The notes beneath the pieces were generated by a model. That model did no database searches and was not told the origin of the DNA. It saw only the letters and a list, made by a program, of their open reading frames with translations. Positions 1 through 64,000 of a stretch of 64,000 nucleotides of DNA are shown here, in pieces. The stretch comes from Mycobacterium sp. (GTDB lineage Bacteria > Actinomycetota > Actinomycetes > Mycobacteriales > Mycobacteriaceae): positions 12,277 to 76,276 of the forward strand of contig JAVHWM010000130.1 in the NCBI GenBank assembly GCA_032159765.1. Reading direction: 5' to 3'. Numbering within the stretch: position 1 is the first letter of the stretch; each line of letters opens with the position of its first letter. Position numbers and translations under genes: made by a program.

Positions 1-39
1 CAATACGACAACCGATATTTACGCGATATATATGTCCGT

Positions 40-1758
<1,719 letters not shown>

Positions 1759-1777
1759 CCGGTAGCCTCTCTAGCTT

Positions 1778-2884
1778 GTGAAGCCACCTCGCGTCCGCGT
1801 CGCCGTGATCTACGGCGGCCGCAGCAGCGAACACGCGATCTCCTGCGTGTCGGCGGGCAGCATCCTGCGCAACCTCGACCCGGAGCGGTTCGATGTGGTC
1901 CCGATAGGCATCACCCCCGAGGGCTCCTGGGTGCTGACCGGCACCGATCCCGAGCGCCTGGCGATCAGGGCCGGGGAGTTGCCCCGCGTGACCGCCACCC
2001 CGGGCATGGAGCTCGCCTTACCGGCCGACCCGCAGCGCCGCGGTGAGCTGATGTTCTTCAGGAGCGGTCTGGCTCATGCGCTGGCGGCAGTCGACGTGGC
2101 TTTTCCGGTGCTGCACGGTCCCTACGGTGAGGACGGCACGATCCAGGGCTTGCTCGAGTTGGCCGGTGTGCCCTACGTCGGGGCGGGTGTGCTGGCAAGT
2201 GCCGCGGGCATGGACAAGGAGTTCACCAAGAAGCTGCTGGTCGCTGACGGATTGCCGGTGGGCGACCACGCGGTGCTGCGACCCGGTCAGGCTTCGCTGA
2301 CCGACGAGGACCGCGACCGCCTCGGGCTGCCGGTGTTCGTCAAGCCCGCTCGGGCAGGGTCGTCGATCGGGGTGAGCCGGGTGGCGACATGGGACGAGCT
2401 GGCCGCCGCGATATCCGAAGCCCGGCGACACGATCCGAAAGTCTTGGTGGAAAAGGCAATCCGCGGGCGCGAGCTGGAATGCGGTGTGCTCGAACTGCCC
2501 GACGGATCGGTGTCTGCGAGCACGGTCGGGGAGATCCGGGTCGATGGGGTGGGCGGTCGCGAGGACGTCTTCTATGACTTCGCCACGAAATACCTCGACG
2601 AGGGAGCCGAACTCGACGTGCCGGCCAAGATCGACGACGAGGTCGCCGACGAGGTTCGCGCACTTGCCATCCGGGCATTTCGGGCCATCGACTGCCAGGG
2701 CTTGGCGCGCGTCGACTTCTTCCTCACCGAGGAGGGTCCGCTGGTCAACGAGATCAACACGATGCCGGGCTTCACGACGATCTCCATGTACCCCCGCATG
2801 TGGGCGGCCAGCGGCGTCGACTACCCCACGCTGGTCAGCGCAATGGTCGAGACCGCGCTGGCTCGCGGAGTGGGTCTGCGCTGA
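1778..2884 (+). CDS. ddl: D-alanine--D-alanine ligase
   Basis: 368-aa [24 protein letters not shown]-terminus, ATP-grasp core, C-terminal [10 protein letters not shown] motif. Confidence 0.95.
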
Positions 2885-2888
2885 GCTC

Positions 2889-3368
2889 CTACCGCGGCGG
2901 TCCGGGGCGGATCGGCACCGCGGGCAGCTTGGCGGCGACGACTTCGGCGATCTGCTGCAGCGGTGTGCCGCCCATGCCTTTCGGCAGCGTCAGCGCGACA
3001 TACACGGGCCGATCCACGGCGAACCAGGTGCTGCGCCCAGTGTTCTGCTCTTCCACCGAAAACCATTGCACGCCGCCGATCTCGCGCAGCGCGGCGCCGA
3101 CAACGAAATCCGCGGGCTGCCCCACGCCGCAGCGCAGAAGAATGGGCTGATCGTCGGGTCCCTTCCGCCAGGCCGCGGTGCCCGGCGGCACCGGGTTTTG
3201 GATCTGTGCCCGCTCGTCATCGCCCAGCTTCTGCGGCAGCCCCGCCATCAGCGCCTCGCATTCGGCGCTGTCGGCCTGGGGAACGGGCACCGCCGGCACC
3301 ACGAGTGGACGCTTCGGTGGCGACTCTGCCCGCTTGTCCAGCCACGCGATCACCAGGACCGCCAGCAC
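2889..3368 (-). CDS. DUF3515 membrane-anchored protein (Rv2980-like)
   Basis: LRCGVGQPADFVVG and WFAVDRPVYVALTLP match the Rv2980 family. The conserved N-terminal segment DGPPRGLLIAAIGVAV continues upstream of GTG 3368 to about 3428 with no ATG/GTG/TTG (see findings). Confidence 0.75.
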   Translation of the reverse strand: MLAVLVIAWLDKRAESPPKRPLVVPAVPVPQADSAECEALMAGLPQKLGDDERAQIQNPVPPGTAAWRKGPDDQPILLRCGVGQPADFVVGAALREIGGVQWFSVEEQNTGRSTWFAVDRPVYVALTLPKGMGGTPLQQIAEVVAAKLPAVPIRPGPPR

Positions 3369-3518
3369 AGCGGATACGGCGACACCGATCGCGGCGATCA
3401 GTAGCCCTCGCGGCGGACCGTCCTTCAGTGCTGTCTCCTAGGCCGTCTCGTCGCAATACACTGGCCGATGCATCCGGCCGGCACAGGTCAAGGTACCGCA
3501 GGCGCATAGGACAGACAG

Positions 3519-4481
3519 GTGGTTGAGGAACCGGCAGTGAACAAGCCAACATTGTCGGATCTGGGGGAGTTCGCCGTTATCGAGCGCATCCTCGCCGGGC
3601 GCCCGAGCGGGGCGCTGGTGGGTCCCGGCGACGACGCAGCCGTTCTGGCGGCACCCGATGGCCGGATCGTCGTGTCGACCGACATGCTCGTCGAATACCG
3701 GCATTTCCGCCTGGATTGGTCGACCCCGCGTGAGGTCGGTCGAAAAGCCATCGCGCAGAATGCCGCCGACATCGAGGCGATGGGAGCTACTGCCATAGGC
3801 TTTCTGGTCGCATTCGGCGCGCCCGCTGACACACCGGTGTCGATGGTCGACGATCTCGCCGACGGCATGTGGGAGGAGGCCGCCAGCGCGGGCGGCGCCG
3901 AGATCGTCGGCGGCGACTTGGTGAGCTGCCCCCAGTGGGTGCTCGGGATCACCGCATTCGGCGATCTGGCGGGACGCGCGCCGATCACCCTCGGTGGTGC
4001 GCGGGCCGGGTCGCAGATCGCAGCATGTGGACAACTCGGACGGTCAGCGGCCGGATATGCCTTGTGGGACAGCAACATCGACGGCTTCGACGAGCTGCGT
4101 GCTTCTCACTTGGTGCCGACGCCGCCGTACGGTCAGGGTGTGGCTGCGGCACATGCGGGCGCCATCGCGATGACCGACGTCTCCGACGGGCTCGTCGCCG
4201 ACCTGCGCCACATCGCCGACGCATCCGGTGTCGGTATCGATGTGTCGACGACGGCGTTGGCCGTCGACCACGACGGCTTGGCGGCCGCGGCTGAGGCGCT
4301 GGGTGTGGACGCCTGGACCTGGGTGCTGGGCGGCGGCGAGGACCACTGTCTGGTCGCGGCGTTCGATGGTCGTGTGCCCGAGGGATGGCGGGTGATCGGC
4401 ACTGTCGTCGGCGGACCGCCGCGGGTGCTCGTCGACGGCGCTGTACCGAAGGGCTCCAGGGGTTGGCAGTCGTTCGACTGA
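3519..4481 (+). CDS. thiL: thiamine-monophosphate kinase
   Basis: LGEFAVIERI, GPGDDAAV, VSTDMLVEYRHFRLDWSTP and AIAQNAADIEAMG motifs. Start could also be GTG 3537. Confidence 0.9.
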   Translation: MVEEPAVNKPTLSDLGEFAVIERILAGRPSGALVGPGDDAAVLAAPDGRIVVSTDMLVEYRHFRLDWSTPREVGRKAIAQNAADIEAMGATAIGFLVAFGAPADTPVSMVDDLADGMWEEAASAGGAEIVGGDLVSCPQWVLGITAFGDLAGRAPITLGGARAGSQIAACGQLGRSAAGYALWDSNIDGFDELRASHLVPTPPYGQGVAAAHAGAIAMTDVSDGLVADLRHIADASGVGIDVSTTALAVDHDGLAAAAEALGVDAWTWVLGGGEDHCLVAAFDGRVPEGWRVIGTVVGGPPRVLVDGAVPKGSRGWQSFD

Positions 4482-4511
4482 CATCATCACTGCTGGCGTA
4501 GGTTGTCGGTC

Positions 4512-5201
4512 GTGACGGCACGCCCGCTAAAGGAACTTGTGGACGACGGCTGGGCACATGCGCTGGAGCCGGTCGCAGACAACGTCACAGCGATGGGGGA
4601 GTTCCTGCGTGCCGAGATCGCAGCGGGGCAACACTATCTCCCTGCGGGCTCGAACGTGCTGCGCGCCTTCACGTTTCCGTTCGAGAACGTACGCGTGCTG
4701 ATCGTCGGCCAGGATCCGTATCCGACGCCGGGACACGCTGTGGGACTGAGCTTTTCGGTAGCGCCCGAGGTGAGACCGTTGCCACGCAGCCTGGACAACA
4801 TTTTCTCCGAGTACGCCTCCGATCTCGGCCATCCCGCACCGGCGACCGGCGATCTGACGCCCTGGGCGCAGCAAGGCGTGATGCTGCTCAACAGGGTGCT
4901 GACGGTACGCCCGGGCAATCCGGCGTCACACCGCGGCAAGGGCTGGGAAGCGGTGACCGAGTGTGCGATACGGGCGCTCGCGGCACGTCAGCAGCCGCTA
5001 GTGGCCATCCTGTGGGGACGCGATGCCGCGACGCTGAAACCAATGCTCACACAAGGAAGTTCGGGTGTGGCGACCATCGAGTCCGTGCACCCGTCTCCGC
5101 TGTCAGCGCAGCGCGGGTTCTTCGGATCCCGGCCGTTCAGCCGTGCCAACGCGTTTCTGGCCGATCAAGGTGCCGACCCGGTGGACTGGCGCTTGCCCTG
5201 A
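4512..5201 (+). CDS. ung: uracil-DNA glycosylase
   Basis: [22 protein letters not shown] catalytic motif and HPSPLSA. GTG 4512 gives the [10 protein letters not shown]-terminus, aligned to Mtb Ung. The track ORF starts at TTG 4503. Confidence 0.93.
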
Positions 5202-5209
5202 GGGGTTTC

Positions 5210-5404
5210 TCAGCCGCGGGCGACCTTGCCCGCCTTCAGGCACGAGGTGCAGACCTTGAGGCGCTGCTTGTTACCGCCGGGCCGGGCTACGGTCCGGACG
5301 GTCTGGATGTTCGGGTCCCAGCGTCGGCTGGTCCGCCGGTGCGAGTGCGACACCGACTTGCCGAAGCCCGGGCGCTTCCCGCAGATATCGCAGACGGCGG
5401 CCAT
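5210..5404 (-). CDS. rpmB: 50S ribosomal protein L28 (Cys-containing form)
   Basis: 64 aa, [29 protein letters not shown] with CxxC...CxxC. Confidence 0.95.
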
Positions 5405-5584
5405 AGCGAAAACTCCATTCGGATCTATCAGTAGGGGGCCAGCAACCGAAACTCGGGTGACCCGACAACTGAACCAGGATACCGGCCCTGTGGATGAACG
5501 CCAAAATCACCCGCCGGGCGTGACCTCGGCTGTCAGGTCTACTGGCTAGGCTCGCATCGGGTGCGCCGGGCGAGGAGGGGTGCG

Positions 5585-7189
5585 ATGTCGGGTCGGCGGT
5601 TGGATTCCTCCGGCCTGCTGGACTGGGCACACGCCGCGGTCGGCGGCCTGGTAGTGCACGCCGAGGAGATCAACCGGCTGAACGTCTTCCCCGTCGCGGA
5701 CGCCGACACCGGCACAAACATGCTGTTCACGATGCGTGCCGCCCTCACCGAGGGGCAGCAGAGCTCCACGGATTCCCATGATGTGTCGGCGGTGGCGGCG
5801 GCGCTGGCCCGCGGCGCCCTGCACGGCGCCCGTGGCAACTCCGGCGTCATCCTGTCACAGATCCTTCGGGGGCTCGCCGATGCGACGGCCGCCGCCGACG
5901 GCGTGGAAACCCTCGACGCGGCGCTGTTCGCCGAGGTATTGCGCCGCGCGGTCGTCCTGGTCCTGGGCTCTGTGGGTAGGGAGGTGCCTGGCACCATCGT
6001 GTCGGTCTTGCAGGCTGCCGCCGCCGAGGCCGAGCACTGCGCCGCCGACGGCGACACCCTTTCCGGCACGATTCTGGCCGCCGCCGACGCGGCCGTCGTC
6101 GCGCTGGAGAAGACGCCGGACCAACTCGGCGTGCTGGCCGAATCGGGAGTCGTCGACGCTGGCGGACGCGGACTGCTGGTGCTGCTTGACGCGCTGGCCG
6201 CCACGATCACCGGCCACGCCCCTGTGCGCAATGAGTATGTTCCGTCGCCGCCCGCCCACGACACCGTCGAACCGGCCGATGAACGCTCGCCGCACTACGA
6301 GGTGATGTACCAGATCAGCGCCCCCGACGACCAGATCGAAACCCTGCGGACGCGCCTCGGAGAGCTCGGCAACTCGATAACGATCGCCGGCGCCGCCGAC
6401 CGGTACTCGGTGCACGTGCACGCCGACGACGCTGGTGCCGCGGTTGAGGCGGGGTTGAGTGTTGGCACGCCGAGCAACATCCAGATCTCGACACTTCGAG
6501 GCGGCACCGCTCCCGGCCGCTGGACGCGCAGACGGACTGTGCTCGCCGTCATCGACGGCAACGGTGCCGAGCAGCTGTTCGCCGGAGCCGGCGCGCACGT
6601 GCTGCGGTGTGCACCGCCGACCTCGGTCAGCGCCAGGGAGCTGCTGCGCGCTGTCGTCGACACCGGTGCAGGCCAGATCACGGTGCTGCCCAATGGCTTT
6701 GTCGCCGCCGAGGAACTCGCCGCCGGGTGCACGGCGGCTTCCGGCTGGGGGCTCGACGTCATGCCGGTGTTCACCGGGTCGATGGTGCAGGGGCTGGCGG
6801 CGCTGGCCGTCCACGATCCGGCGCGCGCCGCCGTCGACGACGGCTACGCGATGGCGCAGGCCGCGGGGGCCACCCGGCACGGCTCTGTGCGCGTCGCCAC
6901 CGACCAGGCATTGACATGGGCGGGGCAGTGCGAAGCAGGCGACGGCCTCGGCATGGTGGGCGACGAAGTGCTGGTGGTGCACCCCGACCTCGGCACCACC
7001 GGGTGCGGGCTGATCGACCTGCTGCTCAGCGTCGGCGGCGAGATGGTGACCGTGCTGGTCGGTGCCGGTGTCTCCGATGGCATCGCCGAAGAGCTCGAAG
7101 CGCACGTGCACAGGTATCACCCCGGCACCGAGTTGCTGACGTACCAGACCGGCCAGCGCGGCGACGCGCTGCTGATCGGGGTCGAGTAG
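5585..7189 (+). CDS. DAK2 domain-containing protein (YloV/Rv2974c family)
   Basis: NVFPVADADTGTNM Dak2 motif and C-terminal DegV-like region. ATG 5585 is preceded by GAGGAGGGG. The track ORF starts at GTG 5561. Sits upstream of recG as in Gram-positives. Confidence 0.85.
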   Translation: MSGRRLDSSGLLDWAHAAVGGLVVHAEEINRLNVFPVADADTGTNMLFTMRAALTEGQQSSTDSHDVSAVAAALARGALHGARGNSGVILSQILRGLADATAAADGVETLDAALFAEVLRRAVVLVLGSVGREVPGTIVSVLQAAAAEAEHCAADGDTLSGTILAAADAAVVALEKTPDQLGVLAESGVVDAGGRGLLVLLDALAATITGHAPVRNEYVPSPPAHDTVEPADERSPHYEVMYQISAPDDQIETLRTRLGELGNSITIAGAADRYSVHVHADDAGAAVEAGLSVGTPSNIQISTLRGGTAPGRWTRRRTVLAVIDGNGAEQLFAGAGAHVLRCAPPTSVSARELLRAVVDTGAGQITVLPNGFVAAEELAAGCTAASGWGLDVMPVFTGSMVQGLAALAVHDPARAAVDDGYAMAQAAGATRHGSVRVATDQALTWAGQCEAGDGLGMVGDEVLVVHPDLGTTGCGLIDLLLSVGGEMVTVLVGAGVSDGIAEELEAHVHRYHPGTELLTYQTGQRGDALLIGVE

Positions 7190-7192
7190 CCG

Positions 7193-9421
7193 ATGGCCAC
7201 GCTCGCCGACAAGCTCGACCACGTCCTCGGCCGCAGAACGGCGGACAAGCTTCAGGAGCACTTCGGCTTTCGCACTGTCAACGACCTGTTGCGCCACTAC
7301 CCCCGCAAGTACAGCGAGGGCATGACGGTCCGCGGGGACGAGGACCGCACGTTCGAAGAGGGCGAACACGTGACGTTCGTCGACGAGATCACCCTGGCAA
7401 AGGTCGGCAGAATGAAGCCGCGCCCTGGCACCAAGCAGCCCAACCCCGAGTATCTGACGATCACGCTGGGCAGCCACCGCCCGCGAGTGATGGCCACTTT
7501 CTTCAACGCCAACTACCTCAAGAAGTCACTCGTCGAAGGCGCCCGAATCATGCTGTCCGGTGAGGTCGAGTTCAAGGGCGGCATCAAGCTGAGCCACCCG
7601 GCATTTCTCGTCCTGTCATCACCGAAAGGCAAGACGGCGGGCACCCGGTCGCTGAAGGCAATCGCCGAGGCCGCCGGGGCAAGCGGCGAAGCAGAACTCC
7701 TGGCGGCCTTCGAGCGGGACTTCTTCCCCATCTATCCGGCCACCGCCAAGGTACAGAGCTGGGACGTGTATGCGTGTGTGCGCCAAGTGCTCGCCGTGCT
7801 CGACCCGGTCGCTGACCCGTTGCCGGATTCGATTCTGCGACAACGTAATCTGATCTCAGAAGATAAAGCGCTGCGTGCCATTCACCTCGCCGACGACGCA
7901 AGGGAACGTGATGAGGCCCGTGACCGTCTGACGTTCGATGAGGCCGTTGGGCTGCAGTGGGGGCTCGTGACGCGGCGCTACAGCGAGATCGGCGAATCCG
8001 GTCCGCCCGTGCCGCGCCGCGACGACGGTCTGGCCGCTGCCCTGCTGCGCCAACTGCCGTTCGAGCTGACCACGGGCCAGCGCGACGTACTCGACACGCT
8101 GGCAGGCGAACTGGCCCGCAGTCGGCCGATGAACCGGATGCTGCAGGGAGAGGTCGGGTCAGGAAAGACGATTGTGTCGGTGCTCGCGATGCTGCAGATG
8201 GTCGACTCCGGTTACCAGTGTGCGCTGCTCGCGCCGACGGAAGTGCTTGCCGCCCAACACGCCCGGTCCATCCGCGACATCCTGGGCCCCCTCGCGATGG
8301 CGGGTCAGCTCGGCGGTGCGGACTGCGCGACGGGGATTGCGCTGCTGACCGGATCGATGTCGCCGCAACAGAAGCGAGAGGTGCGCGACGACGTCGTTTC
8401 GGGCCGGGCCGGCATCGTCATCGGCACTCATGCCCTGCTGCAGGATGCGGTGGAGTTCCAACGGCTCGGGATGGTCGTCGTCGACGAGCAGCACCGGTTC
8501 GGGGTGGAGCAGCGAGATCGCTTGCGGGCCAAGGCTCCTGACGGCCTGACCCCTCATCTGCTGGTGATGACGGCCACGCCCATCCCGCGCACCGTCGCAC
8601 TTACCGTCTATGGCGACCTGGAAACGTCGACGTTGCGTGAGTTGCCCCGCGGCCGTCAACCCATCACCACGAACACGATCTTCCTCAAGGAGAAGCCGCA
8701 ATGGCTCGACCGTGCCTGGCAGCGGATCACTGAGGAGGTCCAGTCCGGACGCCAGGCCTATGTGGTGGCATCGCGGATCGACGAAGACGAAAAAACAGAC
8801 TCCAAAGAGGGCGGCCCGCCGGCCACCACGGTCGCACAGCTGTATGACCGCCTGCGGAGCGGGCCGCTTTCGGGACTGCGGATCGGCCTGATGCACGGAC
8901 GGCTGCCGCCGGACGAGAAGGACGCGGTGATGGCGGCTTTCCGCGGACGTCAGATCGATGTTCTGGTGTGCACCACGGTGATTGAGGTAGGCGTCGACGT
9001 TCCCAATGCGACGGTGATGTTCGTGATGGACGCCGACAGGTTCGGCATCAGCCAACTGCATCAGCTGCGCGGGCGCATCGGTCGCGGGGAACATCCGAGC
9101 CTGTGTCTGCTGGCGACGAAGCTGCCCGACGGCTCCAACGCCGGAAAGCGGCTGACGGCTGTGGCCGCCACGCTGGACGGTTTCGAGCTCGCCGATCTCG
9201 ACCTGAAGGAGCGTCACGAGGGAGATGTGTTGGGCCTCAGCCAATCTGGCCGCCCCATCACGCTGAGATTCCTATCGCTGTCCGAACACCTGGAAGTCAT
9301 CGAAGCGGCCAAGGAATTCTGCGAGTCGGTCTACCGCCGCGAACCCGGCAACCCGGGAATGGCGCTGCTCGCAGCTCAATTCACCGAGACGGATCGCGTC
9401 GAATACCTGGAAAAGGCATGA
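7193..9421 (+). CDS. recG: ATP-dependent DNA helicase RecG
   Basis: 742 aa. Walker A GEVGSGKT, DEQHRFG box, QLHQLRGRIGRG motif VI. Confidence 0.95.
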   Translation: MATLADKLDHVLGRRTADKLQEHFGFRTVNDLLRHYPRKYSEGMTVRGDEDRTFEEGEHVTFVDEITLAKVGRMKPRPGTKQPNPEYLTITLGSHRPRVMATFFNANYLKKSLVEGARIMLSGEVEFKGGIKLSHPAFLVLSSPKGKTAGTRSLKAIAEAAGASGEAELLAAFERDFFPIYPATAKVQSWDVYACVRQVLAVLDPVADPLPDSILRQRNLISEDKALRAIHLADDARERDEARDRLTFDEAVGLQWGLVTRRYSEIGESGPPVPRRDDGLAAALLRQLPFELTTGQRDVLDTLAGELARSRPMNRMLQGEVGSGKTIVSVLAMLQMVDSGYQCALLAPTEVLAAQHARSIRDILGPLAMAGQLGGADCATGIALLTGSMSPQQKREVRDDVVSGRAGIVIGTHALLQDAVEFQRLGMVVVDEQHRFGVEQRDRLRAKAPDGLTPHLLVMTATPIPRTVALTVYGDLETSTLRELPRGRQPITTNTIFLKEKPQWLDRAWQRITEEVQSGRQAYVVASRIDEDEKTDSKEGGPPATTVAQLYDRLRSGPLSGLRIGLMHGRLPPDEKDAVMAAFRGRQIDVLVCTTVIEVGVDVPNATVMFVMDADRFGISQLHQLRGRIGRGEHPSLCLLATKLPDGSNAGKRLTAVAATLDGFELADLDLKERHEGDVLGLSQSGRPITLRFLSLSEHLEVIEAAKEFCESVYRREPGNPGMALLAAQFTETDRVEYLEKA

Positions 9422-10131
9422 GCCGGCGCACCTGGGTTTGGCTCAGCGCCGCGGTGATGATCGCGCTGCTGGTGGCGTTTCAAGCCGGCATCACCACCTG
9501 GCGTCATCACGCGGAAGCATTCACCGCGGCGGCGGACACCCCCACCGTGGCTCCGGGCGCCGACGTCCTCGCCGGCGTCCCGGTGATCCCGGTGCGCGTG
9601 CGTGGCAACGACTATCACCGAGCAGCGTTCGGCGACAACTGGACCGACGACAACGATGCTCCGCTCGGGCGCAACGGCTGTGACACCCGAAACGACATTC
9701 TGGACCGCGATCTCGTCGACAAGACATTTGTGTCGATCAAGCGGTGCCCGCATGCGGTGGCGACGGGCACGCTGCACGACCCGTACACCAACGCCACGGT
9801 CGCGTTCACGCGCGGGGCGCAGGTCGGCGCGGCGGTGCAGATCGACCACATCGTGCCGCTGGCGCTGGCGTGGGACCTGGGCGCGAGGGGCTGGCCGGAA
9901 GCCTCGCGGGTCCGGTTCGCCAACGATCCGGCGAATCTCCTTGCAGTACAGGGGCAGGCGAACCAGGACAAGGGCGACAAGGAGCCGTCGTTGTGGATGC
10001 CGCCGAACCATGCGTTCTGGTGCCAGTATTCGGTGCAGTTCGCTGAGGTGTTGCGGGGGTACGCACTGCCGATCGACCAGGCGTCGGCCGACGTACTGCA
10101 TCAGGCGGCGAGCACCTGCCCGACGGGTTGA
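9418..10131 (+). CDS. membrane-anchored His-Me finger (DUF1524/HNH-like) protein, Rv2972c-like
   Basis: ATG 9418 overlaps the recG stop (ATGA). N-terminal TM WVWLSAAVMIALLVAF. QIDHIVPLALAW ... NDPANLLAV ... NQDKGDK fits the DUF1524 nuclease motif. The track ORF from 9103 is an in-frame read-through of the recG 3' end. Confidence 0.75.
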   Translation: MSRRTWVWLSAAVMIALLVAFQAGITTWRHHAEAFTAAADTPTVAPGADVLAGVPVIPVRVRGNDYHRAAFGDNWTDDNDAPLGRNGCDTRNDILDRDLVDKTFVSIKRCPHAVATGTLHDPYTNATVAFTRGAQVGAAVQIDHIVPLALAWDLGARGWPEASRVRFANDPANLLAVQGQANQDKGDKEPSLWMPPNHAFWCQYSVQFAEVLRGYALPIDQASADVLHQAASTCPTG

Positions 10132-10143
10132 CCCGCCGGTCTC

Positions 10144-10968
10144 CTAGGTACCGGCGTAGGTCGCCGGGTCCTCACGGAATCGGGTGCCGTCGTTGAGCCC
10201 GTTGATCTGAGCCATCTCGTCGTCGGTCAGCTCGAAGTCGAACACGTCGATGTTTTCCTTGATTCGGTCCGGGTTGCCCGACCGTGGGATCACGACGTTG
10301 CCCAGTTGCAGGCTCCACCTGATGGCCGCCTGAGCAGGTGACTTGCCGTGCGCCTGGCCGACTGACACGAGCGTCGGGTCCTCGATGAGCTTGCCGACGC
10401 CCAGCGGGCTGTACGCCTCCGTGACGATGCCGCGCTCGGCGTCCACGGCCCGAAGCTCGGCCTGGTTCAGCAGCGGATGCAGCTCGATCTGGTTCACCGC
10501 AGGGCTGGTGTAGGTGAGATCGAAGATCGTGGCCAGATGCTCCGGGAGGAAGTTGCACACCCCGATCGTGTGCATCAGCCCTTCCTGCACGAGAATCTGC
10601 ATCGCGCCGTAGGTGTCCATGTACTTGCCGAGTTGTGCTGCGGGCCAATGGATCATGAACATGTCGACGTAGTCGAGGCCCAGACGCTCCAGACTCGCTG
10701 GCAGTGCTTCCTTGGCCGCCTTGTAGCCCTGGTCGGCGTTGGCCAGCTTCGTGGTGACGAACAACTCCTCGCGAGGAATACCCGATGCGGCGATCGCGCG
10801 GCCCACCGCCGCTTCGTTCCCGTACACCGACGCCGTGTCGACCAGCCGGTAGCCGGCCTCCAGCGCCGCGCTGACCGCGCGTTCGGTGTCGTCGTCTGAC
10901 AGCTCAGCAACACCCAGCCCGATGACCGGGATTTCGTTGTCGTCGTTGAGCGTGATGGTCGGCGTCAT
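10144..10968 (-). CDS. aldo/keto reductase
   Basis: 274 aa. [33 protein letters not shown] motifs (Rv2971-like). Confidence 0.9.
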
Positions 10969-10969
10969 C

Positions 10970-11806
10970 TCACCTACCCGTGAAGTTGTACGTGCGTGGG
11001 TCGGGGCCTAGGCGGGTGCCGTTATCGAGCGAGGAGATCGACGTGACGTCGTCGTCGCTCAGCTCGAAGTCGAACACGTCGAAGTTGCTCACGATCCGCT
11101 CAGGGTTCACCGACTTGGGGATGACGATGTTACCGACCTGCATATGCCATCGAATAATCACCTGTGCCGGGGTCTTGTCCCGGGCGTCGGCCACCTCGGT
11201 GATCGTCGGATGCTCCAGCAGCCTGCCGCGCCCGAGGGGACTCCACGCCTCGGTGGCAATTCCGAGCTGCGCGTGCACTTCCCGTAGCTCCAGTTGCGTC
11301 AGTAGAGGGTGCAATTCGATCTGATTGACCACCGGGACGACGCCCGTCGCGTCGATCAGCGTGTTCAGGTGCTCGGGCGCGAAGTTCGACACCCCGATCG
11401 AGCGGATGTGTCCGAGATCGTGCAGCGCGCCGAACGCCCGCCACGTATCGACGAACTGGCTGATCGCCGGCACCGGCCAGTGGATCAGGTACAAGTCGAC
11501 GTAGTCGCCGAGCCCGAGCCGCTTGGCGCTCTTCTCGAACGCCTTCATCGTGGTGTCATAACCCTGGTCGGCGTTCCAGAGCTTGGTCACCACGAAGACG
11601 TCCTCGCGCGGGATCCCCGACTTCTTGACAGCGCGGCCCACCTCGCGCTCGTTGTCGTACGCCGCCGCGGTGTCGATGTGGCGATAGCCCGCCTCCAGTG
11701 CGGCTGTGACCGCCTGCTCGGTCGCCTTCGGCGGCGTCTGCCACACGCCAAGACCCACGCTGGGAATGGCACTGCCATCGTTGAGCGGGATCATCGGAGC
11801 CGTCAT
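10970..11806 (-). CDS. aldo/keto reductase (tandem paralog)
   Basis: 278 aa. [32 protein letters not shown]. 1-nt gap to the downstream paralog. Confidence 0.9.
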
Positions 11807-11854
11807 GGCGACCAGTCTGCCAGCGGGATCTGGAAGCGATTACGGTCGACAGAC

Positions 11855-12952
11855 GTGACCAAGAACGCGAACGATCGGCTCACAGAAGCGCGCATCGCGG
11901 CGGGCCTGTTCGCCAATCGCGCGGCAAATCCGCTGATGGCGGCGATGCCTGAGGCGGTCAAACGAATGATGGCCCGAGCCGTGACGATCGACGGCAACAC
12001 ACTCGATGCCACCCTTCAGCTCGCGCTGGCCGGCCTGAAACTGACCGGGGAAACCAATCTGACCGCCCGCGACGACGTGGCGTACTCGCGGGAACGGATA
12101 CGCCGGCTGGCGCTGATGATCGATCGCAGTCCGGTGCCGGTGAGCGAGGTCGTCGAACTGACGCTTCCAGGACCCGCCGGCGACATCGCGGCACGTCACT
12201 ACGTGCCCGTCGGCGACTTGAACTTCGATGACGACACGGGCCCGCTGCTGATGTACCTGCACGGCGGGGGCTGGGTGATCGGCGACCTGGACACTCACGA
12301 CAACCTGTGCCGGACTCTCTGCCGAGATGTCGGCATCCACGTGCTGTCGGTGGCCTACCGCCTTGCGCCCGAACATCCCGCTCCGGCCGGCCTCGAGGAC
12401 GCCTACGCCGCTTACCGCTGGGCACTACGGAACGCCGGTGAACTCGGCGCGCAACCTGGGGTTGTCGCGGTCGGCGGCGACAGCGCGGGCGGCAACCTGG
12501 CCGCGGTGATTTCCCGATGGGCTCGCGACGACGGCGTGCCGGCGGCGATGCAGGTGCTGTTGTACCCCGCGATGGACCAGCGCTCCACGACGCGCTCGCG
12601 GGTGTTGTTCGAACGCGGATTCTTCCTCACCGGCCATGACATGGACTGGTGTGGACGCCACTACGCCAGGAACTCGGCCCTGGAGGCGACCGACCCGCTG
12701 TTGTCCCCGGGGCTGGCGACCGATTTGGCCGGGCTGCCGCCCGCGCTGGTGGTCACCGCCGGATTCGACCCGTTGCGCGACGAGGGCGAGGACTACGCGA
12801 TGGCGTTGCGCGAGGCCGGTGTGCTGGTCGATCTGCGCCGGATGTCGTCGCTGACCCACGCGTTCTGCAACTTCGCGCCGATCGGCGGCGGCAGCGCGGT
12901 CGCGATGGCGGAGATCGCGTCGGCATTGCGCGCCCACCTGCGCTACGTCTGA
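11855..12952 (+). CDS. alpha/beta hydrolase, hormone-sensitive-lipase family esterase (LipN-like)
   Basis: HGGGW oxyanion motif, GDSAGG nucleophile elbow, C-terminal DPLRDEG. Collinear with Mtb LipN. Track ORF 11309.. trimmed to GTG 11855 because the upstream part is antisense to the AKR gene. Confidence 0.85.
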   Translation: MTKNANDRLTEARIAAGLFANRAANPLMAAMPEAVKRMMARAVTIDGNTLDATLQLALAGLKLTGETNLTARDDVAYSRERIRRLALMIDRSPVPVSEVVELTLPGPAGDIAARHYVPVGDLNFDDDTGPLLMYLHGGGWVIGDLDTHDNLCRTLCRDVGIHVLSVAYRLAPEHPAPAGLEDAYAAYRWALRNAGELGAQPGVVAVGGDSAGGNLAAVISRWARDDGVPAAMQVLLYPAMDQRSTTRSRVLFERGFFLTGHDMDWCGRHYARNSALEATDPLLSPGLATDLAGLPPALVVTAGFDPLRDEGEDYAMALREAGVLVDLRRMSSLTHAFCNFAPIGGGSAVAMAEIASALRAHLRYV

Positions 12953-12987
12953 AAAGCCCGCACCTGTCCCGCCGGTAGTCTTGCCCC

Positions 12988-13827
12988 GTGGCGACCAAAC
13001 CCAAGCGTTATGACCTGAAGGCGGCCGACCGTCGACGGAGCCGGCTGATCCAGTTCGGGCTGACCGGGATTGTCATCCTCTTCGCCGTCGGCATGGTCCT
13101 GTTGATCATCAAGCCGTGGGAACCCAAGGTGACAGCGCAGGCGATCACCGTCTCGGCGCAGGACAAGCTGATCAAGAACCCCGACGGCAAGCCGAAGGCG
13201 GTTCTGACGCTGTACGAGGACTTCCTGTGCCCGATCTGTGGCGGCTTCGAGAAGGAATTTGGGCCGACGGTCGACGACTTGATCACCAGCGGCGCCGTCC
13301 AGGCCGATTACTACATGGTGGCCATCCTGGACGCCCAAGGCGGCGGGTATTCGTCGCGGGCAGGCAACGCCGCCTACTGCGTCGCCGCAGCTGACACCAC
13401 ACCGACGAAGGAGAAATTCCGCCGATTCCACGCGATGCTGTACGCCGATCAGCCGGCGGAGGGCAGCGGCAACTATCCGCAGAACGACGCACTGATCGAA
13501 AAGGCGCGGATAGCCGGCCTGGCGAGCAGTGACCTCAAGGACTGCATCAACAACGGCAAGTACACGAAAATGGTGAAGGGCCTCGGGGAGGCCGAGGGTG
13601 TCAACAGCACGCCGACGATCCGGATCAACGGCAAGCCGTTCAGTCTTGGCAAGACCGGCCCGGACGGGAAGCCGATGATCGGCCCTGACGGCAAACCAGT
13701 TCCGAACACCCCGCAAGACCTGATCAAGGCGATCACCGAGATCACGGGTGCTGTCCCGAACTTGACCGCCGAGTCGCAGCCTCCCGGTCAACCCGCACCG
13801 ACGGGGCCCGCCCCGACAGCGCCATGA
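12988..13827 (+). CDS. DsbA-family thioredoxin-fold oxidoreductase, membrane anchored (Rv2969c-like)
   Basis: N-terminal TM, CPICGGF CxxC active site, C-terminal GPDGKP repeats and Pro-rich tail. Confidence 0.85.
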   Translation: MATKPKRYDLKAADRRRSRLIQFGLTGIVILFAVGMVLLIIKPWEPKVTAQAITVSAQDKLIKNPDGKPKAVLTLYEDFLCPICGGFEKEFGPTVDDLITSGAVQADYYMVAILDAQGGGYSSRAGNAAYCVAAADTTPTKEKFRRFHAMLYADQPAEGSGNYPQNDALIEKARIAGLASSDLKDCINNGKYTKMVKGLGEAEGVNSTPTIRINGKPFSLGKTGPDGKPMIGPDGKPVPNTPQDLIKAITEITGAVPNLTAESQPPGQPAPTGPAPTAP

Positions 13828-14465
13828 GCGTCGCAGCGTCCGCCTCCGCGGCCGCCGCCGACGCGCAACCCGACCCGGCCGACTCCGTCGGCGTGGACGT
13901 CCCGCGACCCAGCGCGTGGTGGGTGTTGATCGCCGGGGTGGTCGGGCTGGCGTCCGCGCTAGCCCTCACGATCGAGAAGATCGAGATGCTGGCCAACCCG
14001 GCCTACGTGCCGTCGTGCAGTTTCAACCCGGTGCTGTCGTGCGGGTCGGTGATGAGGACGGCGCAGGCGTCGGCGTTCGGGTTCCCCAACCCGCTGATCG
14101 GGATCGTCGCATTCACCGTCGTCGTCGTGAGCGGGGTGCTCGCCATCGGACGGGTGCGCCTGCCGCGCTGGTATTGGCTCGGCCTGGCCGGCGGCACCGC
14201 GCTGGGCGTGGTGTTCATCCACTGGCTCATTTATCAGAGCCTGTACCGCATCGGCGCGCTGTGCCCGTATTGCATGGCGGTGTGGGCGGTGGCGATCCCG
14301 CTGTTCGTCGTCGTGTCATCCATCGCGGCGCAACCCCTGATCGAATCGAACGCCGTCGCCCGGGTGCTGCATCAGTGGCGCTGGTCGCTGGTGACGCTGT
14401 GGTTCGTCGGGTTGATTCTGCTGATCCTCGTGCAGTTTTGGGCGTACTGGTCGACGCTGATCTAG
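13824..14465 (+). CDS. vitamin K epoxide reductase family protein (Rv2968c-like)
   Basis: ATGA overlap with the DsbA-like gene. Loop cysteines CSFNPVLSCGSV and active-site CPYC. Multi-TM. Confidence 0.85.
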   Translation: MSVAASASAAAADAQPDPADSVGVDVPRPSAWWVLIAGVVGLASALALTIEKIEMLANPAYVPSCSFNPVLSCGSVMRTAQASAFGFPNPLIGIVAFTVVVVSGVLAIGRVRLPRWYWLGLAGGTALGVVFIHWLIYQSLYRIGALCPYCMAVWAVAIPLFVVVSSIAAQPLIESNAVARVLHQWRWSLVTLWFVGLILLILVQFWAYWSTLI

Positions 14466-17400
14466 TGGCGTCCAAAGTCATCTCGAAGGTCCTCGTCGCC
14501 AACCGCGGCGAAATCGCGATCCGTGCGTTTCGGGCGGCGTACGAACTCGGCATCACCACCGTGGCGATCTATCCGTACGAGGACCGCAACTCGGTGCACC
14601 GGCTCAAGGCCGACGAGTCGTACCAGATCGGTGAGAAGGGCCACCCGGTCCGGGCCTATTTGAACGTCGACGAGATCGTGGCAACCGCCCAACAGTGCGG
14701 AGCCGACGCGATTTACCCCGGATACGGCTTCCTGTCGGAGAACCCGGAATTGGCGGCCGCGTGCGCGGCGGCAGGCATCACGTTCATCGGCCCGGGCGCC
14801 GAGATCCTGGAGCTCACGGGCAACAAGGCCAGAGCGATCGAGGCGGCACGCGCCGCCGGCTTGCCGGTGCTGAATTCGTCGGCGCCGTCGACATCCGTCG
14901 ACGAGCTCGTGTCCGCCACCATGGACAATGTCGCCGGCTCTGCGGCTCCGGCGGCGTTGCAGTTCCCGTTGTTCGTCAAAGCGGTGTCTGGAGGCGGTGG
15001 CCGGGGGATGCGGAGGGTCAGCGATCCGGCCGCCCTGCCCGAAGCCATCGAAGCCGCCAGCCGCGAAGCGGAGTCGGCGTTCGGTGACCCGGCCGTGTAC
15101 CTCGAACAGGCCGTTCTCAATCCGCGGCACATCGAGGTGCAGATCCTCGCCGACACCTACGGCAACGTGATGCATCTGTTCGAGCGGGACTGCAGTCTGC
15201 AGCGCCGCCACCAGAAGGTCATCGAGCTCGCACCGGCGCCGAATCTGCCCGAAGAGCTGCGGGACCGTATGTGTGCCGATGCCGTCGCCTTCGCCCGGCA
15301 GATCGGCTACAGCTACGCGGGCACGGTCGAGTTCTTGCTCGACGAGCGCGGCAACCACGTGTTCATCGAGATGAACCCGCGCATCCAGGTGGAGCACACC
15401 GTCACCGAGGAGATCACCGATGTCGACCTGGTGGCCAGTCAGATGCGCATTGCCGACGGCGAATCGCTGGAAGACCTTGGGCTGCAACAAGAATCGTTGA
15501 CCGTACGCGGTGCTGCCTTGCAATGCCGGATCACCACGGAGGATCCCGCCAACGGGTTCCGACCGGACACCGGCCGCATCACGGGCTACCGCACACCCGG
15601 CGGCGCGGGTATTCGGCTGGACGGGGGCACCACCCTGGGTGCCGAGATCACTGCGCATTTCGACTCGATGCTGGTAAAACTCACCTGCCGTGGTCGCGAT
15701 TTCGGTGCGGCGATCGCCCGGGCCCGGCGTGCTCTTGCCGAATTTCGGATCAGGGGCGTGTCGACCAACATCCCGTTCTTGATGGCTGTGGTCAACGATC
15801 CCGACTTCCGGACCGGGCGGATCACGACGTCATTCATCGACCAGCGGCCCTACCTGCTCACAGCGCGAACGCCAGCGGACCGCGGCACCAAGATCCTGAA
15901 CTACCTCGCCGAGGTCACCGTGAACCAGCCGCACGGACCACGACCGTCCACCGTGTACCCGCACACCAAGCTGCCGTCGGTGGACCTTGCCGTCCCCCCT
16001 CCGCCGGGCTCCAAGCAGCGCCTGTCCCAGCTGGGTCCCGAAGGATTTGCGCGGTGGCTGAAAGACTCAGCGGCCGTTGGTGTTACCGATACGACGTTCC
16101 GCGACGCACACCAGTCGCTGCTGGCGACGAGGCTGCGCTCCACCGGCCTGCTGGCGGTGTCGCCGTACATCGCGCGGATGACACCGCAGCTGCTCTCGAT
16201 CGAATGCTGGGGCGGCGCGACTTACGATGTGGCGCTTCGGTTCTTGAAGGAGGACCCGTGGGAGCGGCTGGCGGCGATCCGCGAGGCGGTGCCCAACATC
16301 TGCCTGCAGATGCTCCTCCGGGGCCGAAACACGGTGGGCTACACCCCGTATCCGGAGTCCGTCACCACTGCATTCGTCGAAGAGGCCACGGCAACCGGGA
16401 TCGACATCTACCGGATCTTCGACGCGTTGAACAACGTCGAATCGATGCGGCCCGCGGTCGACGCCGTTCGGGAAACCGGCACGGCCATCGCCGAAGTCGC
16501 GATGAGCTACACGGGCGATCTGTCCAACCCGGGCGAGAACCTGTACACGCTGGACTACTACTTGAAGCTCGCCGAGCAGATCGTCGACGCCGGCGCTCAC
16601 GTGCTCGCGATCAAGGACATGGCGGGGCTGTTGAGGCCGCAGGCCGCGACGGCCTTGGTCAGAGCGCTGTGTGATCGGTTCGACCTGCCGGTGCACGTGC
16701 ACACCCATGACACCCCCGGCGGCCAGCTTGCGACGTATGTCGCGGCGTGGCAAGCGGGTGCGAACGCCGTCGACGGCGCGGCCGCTCCGCTCGCGGGCAC
16801 CACCAGCCAGCCCCCGCTGTCGGCCATCGTGGCGGCCGCCGCGCATACCGAGTACGACACCGGCGTGTCGCTGTCGGCGGTCTGTGAGCTCGAGCCCTAC
16901 TGGGAGGCGCTGCGAAAGGTGTACGCCCCATTCGATGTTGCGGCATCCGGTCCTTCTCATCCCACCGGGCGGGTCTACAGCCACGAGATTCCCGGTGGGC
17001 AGCTGTCGAATCTGCGTCAGCAGGCGATCGCGCTCGGACTGGGTGACCGGTTCGAGGACATCGAAACCAGTTACGCCGGGGCCGACCGAGTGCTGGGCCG
17101 GCTGGTCAAGGTCACCCCGTCGTCGAAGGTGGTCGGCGACCTTGCGCTGGCACTCGTCGGCGCGGGTGTCACCGCCGACGAATTCGCCACCGATCCGGCG
17201 CGATTCGATATCCCAGACTCGGTGATCGGGTTCCTGCGAGGCGAGCTCGGCGATCCGCCGGGGGGCTGGCCGGAACCGTTGCGAACGAAAGCCCTCGCGG
17301 GCCGCCCGCCGGCCAAGCCGCAACAAGAGCTGTCCGCCGCAGACGAGGCAGCACTCAAGGTCGGTGGCGCAGAACGACAGGCGACGCTCAATCGGCTGCT

Positions 17401-17899
17401 GTTCCCCGGTCCCACAAAGGAATTCGAGGAGCATCGGGAGGTGTACGGCGACATCTCGCGGCTGTCGGCCAACCAGTTCTTCTACGGCTTGCGCCGCGGC
17501 GACGAGCACCGTGTGGAACTTGAACGCGGCGTCCAGCTGCTGATCGGGCTGGAGGCGATCTCCGAACCCGACGAGCGGGGCATGCGCACAGTGATGTGCT
17601 TGCTCAACGGCCAGCTGCGCCCGATTCTGGTGCGCGACTGCAGCATTGCCAGCACCGTGCCCGCCGCGGAGAAGGCCGACCGGACCAACCCGGACCACAT
17701 CGCGGCGCCGTTCGCGGGAGTGGTCACCGTCGCGGTTTCCGAGGGTGACGACGTGACCGCGGGCCAGACGGTCGGCACCATCGAGGCGATGAAGATGGAA
17801 GCGGCAATCACCGCACCCAAGGCGGGTTCTGTACGCCGCGTGGCGGTTTCGGCTACTGCGCAAGTCGAGGGCGGCGATCTGCTGATGGTGGTCAGCTGA
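14465..17899 (+). CDS. pyc: pyruvate carboxylase
   Basis: [20 protein letters not shown] biotin-carboxylase N-terminus, carboxyltransferase domain, C-terminal biotinyl EAMKME motif. Track ORF 13916.. trimmed to GTG 14465, since the upstream extension overlaps the VKOR gene in another frame. Confidence 0.95.
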
Positions 17900-18459
17900 C
17901 CCGCATCATCGCGGGCCGCGCGGGCGGACGCCGGATCGCTGTGCCGCAGAAGGGCACCCGGCCAACCAGCGACCGCGTCCGCGAAGCGCTCTTCAACGTG
18001 CTCGCCGCGCGGCTGGACTTCACGGGCATCGCCGTGCTCGACCTGTACGCCGGATCGGGCGCGCTGGGCCTCGAGGCATTGTCGAGGGGGGCCAGGACGG
18101 CGACGTTCGTCGAGGTTGATCCGCGCAACGCCAAGGTCATCGAAGCCAACATCGCGGCACTGCAGTTGACCGGCGCGACGGTGTTCGCGCGCCCGGTGGC
18201 AACAGTACTGGCTTCCGGCGCCGGCTCGTCGTTCGATCTCGTCATGGCCGACCCGCCGTACGACACACCGGTCGGCGACGTCGACGCGATGCTGCAGGCG
18301 CTGGTCGCCGGAATGTGGGTTACCAGGGGCACGGTGGTCGCCGTGGAGCGGCGCGCATCGTCGCCGTCGCTCACCTGGTCGGACGGTTGGGAGAGGTGGC
18401 CCCAGCGCCGTTACGGCGACACCAGGCTCGAGATCGCGGAGAGAACGTCCGGAGGGTAG
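17896..18459 (+). CDS. rsmD: 16S rRNA (guanine966-N2)-methyltransferase RsmD
   Basis: [36 protein letters not shown] motifs. The conserved N-terminus (L)[15 protein letters not shown] lies upstream of the first canonical start (GTG 17941), so the 5' end is set at CTG 17896. See findings. Confidence 0.75.
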
Positions 18460-18510
18460 GAGCGAAGCGACTGGGGAATCGAAGTAGGCCTGCTGATACG
18501 GTCGTGTGCC

Positions 18511-18984
18511 ATGAGCGGCGCGGTGTGCCCCGGGTCATTCGACCCCGTGACGCGCGGGCACATCGACGTGTTCGAGCGCGCTGCGGCCCACTTCGAGCAA
18601 GTCATCGTCGCGGTGCTGGTCAACCCCAGCAAGGCAGGCATGTTCACCGTCGACGAACGGATCGCGATGATCGAGGAGGCCACCGCCCATCTGCCGAACC
18701 TGCGGGTCGAGTCCGGGCAGGGTCTCGTCGTCGATTTCGTGAAATCCCGCGGACTGAACGCGATCGTCAAGGGACTGCGCACCGGCACCGATTTCGAATA
18801 CGAACTGCAGATGGCGCAGATGAACAAGCACATCGCCGGCGTCGACACGTTTTTCGTGGCGACCACGCCCGAGTTCTCGTTCGTGTCCTCCTCGCTGGCC
18901 AAAGAGGTGGCCCTTCTTGGCGGTGATGTCTCCGCGCTGCTGCCCGATGCGGTCAACCGGCGCCTGGCGGCCAAGCTGCACTGA
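18511..18984 (+). CDS. coaD: phosphopantetheine adenylyltransferase
   Basis: 157 aa, [22 protein letters not shown] (T/HxGH motif). Confidence 0.95.
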
Positions 18985-18999
18985 GCGGGAGCTCGAGTC

Positions 19000-19025
19000 G
19001 TTTCACCCGAAGACATTTCGGGTAT
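19000..19025 (+). promoter_or_regulatory. SigF-type promoter (GTTT-N16-GGGTAT)
   Basis: GTTT at 19000-19003, a 16-nt spacer, then GGGTAT at 19020-19025. This matches the mycobacterial SigF consensus GTTT-N15-17-GGGTA and lies about 70 nt upstream of the hemerythrin ATG. Confidence 0.5.
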
Positions 19026-19092
19026 TACCTTGCCGTTGGCGCTCAGCCCATCGCGCCATTCACTTTTCCCTTTCAATGGAGGTAGTCGAACC

Positions 19093-19653
19093 ATGGCCGA
19101 TGTGAATTCGACCGAGGACGTCGTGGAGTTCTTGAAAGCACAGCACAACCTGATCAAGGATCTGTTCGACGAAGTGTTCTTCGCCTCGGACGTGAAGGCC
19201 CGAGAGCGAGCATTCATCGATCTCCGGCAGCTGCTGGCGGTGCACGAAACCGCCGAGGAAATGGTGGTCCACCCACGGGCGCGCCACGAAATGGATGCCG
19301 GTGACGACATCGTCGACGCGCGACTCGCCGAGGAGCATGAAGCCAAGATCAAGCTGCAGAAACTCGAAAGCATGGACGTGGGCTCGCAAGAATTTCTCGA
19401 CGCGCTGCGCGACTTCCGCACCGACGTCATCGAGCATGCCGAGCACGAAGAGAACGAGGAATTCAGCAAGTTGCAGCGGGTCCTCGAGAAGGACGATCTG
19501 GCCCGCATGGCCGGTGCTGTGCGTGCCGCCGAGGCCATTGCGCCGACACGGCCGCACGCGGGTGTCGAGTCGGCAAAGGCGAATTTCGTGGCCGGTCCAT
19601 TCGCTTCGATGATCGACCGGGCCCGCGACGCCATCCACAGCGCACTGCGCTAG
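19093..19653 (+). CDS. hemerythrin HHE cation-binding domain protein
   Basis: 186 aa from ATG 19093 (GGAGG about 10 nt upstream). H...HxxxE patterns (LLAVHETAEEMVVHP, VIEHAEHEENEEF) are typical of hemerythrin-like proteins. Confidence 0.8.
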   Translation: MADVNSTEDVVEFLKAQHNLIKDLFDEVFFASDVKARERAFIDLRQLLAVHETAEEMVVHPRARHEMDAGDDIVDARLAEEHEAKIKLQKLESMDVGSQEFLDALRDFRTDVIEHAEHEENEEFSKLQRVLEKDDLARMAGAVRAAEAIAPTRPHAGVESAKANFVAGPFASMIDRARDAIHSALR

Positions 19654-19736
19654 GCGACACACCGGGGCGAGATCCCTGGTCACATGCGCCACACCAGGCA
19701 CACTGGTCACAACGACGAGGCTCTGGAGGTTGCGCC

Positions 19737-20477
19737 GTGTACCGAGTTTTTGAAGCGCTCGACGAACTGGGCGGGATTGTCGAAGAGGCGCGCGGGCTGC
19801 CGATGACCGCAGGATGTGTGGTGCCGCGCGGCGACGTCCTGGAATTGATCGACGACATCAGGGATGCGATCCCCGGCGAGCTCGACGATGCCCAAGACGT
19901 CCTTGACGCGCGCGACACGATGCTGCGGGAGGCCAAAGACCATTCGGACTCGATGGTGTCGACGGCAACCGCCGAGGCCGATTCGGTTCTCCAGCACGCC
20001 CGCACCGAGGCGGACAGGATGCTCTCGGAGGCCAAAACGCAGGCCGATCGGATGGTGGGCGAGGCGCGCGCACATTGCGAGCAGATGGTTGGCTCCGCCC
20101 ACGACGAGGCGACCCGCATCAGTGCCACGGCCAAGCGCGAGTACGAGGTTGTCACGTCGCGCGCCAAGAGCGAGGCCGACCGCTTGATCGAAAACGGCAA
20201 CATCTCGTACGAAAAGGCCGTGCAGGAGGGCATCAAGGAGCAGCAGCGACTGGTGTCGCAGACCGAAGTCGTGCAGTCGGCGAGGGCCGAGGCCACGCGG
20301 ATGGTCGATTCGGCGCACGCCGAAGCGGACCGGTTGCGGGGCGAATGCGACATCTACGTCGACAGCAAGCTCGCCGAGTTCGAGGATTTCCTCAACAGCA
20401 CAATGCGTTCGATCGGCCGGGGACGTCACCAGCTGCGAACCGCCGCCGGCACCCACGACTACGTGCAGCACGTCTGA
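19737..20477 (+). CDS. DivIVA-like coiled-coil protein (Rv2927c/SepIVA-like)
   Basis: 246 aa. YRVFEALDELGGIVEEARGLPMT N-terminus, then repetitive EA(D/K)R coiled-coil heptads. Syntenic with Rv2927c. Confidence 0.75.
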   Translation: MYRVFEALDELGGIVEEARGLPMTAGCVVPRGDVLELIDDIRDAIPGELDDAQDVLDARDTMLREAKDHSDSMVSTATAEADSVLQHARTEADRMLSEAKTQADRMVGEARAHCEQMVGSAHDEATRISATAKREYEVVTSRAKSEADRLIENGNISYEKAVQEGIKEQQRLVSQTEVVQSARAEATRMVDSAHAEADRLRGECDIYVDSKLAEFEDFLNSTMRSIGRGRHQLRTAAGTHDYVQHV

Positions 20478-20522
20478 ACCCGTCACTAGACGCCGCACCG
20501 CACCGGTGGGGATGATGAGCCG

Positions 20523-22466
20523 ATGGTTCTCAGCCCCGACGCGGCCAAAGGCGACAGCAAGGCGCGAAATCCGTTCCCGCCGATAGCCGACTACGGCTTC
20601 TTGTCCGACTGCGAGACCAATTGCCTGGTTTCGTCGAGCGGATCCGTCGAGTGGATGTGCATTCCCCGTCCTGACTCACCCAGCGTGTTCGGTGCGATTC
20701 TGGACCGGTCCGCCGGCCACTTCCGGCTGGCTCCCTACGGCATGTCCGTGCCGACATCGCGACGCTATCTGCCCGGCAGCCTGATCCTGGAGACCACCTG
20801 GCAGACCCACACCGGATGGATCATTGTGCGGGACGCGCTGGTAATGGGTCCGTGGGAGGACTTCGGGATGCGGTCGCGAACCCACCGCCGCACACCGATG
20901 GACTGGGAACCGGAGCACATGCTGCTGCGTACGGCGCGATGCGTAAGCGGCACCATCGAATTGGTGATGAGTTGCGCGCCGTCGTTCGACTATCACCGTG
21001 TGCCTGCAACGTGGGAATACAGCGGCACGACGTATGGCCACGCCGTGGCGCAAGCCAACGCGGATCCGGATCTGCACCCCAAGCTCACCCTCACCACTGA
21101 TCTGCGAATCGGGTTGGAGGGCAGAGAGGCTCGGGCCCGCACCCGGATGTCGGAAGGCGACGAGGTGTTCGTCGCGTTGAGCTGGTCGCGATACGTCCCG
21201 CCGCAGAACTACAGCGAGGCGGCCGCGAAGATGTGGAATACCACGGAGTTCTGGCGGCAGTGGATCAACATCGGTGATTTCCCGGATCACCCGTGGCGGT
21301 CCTACATCCAGCGCAGCGCACTCACTTTGAAGGGCCTGACGTATGCGCCGACGGGCGCGCTGTTGGCGGCCGCCACCACTTCGCTTCCGGAAACAGCTGG
21401 GGGAGAGCGCAATTGGGACTACCGTTACGCGTGGGTGCGTGACGCGACGTTCGCGCTGTGGGGGCTTTACACCCTTGGGCTGAACCGGGAGGCCGACGAC
21501 TTCTTCTCGTTCATCGCCGAGGTATCCGGCGCCAACGACGGGCAACGCCAGCCGCTGCAGGCGATGTACGGGGTCGGCGGCGAGCGGATGCTCGATGAAC
21601 ACGAGCTGAATCACTTGTCTGGTTACGATTTTTCGCGACCGGTGCGTATCGGCAATGACACGTACAAGCAAGTGCAGCACGACATCTGGGGGGCCATGCT
21701 GGATTCGGTCTACCTCCATGCCAAGTCGCGCGACCAGATCTCGGATGCACTGTGGCCGGTATTGAAAAACCAAGTGGAAGAGGCGATCAAGCATTGGCGT
21801 GAGCCCGACCACAGTATCTGGGAGATGCGCGGCGAACCGCGCCATTACACCTCGTCGAAGCTGATGTGCTGGGTGGCACTCGACCGCGGCGCAAAACTCG
21901 CGGAGTTGGAAGGCGAACACGAGAGTGCGGAGCAATGGCGCACGATTGCCGAGGACATCAGGTCGGACATCCTTGCCAATGGGGTGAATTCGCGCGGTGT
22001 GTTCACGCAGGCCTACGGGTCCAACGCGCTGGATGCATCGCTGCTGATGGTCGTGCTGAACCGTTTCCTGCCATCGGACGACCCGCGTGTGCGCAACACC
22101 GTAATGGCGATCGCCGACGATCTGACGCGCGACGGCCTCGTGCTGCGTTATCGGGTTGACGAGACCGACGACGGATTGTCCGGTGAGGAAGGTGCATTCA
22201 CGATCTGCTCGTTCTGGCTGGTATCCGCACTCGTCGAGATCGGCGAGCTGACGCGGGCAAAGCGTCTGTGCGAGAGACTGCTCTCGCTGGCCAGTCCGCT
22301 GCATCTGTACGCCGAGGAAATCGATCCGCGAACCGGCCGGCAACTGGGCAACTTCCCGGAGGCGTTCACTCACCTGGCCCTGATCAACGCTGTCGTGCAT
22401 GTGATCCGGGCCGAAGAGCAGTCGGACAGCACCGGCGGTTTCCTGCCCGCCAACGCCCCGAGGTAG
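20523..22466 (+). CDS. glycoside hydrolase family 15 (glucoamylase/trehalase-like)
   Basis: 647 aa. ERNWDYRYAWVRDATFAL, SSKLMCWVALDRG, FPEAFTHLALINA are typical of actinobacterial GH15 enzymes. Confidence 0.88.
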   Translation: MVLSPDAAKGDSKARNPFPPIADYGFLSDCETNCLVSSSGSVEWMCIPRPDSPSVFGAILDRSAGHFRLAPYGMSVPTSRRYLPGSLILETTWQTHTGWIIVRDALVMGPWEDFGMRSRTHRRTPMDWEPEHMLLRTARCVSGTIELVMSCAPSFDYHRVPATWEYSGTTYGHAVAQANADPDLHPKLTLTTDLRIGLEGREARARTRMSEGDEVFVALSWSRYVPPQNYSEAAAKMWNTTEFWRQWINIGDFPDHPWRSYIQRSALTLKGLTYAPTGALLAAATTSLPETAGGERNWDYRYAWVRDATFALWGLYTLGLNREADDFFSFIAEVSGANDGQRQPLQAMYGVGGERMLDEHELNHLSGYDFSRPVRIGNDTYKQVQHDIWGAMLDSVYLHAKSRDQISDALWPVLKNQVEEAIKHWREPDHSIWEMRGEPRHYTSSKLMCWVALDRGAKLAELEGEHESAEQWRTIAEDIRSDILANGVNSRGVFTQAYGSNALDASLLMVVLNRFLPSDDPRVRNTVMAIADDLTRDGLVLRYRVDETDDGLSGEEGAFTICSFWLVSALVEIGELTRAKRLCERLLSLASPLHLYAEEIDPRTGRQLGNFPEAFTHLALINAVVHVIRAEEQSDSTGGFLPANAPR

Positions 22467-22470
22467 CCGA

Positions 22471-24342
22471 TCAGGGCTGCGTTTGCTGGCTGAGGTCGTA
22501 GACCGTCGTGCCGCCCACATCCAGTGAGGTGAAGTGCTGCTGCACCCACGCGGTGATGTCGCGTGCGCTTTCCGAGCGGCCGCCGCCCGGGCCACGGGTA
22601 CCTGCAAGGAAGTAGTGGATCTGGTGGTCGGCGACGTACTGCTGGAACTGCTGCAGCGTCGGTGACGGATCGCCGCCGGTGAAGCCCCCGATCGCCATGA
22701 TCGACGGGCCGGTGGCCAGCTCGAGGCTGCTCGCCGGCATCGAGCCGATAGACGCTGCGGCCCAACGGCTGCCGCTGGCGCTCGTGAGAAGATCCTTCAG
22801 CGCTGCGTTGTCGGCGCCCATGTTTCTCTGGCCACCGGGTCCGCCCGGTCCACCGGGACCTCCAGGCCCGCCGGGGCCGAACGATTGGGTCACCGGGCCA
22901 GCCGATGGCATCGGCCCGCCGTGCGTGCGGCCGACGGTCGCGATCGAGTATGCGGCTGGCGCGCAGACTCCCAGCAGCAATGCCGCAGCGGCGACGGCCG
23001 CCGTTGCCCTGCCCAGTCGGTGAGCGCCGACGGCGATCACGGACGCTACGACGACCGACCCGACAAGGATGATCCAGCGCAGTGCGGGTAGCCAATCCGG
23101 GGTGCGGTCGAGCAGGATGAACGACCAAACCCCGGTCCCTGCCGACATCAGCGTCAACACCGCACGGCTGCGCCAGAATTCGCGCCCGCGCCACAGTTCG
23201 CGTACCGAGATGCCGATCAACGCGGCAATGGCAGGTGCGAGTGCGACTGTGTAATAGGGGTGGATGATGCCGTGCATGAAGGAGAACACGGCGCCGCTCG
23301 CCAAGAGCCAACCGCCCCACAGCAGCAGGTGCATCCGGAGTTTGTCGGTGCGCGGTTCGCGCGCGGTGAACCACACGCCGGCCAGAAGGCCGATCAACGC
23401 AGCGGGCAGCAGCCACGAGATCTCCGTGCCCATCGAATCGCCGAACAGCCTGCCGATCCCCGCGCCGCCACCGAAGAACGCGCCGCCACCACCAGGCATT
23501 CCTTCGCCACCCGCGACCCGCTGTAACCCGTTGTATCCCAACGCCAACTGCAGCAGGCTGTTGTCGGTTGACCCCGCGATGTAAGGCCGCGACGCGGCAG
23601 GCCAGAGTTGCACCAGCAGTACGAACCAGCCCCCTGAGACCACCATCGCCAGCGCGCCGATCAGCAACTGCCACAGCCGCTTCCACAAGCTTCTTCCTGG
23701 GGCGGCCAGCAGGAACACCAACGCGAATCCCGGAACCACCAGGGCGGCCTGCAGCATCTTGGTAAGGAACGCCAGTCCAATCACCGCCCCGACCAGAACC
23801 ATCCACCGCGTCGCGCCGGACTCGATCGCGCGGACCATGAAGTAGGCGGCCACGGCGAGAAGCAAGACGAGCATGGCGTCCGGGTTGTTGTACCGGAACA
23901 TCGCCGCGGCCACGGGCGTGAGCGCCATGACGGTGCCTGCGATCAGTCCGGCGGCCGCACCGTTGCAGCGCTTCACGGTTGCGTACACCAGCGCGACGGT
24001 GCCGACGCCCATCAGCGCCTCCGGGACCAGCATGGACCACGTGCTGAATCCGAAGATCCGTCCCGACAACACCATTACCCACAAAGACGCCGGTGGCTTG
24101 TCGACAGTGATGGCGTTGCCGGCATCGAAAGATCCAAAAAGCCATGCCTTCATGTCCTGGGTTCCAGCTTGGACTGCGGCTGCGTAGTAGTCGTTCGCCC
24201 AGCCCGACGACCCGAGCCCCCAGAGGTACAGCACGGCGGTGCCCGCGAGGAGCGCGAACAGCGCCAGGCGCTCCCATGGCACCCTGCGGTTCGGCGTCGG
24301 TTGCGGCGCAACCGGAGCCACTCGTTCAGCAAGCACGGTCAT
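22471..24342 (-). CDS. GT-C fold glycosyltransferase family 39 (ArnT/PMT-like) membrane protein, copy 1
   Basis: 623 aa, multi-TM. LYLWGLGSSGWANDYYAAAVQ, VDKPPASLW and HPYYTVALAP motifs. Internal (GGP)5 tract. Its start overlaps the stop of the upstream GT2-GtrA gene (ATGA). Confidence 0.85.
   Translation of the reverse strand: MTVLAERVAPVAPQPTPNRRVPWERLALFALLAGTAVLYLWGLGSSGWANDYYAAAVQAGTQDMKAWLFGSFDAGNAITVDKPPASLWVMVLSGRIFGFSTWSMLVPEALMGVGTVALVYATVKRCNGAAAGLIAGTVMALTPVAAAMFRYNNPDAMLVLLLAVAAYFMVRAIESGATRWMVLVGAVIGLAFLTKMLQAALVVPGFALVFLLAAPGRSLWKRLWQLLIGALAMVVSGGWFVLLVQLWPAASRPYIAGSTDNSLLQLALGYNGLQRVAGGEGMPGGGGAFFGGGAGIGRLFGDSMGTEISWLLPAALIGLLAGVWFTAREPRTDKLRMHLLLWGGWLLASGAVFSFMHGIIHPYYTVALAPAIAALIGISVRELWRGREFWRSRAVLTLMSAGTGVWSFILLDRTPDWLPALRWIILVGSVVVASVIAVGAHRLGRATAAVAAAALLLGVCAPAAYSIATVGRTHGGPMPSAGPVTQSFGPGGPGGPGGPGGPGGQRNMGADNAALKDLLTSASGSRWAAASIGSMPASSLELATGPSIMAIGGFTGGDPSPTLQQFQQYVADHQIHYFLAGTRGPGGGRSESARDITAWVQQHFTSLDVGGTTVYDLSQQTQP
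22831..22875 (-). repeat. (Gly-Gly-Pro)5-coding tract inside GT39 copy 1
   Basis: Translated as GPGGPGGPGGPGGPGG. The nucleotide tract ggtccgcccggtccaccgggacctccaggcccgccgggg uses varied codons. Confidence 0.9.
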
Positions 24343-25607
24343 GCGGTGGCCTCCGCGACTCTGCGAGGGTGAAACACCCAGCCGCGCAACAGAACGAAGC
24401 GGATTGCGGTCGCGACAAGATTAGCGCCTACCAACACCGCGAGCTCCACTCCGCGGTGTGGCTGTCCGGCCATGAAATGCAGCAATGCCAGCGCACCGCT
24501 GGTGACTGCGAGGGCGATCCCGAAGACTGCAAGGGCCTCGATGTGGTGCCGCGCCACCCGCGCCGCGCCGCGCACCCCGAAGGTGAATCGGCGGTTGGCC
24601 GCGGTGTTCGCGACCGCCGTGAGCAGCAGCGCAATAAGGTTGGCGACCTGGGCCCCGGCGATGTGGTGCATGGCGAGGAAGAGCAGGAGGTATGCGAGGG
24701 TGCTCGCGATGCCGATCGCTGTGAACCGGACCGCTTGGCGCAGAAGCGATCGCGGCGCCGCTGACCGCGCCGAGCCCAGCTGGGCCGCCACCGTTTGCAC
24801 CGGGATCGTTCCGGCCGCAAAGCCTTTCAGCAGCCGGGCGATGCCTTTGAGATCGGCGGCGGCGGTCGCGATGATGTCGACGCGGCTGTCCGGGTCGTCG
24901 ACCCAGTCCACCGGGACCTCATGGATGCGCAGGCCACTGCGTTGGGCCAGCACGAGCAGCTCGGTGTCGAAGAACCACCCGGTGTCCACGACGTGGGGAA
25001 GAAGCCGTTCGGCGACGTCGGCGCGGATGGCTTTGAAGCCGCATTGGGCGTCCGAGAAGCCAGCGGCCAAGGTCGATTTCAGCAAAAAGTTGTAGCACCG
25101 CGAGATGACTTCGCGTTTGGCGCCGCGCACCACCCGCGAGCCGCGCGCGAGGCGCGTGCCGATCGCCAGGTCGGAATGCCCAGATATCAACGGAGCGACG
25201 AGTGGTGCCAGCGCCGCCAGATCGGTGGACAGGTCGACGTCCATGTACGCGAGCACCGGCGCATCCGACGTCGACCACACAGTGTGCAGCGCGCGGCCGC
25301 GGCCTTTCTGCTCGAGGCGGACGACCCGTACGTCGGGCAGTTCGCGCGCCAATCGCGCTGCGATTTGTGGTGTTTCGTCGGTGCTTGCGTTGTCGGCGAT
25401 CGTGATTCGCGCGGCGAACGGAAAGTTCTGTGCGAGATGGTGATGCAACCGGTACACCGAGCTGGCCAGGTCGGCTTCCTCGTTGTACACCGGCACGACG
25501 ACGTCGAGAACGGGAACGCCACGCGCGCTCGCGAGGGCGGCGGCATTGGGCCGGGGGTGGAAGAGATCAGACCGGCCGATGTCGGCACGCTCAGCGGTGA
25601 CTGTCAT
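24339..25607 (-). CDS. bifunctional GT2 polyprenyl-phosphate glycosyltransferase / GtrA-like flippase-domain protein
   Basis: 422 aa. VVVPVYNEE, ADNASTDET and DVDLS (DXD) define the GT2 domain. The C-terminal 4-TM GtrA-like domain has TAANRRFTF. Confidence 0.85.
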   Translation of the reverse strand: MTVTAERADIGRSDLFHPRPNAAALASARGVPVLDVVVPVYNEEADLASSVYRLHHHLAQNFPFAARITIADNASTDETPQIAARLARELPDVRVVRLEQKGRGRALHTVWSTSDAPVLAYMDVDLSTDLAALAPLVAPLISGHSDLAIGTRLARGSRVVRGAKREVISRCYNFLLKSTLAAGFSDAQCGFKAIRADVAERLLPHVVDTGWFFDTELLVLAQRSGLRIHEVPVDWVDDPDSRVDIIATAAADLKGIARLLKGFAAGTIPVQTVAAQLGSARSAAPRSLLRQAVRFTAIGIASTLAYLLLFLAMHHIAGAQVANLIALLLTAVANTAANRRFTFGVRGAARVARHHIEALAVFGIALAVTSGALALLHFMAGQPHRGVELAVLVGANLVATAIRFVLLRGWVFHPRRVAEATA

Positions 25608-25679
25608 GCATTCAGGATCACAACGCCGCGTGGGTCCACCGTTGGTGGAAGCTATGCGTCAGCTATGAACCGTCGGCGC

Positions 25680-27149
25680 TCAGAACGGTGGCGGGTCGTC
25701 GTCGTGGGAGGCTGGTGTGCGCGCTCCGAAACAGATGTCGTCCCAGTCTGTTCGGCGCGCTTGGCGGATCTTGAGGTTTTGGGCGCGTTCCGCAGCAATC
25801 CGCCGGGCTCGGTCCTGGTCTCGGGTCGTTTTGCGGCGCGGCATCATCGCGGTCGGATCGGCGCAGCGTTCGGGGTTGCTCGCGCGTGTCGGCGGTGGCA
25901 GCTCGGCGGTGGGCGCACACAGGCTGGGGTAGACCAGCGCGCTGCCGGGCAGCGTGACGTGGGTCTGGTTGCCGGGCAGGTTCCAGATGACGGTGCCGTC
26001 GGGCTGTTGTTGGTCTTTCCAGCCCCAGAAGGTTTTCAGGATGTGGTGCAGCCGGCATAGGCATTTCAGGTTGGACGCGTGGGTGGGGCCGCCGTCGGCG
26101 TGGGGCACGGTGTGGTCGATGTCGCATTGGACCGCGGGCCGGTCGCAGTGCGGGGCCCGGCAGGTCAGGTCGCGGGCGCGGACAAAGTCGGCGAGTTTGC
26201 GCGACGGGGTGTAGCCGGCTTCGTGCGCGGCGTCGCCGGGATGGACCAGCGGGCGCACCGTGGCTTCGCGGGCCAGCTCGGCCACTTGGTCGGCGGGGAT
26301 CAGCTCACCGGTCTGCTGGTGGTAGCCCGGTGTATCGGAGGTACCGTCGAGGGTGGCCTGCTCGGCGACGATATGAATGGTGACCGGTGCCGGGCTGGGC
26401 AGCCGCCCACCGGCCGGGCAGGTTTCTTGTTCGCAGCGGCACGAGAGGCGGTCCTGCCCGGCGCCCAATGCCCCTAGGGCGTCGGCGAGGCGCACTTCGC
26501 GCCCGCGTGGGTCGGCGTCGCACACACTGTCTGCCAGCGCCTCCAGCCGCGTCTCCAACCCGGCCGCATCGTCTAAGAGCATCGTGGCCGACATTCCTGA
26601 CAGGCCATCGCTGCAGGTCCAGAACTCTACGCCGCGTTTGTCGGCCTCTTCGCGCTTGCGCCGTACCGCTGCGGGATCGACTTTGCACACCTGCCGGTCA
26701 ATGGCCGTGGCGAGGCGGCTTTTGCTCAGCGAGCCCCACCCCCGGGCGCGGGCGGCCAGTTGGCGGTCCACGTCGGCCATTGCGGTGTCCTCGGCGACCA
26801 GTTCGGTGCGGTAGCAGATCGTCTGGAAGGTGCGGAAATCGATGTCGCCAGCACAGAAGACCGTGGCCACCGCGGGCAGCCGATCGGTCATCGCCCGCGC
26901 GTAGTACAGGTAGCTGCCGGCCATCGCGATCGTGCACCCCAGCGCCGCCGACACCTCAGCGCCGACCTCGGTCCAGGTATCGACCGCCCAGTCCCTGGTT
27001 TCGCCGTTCTCGCGGCGGCGCAAGGTGAACAGCTCGCCGATCTTGGTCAGCCGCGCGGCAATCGCTTGGTTCTCCACGCGCGCGTCGTCGCGCATGCCCG
27101 CCAGCAGGATCTCTGACTTGGCGTACGGCGACCGATACTCATCGAACAC
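25680..27149 (-). CDS. DUF222 / HNH endonuclease protein (REP13E12-family repeat gene)
   Basis: C-terminal HNH core CRAPHCDRPAVQCDIDHTVPHADGGPTHASNLKCLCRLHHILKT, with an N-terminal DUF222-like region. Track ORF 25680..27491 trimmed to GTG 27149 (ATG 27095 alternative), because the upstream 114 codons read through a pseudogene. Confidence 0.8.
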   Translation of the reverse strand: MFDEYRSPYAKSEILLAGMRDDARVENQAIAARLTKIGELFTLRRRENGETRDWAVDTWTEVGAEVSAALGCTIAMAGSYLYYARAMTDRLPAVATVFCAGDIDFRTFQTICYRTELVAEDTAMADVDRQLAARARGWGSLSKSRLATAIDRQVCKVDPAAVRRKREEADKRGVEFWTCSDGLSGMSATMLLDDAAGLETRLEALADSVCDADPRGREVRLADALGALGAGQDRLSCRCEQETCPAGGRLPSPAPVTIHIVAEQATLDGTSDTPGYHQQTGELIPADQVAELAREATVRPLVHPGDAAHEAGYTPSRKLADFVRARDLTCRAPHCDRPAVQCDIDHTVPHADGGPTHASNLKCLCRLHHILKTFWGWKDQQQPDGTVIWNLPGNQTHVTLPGSALVYPSLCAPTAELPPPTRASNPERCADPTAMMPRRKTTRDQDRARRIAAERAQNLKIRQARRTDWDDICFGARTPASHDDDPPPF

Positions 27150-27169
27150 ATGTTCGGGTATAGGTGTTG

Positions 27170-27515
27170 CTACCGACAATCCCAGGCGCCGGCCGAGACA
27201 TCGAGCTCGCGCATCGACAGAGCCCGCAGTTCCTCCAACGCTCTCTCGGAGTCGCTGCCAGGTTCGGCGTGATAGATCAGCAGATGCTGCCCCACGGCGT
27301 GCGGGGCGTGCGGAACGTTGAGCTGATTCCGGCACACATAGATATCGCCGACGCGGGGATGATTCAGATGCATGATCCCCAACGGATATCCCACATCCGC
27401 GCCCGCCCAGAGTGCACGGAAACGTGGGATATGTCCCGGCGAGTTCCCGTAAGCCGCTCACCGCGTTATCGGTAGCCGTGTCCCAGTCCACGTAGAGCTG
27501 CCGGGCAGCGGGGTC
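27170..27515 (-). pseudogene. decayed C-terminal remnant of an MmyB-like (XRE-associated) regulator
   Basis: Two frames carry family-typical segments: DPAARQLYVDWDTATDNAVSGLRELAGTYP, then after a frame change RFRALWAGADVGYPLGIMHLNHPRVGDIYVCRNQLNVP...LLIYHAEPGSDSERALEELRAL. There is an in-frame TAA directly before DPAAR, and the HTH half is missing. Confidence 0.6.
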
Positions 27516-27698
27516 TTACAGCATCGCTTGCGCGCTTGTCTGGGCTGTGATTCTGGCTCTGGTGGCGGTTTGGTATCCCGACCACCTGCAGATTTTTCTT
27601 CTGGTGGGCTTTGGCTGGCTGATCGGCTGGATCTCGGCAACGATTGCCAGGTCGGTTTATCCGCCACCGAACGGCACAGGCCGCTAAACCGACGCTGA

Positions 27699-29546
27699 CT
27701 ATTCGGATCCCGACGTGAGGTCGTAAAGGGTGACGCCGTCGACGTCCCGGGGCGGGAACGTGGCGGTCACCCATGACGCGATGTCGGCGGCCTCGTGGCT
27801 ACCGCTGGATGCGCCGCCCCGCGGACCGCGCATCCTGCCTCCAATGAAGAAGTGAATCTTCTTGTCAGTCACCAGTTTCTGGAACTGGTCGAGTGTCGGT
27901 GCAGGGTCGGTGCCGTTGAAGCCACCGACAGCCATCACCGGAAAGCCGGTCGCTAACTGATACCCCGCGGCGTTGGCGGAGGTGACGGTCGCCGCCGCCC
28001 ACGTGTACTGAGCGGCGTCAGCGCTCAGTACGGCAACGAGTGCGGAGGACGGCTCAGCGGAGTCGAGGAAGCCGAACCCGCCGCCGCCCCGTGACGTCGG
28101 GGAGATGTTGACGCCCGGGATCGCGCCGCGGTGCGGGGTCAGCGCCGTCCCGACTGAATATGCGGCGGGCCCGGCCAGACACGCTGCCAGCGCGACGACG
28201 GCGGCCCCGCGGGCCACCCCGCGAGGCAGCCGTCCGCTGACGAGGAGCAGCACGGCAGCGCCGACGCCCCCGACGGCGATGGCCGCCCGCAGCCACGACG
28301 GCGCAGCCGAGTCGCGGCCGAGCAGCACGCAGGCCAGTGCGGTGGTCAGAATAACCGCGCCGGACAGCGCGGTGGCGGCGCGGACGTCGTCTCGCCGGCG
28401 CCACAGCAGCGGTGCGCCGAGGCCGACGCCCGCGGCCACCGCAGGCGCCAATGCCACCGTGTAGTAGGGGTGAATGATCCCGCTCGAGTAGGACAGCACG
28501 GCCCCGGTCACGAGAAGCCAGCTGCCCCACAGGATGCCGGCGCCGCGAACGGCGTCGGTGCGCGGCGCCCGTCGCGTGATGACGAACGCGGCGCCGATGT
28601 TGATCAGTGCGGCAGGGATGAGCCACGCGATCGAACTTCCCATTCCGCTGCCGAAGAGCCGTCCCCATCCGACATCGAAATTCATATTGCCCAGGCCGCC
28701 GGTCTCGTTGCCGGTTAGTCGGCCGAAACCGTTGTAGCCCAATGCCAATTCGATGATGCTGTTGTGCTGCGAGCCGCCGATGAACGGCCGCCGGTCCGCA
28801 GGCCAGACGGTGGCCAGCAACAGATACCAGCCAGCCGACACCACGAGCGCAACAGTGCCTGCTGCCATTCGTGCCACCCGCGTCCGCACCGGCGCGTGCG
28901 CCGTCAGCAGGTACGTCAACGCGAAACCGGGTGCCACCAGAAGGGCCTGGCCCATCTTGGCCAGGAATGCGAAGCCGATCGCGAACCCAGCAAGGGGCAG
29001 CCACCAACGGCCACTGTCCTTTTCGCACGCGCGCTGCACGCAGTACGCCGCGCCGACGAGGAGCAGCACGAGCAGTGCGTCGGGATTGTTGAAGCGGAAC
29101 ATCAGTGCGGCAACCGGTGTCAGCGCCAAGACTGATCCCGCCAACAACCCGGCACCCGGTCCGTTGATGCGACGTACTGCTAGGTAAACCAGTGCGACTG
29201 CGGCCACTCCCTCGAGTGCCTGCGGTGCCAGCACGCTCCAGGAGTTCAATCCGAACAGCCTGACGGACAGACCTGTGACCCACAGCGCGCCGGGGGTCTT
29301 GTCGACCGTGATCGCGTTGGCCGCATCGCTGGATCCGAACAGAAAGGCGGTCCAATTCTGCGAACCGGCCTGCGCCGCAGCCGAATAGAACGCGTTGGCC
29401 CATCCGCTCGCGGCCAGGTTCCACAGGTACAGCACTGCGGTGGCGGCCAGCAGCCCGACGAGCGCCACACGATGGAGAGTCACTCTTGGGCGCTTCGACG
29501 CCTGCAGCGGTGCGGCGACAACAGGTTGCGGCGCAGTCAGCGTCAT
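27699..29546 (-). CDS. GT-C fold glycosyltransferase family 39 (ArnT/PMT-like) membrane protein, copy 2
   Basis: Paralog of 22471..24342 (LYLWNLAASGWANAFYSAAAQ, VDKTPGALW, HPYYTVALAP, C-terminal GGFNGTDPAPTLDQFQ). Start set at ATG 29546 (MTLTAPQP) by analogy with copy 1. The track ORF extends to 29639, overlapping the kinase gene. Confidence 0.85.
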   Translation of the reverse strand: MTLTAPQPVVAAPLQASKRPRVTLHRVALVGLLAATAVLYLWNLAASGWANAFYSAAAQAGSQNWTAFLFGSSDAANAITVDKTPGALWVTGLSVRLFGLNSWSVLAPQALEGVAAVALVYLAVRRINGPGAGLLAGSVLALTPVAALMFRFNNPDALLVLLLVGAAYCVQRACEKDSGRWWLPLAGFAIGFAFLAKMGQALLVAPGFALTYLLTAHAPVRTRVARMAAGTVALVVSAGWYLLLATVWPADRRPFIGGSQHNSIIELALGYNGFGRLTGNETGGLGNMNFDVGWGRLFGSGMGSSIAWLIPAALINIGAAFVITRRAPRTDAVRGAGILWGSWLLVTGAVLSYSSGIIHPYYTVALAPAVAAGVGLGAPLLWRRRDDVRAATALSGAVILTTALACVLLGRDSAAPSWLRAAIAVGGVGAAVLLLVSGRLPRGVARGAAVVALAACLAGPAAYSVGTALTPHRGAIPGVNISPTSRGGGGFGFLDSAEPSSALVAVLSADAAQYTWAAATVTSANAAGYQLATGFPVMAVGGFNGTDPAPTLDQFQKLVTDKKIHFFIGGRMRGPRGGASSGSHEAADIASWVTATFPPRDVDGVTLYDLTSGSE

Positions 29547-29568
29547 GACTCGATCGTCGTGTAGCTGG

Positions 29569-31134
29569 CTAGGCGCCGGATTTGTCATCGCTGTGCGGCG
29601 GCTGTGAGCGGGGAAGCTGGACGACGAACGCCGTGTCACCGGGAGCGCTGTGCACGTCGATAGTCCCGTGATGGGCCTTGATCACGGCGTAGACGATCGC
29701 GAGCCCAAGGCCGGTGCTGCCTTCTCGTCGCGACCGCGAGCTGTCGCCACGGGCGAAGCGCTCAAAGATCTCCGGCTGCAGTGATTCTGGGATTCCCGGT
29801 CCGTTGTCGGTGACCGTCAACACCGCCATGCCGTTGCCGTCGCTGGCGAGCGAGGTCTTGACCCTGGTGCCGGCGGGGGTATGCGTGCGGGCGTTGGCAA
29901 GCAGATTGACCAGCACCTGTTGTAGCCGTGGCGCGTCGCCGGTGACGACCACCGGCTCCTCAGGCAGCTCCAACGACCAGTTGTGATCGGGCCCGGCGAC
30001 ATGTGCGTCGGCGACGGCGTCGATGACCAGCTGAGACAGATCGACGGGATCGCACTCCAGCGGCCGCCCGTTGTCTAGCCGGGCCAACAGGAGCAGGTCC
30101 TCGACCAGATGGGTCATCCGTACCGCCTCGGATTCCACTCGCCCCATCGCGTGGGCAACCTCGGCGGGCACGTCGTCGCGGCGACGTTGAGCCAGTTCGG
30201 TGTAGCCCCGGATCGCCGTGAGGGGGGTCCGCAGTTCATGGCTGGCGTCGGCGACGAACTGACGCACGCGCATTTCGCTTGCGTGTCGCACGGCCAGCGC
30301 GGCCGAGATCCGTTGGAGCATACGGTTTACCGCTGTTGCAAGCTGTCCGACCTCGGTGTGCGCCGCGGCCGGATCGACGGCGACCATCGGCGCGAGTCTG
30401 ACTTCTCCGCGCTCGAGTTCGAGGTTAGCGACCTCCAGCGCAGCCGCTGAGACCCGCGACACCGGGGCCAGCTGGCGGCGGATGATCACGATTCCGACCG
30501 CGATTGCCGCGACGAGCGCGATACCGGCGACGATGGCGAAGATCGCGCCGACCGTGAGCAGCGTGTTGTCGACGGGCGCCATCGGGAGGCCGGACACGAT
30601 CGTCTTGCCCGTGCGCGAAAACCGGGCGACAACCCGGTATCTCCCAAGCCCGTCGAGGTTCCTGGTCACGGGGCGGCCGTCGGGGGCGATTCTGGCCAGC
30701 TCGGTGGCAGCAGCCGCGCTGATGTTCTCTCTGGTTCCGTTCTGGCTGATGACGCCCGCGCGGAGCACCTGTCCGCCGATGGCGATCGCTCCGACGGTCC
30801 CGGTTGCCTGACCCGGCGCGCCGAGAAACGGAGGGCCCGGCCCGTTTTCGGGATCGAGGATCGGTGGCCGCCGCGGGTAGCCGGGCGGGGGAGGTGGCGG
30901 CGGTCCAAGGTCGGTGATCACCGCCGAGCGATGGCCGGCGTCGATTACCTGCTCGTCGAGCTGGCCCATCAAGAACCGGTGCAGAGCAAGTTCCGTGCCG
31001 ACGCCGATGCCTACGCACACCACGGCCAGCAGACTGACCACTGCCACCAGCAGCCTCGTGCGCAGCGACCACGTGCTTGGCGGCCGCAGGCGCCAGCCGC
31101 CTCGCCGTGCCTCAGTCGGCGGGTTTGAGGACAT
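29569..31134 (-). CDS. sensor histidine kinase (HAMP-HisKA-HATPase_c)
   Basis: 521 aa. Two TM segments flank a Pro-rich extracytoplasmic domain. H-box ADASHELRTPLTAIRGY, N-box LLANARTHTP, G-boxes DNGPGI and GLGLAIV. Confidence 0.9.
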   Translation of the reverse strand: MSSNPPTEARRGGWRLRPPSTWSLRTRLLVAVVSLLAVVCVGIGVGTELALHRFLMGQLDEQVIDAGHRSAVITDLGPPPPPPPGYPRRPPILDPENGPGPPFLGAPGQATGTVGAIAIGGQVLRAGVISQNGTRENISAAAATELARIAPDGRPVTRNLDGLGRYRVVARFSRTGKTIVSGLPMAPVDNTLLTVGAIFAIVAGIALVAAIAVGIVIIRRQLAPVSRVSAAALEVANLELERGEVRLAPMVAVDPAAAHTEVGQLATAVNRMLQRISAALAVRHASEMRVRQFVADASHELRTPLTAIRGYTELAQRRRDDVPAEVAHAMGRVESEAVRMTHLVEDLLLLARLDNGRPLECDPVDLSQLVIDAVADAHVAGPDHNWSLELPEEPVVVTGDAPRLQQVLVNLLANARTHTPAGTRVKTSLASDGNGMAVLTVTDNGPGIPESLQPEIFERFARGDSSRSRREGSTGLGLAIVYAVIKAHHGTIDVHSAPGDTAFVVQLPRSQPPHSDDKSGA

Positions 31135-31834
31135 AGCCCGACCCGCGCAGTGTGTGAATCATGGGTGCGCGGCCGCTGTCGATCTTCTTACGCAGGTAGG
31201 ACACATACAGCTCGACGATATTGGAGCGGCCGCCGAAGTCGTAACTCCAGACCCTGTCAAGGATCTGGGCTTTGCTCAAGACCCTCTTGGCGTTGCGCAT
31301 CATGAATCGCAGTAATTCGAATTCCGTTGTAGTCAAAGCGATTTCGACCCCTGCGCGGGTCACTTCGTGGCTGTCCTCGTCGAGCACGAGATCGCCCACG
31401 ACGATCCTGGCGGCACCGGGTTCTGCGGCCACGCCGGTGCGGCGCAGGAGCGCGCGCAGACGCAGAATCACCTCCTCGAGGCTGAACGGCTTGGTGACGT
31501 AGTCGTCGCCACCGGCGGTCAGACCGGCGATGCGGTCCTCCAGCGCGTCTTTGGCGGTCAGCAGCAACAACGGCAGACCGGGGATCTGTTCACGAAGTTT
31601 GCGAAGCACGTCAAGCCCACTCATGTCGGGCAGCATGACGTCGAGCACCACGACGTCGGGCGCCTCTTTGCGGGCCGACGCGATCGCCGAGATGCCGTCG
31701 CTGGCCGTCGACACGGTCCAGCCTTCGTATCGCAGGGCCATCGTCATCAGCTCAGCCAGGACGGGTTCGTCGTCGACGACCAGCACGTGGATGGGGCTGC
31801 CGTCGGCGCGTTGCATGGCGGGAGCGTTGGACAC
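31112..31834 (-). CDS. OmpR/PhoB-family response regulator (PhoP/TcrX-like)
   Basis: 240 aa. VLVVDDEP, DVVVLDVMLPDMSG receiver domain, winged-helix TLRGSGYVL. Overlaps the kinase start by 23 nt. Confidence 0.92.
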   Translation of the reverse strand: MSNAPAMQRADGSPIHVLVVDDEPVLAELMTMALRYEGWTVSTASDGISAIASARKEAPDVVVLDVMLPDMSGLDVLRKLREQIPGLPLLLLTAKDALEDRIAGLTAGGDDYVTKPFSLEEVILRLRALLRRTGVAAEPGAARIVVGDLVLDEDSHEVTRAGVEIALTTTEFELLRFMMRNAKRVLSKAQILDRVWSYDFGGRSNIVELYVSYLRKKIDSGRAPMIHTLRGSGYVLKPAD

Positions 31835-31964
31835 GTCAGCGATTATCAGTGCTTGGAGTGAGCCTGCACTGTGCCGGGCCTATGTCCCCGCTGTGAATGG
31901 CCTGCATAAGAGACGCTGAACCGACGCACAGCTGACTCCCATATTCGGGCGACACGCTTGCGGC

Positions 31965-32558
31965 ATGGAGTCAGATTCGCCAGCACAGCAGCCCACCAAC
32001 GCGTGGGGATCGCCGCAAAGTTCGCGGTGGTCCAAACGGCAGACACTGGCCGCGGTCGGAATAGCAGTAGTGATCGGGGGTCTCGGCGGCGCCGCGATCT
32101 TCGCGGCCACCGGTGGCGACGCCCGTGCGGCGGGCCCGGGACGGCATGCCGGCCAGTGGGGACCAGGTGCTCCGGGCGGCGGCCCAGGCGGCCCAGGCGG
32201 ACCCGGTGGCGGTTGGCAATCGGGCGGGCCGGGTGGTCCGGGACGTGCCGCGCCGCTTCACGGCGAGTTCGTCGTCTTCGATGAGGACGCCGGCTACATC
32301 ACAGAGATGACGCAGACCGGCGTCGTCACGTCCGTCTCGGACACGTCGCTCACCGCCAAGAGCGCGGACGGATTCACGCAGACCTACGTGCTGGCCTCCG
32401 GCGCCACGAAAGGGCAAGTGGAGGTCAACGACACGGTCAGCATCCGCGCGACGAAGGCTGACGGGCAGGCGACTGCCACGTTTGTGGCCGAGGGCGACGG
32501 TCCCGGCGGCCCGGGCGGTCCGCCGCCGCTGGGGCCGGGCGGTCCGCCGCCGCGTTAA
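31965..32558 (+). CDS. membrane-anchored/exported protein with Gly-Pro tracts, divergent from the two-component system
   Basis: 197 aa. TM LAAVGIAVVIGGLGGAAIFAA, PGGPGG tracts at aa 56-94 and the C-terminus, and a central beta-rich domain HGEFVVFDEDAGYITEMTQTGVVTSVSDTSLTAKSADGFTQTY. No named family recognised. Confidence 0.65.
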   Translation: MESDSPAQQPTNAWGSPQSSRWSKRQTLAAVGIAVVIGGLGGAAIFAATGGDARAAGPGRHAGQWGPGAPGGGPGGPGGPGGGWQSGGPGGPGRAAPLHGEFVVFDEDAGYITEMTQTGVVTSVSDTSLTAKSADGFTQTYVLASGATKGQVEVNDTVSIRATKADGQATATFVAEGDGPGGPGGPPPLGPGGPPPR

Positions 32559-32578
32559 CGGCCTCCTACCATGGAGGC

Positions 32579-33157
32579 ATGGCCACGCAGTCGCGCGCGT
32601 CAATCCCCAATCTTCCAGGGTCGCCGCTCACCTTTGACGTCTTGAGGCTTCCCCGTCGTCCCGGCTCCATGCATGCCGTTCAGCTCACCGTGCCGAGTCC
32701 GTCGCGCATCGGCCTGGACCTCATCGGGATAGCGAAGGGTGCTCCGCTGGAGCTCGACCTGCGGTTCGAGTCGGTGTCGGAGGGGGTGCTGGTCACCGGA
32801 ACGGTGTCGGCACCGACCGTCGGGGAGTGCGCACGATGCCTGACGCCGACCACAGGCGAGATCGAGATCCATCTCATCGAGCTGTTCGCATACCCGGACA
32901 GCACCACCGAAGCGACCACGGAGTCCGACGAGGTCGGGCACATCGTCGACGACACGATCGATTTGGAGCAGCCGCTGATCGACGCGGTCGGGCTGGAGTT
33001 GCCGCTATCGCCGATCTGCAGCGACGACTGTGCCGGCCTGTGCCCGGAGTGCGGTATGCGGCTGGACGACGCCGAACCGGGGCACCACCATGACCAGATC
33101 GATCCGCGGTGGGCGAAACTGTCGGGGATGTTCGATCAAACACCTGACGGCTCGTGA
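32579..33157 (+). CDS. YceD/DUF177 family protein (Rv2926c-like)
   Basis: 192 aa. CARCL ... [13 protein letters not shown] four-Cys motif typical of DUF177. Confidence 0.85.
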
Positions 33158-33846
33158 GCGAGTCACGGCAGGCGCTGATCACGGCACTGGGGGTGGAGCT
33201 GCCCGAAGACCTGCTGACGCTTGCGCTGACACACCGCAGTTATGCCTACGAGCACGGCGGCCTTCCGACCAACGAGCGCCTCGAGTTCCTCGGGGACGCG
33301 GTGCTGGGGCTGACGATCACCGACGAGTTGTTCCACCGCCACCCGGAGCGCTCGGAGGGTGATCTGGCCAAGCTGCGGGCCAGCATCGTCAACACCCAGG
33401 CACTGGCCGACGTCGCCCGCGGCCTCACCGACGACGGGCTCGGGGCATACCTGCTCCTCGGCCGCGGTGAGGAGAACACCGGCGGCTCGGACAAGTCGAG
33501 CATCCTGGCCGACACCACGGAGTCGCTGCTGGGCGCGGTGTACCTGCACCACGGCATCGTCATCGCCCGCGATGTGATCCTCCGGCTGTTCGCCGGGTTG
33601 CTCGACACGGCGCCGACGCTGGGCGCGGGCCTCGATTGGAAGACCAGTCTTCAGGAGCTCACCGCAGCTCGGGGGCTCGGTGTCCCGGTGTATCTCGTCA
33701 CCTCGACCGGGCCCGACCACGACAAGCAATTCACGGCGACCGTCGTCGTCGTGGACACCGAGTACGGCGAAGGGGTTGGGCGGTCCAAGAAGGAGGCCGA
33801 GCAGAAGGCGGCGGCCGCGGCGTGGACCGCACTCGACAGTGCCTGA
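33154..33846 (+). CDS. rnc: ribonuclease III
   Basis: [14 protein letters not shown] signature and a C-terminal dsRBD ([16 protein letters not shown]). GTGA overlap with yceD. Confidence 0.95.
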
Positions 33847-34693
33847 GCTTCCCGAAGTCGAAACCGTCCGCCGCGGGTTGGCCGCCCATGTCACGAACCG
33901 GGAGATCACCGCGGTGCGTGTGCATCACCCGCGCGCGGTGCGCAGGCACGAAGCCGGCGCCGCAGACCTGACCGCCCGGTTGCTCGGGCAGCGCATCGTC
34001 GGCACCGGCAGGCGGGGAAAGTACTTGTGGCTCACCATGTCTGACGGCTCGGCGCTGGTGGTGCACCTCGGCATGAGCGGGCAGATGCTGCTGGGTCAGG
34101 TGCCGCGCTCCGACCATGTGCGCATTGCCGCGCTGCTCGACGACGGCACCGCGCTGAGCTTCGTCGACCAACGGACGTTCGGGGGGTGGATGCTCGCGGA
34201 GATGGTCGAAGCCGACGGCACCGTCGTGCCGACGCCGGTAGCCCATCTCGGACGGGACCCGCTCGATCCGCTGTTCGACGCCGAGGGCGTCGTTAAGGTG
34301 TTGCGGGGCAAGCACTCTGAGCTCAAACGCCAGCTTCTGGACCAGACGGTGGTGTCGGGCATCGGCAACATCTACGCCGATGAGGCGCTGTGGCGGGCGA
34401 AACTCAACGGCGCGCGGATTGCGTCCTCGCTGAGCCGCGCGAAGTTGCGGAGCGTGCTCGACGCGGCCGCAGAGGTGATGGGTGACGCCCTCGATCAGGG
34501 CGGCACGTCGTTCGATTCTCTTTATGTCAACGTCAACGGCGAATCCGGGTACTTCGACAGGTCACTCGACGCCTACGGGCGCGAGGGCATGCCCTGTCGG
34601 CGCTGCGGTGCGGTGATCCGCCGCGAGAAGTTCATGAACCGCTCGTCGTTCTACTGCCCGCGCTGCCAACCTCGCCCCCGACCGAAAGGCTGA
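33839..34693 (+). CDS. mutM: formamidopyrimidine-DNA glycosylase
   Basis: GTG 33839 gives (M)[14 protein letters not shown]-terminal zinc finger CRRCG...CPRCQ. The track ORF from 33680 is an in-frame extension over the rnc 3' end. Confidence 0.93.
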
Positions 34694-34694
34694 A

Positions 34695-35102
34695 ATGACG
34701 GAATTGTGGGTCCAACGCACGGGCGTGCGCCGCTATACCGGCCGCAGCTCCCGCGGCGCCCAAGTGCTGGTGGGCAGCGAGGACGTCGAGGGCGTCTTCA
34801 CCCCCGGTGAGCTGATGAAGATCGCATTGGCAGCGTGCAGCGGCATGAGCAGCGACCAGCCCCTGCGGCGGCGCCTCGGCGACGACTACGCGGCCACGAT
34901 CCGGGTATCCGGCGACGCGGACCGGGACAACGAGGTCTACCCGCTGCTCGAGGAATCTCTCGAGGTCGACCTCTCAGGCCTCTTGGACGACGAAGTGGAA
35001 CGGCTCGTCACCGTCGTCACCCGGGCCGTTGACCAGGTCTGCACCGTAGGCCGGACCCTGAAGGCTGGGACGACGGTGACGTTCGAGGTCAAGCGTGACT
35101 GA
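34695..35102 (+). CDS. OsmC family protein (Rv2923c-like)
   Basis: 135 aa, PGELMKIALAACSGMS OsmC-like motif. Syntenic. Confidence 0.8.
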   Translation: MTELWVQRTGVRRYTGRSSRGAQVLVGSEDVEGVFTPGELMKIALAACSGMSSDQPLRRRLGDDYAATIRVSGDADRDNEVYPLLEESLEVDLSGLLDDEVERLVTVVTRAVDQVCTVGRTLKAGTTVTFEVKRD

Positions 35103-35373
35103 GGACGCCCGGCTCACCGCCTGGGTGCGCGGCCATGTGCAGGGTGTTGGCTTCCGCTGGTGGACCCGCTCCCGCGCGCTCGAGCTCGGGCTGACGGGCT
35201 ATGCGGCCAATAAGGCCGACGGCCGGGTCTTGGTGGTGGCGCAGGGCCCGCGCGAAAAATGCCAGCGTCTGCTCGACCTTTTGCAGGCCGGCAACACGCC
35301 GGGAACCGTCGACAACGTGCTCGCGGACTTCTCTGAGCGCACGGAAGCCATCTCCGGGTTCTCGGAGCGCTAG
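35095..35373 (+). CDS. acyP: acylphosphatase
   Basis: 92 aa, [13 protein letters not shown] signature. 8-nt overlap with the upstream gene. Confidence 0.9.
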
Positions 35374-35384
35374 TCTCACACCTC

Positions 35385-38300
35385 GTGCACCTCAAGAGTC
35401 TGACGCTGAAGGGCTTCAAGTCCTTCGCCTCACCGACGACTCTTCGTTTCGAACCGGGCATCACCTGCGTCGTCGGCCCCAACGGGGCGGGCAAGAGCAA
35501 CGTCGTCGACGCCCTGTCGTGGGTGATGGGCGAGCAGGGTGCCAAGTCGCTGCGGGGCGGCAAGATGGAGGACGTCATCTTCGCGGGCACGTCGTCGCGC
35601 GCGCCGCTGGGCCGCGCCGAGGTGACCGTCACGATCGACAACACCGACAACGCGCTGCCAATCGACTACACCGAGGTGTCGATCACCCGGCGGATGTTCC
35701 GCGACGGTGCCAGCGAGTACGAAATCAACGGCAGCGCTTGCCGTTTGATGGATGTGCAGGAACTCCTATCCGACTCGGGCATCGGCCGCGAGATGCACGT
35801 CATCGTCGGCCAGGGCAAGCTCTCCGAGATTCTGGAAGCGCGTCCGGAGGACCGCCGGGCGTTCATCGAGGAAGCCGCCGGGGTGCTCAAGCACCGCAAG
35901 CGCAAGGAAAAGGCGGTCCGCAAGCTGGAATCGATGTCGGCCAACCTGGCCCGGCTGACCGACCTCGCCACCGAGCTGCGGCGCCAGCTCAAACCGCTCG
36001 GCAGGCAGGCCGAGGTGGCCCGCCGCGCGCAGACGATCCAGGCAGATCTGCGCGACGCCCGGCTGCGGCTGGCGGCCGACGATCTGGTGACCCGCCGCAA
36101 TGAGTTCGCCGGGGTCGGTGACGCCGAGGCGGCGCTGCGCCGCGAGCACGACGAAGCCGCCGCGCTGCTGGAGGCCGCCACAGCCGAGTACGCCGGTCAC
36201 GAGGACGCGGTAGCCGCTCTGACCGATCGCGCCGAACACGCACAGCAGACCTGGTTCCGGTTATCGGCGCTGGCCGAGCGAGTAAGCGCCACCGTCCGCA
36301 TCGCCACAGAACGTGCGCAGCATCTGGACACCGAGCCGGCTCCGACTTCCGGCGTCGACCCCGACATGCTGGATGCCGAAGCCGACGAGGTGGCTGCGAC
36401 GGAAGGCCGGCTGGTCGCCGATCTGGGCGAGGCCCAGGCCCATCTCGAGGGTGCGCGTACTCAGATGGCGGAGGCCGAGCGCGTCGCCGCTGAAGCGGAG
36501 AAGGCCCACCTGGCTGCCGTGCGGGCCGAAGCCGACCGGCGCGAAGGCCTGGCGCGGCTGGCCGGCCAGGTCGACACGATGCGCACCCGCGTGGATTCGA
36601 CCGACGAGGCGGTCGGCAGGCTCACCGATGCCATCGACGAGGCGGCGTCACGCGCGCAGCAGTCGCAGGCCGAATTCGAGACCGTGCGGGCCAAGGTCGG
36701 TGCGCTCGACGAGGGGGAGAGCCGCCTCGACGAGCACCACGATCGGTCCGTTGCTGCCCTGCGCCTGGCCGACGAGCGGCTCGCGGAGCTGCAGGCCGCC
36801 GAGCGCAGCGCAGAACGTGAGGTCGCGTCGCTGCAGGCCCGCATCGAGGCACTCTCCGTCGGACTCGATCGTAAGGACGGGGCAGCGTGGTTAGCTGAAA
36901 ACCTCGTTGACGCAGGTTTTTTCGGATCGCTCGCGAAGCACGTCAACGTGCGCACCGGCTATGAAGCAGCGGTTGCGGCTGTCCTTGGTGCGGCCGCCGA
37001 CGCGATCGCCGTGGAAGACGCCGCGGTCGCCCGTTCCGCGGTTGCGGCGCTCAAGCAGTCTGACGGCGGCAGGGCGGCGATCGTGCTCGGCGATTGGCCG
37101 GCGCCCGCCGATCCGCGCCCGGTCGCGCTGCCCGCTGGCGCGGTGTGGGCCGTCGACCTCGTCGAGGCATCCGAGAAGCTTCGGCACGCGGTCGCAGCGA
37201 TGCTGTCGGGCGTCGTAGTGGTCACCGACCTGCACGCCGCGCTGGATCTCGTCACCGCGCACCCGCAGCTGCGCGCCGTCACGCCCGACGGCGACCTCGT
37301 CGGCGCCGGCTGGGTCAGCGGAGGCTCTGACCGGCGCCCCAGCACCTTGGAGATCACCTCAGAGATCGGCAACGCGCGCAATGAGCTGTCGGCAGCCGAG
37401 ACGCGGCAGCGTGAGCTCGCCGCAGCGCTGGCCGGGGCGCTGGCTGAGCAGAACGACCGCCAGGACGCTGCCGAGCAGGCGCTGGCGGCCCTCAACGAGT
37501 CGGACGCGAGGATCGCCTCGGCCTACGAGCAGTTGGGGCGTCTCGGCCAGGATGCGCGCACCGCCGACGAGGAGTGGCGCCGTCTGACCGAACAGCGCGA
37601 GGAGCTGGAGGCCACGCGTGCGCGGACCGTCGAGGAACTGACGGACCTCGAACAGCGGCTCGCCAACGCCCAGCATGCGCAGGACCCGGTTGCTGACGAC
37701 TCCGCCGAGCGCCAGGCGAGCATGGCTGCCGCCGAGGCCGCGAGGACCAACGAGATCGAGGCGCGGCTGGCGGTTAGAACTGCCGAGGAACGCGTGAATG
37801 CTGTTCGGGGACGGGCGGATTCGCTGCGACGGGCGGCCGCCGCCGAACGAGAGGCGCGGGTTCGGGCCGAGCGGGCCAAACAGGCGCGACGCCATGCTGC
37901 TGCGGTCGCAGCCGCGGTCGCCGAGGCGGGCCAGCAGGTGGCGTTGCAACTTTCGCAGGCCGTCGCTGCCGCGTCGCTGACCCGCGACGGCTTGGCGGCC
38001 GAACGCACACAGCGCGCCGCAGCGCTTTCCGCGATCCGCTCGACGGTGGCCACGCTGAACACCAAGATCAGCGCCCTGACCGAGGCCCTGCATCGCGACG
38101 AGGTGGTCAAGGCGCAGGCGGCGCTGCGGATCGAACAGCTCGAGGAGCATGTTCTCGAACAGTTCGGCATGGCCTCTGCCGACTTGATTGCCGAGTACGG
38201 GCCCGATGTGCCGTTGCCGCCACCGGAACTCGAGGTTGCCGAATACGAGCAAGCCCGCGAGCGCGGCGAGCAGGTGACCGCGCCGGCGCCGATGGCCTAC

Positions 38301-38972
38301 GACAGGCCCACCCAGGAACGCCGGGCCAAGCGCACCGAACGCGAACTCGCCGAGCTGGGCCGGGTCAACCCGCTGGCCCTCGAGGAGTTCGCCGCGCTCG
38401 AGGAGCGCTACAACTTCCTGTCGACGCAGCTGGAAGACGTGAAAGCCGCACGCAAGGACCTGCTCGGCGTGGTGGCCGACGTCGACGCGCGGATCGTGGC
38501 GGTGTTCACCGAGGCCTACATCGACGTCGAACGCGAGTTCCGGGCGGTGTTCGAGGCGCTGTTTCCCGGTGGTGAGGGCAGGCTGTTGCTGACCGATCCC
38601 GATGACATGCTGACCACCGGCATCGAAGTCGAGGCACGCCCGCCCGGCAAGAAGATCAAGAGGCTCTCGCTGTTGTCCGGCGGCGAGAAATCGCTCGCCG
38701 CGATCGCGATGCTGGTGGCGATCTTCCGTGCCCGCCCATCGCCGTTCTACGTGATGGACGAGGTCGAGGCCGCGTTGGACGACGCGAACCTGCGCCGGCT
38801 GCTGTTGCTGTTCGCCGAGTTGCGCGCCCAGTCGCAGCTGCTCGTGATCACACACCAAAAGCCGACCATGGAGGTCGCCGACGCGTTGTACGGCGTCACG
38901 ATGCGCGACGACGGCATCACGACCGTGATCTCGCAGCGGATGCGCGGCCAGGAACTGGTGGGCACGGGCTAG
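35385..38972 (+). CDS. smc: chromosome segregation protein SMC
   Basis: 1195 aa. Walker [10 protein letters not shown], long coiled coils, signature [12 protein letters not shown], Walker [13 protein letters not shown]. Confidence 0.95.
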
Positions 38973-39038
38973 CGCTGACTTGGCTCGTGTTTGCAGATCT
39001 ACGTATTTCGCCCGCGGGTCTGTGTCATCGTTCAGGTT

Positions 39039-39731
39039 ATGAGCAGCAAGTTCACAGGGTGGGCGAGAGCGATCATCGCTGTGTGCCTATCCGCGGGAAT
39101 GCTTGCCGGTGCGGGCCCATCCTGGGCACGCCCGCCATATCCGCTCGCTCCGGTGTGCACGAACTGGCTCTTCAATGGATTCACCCAGCTGACCCGCAGT
39201 GATGGTTGGGTCATGTGGTTCATCTCAGACAACGCAGGGGTGCCCGAGACTGCAAGGTTCAACAAACCACTCCCAGACGGAGGGTTTTCGAACGGCCCAC
39301 TAGTGGGCGGTATCCAGGGAACGGCCATGAACATCAGGGAGCAGGTAACCGGAGACCCAGTTTGGACGCTGTGGGCGGGCAACATTGATCAGGCCGGTAA
39401 CGCGTCCGGCATAATCGAGAACTCCAGCACGTCAGGAGTCACCTGGCACACAAATGCGCCCTTGAGGTGCCAGTCGGCGCCACCATCCCTTCAGGGCCCG
39501 ACTGTTTCGTGGGACTACTGGCCTGGGGGCGTCACCGCCCATATCACGGACCGCAGTGGGATCGATGCCCAATGTACTTACACCGCCGACTGGTACGACC
39601 GCAGCTTTTTCCTGCCCGCCAACTCCACATACGACCTAGTGATCTGGCCGGCTATACCGGAACACCGGAATTGGCACATCACGATCGCCTGTGACAACGG
39701 CACAAGGACAGAAACCACGACGTTCTTCTGA
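39039..39731 (+). CDS. secreted hypothetical protein (low-GC, atypical codon usage)
   Basis: ATG 39039 gives the signal peptide MSSKFTGWARAIIAVCLSAGMLAGAGPSWA. No recognisable family. Sampled 60-nt blocks are about 53-62% GC against about 68% in flanking smc. Confidence 0.6.
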   Translation: MSSKFTGWARAIIAVCLSAGMLAGAGPSWARPPYPLAPVCTNWLFNGFTQLTRSDGWVMWFISDNAGVPETARFNKPLPDGGFSNGPLVGGIQGTAMNIREQVTGDPVWTLWAGNIDQAGNASGIIENSSTSGVTWHTNAPLRCQSAPPSLQGPTVSWDYWPGGVTAHITDRSGIDAQCTYTADWYDRSFFLPANSTYDLVIWPAIPEHRNWHITIACDNGTRTETTTFF

Positions 39732-39747
39732 GTGGACCGCGCCGCAG

Positions 39748-40827
39748 CTAGGCGATCTGCGTCAGTCCGATTGCCCGCAGCGCCGCCAAATCGCCTGCAC
39801 CGCAACCATGTAGGCATATCTGCAGTTCCTCGATGAAGTTGTGCAGCCAGTCGGACACCGCGGACGCCGACGCGATCGCGGGCGCGAGTAACGGCCGTGC
39901 GATCGCGACCACATCGGCACCCAGCGCGATCGCCTTGGCGGCATCCATGCCAGTGCGGATGCCCCCGGACGCGACCAGCGCAACGTCGGGCAGCGCAGTT
40001 CGCACCTCGACGATCGCTTGTGCGGTCGGCACACCCCAGTCGGCCAGTTCGGGGTGGCGGAGCTCGCCGTAGCGCACGAATTGCTCCACCCGCGACCATG
40101 ACGTGCCGCCTGCGCCGGCCACGTCGAGCGCTGCCACCGGCAGCTCACCCGGGATGCGGATCAGCTCGGCCACCGCGGCCGCGCCGAGGCCGTGTCCGAC
40201 CTCCTTGAGCAGGATCGGATAGCCGAGCGAGGAAGCGACATCGCGCAACCGCGTGATCGACCCCGAGAAGTCGGTGTCACCGCCGCTCTGCATGGCTTCC
40301 TGGAGCGGATTGGTGTGCACGGCCAGCGCATCCGCGCCGACGCGGTCGAGCGCCCTGACGAGGTCAGGCAGCGCCGACTTGGTCAATTGAGACAACCCGA
40401 TGTTGCCAACGAGCAGGACATCGGGCGCGACGTCGCGGACCGCGAAACTGGCGGCAGCGCGTTCGCCCAGAGCGCTGTCGAGCATGATCCGCTGCGAGCC
40501 GAGCATCATCCCGACGCCCAGCTCGTGCGCGGCGGCCGCCAGGTTGCGGTTGATCGTGCCGGACAGCTCCGCCCCGCCCGTCATCGCTCCGACGAGCACC
40601 GGCGCGCGCAGCCCTACGCCGAGGAAGCCGGCGGAGAGGTCGATCTCGTCGAGGCTGGTCTGGGTCAGCGCGTTGTAGGGCAGCGCATAGCGCTCCAAAC
40701 CCGTGGTCAACGAGCCATTGTCGACGTCCTCGGTCAGGCAGACGTCGATATGCCTGCGCTTGCGCCCGGCCAGCGAGCCGAGCGAGGCTTGTCCGAGCGA
40801 CCGTCCTGCACTGGGGCCGATCGTCAT
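39748..40827 (-). CDS. fni: type 2 (FMN-dependent) isopentenyl-diphosphate delta-isomerase
   Basis: 359 aa from ATG 40827. [71 protein letters not shown] motifs. Track ORF 39748..41619 continues as antisense read-through of ftsY. Confidence 0.88.
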
Positions 40828-40855
40828 CGCCTGACGCCCTTGGGAGAATGGCGGC

Positions 40856-42106
40856 GTGGGAGAAAGTCTGTGGGTCGCACTCGCTGTCGTCGCCGTTCTG
40901 CTCGTAGCCGCGCTCGTCGTTGGCCTGGTGTTGTTCCGGCGGCGGCGCATCAGCCTCGCAAAGACAGACACCACCACTCGTGAGGATCGCTCCGGCGGGT
41001 ACACCGCCTCGAACACCATAACGTTCAAGGAGTCGTCTCCCACGGCGACAGCCGACGAGGTCGACACCACTGGTCTGCCTGGAGTCGGGGACGACGCCGC
41101 GATTCCGCGCGATTCCGTCACGCGGCCGATCTCCGATGTGCAGCTTCCGCAGGCCGATACCGAGGCGCCGGCGGTCGAGGAGATCGCGCCCCCGGACGGC
41201 CGGCTCGAGCGCCTGCGCGGTCGACTCTCGAAGTCGCAGAACGCAATTGGCCGCAGCATGCTGGGTCTCCTCGGCGGCGGCGACCTGGACGAGGACTCGT
41301 GGCAGGACGTCGAGGACACGCTGCTGGTCGCCGATCTCGGGCCGACCGCAACCGATTCGGTGGTGTCAGCGTTGCGGTCGCGGCTTGCCAGCTCGACCGT
41401 GCGCACCGAGGCCGACGCACGCGCGGTGTTGCACGAGGTTCTGGTCCGTGAACTGCAGCCGGACCTGGATCGTTCGATCAAGGCCGTGCCACATGCGGGC
41501 GCACCCTCGGTGCTGCTGGTAGTGGGGGTCAACGGCACCGGAAAGACGACGACAGTCGGCAAACTCGCCCGCGTGCTGGTGGCTGACGGCAGGCGCGTCG
41601 TCCTCGGTGCCGCCGACACGTTCCGTGCCGCGGCTGCTGATCAGCTGCAGACCTGGGCGTCGCGGGTGGGCGCGCACGTGGTCCGCGGAGCCGAGGGCGC
41701 TGACCCCGCGTCGGTCGCATTCGACGCCGTGAGCACCGGCATCGAGGACGGCGCCGACGTCGTCGTCATCGACACCGCCGGGCGCTTGCACACCAAGGCC
41801 GGCCTGATGGACGAGCTCGGCAAGGTCAAACGGGTCGTCAGCAAGCGCGCCGCAGTGGATGAGGTGTTGCTGGTGCTCGACGCGACGATCGGCCAGAACG
41901 GCCTCGCGCAGGCGCGGGTGTTCGCTGACGTCGTGGAGATCACGGGGGTGGTGTTGACGAAGCTCGACGGCACCGCCAAGGGCGGCATCGTGTTCCGCGT
42001 GCAGCAGGAACTCGGCGTGCCGGTCAAGCTCGTCGGGCTCGGCGAGGGACCCGACGATCTCGCGCCGTTCGAGCCTGCCGCCTTCGTTGACGCTTTGCTC
42101 GGCTGA
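40856..42106 (+). CDS. ftsY: signal recognition particle receptor FtsY
   Basis: 416 aa. N-terminal TM plus acidic region, [32 protein letters not shown]. Confidence 0.95.
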
Positions 42107-42121
42107 CAGCAGAGAAGCGCC

Positions 42122-42191
42122 GTAACACCGTCGAAACGCTTGCCCGGCATCCGTTCACACGAGCGAAACACCGCAGCGTCTTAGACGAAAC
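42122..42191 (+). promoter_or_regulatory. putative GlnR operator (tandem gTnAc-n6-GaAAc boxes) upstream of amt-glnB-glnD
   Basis: GTAAC-accgtc-GAAAC at 42122-42137, TTCAC-acgagc-GAAAC at 42154-42169, GCGTC-ttagac-GAAAC at 42176-42191. About 80-150 nt upstream of the amt start. Confidence 0.5.
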
Positions 42192-42271
42192 AACCACTCA
42201 GCATTGTCTTACCCCAGGTCAACGGACGAACTTCCGATGGCCATGACTCTGCTGCTAAGGAGAAACCGCGA

Positions 42272-44007
<1,736 letters not shown>

Positions 44008-44011
44008 GGGG

Positions 44012-46474
44012 ATGACGCAGCCGACGCCCGATTCCGCTGCCGGAGCCGATAATCAACACGCTCCGGCAGCGGAATCGCACAGGCCCGCAAAAGATTTGGT
44101 GGCAGCCGCCGAGCAGTTGCTGGCCGGCAGCTCCCACCTCGACAGCGCATCACTGCGTGACGCGTTACTCGATCTGCACGAGTTCTGGTTGACCACCAAG
44201 GCCACCGAGATTGGTATCACCGACACGAGCGGTTTCGCGATCGTCGCCACCGGCGGTCTCGGCCGCGGGGAATTCGTGCCGTACTCCGACCTCGACCTCA
44301 TGCTGTTGCATGACGGCATGGCCGACGAGTCGGTCAGTTCGACAGCCGACCAGCTGTGGTATCCCTTGTGGGACGCCAACATTCGCCTCGACCACAGCGT
44401 CCGCACCGTGTCCGAGGCCCTGCATGTGGCCGCCGATGACATATCGGCCGGGCTGGCGATGCTGGAGGCGCGGCACATTGCAGGCAACGCCGAGCTGTCC
44501 GGTCAGCTCGCCGACGGGGCGCGACGACAGTGGCGCACCGGAATCCGCTCCCGATTTGACGAGCTGGTCGAACACACGCAGGCACGCTGGGAGCGCAGCG
44601 GACAGATCGCACACCGCGCCGAACCCGATCTCAAGTGCGGCCGTGGCGGTTTGCGCGACGTACAGCTGCTCAACGCTCTGGCCGTCGCTCAGCTCGCCGA
44701 TCACTTCTCGAATCGCAGCGCCAGCAATGTGGCGGGTTCGCTGGCCGGGGCGCACTTGGCGCTGCTGAACGTGCGCACCGAACTCCACCGGATTTCGGGT
44801 CGCGGTCGAGACATGCTGCTGGCGCAATACGCCGACGAGATCGGCGCCGCGCTGCGCATCGGGGACCGATTCGACCTGGCTCGAATGCTCAGCGATGCCG
44901 CCCGCACGATCGGCTACTACGTCGACGCCGGGCTGCGCACCGCCGGAAATGCCCTGCCTCGTCGTGGGTTGGCCGCGCTGCGCCGGCCCATTAGGCGTCC
45001 ACTCGACGAAGGCGTGGTCGAGTCCGGGGGTGAAGTGATCCTTGCCCGCGACGCGCGACCAGAACGCGATCCGGGACTTGTCCTGCGCGTCGCGGCTGCC
45101 GCGGCGACCGCAAATCTTCCGCTCGCGGCATCGACGCTGACCCGCCTCGCTGACACCGCGCCGGAGTTGCGTACCCCGTGGCCGCGGCAGGCGCTGAAAG
45201 ACCTCCTGGTGCTGTTGACCGCGGGGCCTGCGGCCGTCTCGACGATCGAGGCGCTCGACCGAACAGGCTTGTGGGGCCGACTGTTTCCGGAATGGGGCGC
45301 AGTACGTGACCTGCCGCCGCGCGACATTGTCCACATCTGGACAGTCGATCGGCACCTGACCGAAACAGTCTCGAAGGCAGCCGCGTTCACCACCCGGGTG
45401 GGTCGGCCGGATCTCCTCGTTCTCGGCGCACTGCTGCACGACATCGGGAAGGGCCGCGGCGGCGACCATAGCGTCATCGGTGCGGAACTCGCGACGCAGG
45501 TCGGCACGCGACTTGGGCTGTGGCCGTCGGACATCGAGACGCTGTCTGCCATCGTGCGGTATCACTTGCTGCTTCCGGGCACTGCAACGCGACGGGATCT
45601 ACAAGACCCTGAGACCATCACCGCCGTCGTCAACGCGCTCGACGGCGACCCGGCGCTGCTCGAGTTGCTGCATGCGCTCGCCGAAGCGGATTCGCTGGCC
45701 ACCGGTCCCGGGGTGTGGGGTGACTGGAAGGCACTGCTGATCGGGGACTTGGTGCGTCGCTGCCGATTGATCATGGCCGGCGAACCGCTGCCGCACGCGG
45801 ATCCTGTTGATCAGCAGTATCTTTCGTTGGCCCGCGACGGCAACGTGCACGTCGAGCTGACGCCCGGTGACGGTCAGCACATCTTCCGGGTGACCATGGT
45901 GGCGCCGGATACTCGAGGGTTGTTGTCCAAGGCTGCAGGCGTTCTCGCGTTGAACTCACTGCGCGTCCACTCCGCATCCGTCAACAGCTTCGAGGGTTCG
46001 GCGATCAACACGTTCGTCGTCTCACCGCACTTCGGGTCGCCGCCGCCGGCCGAGCTGCTGCGCCAGCAGCTCATCTCAGCAATCGCCGGAGATCTCGACG
46101 TGATCAGCCTACTGGAGCAGCGCAACGCCGAGGCCGCGCAGCACGGTCGGCGCGCGGGTGAAGTCGTGGCTGCGGTGCCGGTGAATCACGCGTCCGCGCC
46201 GCCGCGGGTTTTGTGGCACGACGGGCCGGCGCGCGGTCAGCTGCTGGTCGAGATCCGCTCCACGGACCGAACGGGCCTGCTCGCCGTGCTGACCAGAGTG
46301 TTCGAGAAGGCGGGCGTGGACATCGCTTGGGCGAAGGTCACCACACTGGGGTCGTCGGTGGACGACGTGTTCTGCGTCGTCGCGCCGTCCGGTGAGAGTC
46401 TGCGCACGACCCTCGAGCACGACCTGCTGTCGGTGCTGCCCGCACCGCGGCGGCCCGCGCAGCACGCCAGCTAG
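44012..46474 (+). CDS. glnD: [protein-PII] uridylyl/adenylyltransferase GlnD
   Basis: Nucleotidyltransferase [18 protein letters not shown] domain LLHDIGKG, two C-terminal ACT domains. ATG 44012 chosen. The track ORF starts at 43982 inside glnB. Confidence 0.93.
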
Positions 46475-46517
46475 TGCGCCGGCCAATCCACGCGTTCCGC
46501 TCACTGATTCATGATCA

Positions 46518-46955
46518 ATGAGCGATGATGAGCATCATGAAAGTACGGCGATGACGCAACCTTCTGCCAACCCGCCGCCGCAGTGGGCGCCGCAGTATTC
46601 CCAGCCGCCGGGCGGCTATTACCCGGCGTATTCGCAGGTGCCGCATACCAATTCGATGGCGGTCGCGTCCCTGATATGCGCTTTCGTGATGGCGCCGCTG
46701 GGAATTGTGTTCGGGCATCTTGCGCTGTCGCAGATCCGGCGTACGGGCGAGGAGGGCAGGGGATTCGCGATTGCCGGCCTTGCGATTGGCTACGTGGCTA
46801 CTGTGCTAGGCATCTTGGGCATCATCCTGTGGTTGACGGTCTTCGCGGCGGTGACGCACGAAATCCACAACCAGTTTCCAACCTTCCAACAACCGACCTT
46901 TCCAACCATGCCAACCTTCGAACAGCCGACCACGTTTCCGTCGTTTCCGCGGTGA
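46518..46955 (+). CDS. DUF4190 domain membrane protein
   Basis: 145 aa. Pro/Gln/Tyr-rich N-terminus, then two TM segments with GIVFGHLALSQIRRTGEEGRGFAIAGLAIGY, typical of DUF4190. Confidence 0.75.
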   Translation: MSDDEHHESTAMTQPSANPPPQWAPQYSQPPGGYYPAYSQVPHTNSMAVASLICAFVMAPLGIVFGHLALSQIRRTGEEGRGFAIAGLAIGYVATVLGILGIILWLTVFAAVTHEIHNQFPTFQQPTFPTMPTFEQPTTFPSFPR

Positions 46956-46980
46956 TTCCGTAAGCCGCTAGGCTTGCCGC

Positions 46981-48513
46981 GTGTTTGAAACGCTGTCAGA
47001 CCGGTTGACCGGTGCCCTGCAGAACCTGCGCGGCAAGGGGCGGCTGTCCGACGCCGACATCGACGCCACCACCCGCGAAATCCGGCTGGCGCTGCTCGAA
47101 GCCGATGTGTCGCTTCCCGTCGTCCGCGACTTCGTCGCCCGCATCAAGGAGCGGGCGAAGGGCGCCGAGGTCTCCGCCGCGCTGAACCCGGCCCAGCAAG
47201 TCGTCAAGATCGTCAACGAGGAGCTCATCGGCATTCTCGGCGGGCAGACTCGCCCGCTGGCCTTCGCCAAGACGCCACCGACGGTTGTCATGCTGGCGGG
47301 CCTGCAAGGCTCCGGAAAGACGACGCTTGCCGGCAAGCTCGCGAAATGGTTTATCGGACAGGGGCATACACCGCTTCTGATCGCGGCCGACCTGCAGCGC
47401 CCCGGTGCGGTCAGCCAGCTCAAGATCGTCGGGCAGCGAGCGGGAGCTACCGTCTTCGCGCCGCACCCGGGGACGTCGCCTGAAGGTTCGGTCGAGGCGG
47501 GCCCCGGCGACCCCGTCGCGGTCGCCGCGGCCGGCTTGGCTGAGGCGAAAGCCAAGCACTTCGACGTCGTAATCGTCGACACCGCCGGCCGGCTCGGCAT
47601 CGACGAGGAACTGATGGCGCAGGCCGGCGCGATTCGCGACGCCGTGCAGCCCGATGAGGTGATCTTCGTCCTCGACGCGATGGTCGGCCAGGACGCCGTC
47701 GCCACCGCCGACGCGTTCCGCGAGGGTGTCGGGTTCACCGGCGTCGTGCTCACCAAGCTGGACGGGGACGCGCGCGGTGGCGCAGCCTTGTCGGTGCGTG
47801 AGGTCACCGGCGTGCCGATCCTGTTCGCTTCGACCGGTGAGAAGCTCGAGGACTTCGACGTCTTCCACCCCGATCGGATGGCCAGCCGGATCCTTGGCAT
47901 GGGCGATGTGCTCAGCCTGATCGAGCAGGCAGAGCAGGTCTTCGACGCAGAGCAGGCCGAGGCGGCCGCCGCGAAGATCGGGGCCGGCGAGCTCACGCTG
48001 GAGGACTTCCTCGAGCAGATGCTGATGATCCGCAAGATGGGCCCGATCGGCAACCTGCTCGGCATGCTGCCCGGGGCGGGCCAGATGAAGGACGCGCTCG
48101 CTGCCGTCGACGACAGCCAACTTGACCGCGTTCAGGCGATCATCCGCGGCATGACGCGCGATGAGCGGGCCGACCCGAAGATCATCAACGCCTCGCGACG
48201 GCTGCGGATCGCCAACGGCTCGGGCGTGACGGTGTCGGAGGTCAACCAGCTCGTCGACCGCTTCTTCGAGGCGCGAAAGATGATGTCGCAGATGGCCGGT
48301 CAGATGGGCATGCCGTTCGCCCGCAAGGGCTCGCGGAAAGCCAAGGGGAAGAACAAGAAAGGCCGCAAGGGGGGGCGCGGGCCGACTCCGCCGAAGGTGC
48401 GGGGCATGCCCGAGGGGTTCCCGGACATTTCGCAGATGCCGCCCGGCCTCGACGAATTGCCGCCAGGGCTAGCCGATTTCGACTTGTCGAAGCTGAAGTT
48501 CCCGAAGAATTGA
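46981..48513 (+). CDS. ffh: signal recognition particle protein Ffh
   Basis: 510 aa. GLQGSGKTT, DTAGRL, TKLDGDARGG, Met-rich M domain, basic C-terminal tail. Confidence 0.95.
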   Translation: MFETLSDRLTGALQNLRGKGRLSDADIDATTREIRLALLEADVSLPVVRDFVARIKERAKGAEVSAALNPAQQVVKIVNEELIGILGGQTRPLAFAKTPPTVVMLAGLQGSGKTTLAGKLAKWFIGQGHTPLLIAADLQRPGAVSQLKIVGQRAGATVFAPHPGTSPEGSVEAGPGDPVAVAAAGLAEAKAKHFDVVIVDTAGRLGIDEELMAQAGAIRDAVQPDEVIFVLDAMVGQDAVATADAFREGVGFTGVVLTKLDGDARGGAALSVREVTGVPILFASTGEKLEDFDVFHPDRMASRILGMGDVLSLIEQAEQVFDAEQAEAAAAKIGAGELTLEDFLEQMLMIRKMGPIGNLLGMLPGAGQMKDALAAVDDSQLDRVQAIIRGMTRDERADPKIINASRRLRIANGSGVTVSEVNQLVDRFFEARKMMSQMAGQMGMPFARKGSRKAKGKNKKGRKGGRGPTPPKVRGMPEGFPDISQMPPGLDELPPGLADFDLSKLKFPKN

Positions 48514-49580
48514 ACCGCCTGCACGTCAGGGGCCGGGGGTTGCCGGACGGAGAGCCGGTCGAATGGTGGATCGCCCAGGGTGTGCTGTCCGCCGAACCGG
48601 GGGCCGACGCGGACACCGTGTTCGACGGCGGCTGGATCCTGCCCGGGCTTGTCGACGCGCATTGCCACGTCGGACTCGGTGAGCGCGGGCCCACCGACCT
48701 CGACGAGGCGATCTCCCAGGCCGGCACGGATCGCGACGCCGGCGCGCTTCTGTTGCGCGACTGCGGATCTCCGATCGACACCCGCAGCCTCGACGATCAC
48801 GACGACCTGCCGCGCATCATTCGGGCAGGCCGCCACCTGGCCCGGCCCAAGAGGTACAGCCAGGGATTCGCCGAGGAACTCGAGGACGAGTCACAACTAC
48901 CGGAAGCTGTTGCGGCACAGGCACGTCGCGGAGACGGATGGGTCAAGCTCGTCGGCGACTGGATCGATCGCGAGGTCGGCGACCTCGCGCCTCTCTGGTC
49001 GGACGACGTGCTGGTGGCAGCGATTGAGGCCGCCCACGCGAACGGCACGCGCATCACCGCTCATGTGTTCGGCGAGGACGCGCTGCCGGGTCTGATCAAC
49101 GCCGGCATCGACTGCATCGAGCACGGCACCGGGCTGACCGACGACATCGTCGACCTGATGGTCGAACATGGCACCGCGCTCGTGCCGACCCTGATCAACG
49201 TCGCCAACTTCCCTGGCATCGCCGACAACGCCGCGAAGTTCCCCGCCTACGCAGCGCACATTCGCAGCCTGTACGCCAACAGCCGGGCACGCCTGGCCGC
49301 GGCGCGTGAGGCCGGTGTTCCGATCTACGCAGGCACCGACGCCGGTTCGATGATCGCCCACGGCCGCATCGCCGACGAGGTCGACGCGCTCAAGGGAATC
49401 GGCATGACGCCAACAGAGGCGCTGGGCGCCGCATGCTGGGATGCGCGCCGCTGGCTGGGCCGGCCGGCGCTGGAGCATGGTGCCTCAGCGGATCTGCTGT
49501 GCTACACCGACGATCCGCGGTCCGGAGCCGCAGTGCTCAACCGGCCGGACGTGCTCATCCTGCGCGGGCGGATGTTCTAG
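48510..49580 (+). CDS. amidohydrolase family protein (Rv2915c-like)
   Basis: 356 aa. GLVDAHCH metal-binding motif, AHVFGE, IEHGT. TTG start overlaps the ffh stop. Confidence 0.8.
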   Translation: MNRLHVRGRGLPDGEPVEWWIAQGVLSAEPGADADTVFDGGWILPGLVDAHCHVGLGERGPTDLDEAISQAGTDRDAGALLLRDCGSPIDTRSLDDHDDLPRIIRAGRHLARPKRYSQGFAEELEDESQLPEAVAAQARRGDGWVKLVGDWIDREVGDLAPLWSDDVLVAAIEAAHANGTRITAHVFGEDALPGLINAGIDCIEHGTGLTDDIVDLMVEHGTALVPTLINVANFPGIADNAAKFPAYAAHIRSLYANSRARLAAAREAGVPIYAGTDAGSMIAHGRIADEVDALKGIGMTPTEALGAACWDARRWLGRPALEHGASADLLCYTDDPRSGAAVLNRPDVLILRGRMF

Positions 49581-50458
49581 AGCGCTCCGATGCTGGTTTG
49601 TGGTGACTGCGCGAATCCCCAGTCGAGTAACCCGGTGGCCTGGTCCCAATACGTCGGGCCGCCAGTGACAATCAGCCCGTACATCATCGCGATCAGCAGC
49701 CGGCGTCCGTCGCGCTCCGCTTCTGCCACGTAGGTCTTGCGGGCGGCGTCGGTGAAGCCGGTCTTGCCGCCGAGCGTGCCCGCATAGCGCTGCAGCATTT
49801 GGTTCTCGTTGACGATCGGCTTGTCGCCGTCGTTCTGTGGGAACAGTGCGGCGGGCTGGGAGGTGACCTTCGCGAACACCGGGTTGGCCATCGCGGCGCG
49901 GAAGATGATCGCCAGGTCGCGCGGTGTGGTCCAGCCGGTGCCGCCCGGTCCGTCCAGCCCCGAGGGTGTCGCGGCGTGCGTGTCAGGTGCGCCCAGAGCC
50001 GTCGCTTTCGCGTTCATCTTCGCGACAGCGGTGTCGAAACCGCCCAGCATGTCGGCCAGCGTGTTGGCCGCGTCGTTTCCCGACACCAGCAGCAGCGCGT
50101 CGAGCAGCTGGCGTGCGCTATACGTGCGGCCTGGTTTGATTCCCACGCAACTGCATTCGACATGAGTGTCGGGCTCGTTGGCGATCACCGTCGCGTCGAG
50201 GTTCAGCTCGTCGAGAGCGACGAGCGCGAGCAACACTTTGATGGTGCTGGCGGGTGGGTGGCGGGCGTCGATGTCGCGACCGGCCAGCACCTGCCCGGTG
50301 TCCGCGTCGGCGACGATCCAGGCCTGGGCGGGGCCGTCGGGGAGTGCGACCGCGCCCACGGGCGGCGCATCGGAGTCGGCGGGCGCCACAGCCGGCTGGA
50401 GCCCGAACAGTGCGGTGGCGGCGATCGCGGAAACGGTGGCGAGCTTTCGCAAAATCAT
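49577..50458 (-). CDS. D-alanyl-D-alanine carboxypeptidase (S11, DacB2-like)
   Basis: PASTIKVLLAL (SxxK), SGNDAA (SxN), GKTGFT (KTG). Start set at ATG 50458 (signal peptide MILRKLATVSAIAATALF). The track ORF extends to 50506. Confidence 0.88.
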   Translation of the reverse strand: MILRKLATVSAIAATALFGLQPAVAPADSDAPPVGAVALPDGPAQAWIVADADTGQVLAGRDIDARHPPASTIKVLLALVALDELNLDATVIANEPDTHVECSCVGIKPGRTYSARQLLDALLLVSGNDAANTLADMLGGFDTAVAKMNAKATALGAPDTHAATPSGLDGPGGTGWTTPRDLAIIFRAAMANPVFAKVTSQPAALFPQNDGDKPIVNENQMLQRYAGTLGGKTGFTDAARKTYVAEAERDGRRLLIAMMYGLIVTGGPTYWDQATGLLDWGFAQSPQTSIGAL

Positions 50459-50504
50459 CGGCGCTGAGCCTATCGGCGATTCCTGATCGTGTTGAATCGA
50501 GCAC

Positions 50505-50924
50505 ATGCTCAGCCTCGAGGAGATCTCAGACCGCCTGGAAATCCAACAGCTGCTCGTCGACTACTCGTCGGCGATCGACCAGCACCGTTTCGACGACCTG
50601 GATCGCGTATTCACTCCTGACGCATACATCGACTACCGCGCGATGGGCGGCGTCGACGGCGCGTACCCCGAGGTCAAAGCCTGGCTCGCCGCAGTCTTGC
50701 CGAATTTCCCGGCGTATTCACATCTGGTCGGCAACTTCGATGTCCGAATCGACGGCGACAGCGCGAAGTCACGGACGCTGTGCTTCAACCCCATGGCGCT
50801 CGGCGGCGAGAAGAACCAGATCATGTTCTGCGGACTCTGGTACGACGACGAGTTCGTCCGCACCGCCGACGGCTGGCGGATGACCCGCCGCGTCGAAGCG
50901 AAGTGCTTCGACAAGATCGTCTAG
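50505..50924 (+). CDS. SnoaL-like / NTF2-family protein (Rv2910c-like)
   Basis: 139 aa. LEIQQLLVDYSSAIDQHRFDDLDRVFTPDA is typical of SnoaL_4. Confidence 0.75.
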   Translation: MLSLEEISDRLEIQQLLVDYSSAIDQHRFDDLDRVFTPDAYIDYRAMGGVDGAYPEVKAWLAAVLPNFPAYSHLVGNFDVRIDGDSAKSRTLCFNPMALGGEKNQIMFCGLWYDDEFVRTADGWRMTRRVEAKCFDKIV

Positions 50925-51209
50925 CTGGCTATCCGCGTATTGCCCTCTTCGCGTCGAAAGTGACGTTACGTAGAGAAAGTGCCCCGAGTAGTGGTCGCCA
51001 TATCGTCAGTTTCGCTGCGACCTGGCCGCTCGTCAGGGTGCTGGTCGCGCGATTTCGCCGCTGATCAGCGTTCTGGCAGAATGGGCGGCTGTCCGCGGAC
51101 CCGACCACGGTCGGCCTGCGGTCAGACCCACGCGAGGCAAAACCGGATCCGGCAACCGCCCGGTATCGCTGAATTGCCGCGTGATACCTCTAGGAGAAGT
51201 TGTTTCACC

Positions 51210-51683
51210 ATGTCTGTGAAAATCAAGCTCACCCGGCTTGGCAAGATCCGCAACCCCCAGTACCGCGTGGCCGTCGCCGATGCGCGCACCCGCCGCGACG
51301 GGCGCGCCATCGAGGTGATCGGCCGCTACCACCCCAAGGAAGACCCCAGCCTGATCGAGATCGACTCGGATCGCGCGCAGTATTGGCTGTCCGTCGGAGC
51401 GCAGCCCACCGAGCCCGTCCTCAAGCTGCTGAAGATCACCGGCGACTGGCAGAAGTTCAAGGGCCTCGAAGGCGCCGAGGGCACGTTGAAGGTCGCTGCG
51501 CCCAAGCCCAGCAAGCTCGAGCTGTTCAACGCCGCGCTTGCCGAGGCCGACGGAGGCTCCAGCGCTGAGGCCACCACGCCGAAGAAGAAGGCGCCCGCGA
51601 AGAAGGCGCCTGCGAAGAAGGCCGCCGAGGCCGCCGAGCCTGCGGCCGAGGTTTCCGAGCCGGCTTCGGATACCGAGAGCTGA
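51210..51683 (+). CDS. rpsP: 30S ribosomal protein S16 with Ala/Lys/Pro-rich C-terminal extension
   Basis: ATG 51210 gives [32 protein letters not shown]. The track ORF from 50979 is an upstream extension. Confidence 0.95.
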
Positions 51684-51690
51684 CCCCGCG

Positions 51691-51933
51691 ATGAGTTCCG
51701 TGGTTGTCGACGCGGTTGAGCATCTGGTCCGCGGAATCGTGGACAACCCCGACGATGTCCGGGTCGACATGGTGACCAACCGCCGGGGCCGCACCGTCGA
51801 AGTGCATGTGCACCCGGACGATCTGGGCAAGGTGATCGGCCGCGGCGGCCGGACAGCGACCGCGCTGCGCACTCTCGTCGCGGGCATCGGCGGTCGGGGT
51901 ATCCGCGTCGACGTGGTGGACACCGACCAGTAG
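51691..51933 (+). CDS. KH domain RNA-binding protein (Rv2908c-like)
   Basis: 80 aa from ATG 51691. [23 protein letters not shown] motif. Confidence 0.88.
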
Positions 51934-51941
51934 TCATTCCT

Positions 51942-52466
51942 GTGGAGCTGGTCGTCGGGCGGGTCGTCAAACCCCACGGCGTGACTGGTGAGCTCGTCGT
52001 CGAAGTCCGCACCGACGATCCTGACACCCGTTTCGCCGCCGGGTCGGTGCTGCGGGGGAGGCCTGCGCGGGGTGGGTCCACACGCACCTACACGATCGAA
52101 TCCGTGCGCGAACACGGCAACAAGCTTCTTGTCAGGCTGGCCGGGGTTACGGACCGCGACGCCGCCGATGCGATCCGCCAGACGCTGTTCTACATCGATT
52201 CGGCGGATCTGCCCGAGCTCGAGGATCCCGACGAGTTCTACGATCACCAGCTCGAGGGCCTGACGGTGCGCACCGTCGATGGTGCTGACGTCGGCACCGT
52301 GGCCGAGGTGCTCCACACTTCCGGGGGAGAACTACTCGCCGTTCGCCCCGAAGACGGCTCGGGTGAGGTGCTGGTTCCGTTCGTGTCGGCGATCGTGGTA
52401 TCGGTATCGTTGGCGGACAAGATAATTCAGATCGACCCGCCCGACGGCCTGTTGGAGCTGGAGTAG
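51942..52466 (+). CDS. rimM: ribosome maturation factor RimM
   Basis: 174 aa. [27 protein letters not shown] barrel C-terminus. Confidence 0.92.
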
Positions 52467-52468
52467 CC

Positions 52469-53149
52469 GTGCGGATCGACGTCATCACCATTTTCCCGCA
52501 ATATCTGGAGCCGCTGCGCCAGTCGCTGCCGGGCAGGGCGATCGACACCGGCATCGTGGATCTGCGGCTGCACGACCTGCGGGACTGGACGCACGACGTG
52601 CACCGCTCAGTCGACGACGCGCCCTATGGCGGTGGTCCCGGGATGGTGATGAGGGCGCCGGTCTGGGGCGAGGCGCTAGATGAAATTTGTTCAGCCGAAA
52701 CACTTCTCGTGGTCCCGACACCAGCGGGTGTGCCCTTCACACAAGCCGTCGCACAGCGCTGGAGCGACGAACGGCACCTCGTGTTCGCGTGCGGCCGCTA
52801 CGAGGGAATCGACCAGCGAGTGGTCGACGACGCCGGCCGCCGCATGCGGGTGGAAGAGATCTCCATCGGTGATTACGTGCTGCCCGGCGGTGAATCGGCC
52901 GCGCTGGTGATGATCGAGGCGGTTGTCCGACTTTTGCCCATGGTGCTCGGCAATCCCCAATCACACCAACAGGATTCGCATTCTGACGGCTTGCTGGAAG
53001 GGCCGAGCTACACGCGCCCACCGAGTTGGCGGGGCCTGGACGTGCCCGACGTACTGCTGTCAGGGGACCACGCGCGCGTCGCTGCATGGCGGCGCGAGAT
53101 GTCGCTTCACCGTACCCAGGCGCGCAGGCCAGATCTGCTCGGCGACTAG
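52469..53149 (+). CDS. trmD: tRNA (guanine37-N1)-methyltransferase
   Basis: 226 aa. [32 protein letters not shown]. Confidence 0.95.
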
Positions 53150-53157
53150 GAGGTTCG

Positions 53158-54072
53158 TCAGATTTTCCCGGTGGGGAACATCGTCTTGACAGCCTTGGTG
53201 AGCGTATTGCGGGCCACCGCGTCGCTGGTCGGCTGCAGGGCGCCGATCGTCATCACGTAGCGGTGGTCGGAGCCGATCACGCCGGTCGAGAGGTGTAGTT
53301 GGTCACCGCTGTCCCAGCAGCAGAACCAGCCTTGCTTGACCGCTACCGGTGAGGCGAACAGGCCGTCGGGGATGCCGAACCGCTGCGGATACCCGTCGAC
53401 GCCTGTCGGGGTCGATTGCGACAGGTCGTTGATGATCTTGTCGGCCTGGTCAGCTGGAAGCCCGCCACCGTTACCGAGCAGCTTGTCGTAGTAGCGGACG
53501 AGATCGCTTGCGGTGCTTAGCGTGACGTCCCAGTGCCCGTTGTAAGGCGCCGTCGTCGATCTCAGGCCGTACCGCGCGGTGACGCGGTTGATGATGTCGC
53601 TGCCGCCGCTGCGATTCCAGAACACGTCGGCGGCGCCGTCATCGGAGGAGCTCAGCATGGCATCGAATGCCCGCACGTCGTCGGGGGAGAGCTGCATCTG
53701 GCCCTTCGACACTTGCAACAGCAGGTCGTCGGCGATGAACAGCTTGGCCACCGAGGCGATCGGGAGCGAAACATCTTTGCCGTTGCTGACGATCTGGCCC
53801 GTCTTGCGGTCGAGCGCCACGATCGAGATCGCCGCACCCGCGTCTGCGGCCTCGGAGCTGGCCTGACGCACGCGGGCATCCAGGCCGTCGAACGCGGTTT
53901 CGGCTGCGGGGGCGTCGTCTGTGGGTGCGGCCGTTGCCAGGGCCACCGGCGCCGTACCAGTGCCACGGTGTCCCATCGGCATGCCGTCCGCCCGTGCCAC
54001 ACATGCGGCGACGAGCACCGTGGAAACCAGCACCGCGGTTGCCGTCCGCACATCCGACCGCGGCCGACGCAT
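53158..54072 (-). CDS. lipoprotein with class-A beta-lactamase-like/serine hydrolase fold (LppW-like)
   Basis: 304 aa. Lipobox LVAAC at the N-terminus. Position between trmD and rplS on the opposite strand matches Rv2905. Confidence 0.72.
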   Translation of the reverse strand: MRRPRSDVRTATAVLVSTVLVAACVARADGMPMGHRGTGTAPVALATAAPTDDAPAAETAFDGLDARVRQASSEAADAGAAISIVALDRKTGQIVSNGKDVSLPIASVAKLFIADDLLLQVSKGQMQLSPDDVRAFDAMLSSSDDGAADVFWNRSGGSDIINRVTARYGLRSTTAPYNGHWDVTLSTASDLVRYYDKLLGNGGGLPADQADKIINDLSQSTPTGVDGYPQRFGIPDGLFASPVAVKQGWFCCWDSGDQLHLSTGVIGSDHRYVMTIGALQPTSDAVARNTLTKAVKTMFPTGKI

Positions 54073-54344
54073 AATGCACCCTCGTTCCTGTTCGTGAGGT
54101 GGGCCGACCGCACCGCCTGCCCAGTTGTCTGCAGTAGCCTAACGGGTTTCCATAGGCACTGCGGGGCAACGCGTCGTCGTCGTGTCGTGTCCCGTTCGCG
54201 TGCTGTTTGCCGCGATTTCCGTGCGTGCGGGCGATCTGGCACAATTGACGCCGACTGCGCAGGGCCTGCAAAAGGGTCCGCAGCGCAGAGATCAAGACGT
54301 CAGAACCCGACGGTTTCGGGTAACCGCGAGGAAAGTACTTCACC

Positions 54345-54686
54345 ATGAACACGCTGGACTTCGTCGACAATGCGTCGCTGCGCGACGACATCCCGGCCTT
54401 TCAACCCGGTGACACCGTAAACGTGCACGTGAAGGTTATCGAGGGCGCCAAGGAACGCATCCAGGTGTTCAAGGGTGTGGTACTGCGCCGACAGGGTGGC
54501 GGAATACGCGAGACCTTCACCGTGCGCAAGGAAAGCTACGGCGTGGGAGTGGAGCGCACCTTCCCCGTTCATTCGCCGAACATCGACCACATCGAGGTCG
54601 TCACCCGAGGCGATGTACGCCGGGCGAAGCTGTACTACCTGCGCGAGTTGCGAGGCAAGAAAGCCAAGATCAAGGAACGGCGCTGA
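54345..54686 (+). CDS. rplS: 50S ribosomal protein L19
   Basis: 113 aa. [28 protein letters not shown]. Confidence 0.95.
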
Positions 54687-54729
54687 CTCGCTACCCCGTG
54701 GTATCCGCGTACGTGGCTACTCTGATCCC

Positions 54730-55614
54730 GTGACCGACAAGACGGAATCCTCCGACTTGCCGCCGGAGCCACCTGTGGCCACTTCAGACGAAGCCGAAAC
54801 GGAAGTCGCCGCCGACAAGTCGTCGGCTGAAACCGAGAACGAGTCCGAGGACGACGAGCCAGAGCGCAAGCGGTCGGCTCTGAAAGAGGGCGCGATCCTC
54901 GTCGTGGTCGCGGTGGTCATCTACTACGTAATGCTGACGTTCGTGGCCCGTCCCTATCTGATCCCGTCGGAGTCGATGGAGCCGACGCTGCACGGCTGCA
55001 CCGGGTGCACCGGCGACCGCATCATGGTGGACAAGTTGGTCTACCGGTTCGGTTCGCCGGCGCCGGGCGACGTCATCGTGTTTAAGGGGCCGCCCAACTG
55101 GAACGGCGGATACAAGTCCATTCGGTCGCACAACACCGCAGTGCGGTGGATGCAGAATGCACTGTCGTTCATCGGATTCGTCCCGCCCGACGAGAATGAC
55201 CTGGTCAAGAGGGTGATCGCGGTGGGGGGTCAGAAGGTCGAGTGCCGCGCCGACAAGGGCCTGACCGTCGACGACAAACCGGTTAATCAGCCGTTTCTCG
55301 ACCCGAACACGCTCGGCGTCGACCCCTCTGTCGTCAAATGTGCGGGCCAGGGGGGTGCCAACCAGGAGTTCGGTCCGGTGGAGGTGCCCGAGGGTCGGCT
55401 GTGGATGATGGGGGACAACCGGACCCACTCGGCCGACTCTCGCTACCACTGCGACAGCGCTCCCCCCGAGGCGCAGCGCGGGATTCTGTGCACCGGCGAT
55501 CCGACGGCCGGCACCGTTCCGGTCGACAATGTCATCGGCAAGGCGAGGTTCATCGCCTGGCCGCCGTCACGGTGGGGTGGGATCAGGTCGGTGGACATCC
55601 TGCAAGGGCAATAG
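54730..55614 (+). CDS. lepB: signal peptidase I
   Basis: GTG 54730. Acidic N-terminus, TM, IPSESMEPTL catalytic Ser box, KRVIAVGG Lys box, GDNRTHSADSR. The track ORF from 54475 overlaps rplS. Confidence 0.92.
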   Translation: MTDKTESSDLPPEPPVATSDEAETEVAADKSSAETENESEDDEPERKRSALKEGAILVVVAVVIYYVMLTFVARPYLIPSESMEPTLHGCTGCTGDRIMVDKLVYRFGSPAPGDVIVFKGPPNWNGGYKSIRSHNTAVRWMQNALSFIGFVPPDENDLVKRVIAVGGQKVECRADKGLTVDDKPVNQPFLDPNTLGVDPSVVKCAGQGGANQEFGPVEVPEGRLWMMGDNRTHSADSRYHCDSAPPEAQRGILCTGDPTAGTVPVDNVIGKARFIAWPPSRWGGIRSVDILQGQ

Positions 55615-55617
55615 CTG

Positions 55618-56301
55618 ATGACGTGGCCGCCGCGGGCAGTCATTCGCAAATCGTCGGGTCTGCGCACGCTTGAATCAGCGTTGTACAACAGCGGATTGGG
55701 GCCGGTGGCCGGTGTGGACGAGGTCGGCCGAGGTGCCTGTGCGGGGCCGCTGGTGATCGCCGCGTGTGTGCTTGGACCGAACCGCCTGAAAAGCCTGGCC
55801 GACCTCGACGACTCGAAGAAGCTCACCGAGAAATCGCGCGCGGCCCTTTACCCGCTGATCTGCCGGTACGCGCTGGCCTATCACGTGGTGTTCGTGCCGC
55901 CACGCGAGGTCGACAGACGTGGCGTGCACGTCGCCAACATCGAGGGCATGCGACGTGCGGTGGCGGGACTGTCGGTGCGGCCCGGTTATGTTCTGTCCGA
56001 CGGATTCCGCGTGCCCGGGCTACCGATGCCGTCACTGCCGGTGATCGGCGGGGACGCCGCGTCGGCGTGCATCGCCGCGGCGAGCGTGTTGGCCAAGGTG
56101 AGCAGGGACAACCTGATGGTGGCGATGGACGCCGAATATCCGGGTTACGGTTTCGCCGAACACAAGGGGTACTGCACCAACGCCCACGCCACGGCGCTCG
56201 CCGCGCTCGGCCCGTCGAGCGCACACAGGTACTCATTCATTAACGTGCGCCGATCGGCGGTCGAGTTCGTGCTACCGGATGAGCGGGTGGAGCAAGGGTG
56301 A
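55618..56301 (+). CDS. rnhB: ribonuclease HII
   Basis: 227 aa. [32 protein letters not shown]. Confidence 0.93.
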
Positions 56302-56344
56302 GAGAAGATACGACCGGTGGTGTGAGAAAAGGACAGCAGAGTAG

Positions 56345-56650
56345 ATGAGCGCCGAGGATCTCGAAAAGTACGAAACCGAGATGGAACTCTCGCTCTACCG
56401 CGAATACAAGGACATCGTCGGCCAGTTCAACTACGTGGTGGAGACCGAGCGCCGGTTCTATCTGGCCAACAGCGTGGAGCTGATTCCGCGAAACGCCGAC
56501 GGCGAGGTGTACTTCGAGCTCAGGCTTGCCGACGCGTGGGTGTGGGATATGTACCGGCCGGCCCGGTTCGTCAAGCAGGTGCGCGTGATCACCTTTAAAG
56601 ACGTCAACATCGAAGAGGTGGAGAAGCCGGAGCTGCGCCTTCCGGACTGA
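56345..56650 (+). CDS. DUF2469 protein (Rv2901c-like)
   Basis: 101 aa. MSAEDLEKYETEMELSLYREYKDIV is highly conserved in actinobacteria. Confidence 0.85.
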   Translation: MSAEDLEKYETEMELSLYREYKDIVGQFNYVVETERRFYLANSVELIPRNADGEVYFELRLADAWVWDMYRPARFVKQVRVITFKDVNIEEVEKPELRLPD

Positions 56651-56865
56651 GAGGCCGACCTGCGCGATCGTGGATGAGCGCTTGCGCGAAGACCATGATC
56701 TCGAGCCAGCACCCCGATCGCCACATACACTCCACCCGTGGCAAACTTTCTCCATACCGGGTGGAAAAGTCGCGTGAACCTCGGGGGTGTAGATCGGACG
56801 GTCGATGCGCGGCTGGCCACCAGCGTGAAAAAATCCGGAAGCCAGAGCACGAAAGGGCAGCTCTC

Positions 56866-57567
56866 TTGACACAGTCTGCATGGGCCGTGGAGCTCAACGA
56901 TGAAAACCCGGATCCGCGGGTGGCATGCGTGGTTTTGGTGGATGTTTCGGGTTCGATGCAAGGGCAGCCGATTGCAGCGCTGGAGCGGGGTTACGCGGCA
57001 TTCACCCACTACCTGCACACCGACAGCCTCGCCAGCAAGCGCGTCGAGGTCGCTGTGGTGGCATTCGGGTCCGTAGCGACAGTGGTGGTGCCCATGCAGG
57101 AAGCGCGGATGCTGGAGCCGGCGAGTTTCCAAGCGTCGGGACGTACGAACATGGCCGCGGGCATTCACCTTGCACTCGACATCATCGAGGAGCGCAAAGA
57201 GGCGTATAAGCATGCGGGTTTGCAGTACTACCGGCCGTGGATCTTGGCCCTGACAGACGGTGAATCCAATCCCGAAGGATTCGACCAGGCGGTCGCCCGG
57301 CTGAACGCCACCGAAATGGCCCGGGGAGTAACGGTATTCGCTGTCGGTGCTGGGCCGTACGTCAACTATCAGCAACTGGCGCGACTCTCCGTGCAGCGAA
57401 GCCCGGCCCCCTTGGACGGGCTGAAGTACGAAGAGCTGTTCGAGTGGCTGTCGGCGTCTTTGAGCAATGTGTCCAACTCGACCGAGTTCGCTCGCAATGA
57501 CGAGGGTCTTTACGCGATGGGCGACCAGATTTCACTGCCGCCGCTGAGCGGTTGGACCACCGTGTGA
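56866..57567 (+). CDS. von Willebrand factor A domain protein (TerY-like)
   Basis: MIDAS DVSGSM (DxSxS) plus GRTNM and LTDGES. Start is TTG 56866 (AAAGGG upstream) or GTG 56887. The upstream part of track ORF 56674.. looks non-coding. Confidence 0.8.
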   Translation: MTQSAWAVELNDENPDPRVACVVLVDVSGSMQGQPIAALERGYAAFTHYLHTDSLASKRVEVAVVAFGSVATVVVPMQEARMLEPASFQASGRTNMAAGIHLALDIIEERKEAYKHAGLQYYRPWILALTDGESNPEGFDQAVARLNATEMARGVTVFAVGAGPYVNYQQLARLSVQRSPAPLDGLKYEELFEWLSASLSNVSNSTEFARNDEGLYAMGDQISLPPLSGWTTV

Positions 57568-58517
57568 CCGCTGGCGACGCGGAAGCAGACAAGCCAGGTA
57601 GTTGGGAGTGGGCGGTCTGCGGAGCTTCGGTGACGGGATGGCGGCACGTCGAGAAGGGCCTTGGCTGCGATGACGCGTTCGCCTACGGGGTCGCGGGCGA
57701 TTACCTGGTGGTAGCCATTGCCGACGGCGCCGGATCGGTGAGCGGAACGTCGGCGTGGGGAGCTTTCGCAGCTTGTCAGAGCGTGCTTCTCGACGCGACG
57801 GACCCGGAGTTCATCAACGACTTTCGTACGGGATCCGACCAGCGCGCAGAAGTATTGATGCGCTGGCTATTCGAGGGTGCGATGGATCGGGTCAAGACCC
57901 AGGCCGAGTTCTTCGGCCTTCCTGTCGCCAAGCTGTCGACCACTCTGTCAGTCGCGGTGGCCGATCCCGAGATGGCCGCTTTTGGTCAGATCGGTGACGG
58001 AATCATCGTTGCCGACTACGCGGAGTCGATCCGCACGGTGCTGACCGAGACAAAGGACGAGTACGCAAACGCCACATGGTTCCTGCAATCCAATGGCGCG
58101 CTCGATGAAGCCTTTCAGACTGCTGTGCTGAAAAACGTTGCAGCATTTGCGCTGAGCACCGACGGCATGAGCTACAAGATCACCAACATCGCTACCGGCG
58201 AAGCGTACGAACCTTTCTTCAAGGGCTCGTGGACTCACGTCCGCTCCGGCTCGGACGCTGCCGATTTCGCTGCTCTGCTTCGTGGCATCCAGGATGACCA
58301 AACGGGCGACGACAAGACCATGGTGCTGGCGGCGATGCGGTGGGAGGACGATACCTTTCATCCGTCCGCGCGACCGATATCGAAAACGGTGGTGCACTCC
58401 GCTCCGCCCGCCAAGCCCGAGCTCCCCGGCGCGCAGGAGCAGACCCGCTCTGACGAACCCGCACCAGCTGCAGTAAATGGTTCGGGAGGCGAGGTCAGAC
58501 ATGACCAAGTCCGGTGA
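57564..58517 (+). CDS. PP2C-family Ser/Thr phosphatase-like protein
   Basis: CGASVTGWRH..GCDDAF, VVAIADGAGS, QIGDGIIV, ALSTDGM metal-ligand Asp motifs. GTG 57564 overlaps the vWA stop (GTGA). TTG 57552 is the alternative. Confidence 0.75.
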   Translation: MTAGDAEADKPGSWEWAVCGASVTGWRHVEKGLGCDDAFAYGVAGDYLVVAIADGAGSVSGTSAWGAFAACQSVLLDATDPEFINDFRTGSDQRAEVLMRWLFEGAMDRVKTQAEFFGLPVAKLSTTLSVAVADPEMAAFGQIGDGIIVADYAESIRTVLTETKDEYANATWFLQSNGALDEAFQTAVLKNVAAFALSTDGMSYKITNIATGEAYEPFFKGSWTHVRSGSDAADFAALLRGIQDDQTGDDKTMVLAAMRWEDDTFHPSARPISKTVVHSAPPAKPELPGAQEQTRSDEPAPAAVNGSGGEVRHDQVR

Positions 58518-59730
58518 GCGCCTTGTCGCCGCGACCGGCGAAGAGATCCAGCTGGGCACCGTCGTCGCGAAGGCGGGCGAGGGCACGATCTACGACGTGG
58601 TGGGCCACCCCGAATGGGTCGCAAAGATCTTTCACCCCACCCTGACCGACCTAGAGTCGAAGATAGCCAAGGTCAGCGCGATGATCGATGCGCAGCCAGA
58701 TGGTGCGATCCAGGACGACGGGTTTGTGGTGCTCGCGTGGCCGCTGCACGCTGTGCTGCGAGAGGGCACGACCGCGGGCTTCATCATGCCGAAGATCGAC
58801 GCGACGACAGCGGTCGAAATTCACAGCATGAGCAATCCGTCGAATCGGGTGAACCCACTGCGCGGAGCACCACAGTGGACCAAGGGCGCCACGTGGAATC
58901 ACCTGTTGAACGTCGCGACAAATCTGTGTCTCGCGGTCAAGGTGGTGCACCGCGTCGACGCGGTGATTGGCGACTTCCAGGAGCGAAATATCTTGGTGTC
59001 CAACACCACCCGGGTCACCCTTGTCGATTGCGATTCGATGCAGTTCACCGATCGCGACGGCCGGCAATTCCTGTGCGCGGTCGGGCGGCCGGAGTTCACC
59101 GCGCCCGAACTCGCCACCAAGAACCTGCGCGTCGACGCACGCGAGAAGCCGTCCGACCTATTCGCGCTGGCGGTGCACATCTATCTGTTGCTGATGCACG
59201 GGAATCACCCCTTCATGCGGGGTCGATGGGTGGGGCAGGGCGACCAGCCTGACGCGCTCAAACTGGCCAGGACGGGCGACTGGGCGGGCGGCCCGTCGTC
59301 GCGGCTGATGACTCACCCACTCGCGCCGCCGGTGTCATTTCTGCCAACCGAGATCCGGCGATTGTTCACGAGGGCCTTCACAGAGGGCGCCAGTCATCCG
59401 GACATGCGTCCGACCGCCGACGAATGGCAGCGCGCGCTGATGCGCGTGCGGGTCACGGCGTGTCCTGTTGCGCCACAGCAACATCAGATCCCGGCGGGCG
59501 CAGCCTTCTGCCCGTGGTGTGCCATCGACGCAGAGCGGCGAGCACGCAAGAACTCTCAGCGGGTCCAGCCCGCCTATGCGGGGGCGGGGAGTGGGGCTTC
59601 GCCGTGGCAATCGAGACAGCACGGACATTCGGCCACCCCGAATCAATCTCGCGGGGAGTGGACACCAGTGTTCGTGGTGTTGGGGTTCATCGCGGTGATC
59701 TTGCTGATCGTGATCATCGCGGCGGTATAG
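58501..59730 (+). CDS. Hanks-type Ser/Thr protein kinase-like protein with C-terminal zinc ribbon and TM tail anchor
   Basis: G-loop AKAGEGTIY, VAKIF Lys, catalytic loop GDFQERNILV, DCDS in the DFG position, FTAPE. CPVAPQQHQIPAGAAFCPWC ribbon. Terminal TM VFVVLGFIAVILLIVIIAAV. ATG 58501 is preceded by GGGAGGCGAGG. Confidence 0.8.
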   Translation: MTKSGERLVAATGEEIQLGTVVAKAGEGTIYDVVGHPEWVAKIFHPTLTDLESKIAKVSAMIDAQPDGAIQDDGFVVLAWPLHAVLREGTTAGFIMPKIDATTAVEIHSMSNPSNRVNPLRGAPQWTKGATWNHLLNVATNLCLAVKVVHRVDAVIGDFQERNILVSNTTRVTLVDCDSMQFTDRDGRQFLCAVGRPEFTAPELATKNLRVDAREKPSDLFALAVHIYLLLMHGNHPFMRGRWVGQGDQPDALKLARTGDWAGGPSSRLMTHPLAPPVSFLPTEIRRLFTRAFTEGASHPDMRPTADEWQRALMRVRVTACPVAPQQHQIPAGAAFCPWCAIDAERRARKNSQRVQPAYAGAGSGASPWQSRQHGHSATPNQSRGEWTPVFVVLGFIAVILLIVIIAAV

Positions 59731-59736
59731 CCGGCC

Positions 59737-60378
59737 TCAGTGCATCTCCCAGGGCGGGCCGTAGGTCGTCACACTGTCTCCCTCAGTCGAAGTCAATCGC
59801 GCGAACGGACGCAGCGTGATACCGCCACCGGCACCGGTCACGGACCCGTGCGCTCCGGCCACGGCGACCGCGCCATCTGGACCCGAGACGTCGACCTTGA
59901 ACGTCGAAACTTCATGCAGCCCAGGCCCATTGCCGAGCTCGATGGCGAACGACGTGCCGGGCAACAGAGGTGGCGACGTCACGAGGAGATTTCCGTTCTG
60001 CGAGAAGACTCCTGGGATGCTCGTCTGATCGAAGTTGAAGTTCGGGGTGGTGTACATGAAGTTGACCCCGTTGCCCAATTTCCAGGGAAAGCCGATCTGG
60101 TATCCGAATTCGAGTGTGCCGGTGAAGTCTTCGGCGCCGTCACCCGCGACGTGATAGACGGCGCGGCCGTTGTGGAACCATTCACGGCTCAGCGGATTCA
60201 TGTCGAGCGGGGAGACGCCGTTGAGCAGGACGTCCCACTGCTGGATCGTCAATGTGCGGCCCTTGCTGTCCACGTCGCTCAGCTCGTTGTCCAGCGCCGC
60301 ATTCGACGTGCCGACGCCAATCGACATCGCGACGACGACGGCGACGAACGCAACCAGTGAACGGACGATGGTCTTCAT
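59737..60378 (-). CDS. mspA: MspA-family outer-membrane porin
   Basis: 213 aa from ATG 60378. LDNELSDVDSKGRTLTIQQWDVLLNGV, REWFHNGRA, GYQIGFPW, LGNGPG, LRPFARL and GDSVTTYGPPW are collinear with M. smegmatis MspA. Confidence 0.92.
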   Translation of the reverse strand: MKTIVRSLVAFVAVVVAMSIGVGTSNAALDNELSDVDSKGRTLTIQQWDVLLNGVSPLDMNPLSREWFHNGRAVYHVAGDGAEDFTGTLEFGYQIGFPWKLGNGVNFMYTTPNFNFDQTSIPGVFSQNGNLLVTSPPLLPGTSFAIELGNGPGLHEVSTFKVDVSGPDGAVAVAGAHGSVTGAGGGITLRPFARLTSTEGDSVTTYGPPWEMH

Positions 60379-60477
60379 CGGAAGAAAAGATAGGCGTGTA
60401 ATTCCCGCGACCGCGGTAGCGCACACATTCGCTATCTGAACTGAGGCGGAATTGTTGCCAATTGGCGTTCGAGCTGC

Positions 60478-60897
60478 TCACGCTTCAAGCCCGCGCTGCG
60501 CCAGCCATTGCTCTCCCCGTCGTTTGGAGGCACGCGACAACCACGCATCCTGGATCAGCTCGGCGAGTTCGTCGGCGTCGATCCGGCTGACCCGCGACGC
60601 GCGCACGAGCACGGACAGATGCCCGTCGAAGTGTTTGGTCGTGAAGAACGGGCTGCCCGGGTCTTGGACGAGGGCCTTCTTGTCGTCTTCGGAGCCCACC
60701 CAAATGACGATGACGTCGGGGTACATCTCGCCGGTCTCGGGGTCGCGGGCATCCGGGCGTGGGTTGCGGAAGAAGACGAATGACTTGCCGCCCACCTGAT
60801 AAACGGCATTGCCTTTCGGGCCGTCGATGCGGGTGGTGTGTGGCATGGCGGCGGCGATTGCATGCACGTCGCTGACCGCTGCCGGTCTCCTGACCAT
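60478..60897 (-). CDS. MmcQ/YjbR-like protein (tentative)
   Basis: 139-aa ORF with coding-like composition. The pattern YQVGGKSFVFF ... HFDGHLSVLV ... ELAELIQDAW resembles the YjbR fold family. Assignment is from memory of the family pattern only. Confidence 0.5.
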   Translation of the reverse strand: MVRRPAAVSDVHAIAAAMPHTTRIDGPKGNAVYQVGGKSFVFFRNPRPDARDPETGEMYPDVIVIWVGSEDDKKALVQDPGSPFFTTKHFDGHLSVLVRASRVSRIDADELAELIQDAWLSRASKRRGEQWLAQRGLEA

Positions 60898-60935
60898 CCC
60901 CAGAGATTAGCGTCGCGCTGCGATACGTTGTATCG

Positions 60936-61328
60936 ATGGCAGGGGCGAGTGGGTTGACCAAAATAGCGTTGGCGTTGGGAGTCGGTGCAGTCGCGGCGAC
61001 GGCCGTGGCCACCGGCACGAGTGCGGTGGCCGGTGCAGCCCCGCCGCCGTGCACGGCAGCCGAACTATCCAGCGTCGTCAGCGGTGTGACGGCACAAGCC
61101 GCGCAGTTCCTCGAGGCCCATCCCGACGCGAATGATGTTCTGACACAGGCTGGTTCGCAGCCGCCGCAAACGGCCAAGGCGACGGTGCGGGGCTACTTCG
61201 TGGGGCACCCCGATCAGTTCCTGCAATTGCAGGGCATCGCGCAGCCGCTGATCGGTATGCGTTCGCGATGCAACGCGAGTGTGTCGATCGGACAGGTGGC
61301 CAACCTTCTGGATGCGCTGCAGGAATAG
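60936..61328 (+). CDS. hemophore-related secreted protein (Rv0203/Rv1174c family-like)
   Basis: 130 aa. Signal peptide, mature PPPCTAAELSSVVSGV...FLEAHPDANDVL...YFVGHPDQ...QPL...C pattern with two Cys. Confidence 0.62.
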   Translation: MAGASGLTKIALALGVGAVAATAVATGTSAVAGAAPPPCTAAELSSVVSGVTAQAAQFLEAHPDANDVLTQAGSQPPQTAKATVRGYFVGHPDQFLQLQGIAQPLIGMRSRCNASVSIGQVANLLDALQE

Positions 61329-61459
61329 TTGCCACAGGGCCGGCACCGCATCGGGCGATAGAAGTCAATCCAAATCGCAGAAAGCCACTCTGGTTGTCGC
61401 GACACAATGCGACACTCGCCTCACTGCAAACGCGCCGCGGTGGATGAAGGGTCGATCAA

Positions 61460-61768
61460 ATGAAAACACTCGGAGTAGCGGCTGCTGCCGCCATCGCTCT
61501 CGCCATCGCCGGATGTAGTGGTGGTAGTGGAGGGGTAGACACCTCGTCGCACTCCTACCAGGAGGGTTTCAAGGACGCGAGCGCCGAACTCGTGGTCTCC
61601 TATGTACAGGGCGGGATGAGCGGTACGGAAGCCTGCCAGGCTGCGTTCGATATGTATAAGGGCGCCTTCTCGATTGACAATCACGACCAGTTCATGGCGG
61701 GCTGTGCCGACGGATTGAAGCAGCACCCCGTACCCAGCTACAAGTCTGGTTTTCAGCCAAACCCGTAG
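61460..61768 (+). CDS. small lipoprotein, unknown function
   Basis: 102 aa. Lipobox LAIAGC after a signal peptide. Two further Cys. Confidence 0.6.
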   Translation: MKTLGVAAAAAIALAIAGCSGGSGGVDTSSHSYQEGFKDASAELVVSYVQGGMSGTEACQAAFDMYKGAFSIDNHDQFMAGCADGLKQHPVPSYKSGFQPNP

Positions 61769-61901
61769 CGCGACAGCAATCGGCTGTATCGCTGTGGACG
61801 AACTGCGATCTGGGGATTACTGCGTTCGATTGCCGTTATTTCGGACCGTTTGAGGTGCACACGCCCTGAACTTGTCGGAAGCACCGCCGACGCTGGGCGC
61901 C

Positions 61902-62270
61902 ATGACACCGATGACTCGCGCTCAGCTCGGCGCGCTGGGCGAGCAACTGGCAGTCGAGTACTTGCAGCGGCTTGGGCTGGTTGTGCTGGAACGGAATTGG
62001 CGCTGCCGATATGGCGAGCTGGACGTAATCGCCGCGGACCTGGCTGCCCGCACCGTGGTGTTCGTCGAGGTCAAGACCCGCTCATCTGAGCAGTTCGGCG
62101 GCGTGGCGCAGGCCGTCACAGAACAGAAATTGCGTCGGCTGCGTCGGCTCGCGGCACTGTGGCTTTCCGGCCAGGACGGCAGTTGGGCGACGATTCGCGT
62201 CGATGTGATCGGCGTGCGGGTCGGCCGGCAGCGAAATCCCGAGCTCACTCATCTGATGGCGGTCGGCTGA
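61902..62270 (+). CDS. YraN family (UPF0102) endonuclease-like protein
   Basis: GALGEQLAVEYL, NWRCRYGELDVIA, VVFVEVKTR. ATG 61902 aligns with the Rv2898c start. The track ORF starts at TTG 61872. Confidence 0.85.
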   Translation: MTPMTRAQLGALGEQLAVEYLQRLGLVVLERNWRCRYGELDVIAADLAARTVVFVEVKTRSSEQFGGVAQAVTEQKLRRLRRLAALWLSGQDGSWATIRVDVIGVRVGRQRNPELTHLMAVG

Positions 62271-63781
62271 TGGCGCTCGGCCGGGCGTTCTCGGTGGCCG
62301 TGCAGGGCGTCGCAGGGCGGATCGTCGAAATCGAAGCCCACATCACCTCGGGCCTGCCGGGAGTGCATCTGGTCGGGCTTCCCGACGCGGCACTGCAGGA
62401 ATCGCGAGACAGAGTTCGCGCCGCGATCATCAACTGCGGTAATCAGTGGCCGATGTCACGTCTGACGCTCGCGCTCTCGCCGGCGACGTTGCCGAAGACG
62501 GGTTCGGTTTACGACGTCGCCCTCGCCGCCGCAGTGTTGGCCGCCGACCGCCAAGTGCCCATCGAGCGGCTTGAGAAGGCTGTACTGCTCGGGGAGCTAG
62601 CCCTCGACGGCCGCATCCGTCCGGTCCGCGGGGTGCTGCCCTCGGTGATCGCCGCCAAGCAGGGCGGGTGGCCCCGGGTGGTTGTGCCCGTCGAGAACCT
62701 CGCCGAGGCTGCATTGGTCGACGGCATAGAAGTCCGCGGCGCTCGCACGTTGCGTCAGGTGAAGATGTGGCTCAAAGGCACTGACTCATTGGAGGTTTCC
62801 TGCGTCGCCAACGTCGAAAGTGACGACGGAGGGCCCGATTTCGCTGACGTTATCGGGCAGCCGCAGGCTAGGTTCGCGGTCGAGGTTGCCGCCGCCGGCG
62901 CACATCACATCATGCTCACCGGCGCCCCTGGAATCGGCAAAACAATGTTAGCCCAACGGCTTCCGGGACTGCTGCCACCGCTGAGCGAGGAGGAATCGCT
63001 CGAAGTCACGGCCATTCACTCAGTAGCCGGTCTGCTATCGCCCGCTACGCCGTTGATCACGCGACCGCCGCTCGTCGCGCCGCACCACACCTCCAGCGTC
63101 GCCGCGTTGATCGGTGGTGGAAGCGGGATGGCCCGGCCCGGAGCGGTCAGCCGGGCTCACCGCGGTGTACTGCTACTCGACGAATGCGCTGAGATCGGCG
63201 CGCACGCCCTGGAGGCGCTGCGAACCCCTCTGGAAGAAGGGGAGGTTCGGCTCGCCCGCCGCGATGGAGTTGCGATATACCCCGCACGTTTTCAGCTGGT
63301 GCTGGCGGCGAACCCGTGTCCATGCGCACCCGCGGATCCGCGCGACTGCGTCTGTCCCGGCGCGGTGAAGCGACGGTATCTCGGCAAGTTGTCGGGTCCG
63401 CTGCTCGACCGCATCGACCTTCGGATCGAGATGCACCGGGTGCGAAAAGGAGCACTGAATGCCGACGTGGGCGAATCGACCGCGGTTGTGCGCGAACGGG
63501 TCATCCGTGCACGCGCGGTCGCAGCGGAGCGCTGGCGGCCGTTCGGTGTGCGAACCAACGCAGAGGTATCGGGTCCGCTTCTGCGCCAGCATTTTCGGCT
63601 TGACAGCAAGACCATGCATCCGCTTCGTCAGTCACTCGACAAAGGCGTGCTGAGCATTCGGGGGGTGGACCGGACCATGCGGGTCGCGTGGTCGCTTGCC
63701 GATCTGGAAGGCCGTGATCGGCCGAATCTCGATGATGTGAGCACCGCCATGGGATTTCGTCAGATAGGAGCCGACCGATGA
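62270..63781 (+). CDS. YifB/ComM family Mg-chelatase-like ATPase
   Basis: ATG 62270 overlaps the yraN stop. Lon-like N-terminal domain, Walker A GAPGIGKT, Walker B GVLLLDE, Cys cluster ANPCPC. Confidence 0.9.
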   Translation: MALGRAFSVAVQGVAGRIVEIEAHITSGLPGVHLVGLPDAALQESRDRVRAAIINCGNQWPMSRLTLALSPATLPKTGSVYDVALAAAVLAADRQVPIERLEKAVLLGELALDGRIRPVRGVLPSVIAAKQGGWPRVVVPVENLAEAALVDGIEVRGARTLRQVKMWLKGTDSLEVSCVANVESDDGGPDFADVIGQPQARFAVEVAAAGAHHIMLTGAPGIGKTMLAQRLPGLLPPLSEEESLEVTAIHSVAGLLSPATPLITRPPLVAPHHTSSVAALIGGGSGMARPGAVSRAHRGVLLLDECAEIGAHALEALRTPLEEGEVRLARRDGVAIYPARFQLVLAANPCPCAPADPRDCVCPGAVKRRYLGKLSGPLLDRIDLRIEMHRVRKGALNADVGESTAVVRERVIRARAVAAERWRPFGVRTNAEVSGPLLRQHFRLDSKTMHPLRQSLDKGVLSIRGVDRTMRVAWSLADLEGRDRPNLDDVSTAMGFRQIGADR

Positions 63782-64000
63782 CCGACCCGAGGCGTGCCTG
63801 GGCCTACCTGTCCCGTGTGCTTGAGCCGCCGTGCCCCGAGCTCAACGCACTTGTCGCCAGGGTTGGGCCGGACGAAGCGGCCGACCGGGTGCGGCATGGC
63901 GCCGTCGGGAACGAGCTTGCGCGTCGAATCGACGCACGCCGCGAACTCGATTGCACCTCGGAGGATCTCGACCGCATCGACCGGGTGGGTGGCCGGGTGA
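63778..64000 (+). CDS. dprA: DNA-processing protein DprA, 5' fragment (runs off window)
   Basis: ATG 63778 overlaps the comM-like stop (ATGA). My own translation is MTDPRRAWAYLSRVLEPPCPELNALVARVGPDEAADRVRHG, matching the Rv2896c-type N-terminus. Track ORF 63794.. is in a different frame and was not used. Confidence 0.72.
   Translation, partial: MTDPRRAWAYLSRVLEPPCPELNALVARVGPDEAADRVRHGAVGNELARRIDARRELDCTSEDLDRIDRVGGRV

Follow-up and report, generated by a model that had tools for sequence, protein, structure and literature searches.

The question raised by this locus is what kind of system is encoded by three co-directional, overlapping ORFs (positions 56866-59730) in an uncultured mycobacterium, and what its products are likely to do. 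The ORFs, which lie in a 64-kb stretch of DNA (hereafter the window, meaning the whole stretch analysed), encode in turn a vWA protein, a PP2C phosphatase and a kinase, with positions and order as given in the initial annotation. Judged by the homologies set out below, this triad is a member of the known TerY-P/YegLKI kind, not a new system.

A spacer of 215 nt (56651-56865, + strand) separates the stop codon of the DUF2469 gene (56650) from the start of the vWA gene; the vWA and PP2C genes overlap by GTGA (57564-57567) and the PP2C and kinase genes by 17 nt (58501-58517), a leader and overlaps that had been reported before and that can be read directly in the sequence. Through the 4-nt and 17-nt overlaps the three genes are translationally coupled. 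The vWA start, a TTG codon at 56866, is backed by three lines of support: homologues are mostly of 233 aa and align with 100% query coverage, a tblastn alignment of the protein extends to 56866, and a GAAAGGG Shine-Dalgarno-like block, common to the window and its nearest relative (L005) in alignment, lies 8 nt upstream of the TTG. Only the last ~45 nt of the spacer are conserved in the alignment with L005; a search of the spacer against Rfam gave no match, no sigma-70-like promoter was found in it, and its terminator-like matches are at chance level. A convergent gene for an MspA-type porin (59737-60426, - strand) lies 7 nt beyond the kinase stop codon, with a gene for an MHB haemophore at 60936-61328; the neighbours of the triad in the window are housekeeping genes, the porin, YjbR and the haemophore, with no defence genes among them. 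The downstream view spans 4 kb in the window and about 11 kb in a longer contig (L001), and the triad is called stand-alone in that neither the 56 kb before it nor the about 11 kb after it contains a partner.

The first gene (TTG at 56866 to 57567, + strand) encodes a cytoplasmic vWA protein of the YegL/TerY type (233 aa), as assigned from Pfam (VWA_2, 38.8 bits against a gathering score of 27; VWA, 37.8 bits), from its MIDAS and from its 41% identity to Escherichia coli YegL over the full length (BLASTP, E 2e-43); its homologues carry the JGI name 'uncharacterized protein YegL'. The motifs DVSGSM, T (in SGRTNM) and LTDGES, listed initially as an intact MIDAS, are all present in the translation, and the MIDAS residues, D26-x-S28-x-S30 (56941-56955), T94 and D131, reach 95% conservation or more among 46 sequences, including that from E. 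coli. Conservation extends to an NPDPR motif at the N-terminus and, towards the C-terminus, to an F-x-WLS-x-S...S cluster and a GW close to the end. AF2 modelled the protein with low confidence (pLDDT 59.8), but the best Foldseek matches of the model are MIDAS-containing vWA/I-domains. Among related loci conservation is highest for the vWA protein, whose median identity to the window protein is 77%, compared with 59% for the PP2C and 61% for the kinase.

The second gene (GTG at 57564 to 58517, + strand) encodes a PP2C_2 phosphatase of the PphC (YegK) type, of 317 aa, which matches PF13672 with 121.7 bits (E 4e-35) and is 29% identical to E. coli PphC (BLASTP, E 1e-16). Its IADGAGS, GDGI and STDG motifs are found in the translation as annotated; the conserved acidic residues are D37, D54 (ADGAGS), D145 (GDG), D200 (TDG) and D249/D250, of which D54 aligns with the catalytic D46 of PphC. 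The catalytic domain is followed by a low-complexity C-terminal tail of ~60 aa.

The third gene (ATG at 58501 to 59730, + strand) encodes a YegI-type atypical Hanks Ser/Thr kinase of 409 aa, assigned from AF2/Foldseek analysis and from its 33% identity to E. coli YegI over 356 aa (BLASTP, E 1e-42). All the kinase motifs proposed initially (GEGTIY, VAKIF, DFQERN, DCDS and TAPE) occur in the translation, with the G-loop as G26-E-G28, the lysine as K42, the catalytic loop as G157-D158-F-Q-E-R-N163 and D176-C-D178-S179 in place of DFG. G26, G28, K42, D158, N163 and D176 are conserved both in a set of 19 sequences, E. coli YegI among them, and in a set of 41 from mycobacteria; in the IGDFQERN and VDCDS segments, D158, D176, D178 and S179 are invariant across the aligned homologues. 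The Pfam Pkinase match (29.5 bits) lies below the gathering score of 31.7 and covers the C-lobe only (profile positions 99-198). The AF2 model (pLDDT 87.7), in which the kinase domain comprises residues ~10-316, nevertheless matches whole kinase domains in Foldseek (probability 1.00, ~307 aligned columns), with target-normalised TM-scores of 0.66-0.70 versus Lck, Mycobacterium tuberculosis PknB (1mru, 5u94) and CaMKII; as modelled, the protein is thus a bilobal Hanks-type kinase despite its sub-gathering Pkinase score. The three domain assignments of the initial annotation are therefore upheld, those of the vWA protein and phosphatase by Pfam matches and that of the kinase by its predicted fold, and an alignment-based search for loss of catalytic residues found the catalytic and metal-binding residues to be intact.

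C-terminal to the kinase domain is a C321-x6-H328-x8-C337-P-W-C340 knuckle (59461-59520, + strand), the four ligand-type residues of which (C321, H328, C337 and C340) are invariant in the same 19 and 41 sequences. In the AF2 model, in which the secondary structure elements are strands at 318-320 and 329-331 and a helix at 338-354, the knuckle is treble-clef-like, its ligands lying in pairs, one on a beta-hairpin and the other at a helix N-terminus; it is the counterpart of the 'zinc ribbon' described for TerY-P kinases and would bind zinc. It is followed by a Pro/Gly/Ser-rich disordered linker (residues ~355-386; pLDDT <50 at 364-386) and by a single C-terminal TM helix, WTPVFVVLGFIAVILLIVIIAAV (59659-59727, + strand; helix 389-408 in AF2), so that the protein ends with a hydrophobic helix (387-409) and has no residues beyond it, the tail anchor recognised at the outset being real by both sequence and model. 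Kinase homologues, of which there are 2458 cluster representatives at E<1e-30, have a TM segment at the same position followed by 0-300 extra residues, and the kinase found beside a vWA-PP2C pair in mycobacteria is usually of ~410-460 aa.

The closest characterised counterpart, which the initial annotation missed, is E. coli yegL-pphC-yegI. All three proteins are homologous to those of the triad, the vWA-PP2C-kinase order is the same, the kinase alignment runs through the C-terminal CPWC knuckle, the JGI names of the triad homologues match the YegL and YegI COGs, and in non-K-12 E. coli the genes overlap too (pphC/yegI, ATGA). YegI is active as a membrane-bound Ser kinase that prefers Mn2+; it has VGDxxQxS and DSD loops, and its Ser-162 is essential for activity (10.1101/819920). 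PphC dephosphorylates YegI, and its D46N substitution abolishes dephosphorylation (10.1101/303594). The description of the triad as poorly understood was thus an overstatement, as the kinase and phosphatase biochemistry of the E. coli counterpart is published, although as of 2026 no physiological role, trigger or substrates of the E. coli module have been established in the literature. The E. coli and window kinases share the GDxxQ catalytic loop, DxDS in place of DFG, including the Ser after the second Asp, and membrane attachment (by a predicted helix in the window kinase). [quoted passage not shown] The neighbours differ as well, being the Hsp70-like yegD and mdtABC in E. coli, and rnhB-DUF2469 and yraN in the window.

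The initial assignment to the TerY-phosphorylation triad likewise holds with respect to architecture, i.e. a vWA protein and a PP2C together with an STK that carries, C-terminal to its kinase domain, a knuckle resembling a zinc ribbon. TerY-P as defined by Anantharaman, Iyer & Aravind in 2012, taken here from the summaries in PMC11090510 and PMC4978471, comprises a TerY-like vWA protein, a PP2C and an STK-zinc ribbon protein in a single operon, as in the window. Going by the same summaries, the window triad departs from that description in having no Ter, McrBC/CoCoNuT or DNA-processing cluster around it and in the TM anchor that follows the zinc knuckle of its kinase. The TerY-P system of Gao et al. 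2020 has the same three-gene architecture (vWA, Ser/Thr phosphatase, Ser/Thr kinase), but its kinase ends in an OB fold (PMC11090510), whereas the window kinase continues from its zinc knuckle through a disordered linker into a TM helix.

The vWA-PP2C-kinase order was found in 45 of 67 actinobacterial genome loci, ranging from Mycobacterium to Acidimicrobiia. In environmental mycobacteria the family is abundant, often with several paralogous kinases per locus. Besides the window, only the close relative L005 has the triad in the slot between rnhB-DUF2469 and yraN; none of the 67 genome loci has rnhB, DUF2469 or yraN near a family member, and the placement is lineage-specific. The proposal that the triad had been inserted here stands to that extent, but the event was not recent: between the window and L005 the dS of the triad equals that of the flanking rnhB, and dN/dS is 0.06 for the vWA gene and 0.17 for both the PP2C and kinase genes, values which indicate that the triad is old, vertically kept and functional in this lineage. 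The excess of A/T at third codon positions that had been noted by eye is weak and was not confirmed: GC3 is 0.75, 0.71 and 0.80 for vWA, PP2C and kinase, versus 0.81-0.85 for the upstream genes rnhB, DUF2469 and lepB, but the triad does not stand out from the genes downstream (yraN, 0.76; the comM-like gene, 0.73).

We consider it probable that the locus encodes a complete, functional, stand-alone triad of the YegL-PphC-YegI branch, most likely one that serves, on the cytoplasmic side of the membrane, as a self-contained switch based on reversible phosphorylation. The kinase would be tethered by its C-terminal helix and would have no extracytoplasmic sensor. By homology with YegI, it would use Mn2+/Mg2+ with its unusual GDxxQ catalytic loop and DxDS loop, and would autophosphorylate on the activation segment, with S179 the counterpart of the essential Ser-162 of YegI. 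From the action of PphC on YegI, the PP2C_2 phosphatase would be expected to strip the phosphates from the kinase and so reset the switch. The soluble vWA protein may be a partner or substrate, the metal-dependent target binding of which would be switched, with its invariant C-terminal serines (S196, S198, S203 and S205) the likeliest phospho-acceptors. The output of such a switch is not encoded beside the triad in the window genome, and the module probably entered the variable DUF2469-yraN slot in a common ancestor of the window lineage and L005, to be maintained since then by purifying selection.

An anti-phage role was the reading that the initial annotation drew from TerY-P, and TerY-P with the same three-domain architecture is reported to be active versus T7-like phages (PMC7699616; PMC11090510). 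As a defence cassette, the triad would sense infection and act by phosphorylation of host or phage proteins, possibly with abortive infection as the outcome. The variable slot and the lineage-specific placement are in keeping with it, as is the horizontal mobility of the family, with 58 plasmid records having a kinase homologue and a lone triad on a Rhodococcus ruber conjugative megaplasmid, near a MobF relaxase, recombinases and toxin-antitoxin genes. The PADLOC TerY model, however, gives only 13.1 bits (E 0.012), PADLOC models gave no match to the phosphatase, and the kinase matches are weak and only to generic kinase models (PD-T4-6, MkoA and mad6), although the matches to the defence kinases PD-T4-6 and MAD6 might be counted in favour. 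E. coli YegL, PphC and YegI also fail the TerY-P models, which sets their branch apart from the validated system; since the models match neither triad, homology does not support a defence role. Given also the OB fold of the validated kinase, the lack of a defence-island context in the window and the long vertical retention indicated by dS and dN/dS, we regard this role as unlikely.

A possible, if doubtful, alternative is that the triad acts in trans on a non-ESX, type-VII-like WXG100/FtsK island elsewhere in the genome, in which case it would gate the export of WXG100-fused toxins (CHAP amidase, lipase-like) in interbacterial competition. An EssC-like ATPase of ~1480 aa, with FHA and FtsK/SpoIIIE domains, lies within 10 kb of the family member in 24/67 loci and in 16/45 contiguous triads; such loci also hold WXG100, WXG100-CHAP, WXG100-PGAP1-like, DUF6777 and RDD proteins, and a neighbour-joining tree places the window kinase in a clade of short, mostly EssC-linked kinases. 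In the H1-T6SS of Pseudomonas aeruginosa, PpkA (which has a vWA domain), the PP2C PppA and Fha1 form a threonine-phosphorylation pathway that controls a secretion machine, and this combination of PP2C and vWA modules with a Hanks-type kinase may, by analogy, parallel the EssC-linked mycobacterial relatives. The vWA of PpkA is a periplasmic domain within the kinase, whereas that of the window is a separate cytoplasmic protein, and the window is without secretion genes. Canonical pThr-binding residues are missing from the FHA of the EssC-like ATPase in mycobacteria: the domain is degenerate, with Thr or Ile in place of the phosphothreonine-binding Arg in 14/15 alignable sequences and a variable SxxH serine, so that an obvious kinase-to-FHA coupling is not supported. 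With representatives of all recurrent neighbour clusters as tblastn queries, no EssC-like, WXG100 or DUF7937 homologues were found in the 64-kb window, and EssC/WXG100 genes are also absent from L001 and L005; EssC is lacking within 10 kb of 29/45 contiguous triads, and the plasmid copies stand alone. An association of TerY-P with WxG and FtsK genes, likewise seen here in relatives of the window triad, had been noted before (PMC4978471; PMC11090510). A more specific proposal, which we think rather improbable, is that the short TM-anchored YegLKI triads of environmental mycobacteria are the control module of an undescribed non-ESX secretion system, with the vWA protein as a phospho-regulated adaptor in lieu of FHA-pThr contact and the window copy acting in trans; the parts of such a system may include the degenerate-FHA EssC-like ATPase, WXG100-CHAP/lipase-like toxins, DUF6777, DUF7937, RDD and paralogous receptor-kinase arrays.

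Two further readings have low probability. TerY-P triads have been hypothesised as metal-sensing switches (Anantharaman et al. 2012, as reported in PMC11090510), and a sensor of metal, tellurite or oxidative stress, with the MIDAS sensing metal and the kinase and phosphatase acting as a relay, would fit the intact MIDAS and the distant homology of the vWA protein to the plasmid 'tellurium resistance protein TerY' (27.8% identity, 84% coverage, E 8e-8). Yet the protein is closer to YegL, and neither the window nor the related loci showed terZABCDE/TerD-type genes next to the triad. In addition, the usual role of a MIDAS site is a structural one in ligand binding, not the sensing of metals, and a stress-sensing role thus appears improbable. 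Local regulation of the adjoining envelope genes, those for the porin and the haemophore, is suggested by their proximity and by the membrane tether of the kinase, but is highly improbable, as L005 keeps the triad while having a different, 331-aa gene where the window has MspA, and MspA, YjbR or MHB occurs near the triad in 0/67 other loci.

The window adds no new principle, in that a definition of the triad architecture has existed since 2012, the enzymes from E. coli are characterised and the link of the triad with WXG/FtsK genes had already been noted. M. tuberculosis has eleven Hanks kinases and one PP2C, and the triad family falls outside this set. As a compact module of coupled genes with intact catalytic residues, the triad offers a convenient entry to YegL-PphC-YegI/TerY-P function, including the substrate of the kinase and the MIDAS protein as a candidate phospho-target.

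Three overlapping forward-strand ORFs lie within positions 56651-59730 of the window, as claimed in the initial annotation and borne out on re-reading of the ORF coordinates and overlaps; every motif quoted there is likewise present in the window translations. The genes lie 3' of the DUF2469 gene (stop 56650) and encode a vWA protein (56866-57567, TTG start), a PP2C phosphatase (57564-58517, GTG start) and a kinase (58501-59730, ATG start), with overlaps, by direct reading, of GTGA at 57564-57567 and of 17 nt at 58501-58517. Assignment of the TTG at 56866, and thus of a 215-nt spacer, is based on the length of the vWA homologues (mostly 233 aa, at 100% query coverage), on a homologue's tblastn alignment that extends to 56866, and on a GAAAGGG block 8 nt 5' of the TTG, which is common to the window and its closest metagenomic relative, L005, the remaining spacer having diverged. 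An Rfam search over 55.5-62.5 kb found no element, and scans around the triad for promoters and terminators and at it for insertion-scar repeats gave nothing above chance; its borders are without a tRNA or integrase.

The JGI names of homologues, i.e. 'DNA-binding helix-hairpin-helix protein with protein kinase domain' and 'uncharacterized protein YegL', indicate the Escherichia coli yeg locus as the counterpart, and comparison was made, protein by protein, with yegL-pphC-yegJ-yegI from MG1655. The vWA protein is 41% identical to YegL end to end (E 2e-43), the phosphatase is 29% identical to PphC (E 1e-16), with PphC D46 pairing with D54 of the window protein, and the kinase is 33% identical to YegI in an alignment of 356 residues that runs through the CPWC motif (E 1e-42). 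In YegI the catalytic loop reads VGDxxQxS and DSD replaces DFG; the enzyme requires the serine after the second Asp for activity, prefers Mn2+ and is membrane-located (10.1101/819920). The window kinase shares its peculiarities at the sequence level. Autophosphorylated YegI is dephosphorylated by PphC, but not by the D46N mutant (10.1101/303594). The proposed match to the TerY-phosphorylation (TerY-P) architecture fits the literature definition, i.e. a TerY-like vWA protein, a PP2C and a Ser/Thr kinase with a C-terminally fused zinc ribbon (PMC11090510). Canonical plasmid TerY is distantly homologous to the vWA protein (27.8% identity, E 8e-8). TerY-P was reportedly defined computationally in 2012 (by Anantharaman). 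Even by 2026, no physiological role had been established for the E. coli module (PMC13232886). The E. coli K-12 triad (2149039-2153128) is flanked by yegD (Hsp70/actin-like ATPase), and a 'DnaK homolog, WxG100 family' cluster is listed for Helicobacter pylori (PMC4978471).

With respect to domain assignments, Pfam places the vWA protein (VWA_2, 38.8 bits; VWA, 37.8 bits) and the phosphatase (PP2C_2, 121.7 bits) above cut-offs, in agreement with the initial annotation; the Pkinase match falls below the gathering score (29.5 versus 31.7 bits) and covers only the C-lobe, the kinase call being upheld instead by its fold. An AlphaFold2 model made with 41 homologues (pLDDT 87.7, pTM 0.82) superposes in Foldseek on complete kinase domains, including those of Mycobacterium tuberculosis PknB (1mru, 5u94), Lck and CaMKII, over ~307 columns (TM-scores, target-normalised, 0.66-0.70); on this model the N-lobe assignment (G26-E-G28, K42) is thus sound. 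After the kinase domain the model has a β-hairpin and helix with C321, H328, C337 and C340, a disordered linker (364-386) and a terminal helix (389-408) formed by the hydrophobic stretch WTPVFVVLGFIAVILLIVIIAAV; the protein is without an extracytoplasmic domain. For the vWA protein, the model has low confidence (pLDDT 59.8) and served solely to confirm a generic vWA fold, its top Foldseek matches being the MIDAS-bearing vWA/I-domains of CMG2, ANTXR1 and integrin alpha-M. Conservation across the actinobacterial members and E. coli extends to kinase residues G26, G28, K42, D158, D176, D178, S179, P202 and E203 together with the C321/H328/C337/C340 tetrad, to PP2C residues D37, D54, D145, D200, D249 and D250, and to the vWA MIDAS residues D26, S28, S30, T94 and D131, along with an NPDPR motif, a C-terminal F-x-WLS-x-S...S cluster and a near-terminal GW. 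A PDB sequence search with all three proteins returned PknB at 19 bits and otherwise nothing, so that, by sequence search, no structure is solved for any of the three families; NCBIfam gave remote kinase and chelatase matches, far under cut-offs, and nothing else.

At E<1e-30 the kinase family comprises 2458 representatives of 50%-identity clusters, with total lengths of 360-1091 aa and a conserved part corresponding to query residues ~10-345. A scan of GTDB representative genomes gave 67 loci, 45 with a contiguous, co-directional vWA-PP2C-kinase triad; these span Mycobacterium, Mycolicibacterium, Mycolicibacter, Nocardia, Frankia, Pseudonocardia, Micromonospora, Actinomadura, Actinoplanes and Acidimicrobiia. 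By median identity to the window (vWA, 77%; PP2C, 59%; kinase, 61%), the vWA protein is the most constrained component. Two to four kinase paralogues are present at 14 of the 67 loci. In a neighbour-joining tree the window and L005 kinases cluster with short (~410-460 aa) kinases adjoining vWA-PP2C, and the longer paralogues, of 540-790 aa and bearing extracytoplasmic domains, fall into separate clades; the tail-anchored form is therefore the usual core-triad kinase in mycobacteria.

At none of the 67 loci is rnhB, DUF2469, yraN, comM, MspA, YjbR or MHB found near the triad. The same slot is occupied only in L005 (kinase 83%, vWA 94% identical to the window), and a search for further genomes with a triad beside rnhB found two vWA homologues (86-87% identity), both in other contexts. 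Contigs identical to that of the window are present in JGI metagenomes 3300064039, 3300044807 and 3300044722. Versus L005, dN/dS is 0.06 for vWA (dS 0.69), 0.17 for PP2C (dS 0.69), 0.17 for the kinase (dS 0.59) and 0.09 for the flanking rnhB (dS 0.59). The position of the triad is lineage-specific, and the module is old in the lineage and under purifying selection. The A/T-rich third positions reported initially, a possible sign of foreignness, were not recovered: triad GC3 (0.71-0.80) is indistinguishable from that of the downstream yraN and comM-like genes (0.73-0.76), and an argument for foreign origin by GC3 fails on this overlap.

Plasmid homologues number 58 records, including a lone triad (kinase 55.8% identical) on the conjugative megaplasmid pmega_2 of Rhodococcus ruber (NZ_CP145321.1, 66.7-71.2 kb), where it sits between a MobF relaxase gene and genes for tyrosine recombinases, IS21 and RelE/Phd (toxin-antitoxin); this shows that the triad travels and presumably works by itself. 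The kinase ORF of this plasmid triad is missing from the PLSDB gene table. On a 4.3-kb metagenomic contig (L077:181-882), a vWA gene 86% identical to that of the window is not followed by a PP2C or kinase gene and has small ORFs and a fragment of an rve transposase beside it; this lone gene may be the remnant of a triad that decayed or was disrupted.

Convergent with the kinase gene, and beginning 7 nt past its stop, is an MspA-family porin gene (59737-60426, reverse strand; Pfam MspA, 117 bits). L005 is without MspA and has in its place a forward-strand gene for a 331-aa protein (L005:4852-5847) with no Pfam match, so variability extends to the slot 3' of the triad. Up to yraN, the remainder of the accessory slot (60478-61768) comprises a YjbR-family gene (60478-60897, reverse), a haem-binding haemophore MHB gene (60936-61328, forward) and a 102-aa ORF (61460-61768, forward) with no Pfam match, a lipoprotein-signal-like N-terminus (…LAIAGC) and the lowest GC3 of the region (0.68). 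Elsewhere in the window, a reverse-strand gene for a 304-aa beta-lactamase/peptidase-like protein (53158-54072), between trmD and rplS, interrupts the co-directional housekeeping run rpsP-rimM-trmD … rplS-lepB-rnhB.

Clustering of the neighbours of the 67 loci, with cluster representatives scanned against Pfam, reveals that many mycobacterial triads are part of a larger island (L006, L007, L011, L017, L018, L029, L052 and others; e.g. L017:14896-19341 and L029:11326-13700). Its recurrent members are a ~1480-aa EssC-like ATPase with Yop-YscD_cpl/FHA and FtsK_SpoIIIE domains (24 loci), DUF7937 multi-pass membrane proteins (27 loci), WXG100 proteins, including WXG100-CHAP and WXG100-PGAP1-like (lipase-like) fusions, and DUF6777, zinc-ribbon-RDD, DUF7159 and PQQ propeller proteins. 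Up to four kinase paralogues occur within 21 kb (L026, L036). Cultured species with the full island include M. llatzerense, M. moriokaense and M. novocastrense. The island resembles a hitherto undescribed toxin-secretion locus, type-VII-like but non-ESX, and TerY-P triads have previously been linked to WxG/FtsK genes (PMC4978471; PMC11090510). These findings suggest that the triad controls a type-VII-like toxin secretion system by phosphorylation, an idea that two checks temper for the window triad. The island proteins have no homologue in the 64-kb window (tblastn), in L005 or in L001, a longer contig with ~11 kb downstream. Control in trans of a WXG100/FtsK island at another genomic location is ranked first among the candidate outputs, at a low probability. 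The EssC-like ATPase has an FHA domain in which Thr or Ile replaces the canonical phosphothreonine-binding Arg in 14 of 15 alignable sequences, and the SxxH serine is variable; a simple kinase-to-FHA phosphothreonine relay is therefore unsupported and was dropped. The sole neighbour-cluster protein with any window match is a small hydrophobic protein (cluster c12), encoded repeatedly in the vicinity of related mycobacterial triads elsewhere (46701-46829, forward; 60% identity over 43 aa by tblastn).

Anti-phage defence, ranked second, is slightly less probable again, its only grounds being architectural analogy and mobility. The anti-phage link proposed initially found no usable match in PADLOC: at permissive thresholds the TerY model scores 13.1 bits (E 0.012) against the window vWA protein, no model matches the phosphatase, and the kinase has weak matches to generic defence kinases only. 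E. coli YegL, PphC and YegI, run as a control, fail likewise, and assignment to defence by homology was rejected. The kinase of the TerY-P system validated experimentally by Gao et al. has an OB fold (PMC11090510), whereas the window kinase has a zinc knuckle at that place; together with the PADLOC failures, this difference indicates that the YegL branch is distinct from the validated anti-phage branch. Sensing of metal or tellurite stress, in third place, is improbable, and control of the adjacent porin or haemophore, in fourth, very improbable indeed.

By homology to the characterised enzymes, a membrane-tethered, Mn2+/Mg2+-dependent Ser/Thr kinase would autophosphorylate and be reset by its cognate PP2C. 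The soluble MIDAS vWA protein would be the regulated partner or substrate, as argued for by translational coupling, strict co-occurrence and the highest conservation of the three; phosphate would probably be accepted by its invariant C-terminal serine cluster, and the output would probably be MIDAS-dependent binding. Literature searches on mycobacterial members, or on COG4245/COG4248, found nothing relevant, and the family thus appears unstudied in mycobacteria. By itself the window triad offers no new principle, the TerY-P architecture being known and the YegI and PphC enzymes already characterised; what is new is an intact, minimal triad at an unusual site in the chromosome of an uncultured mycobacterium.
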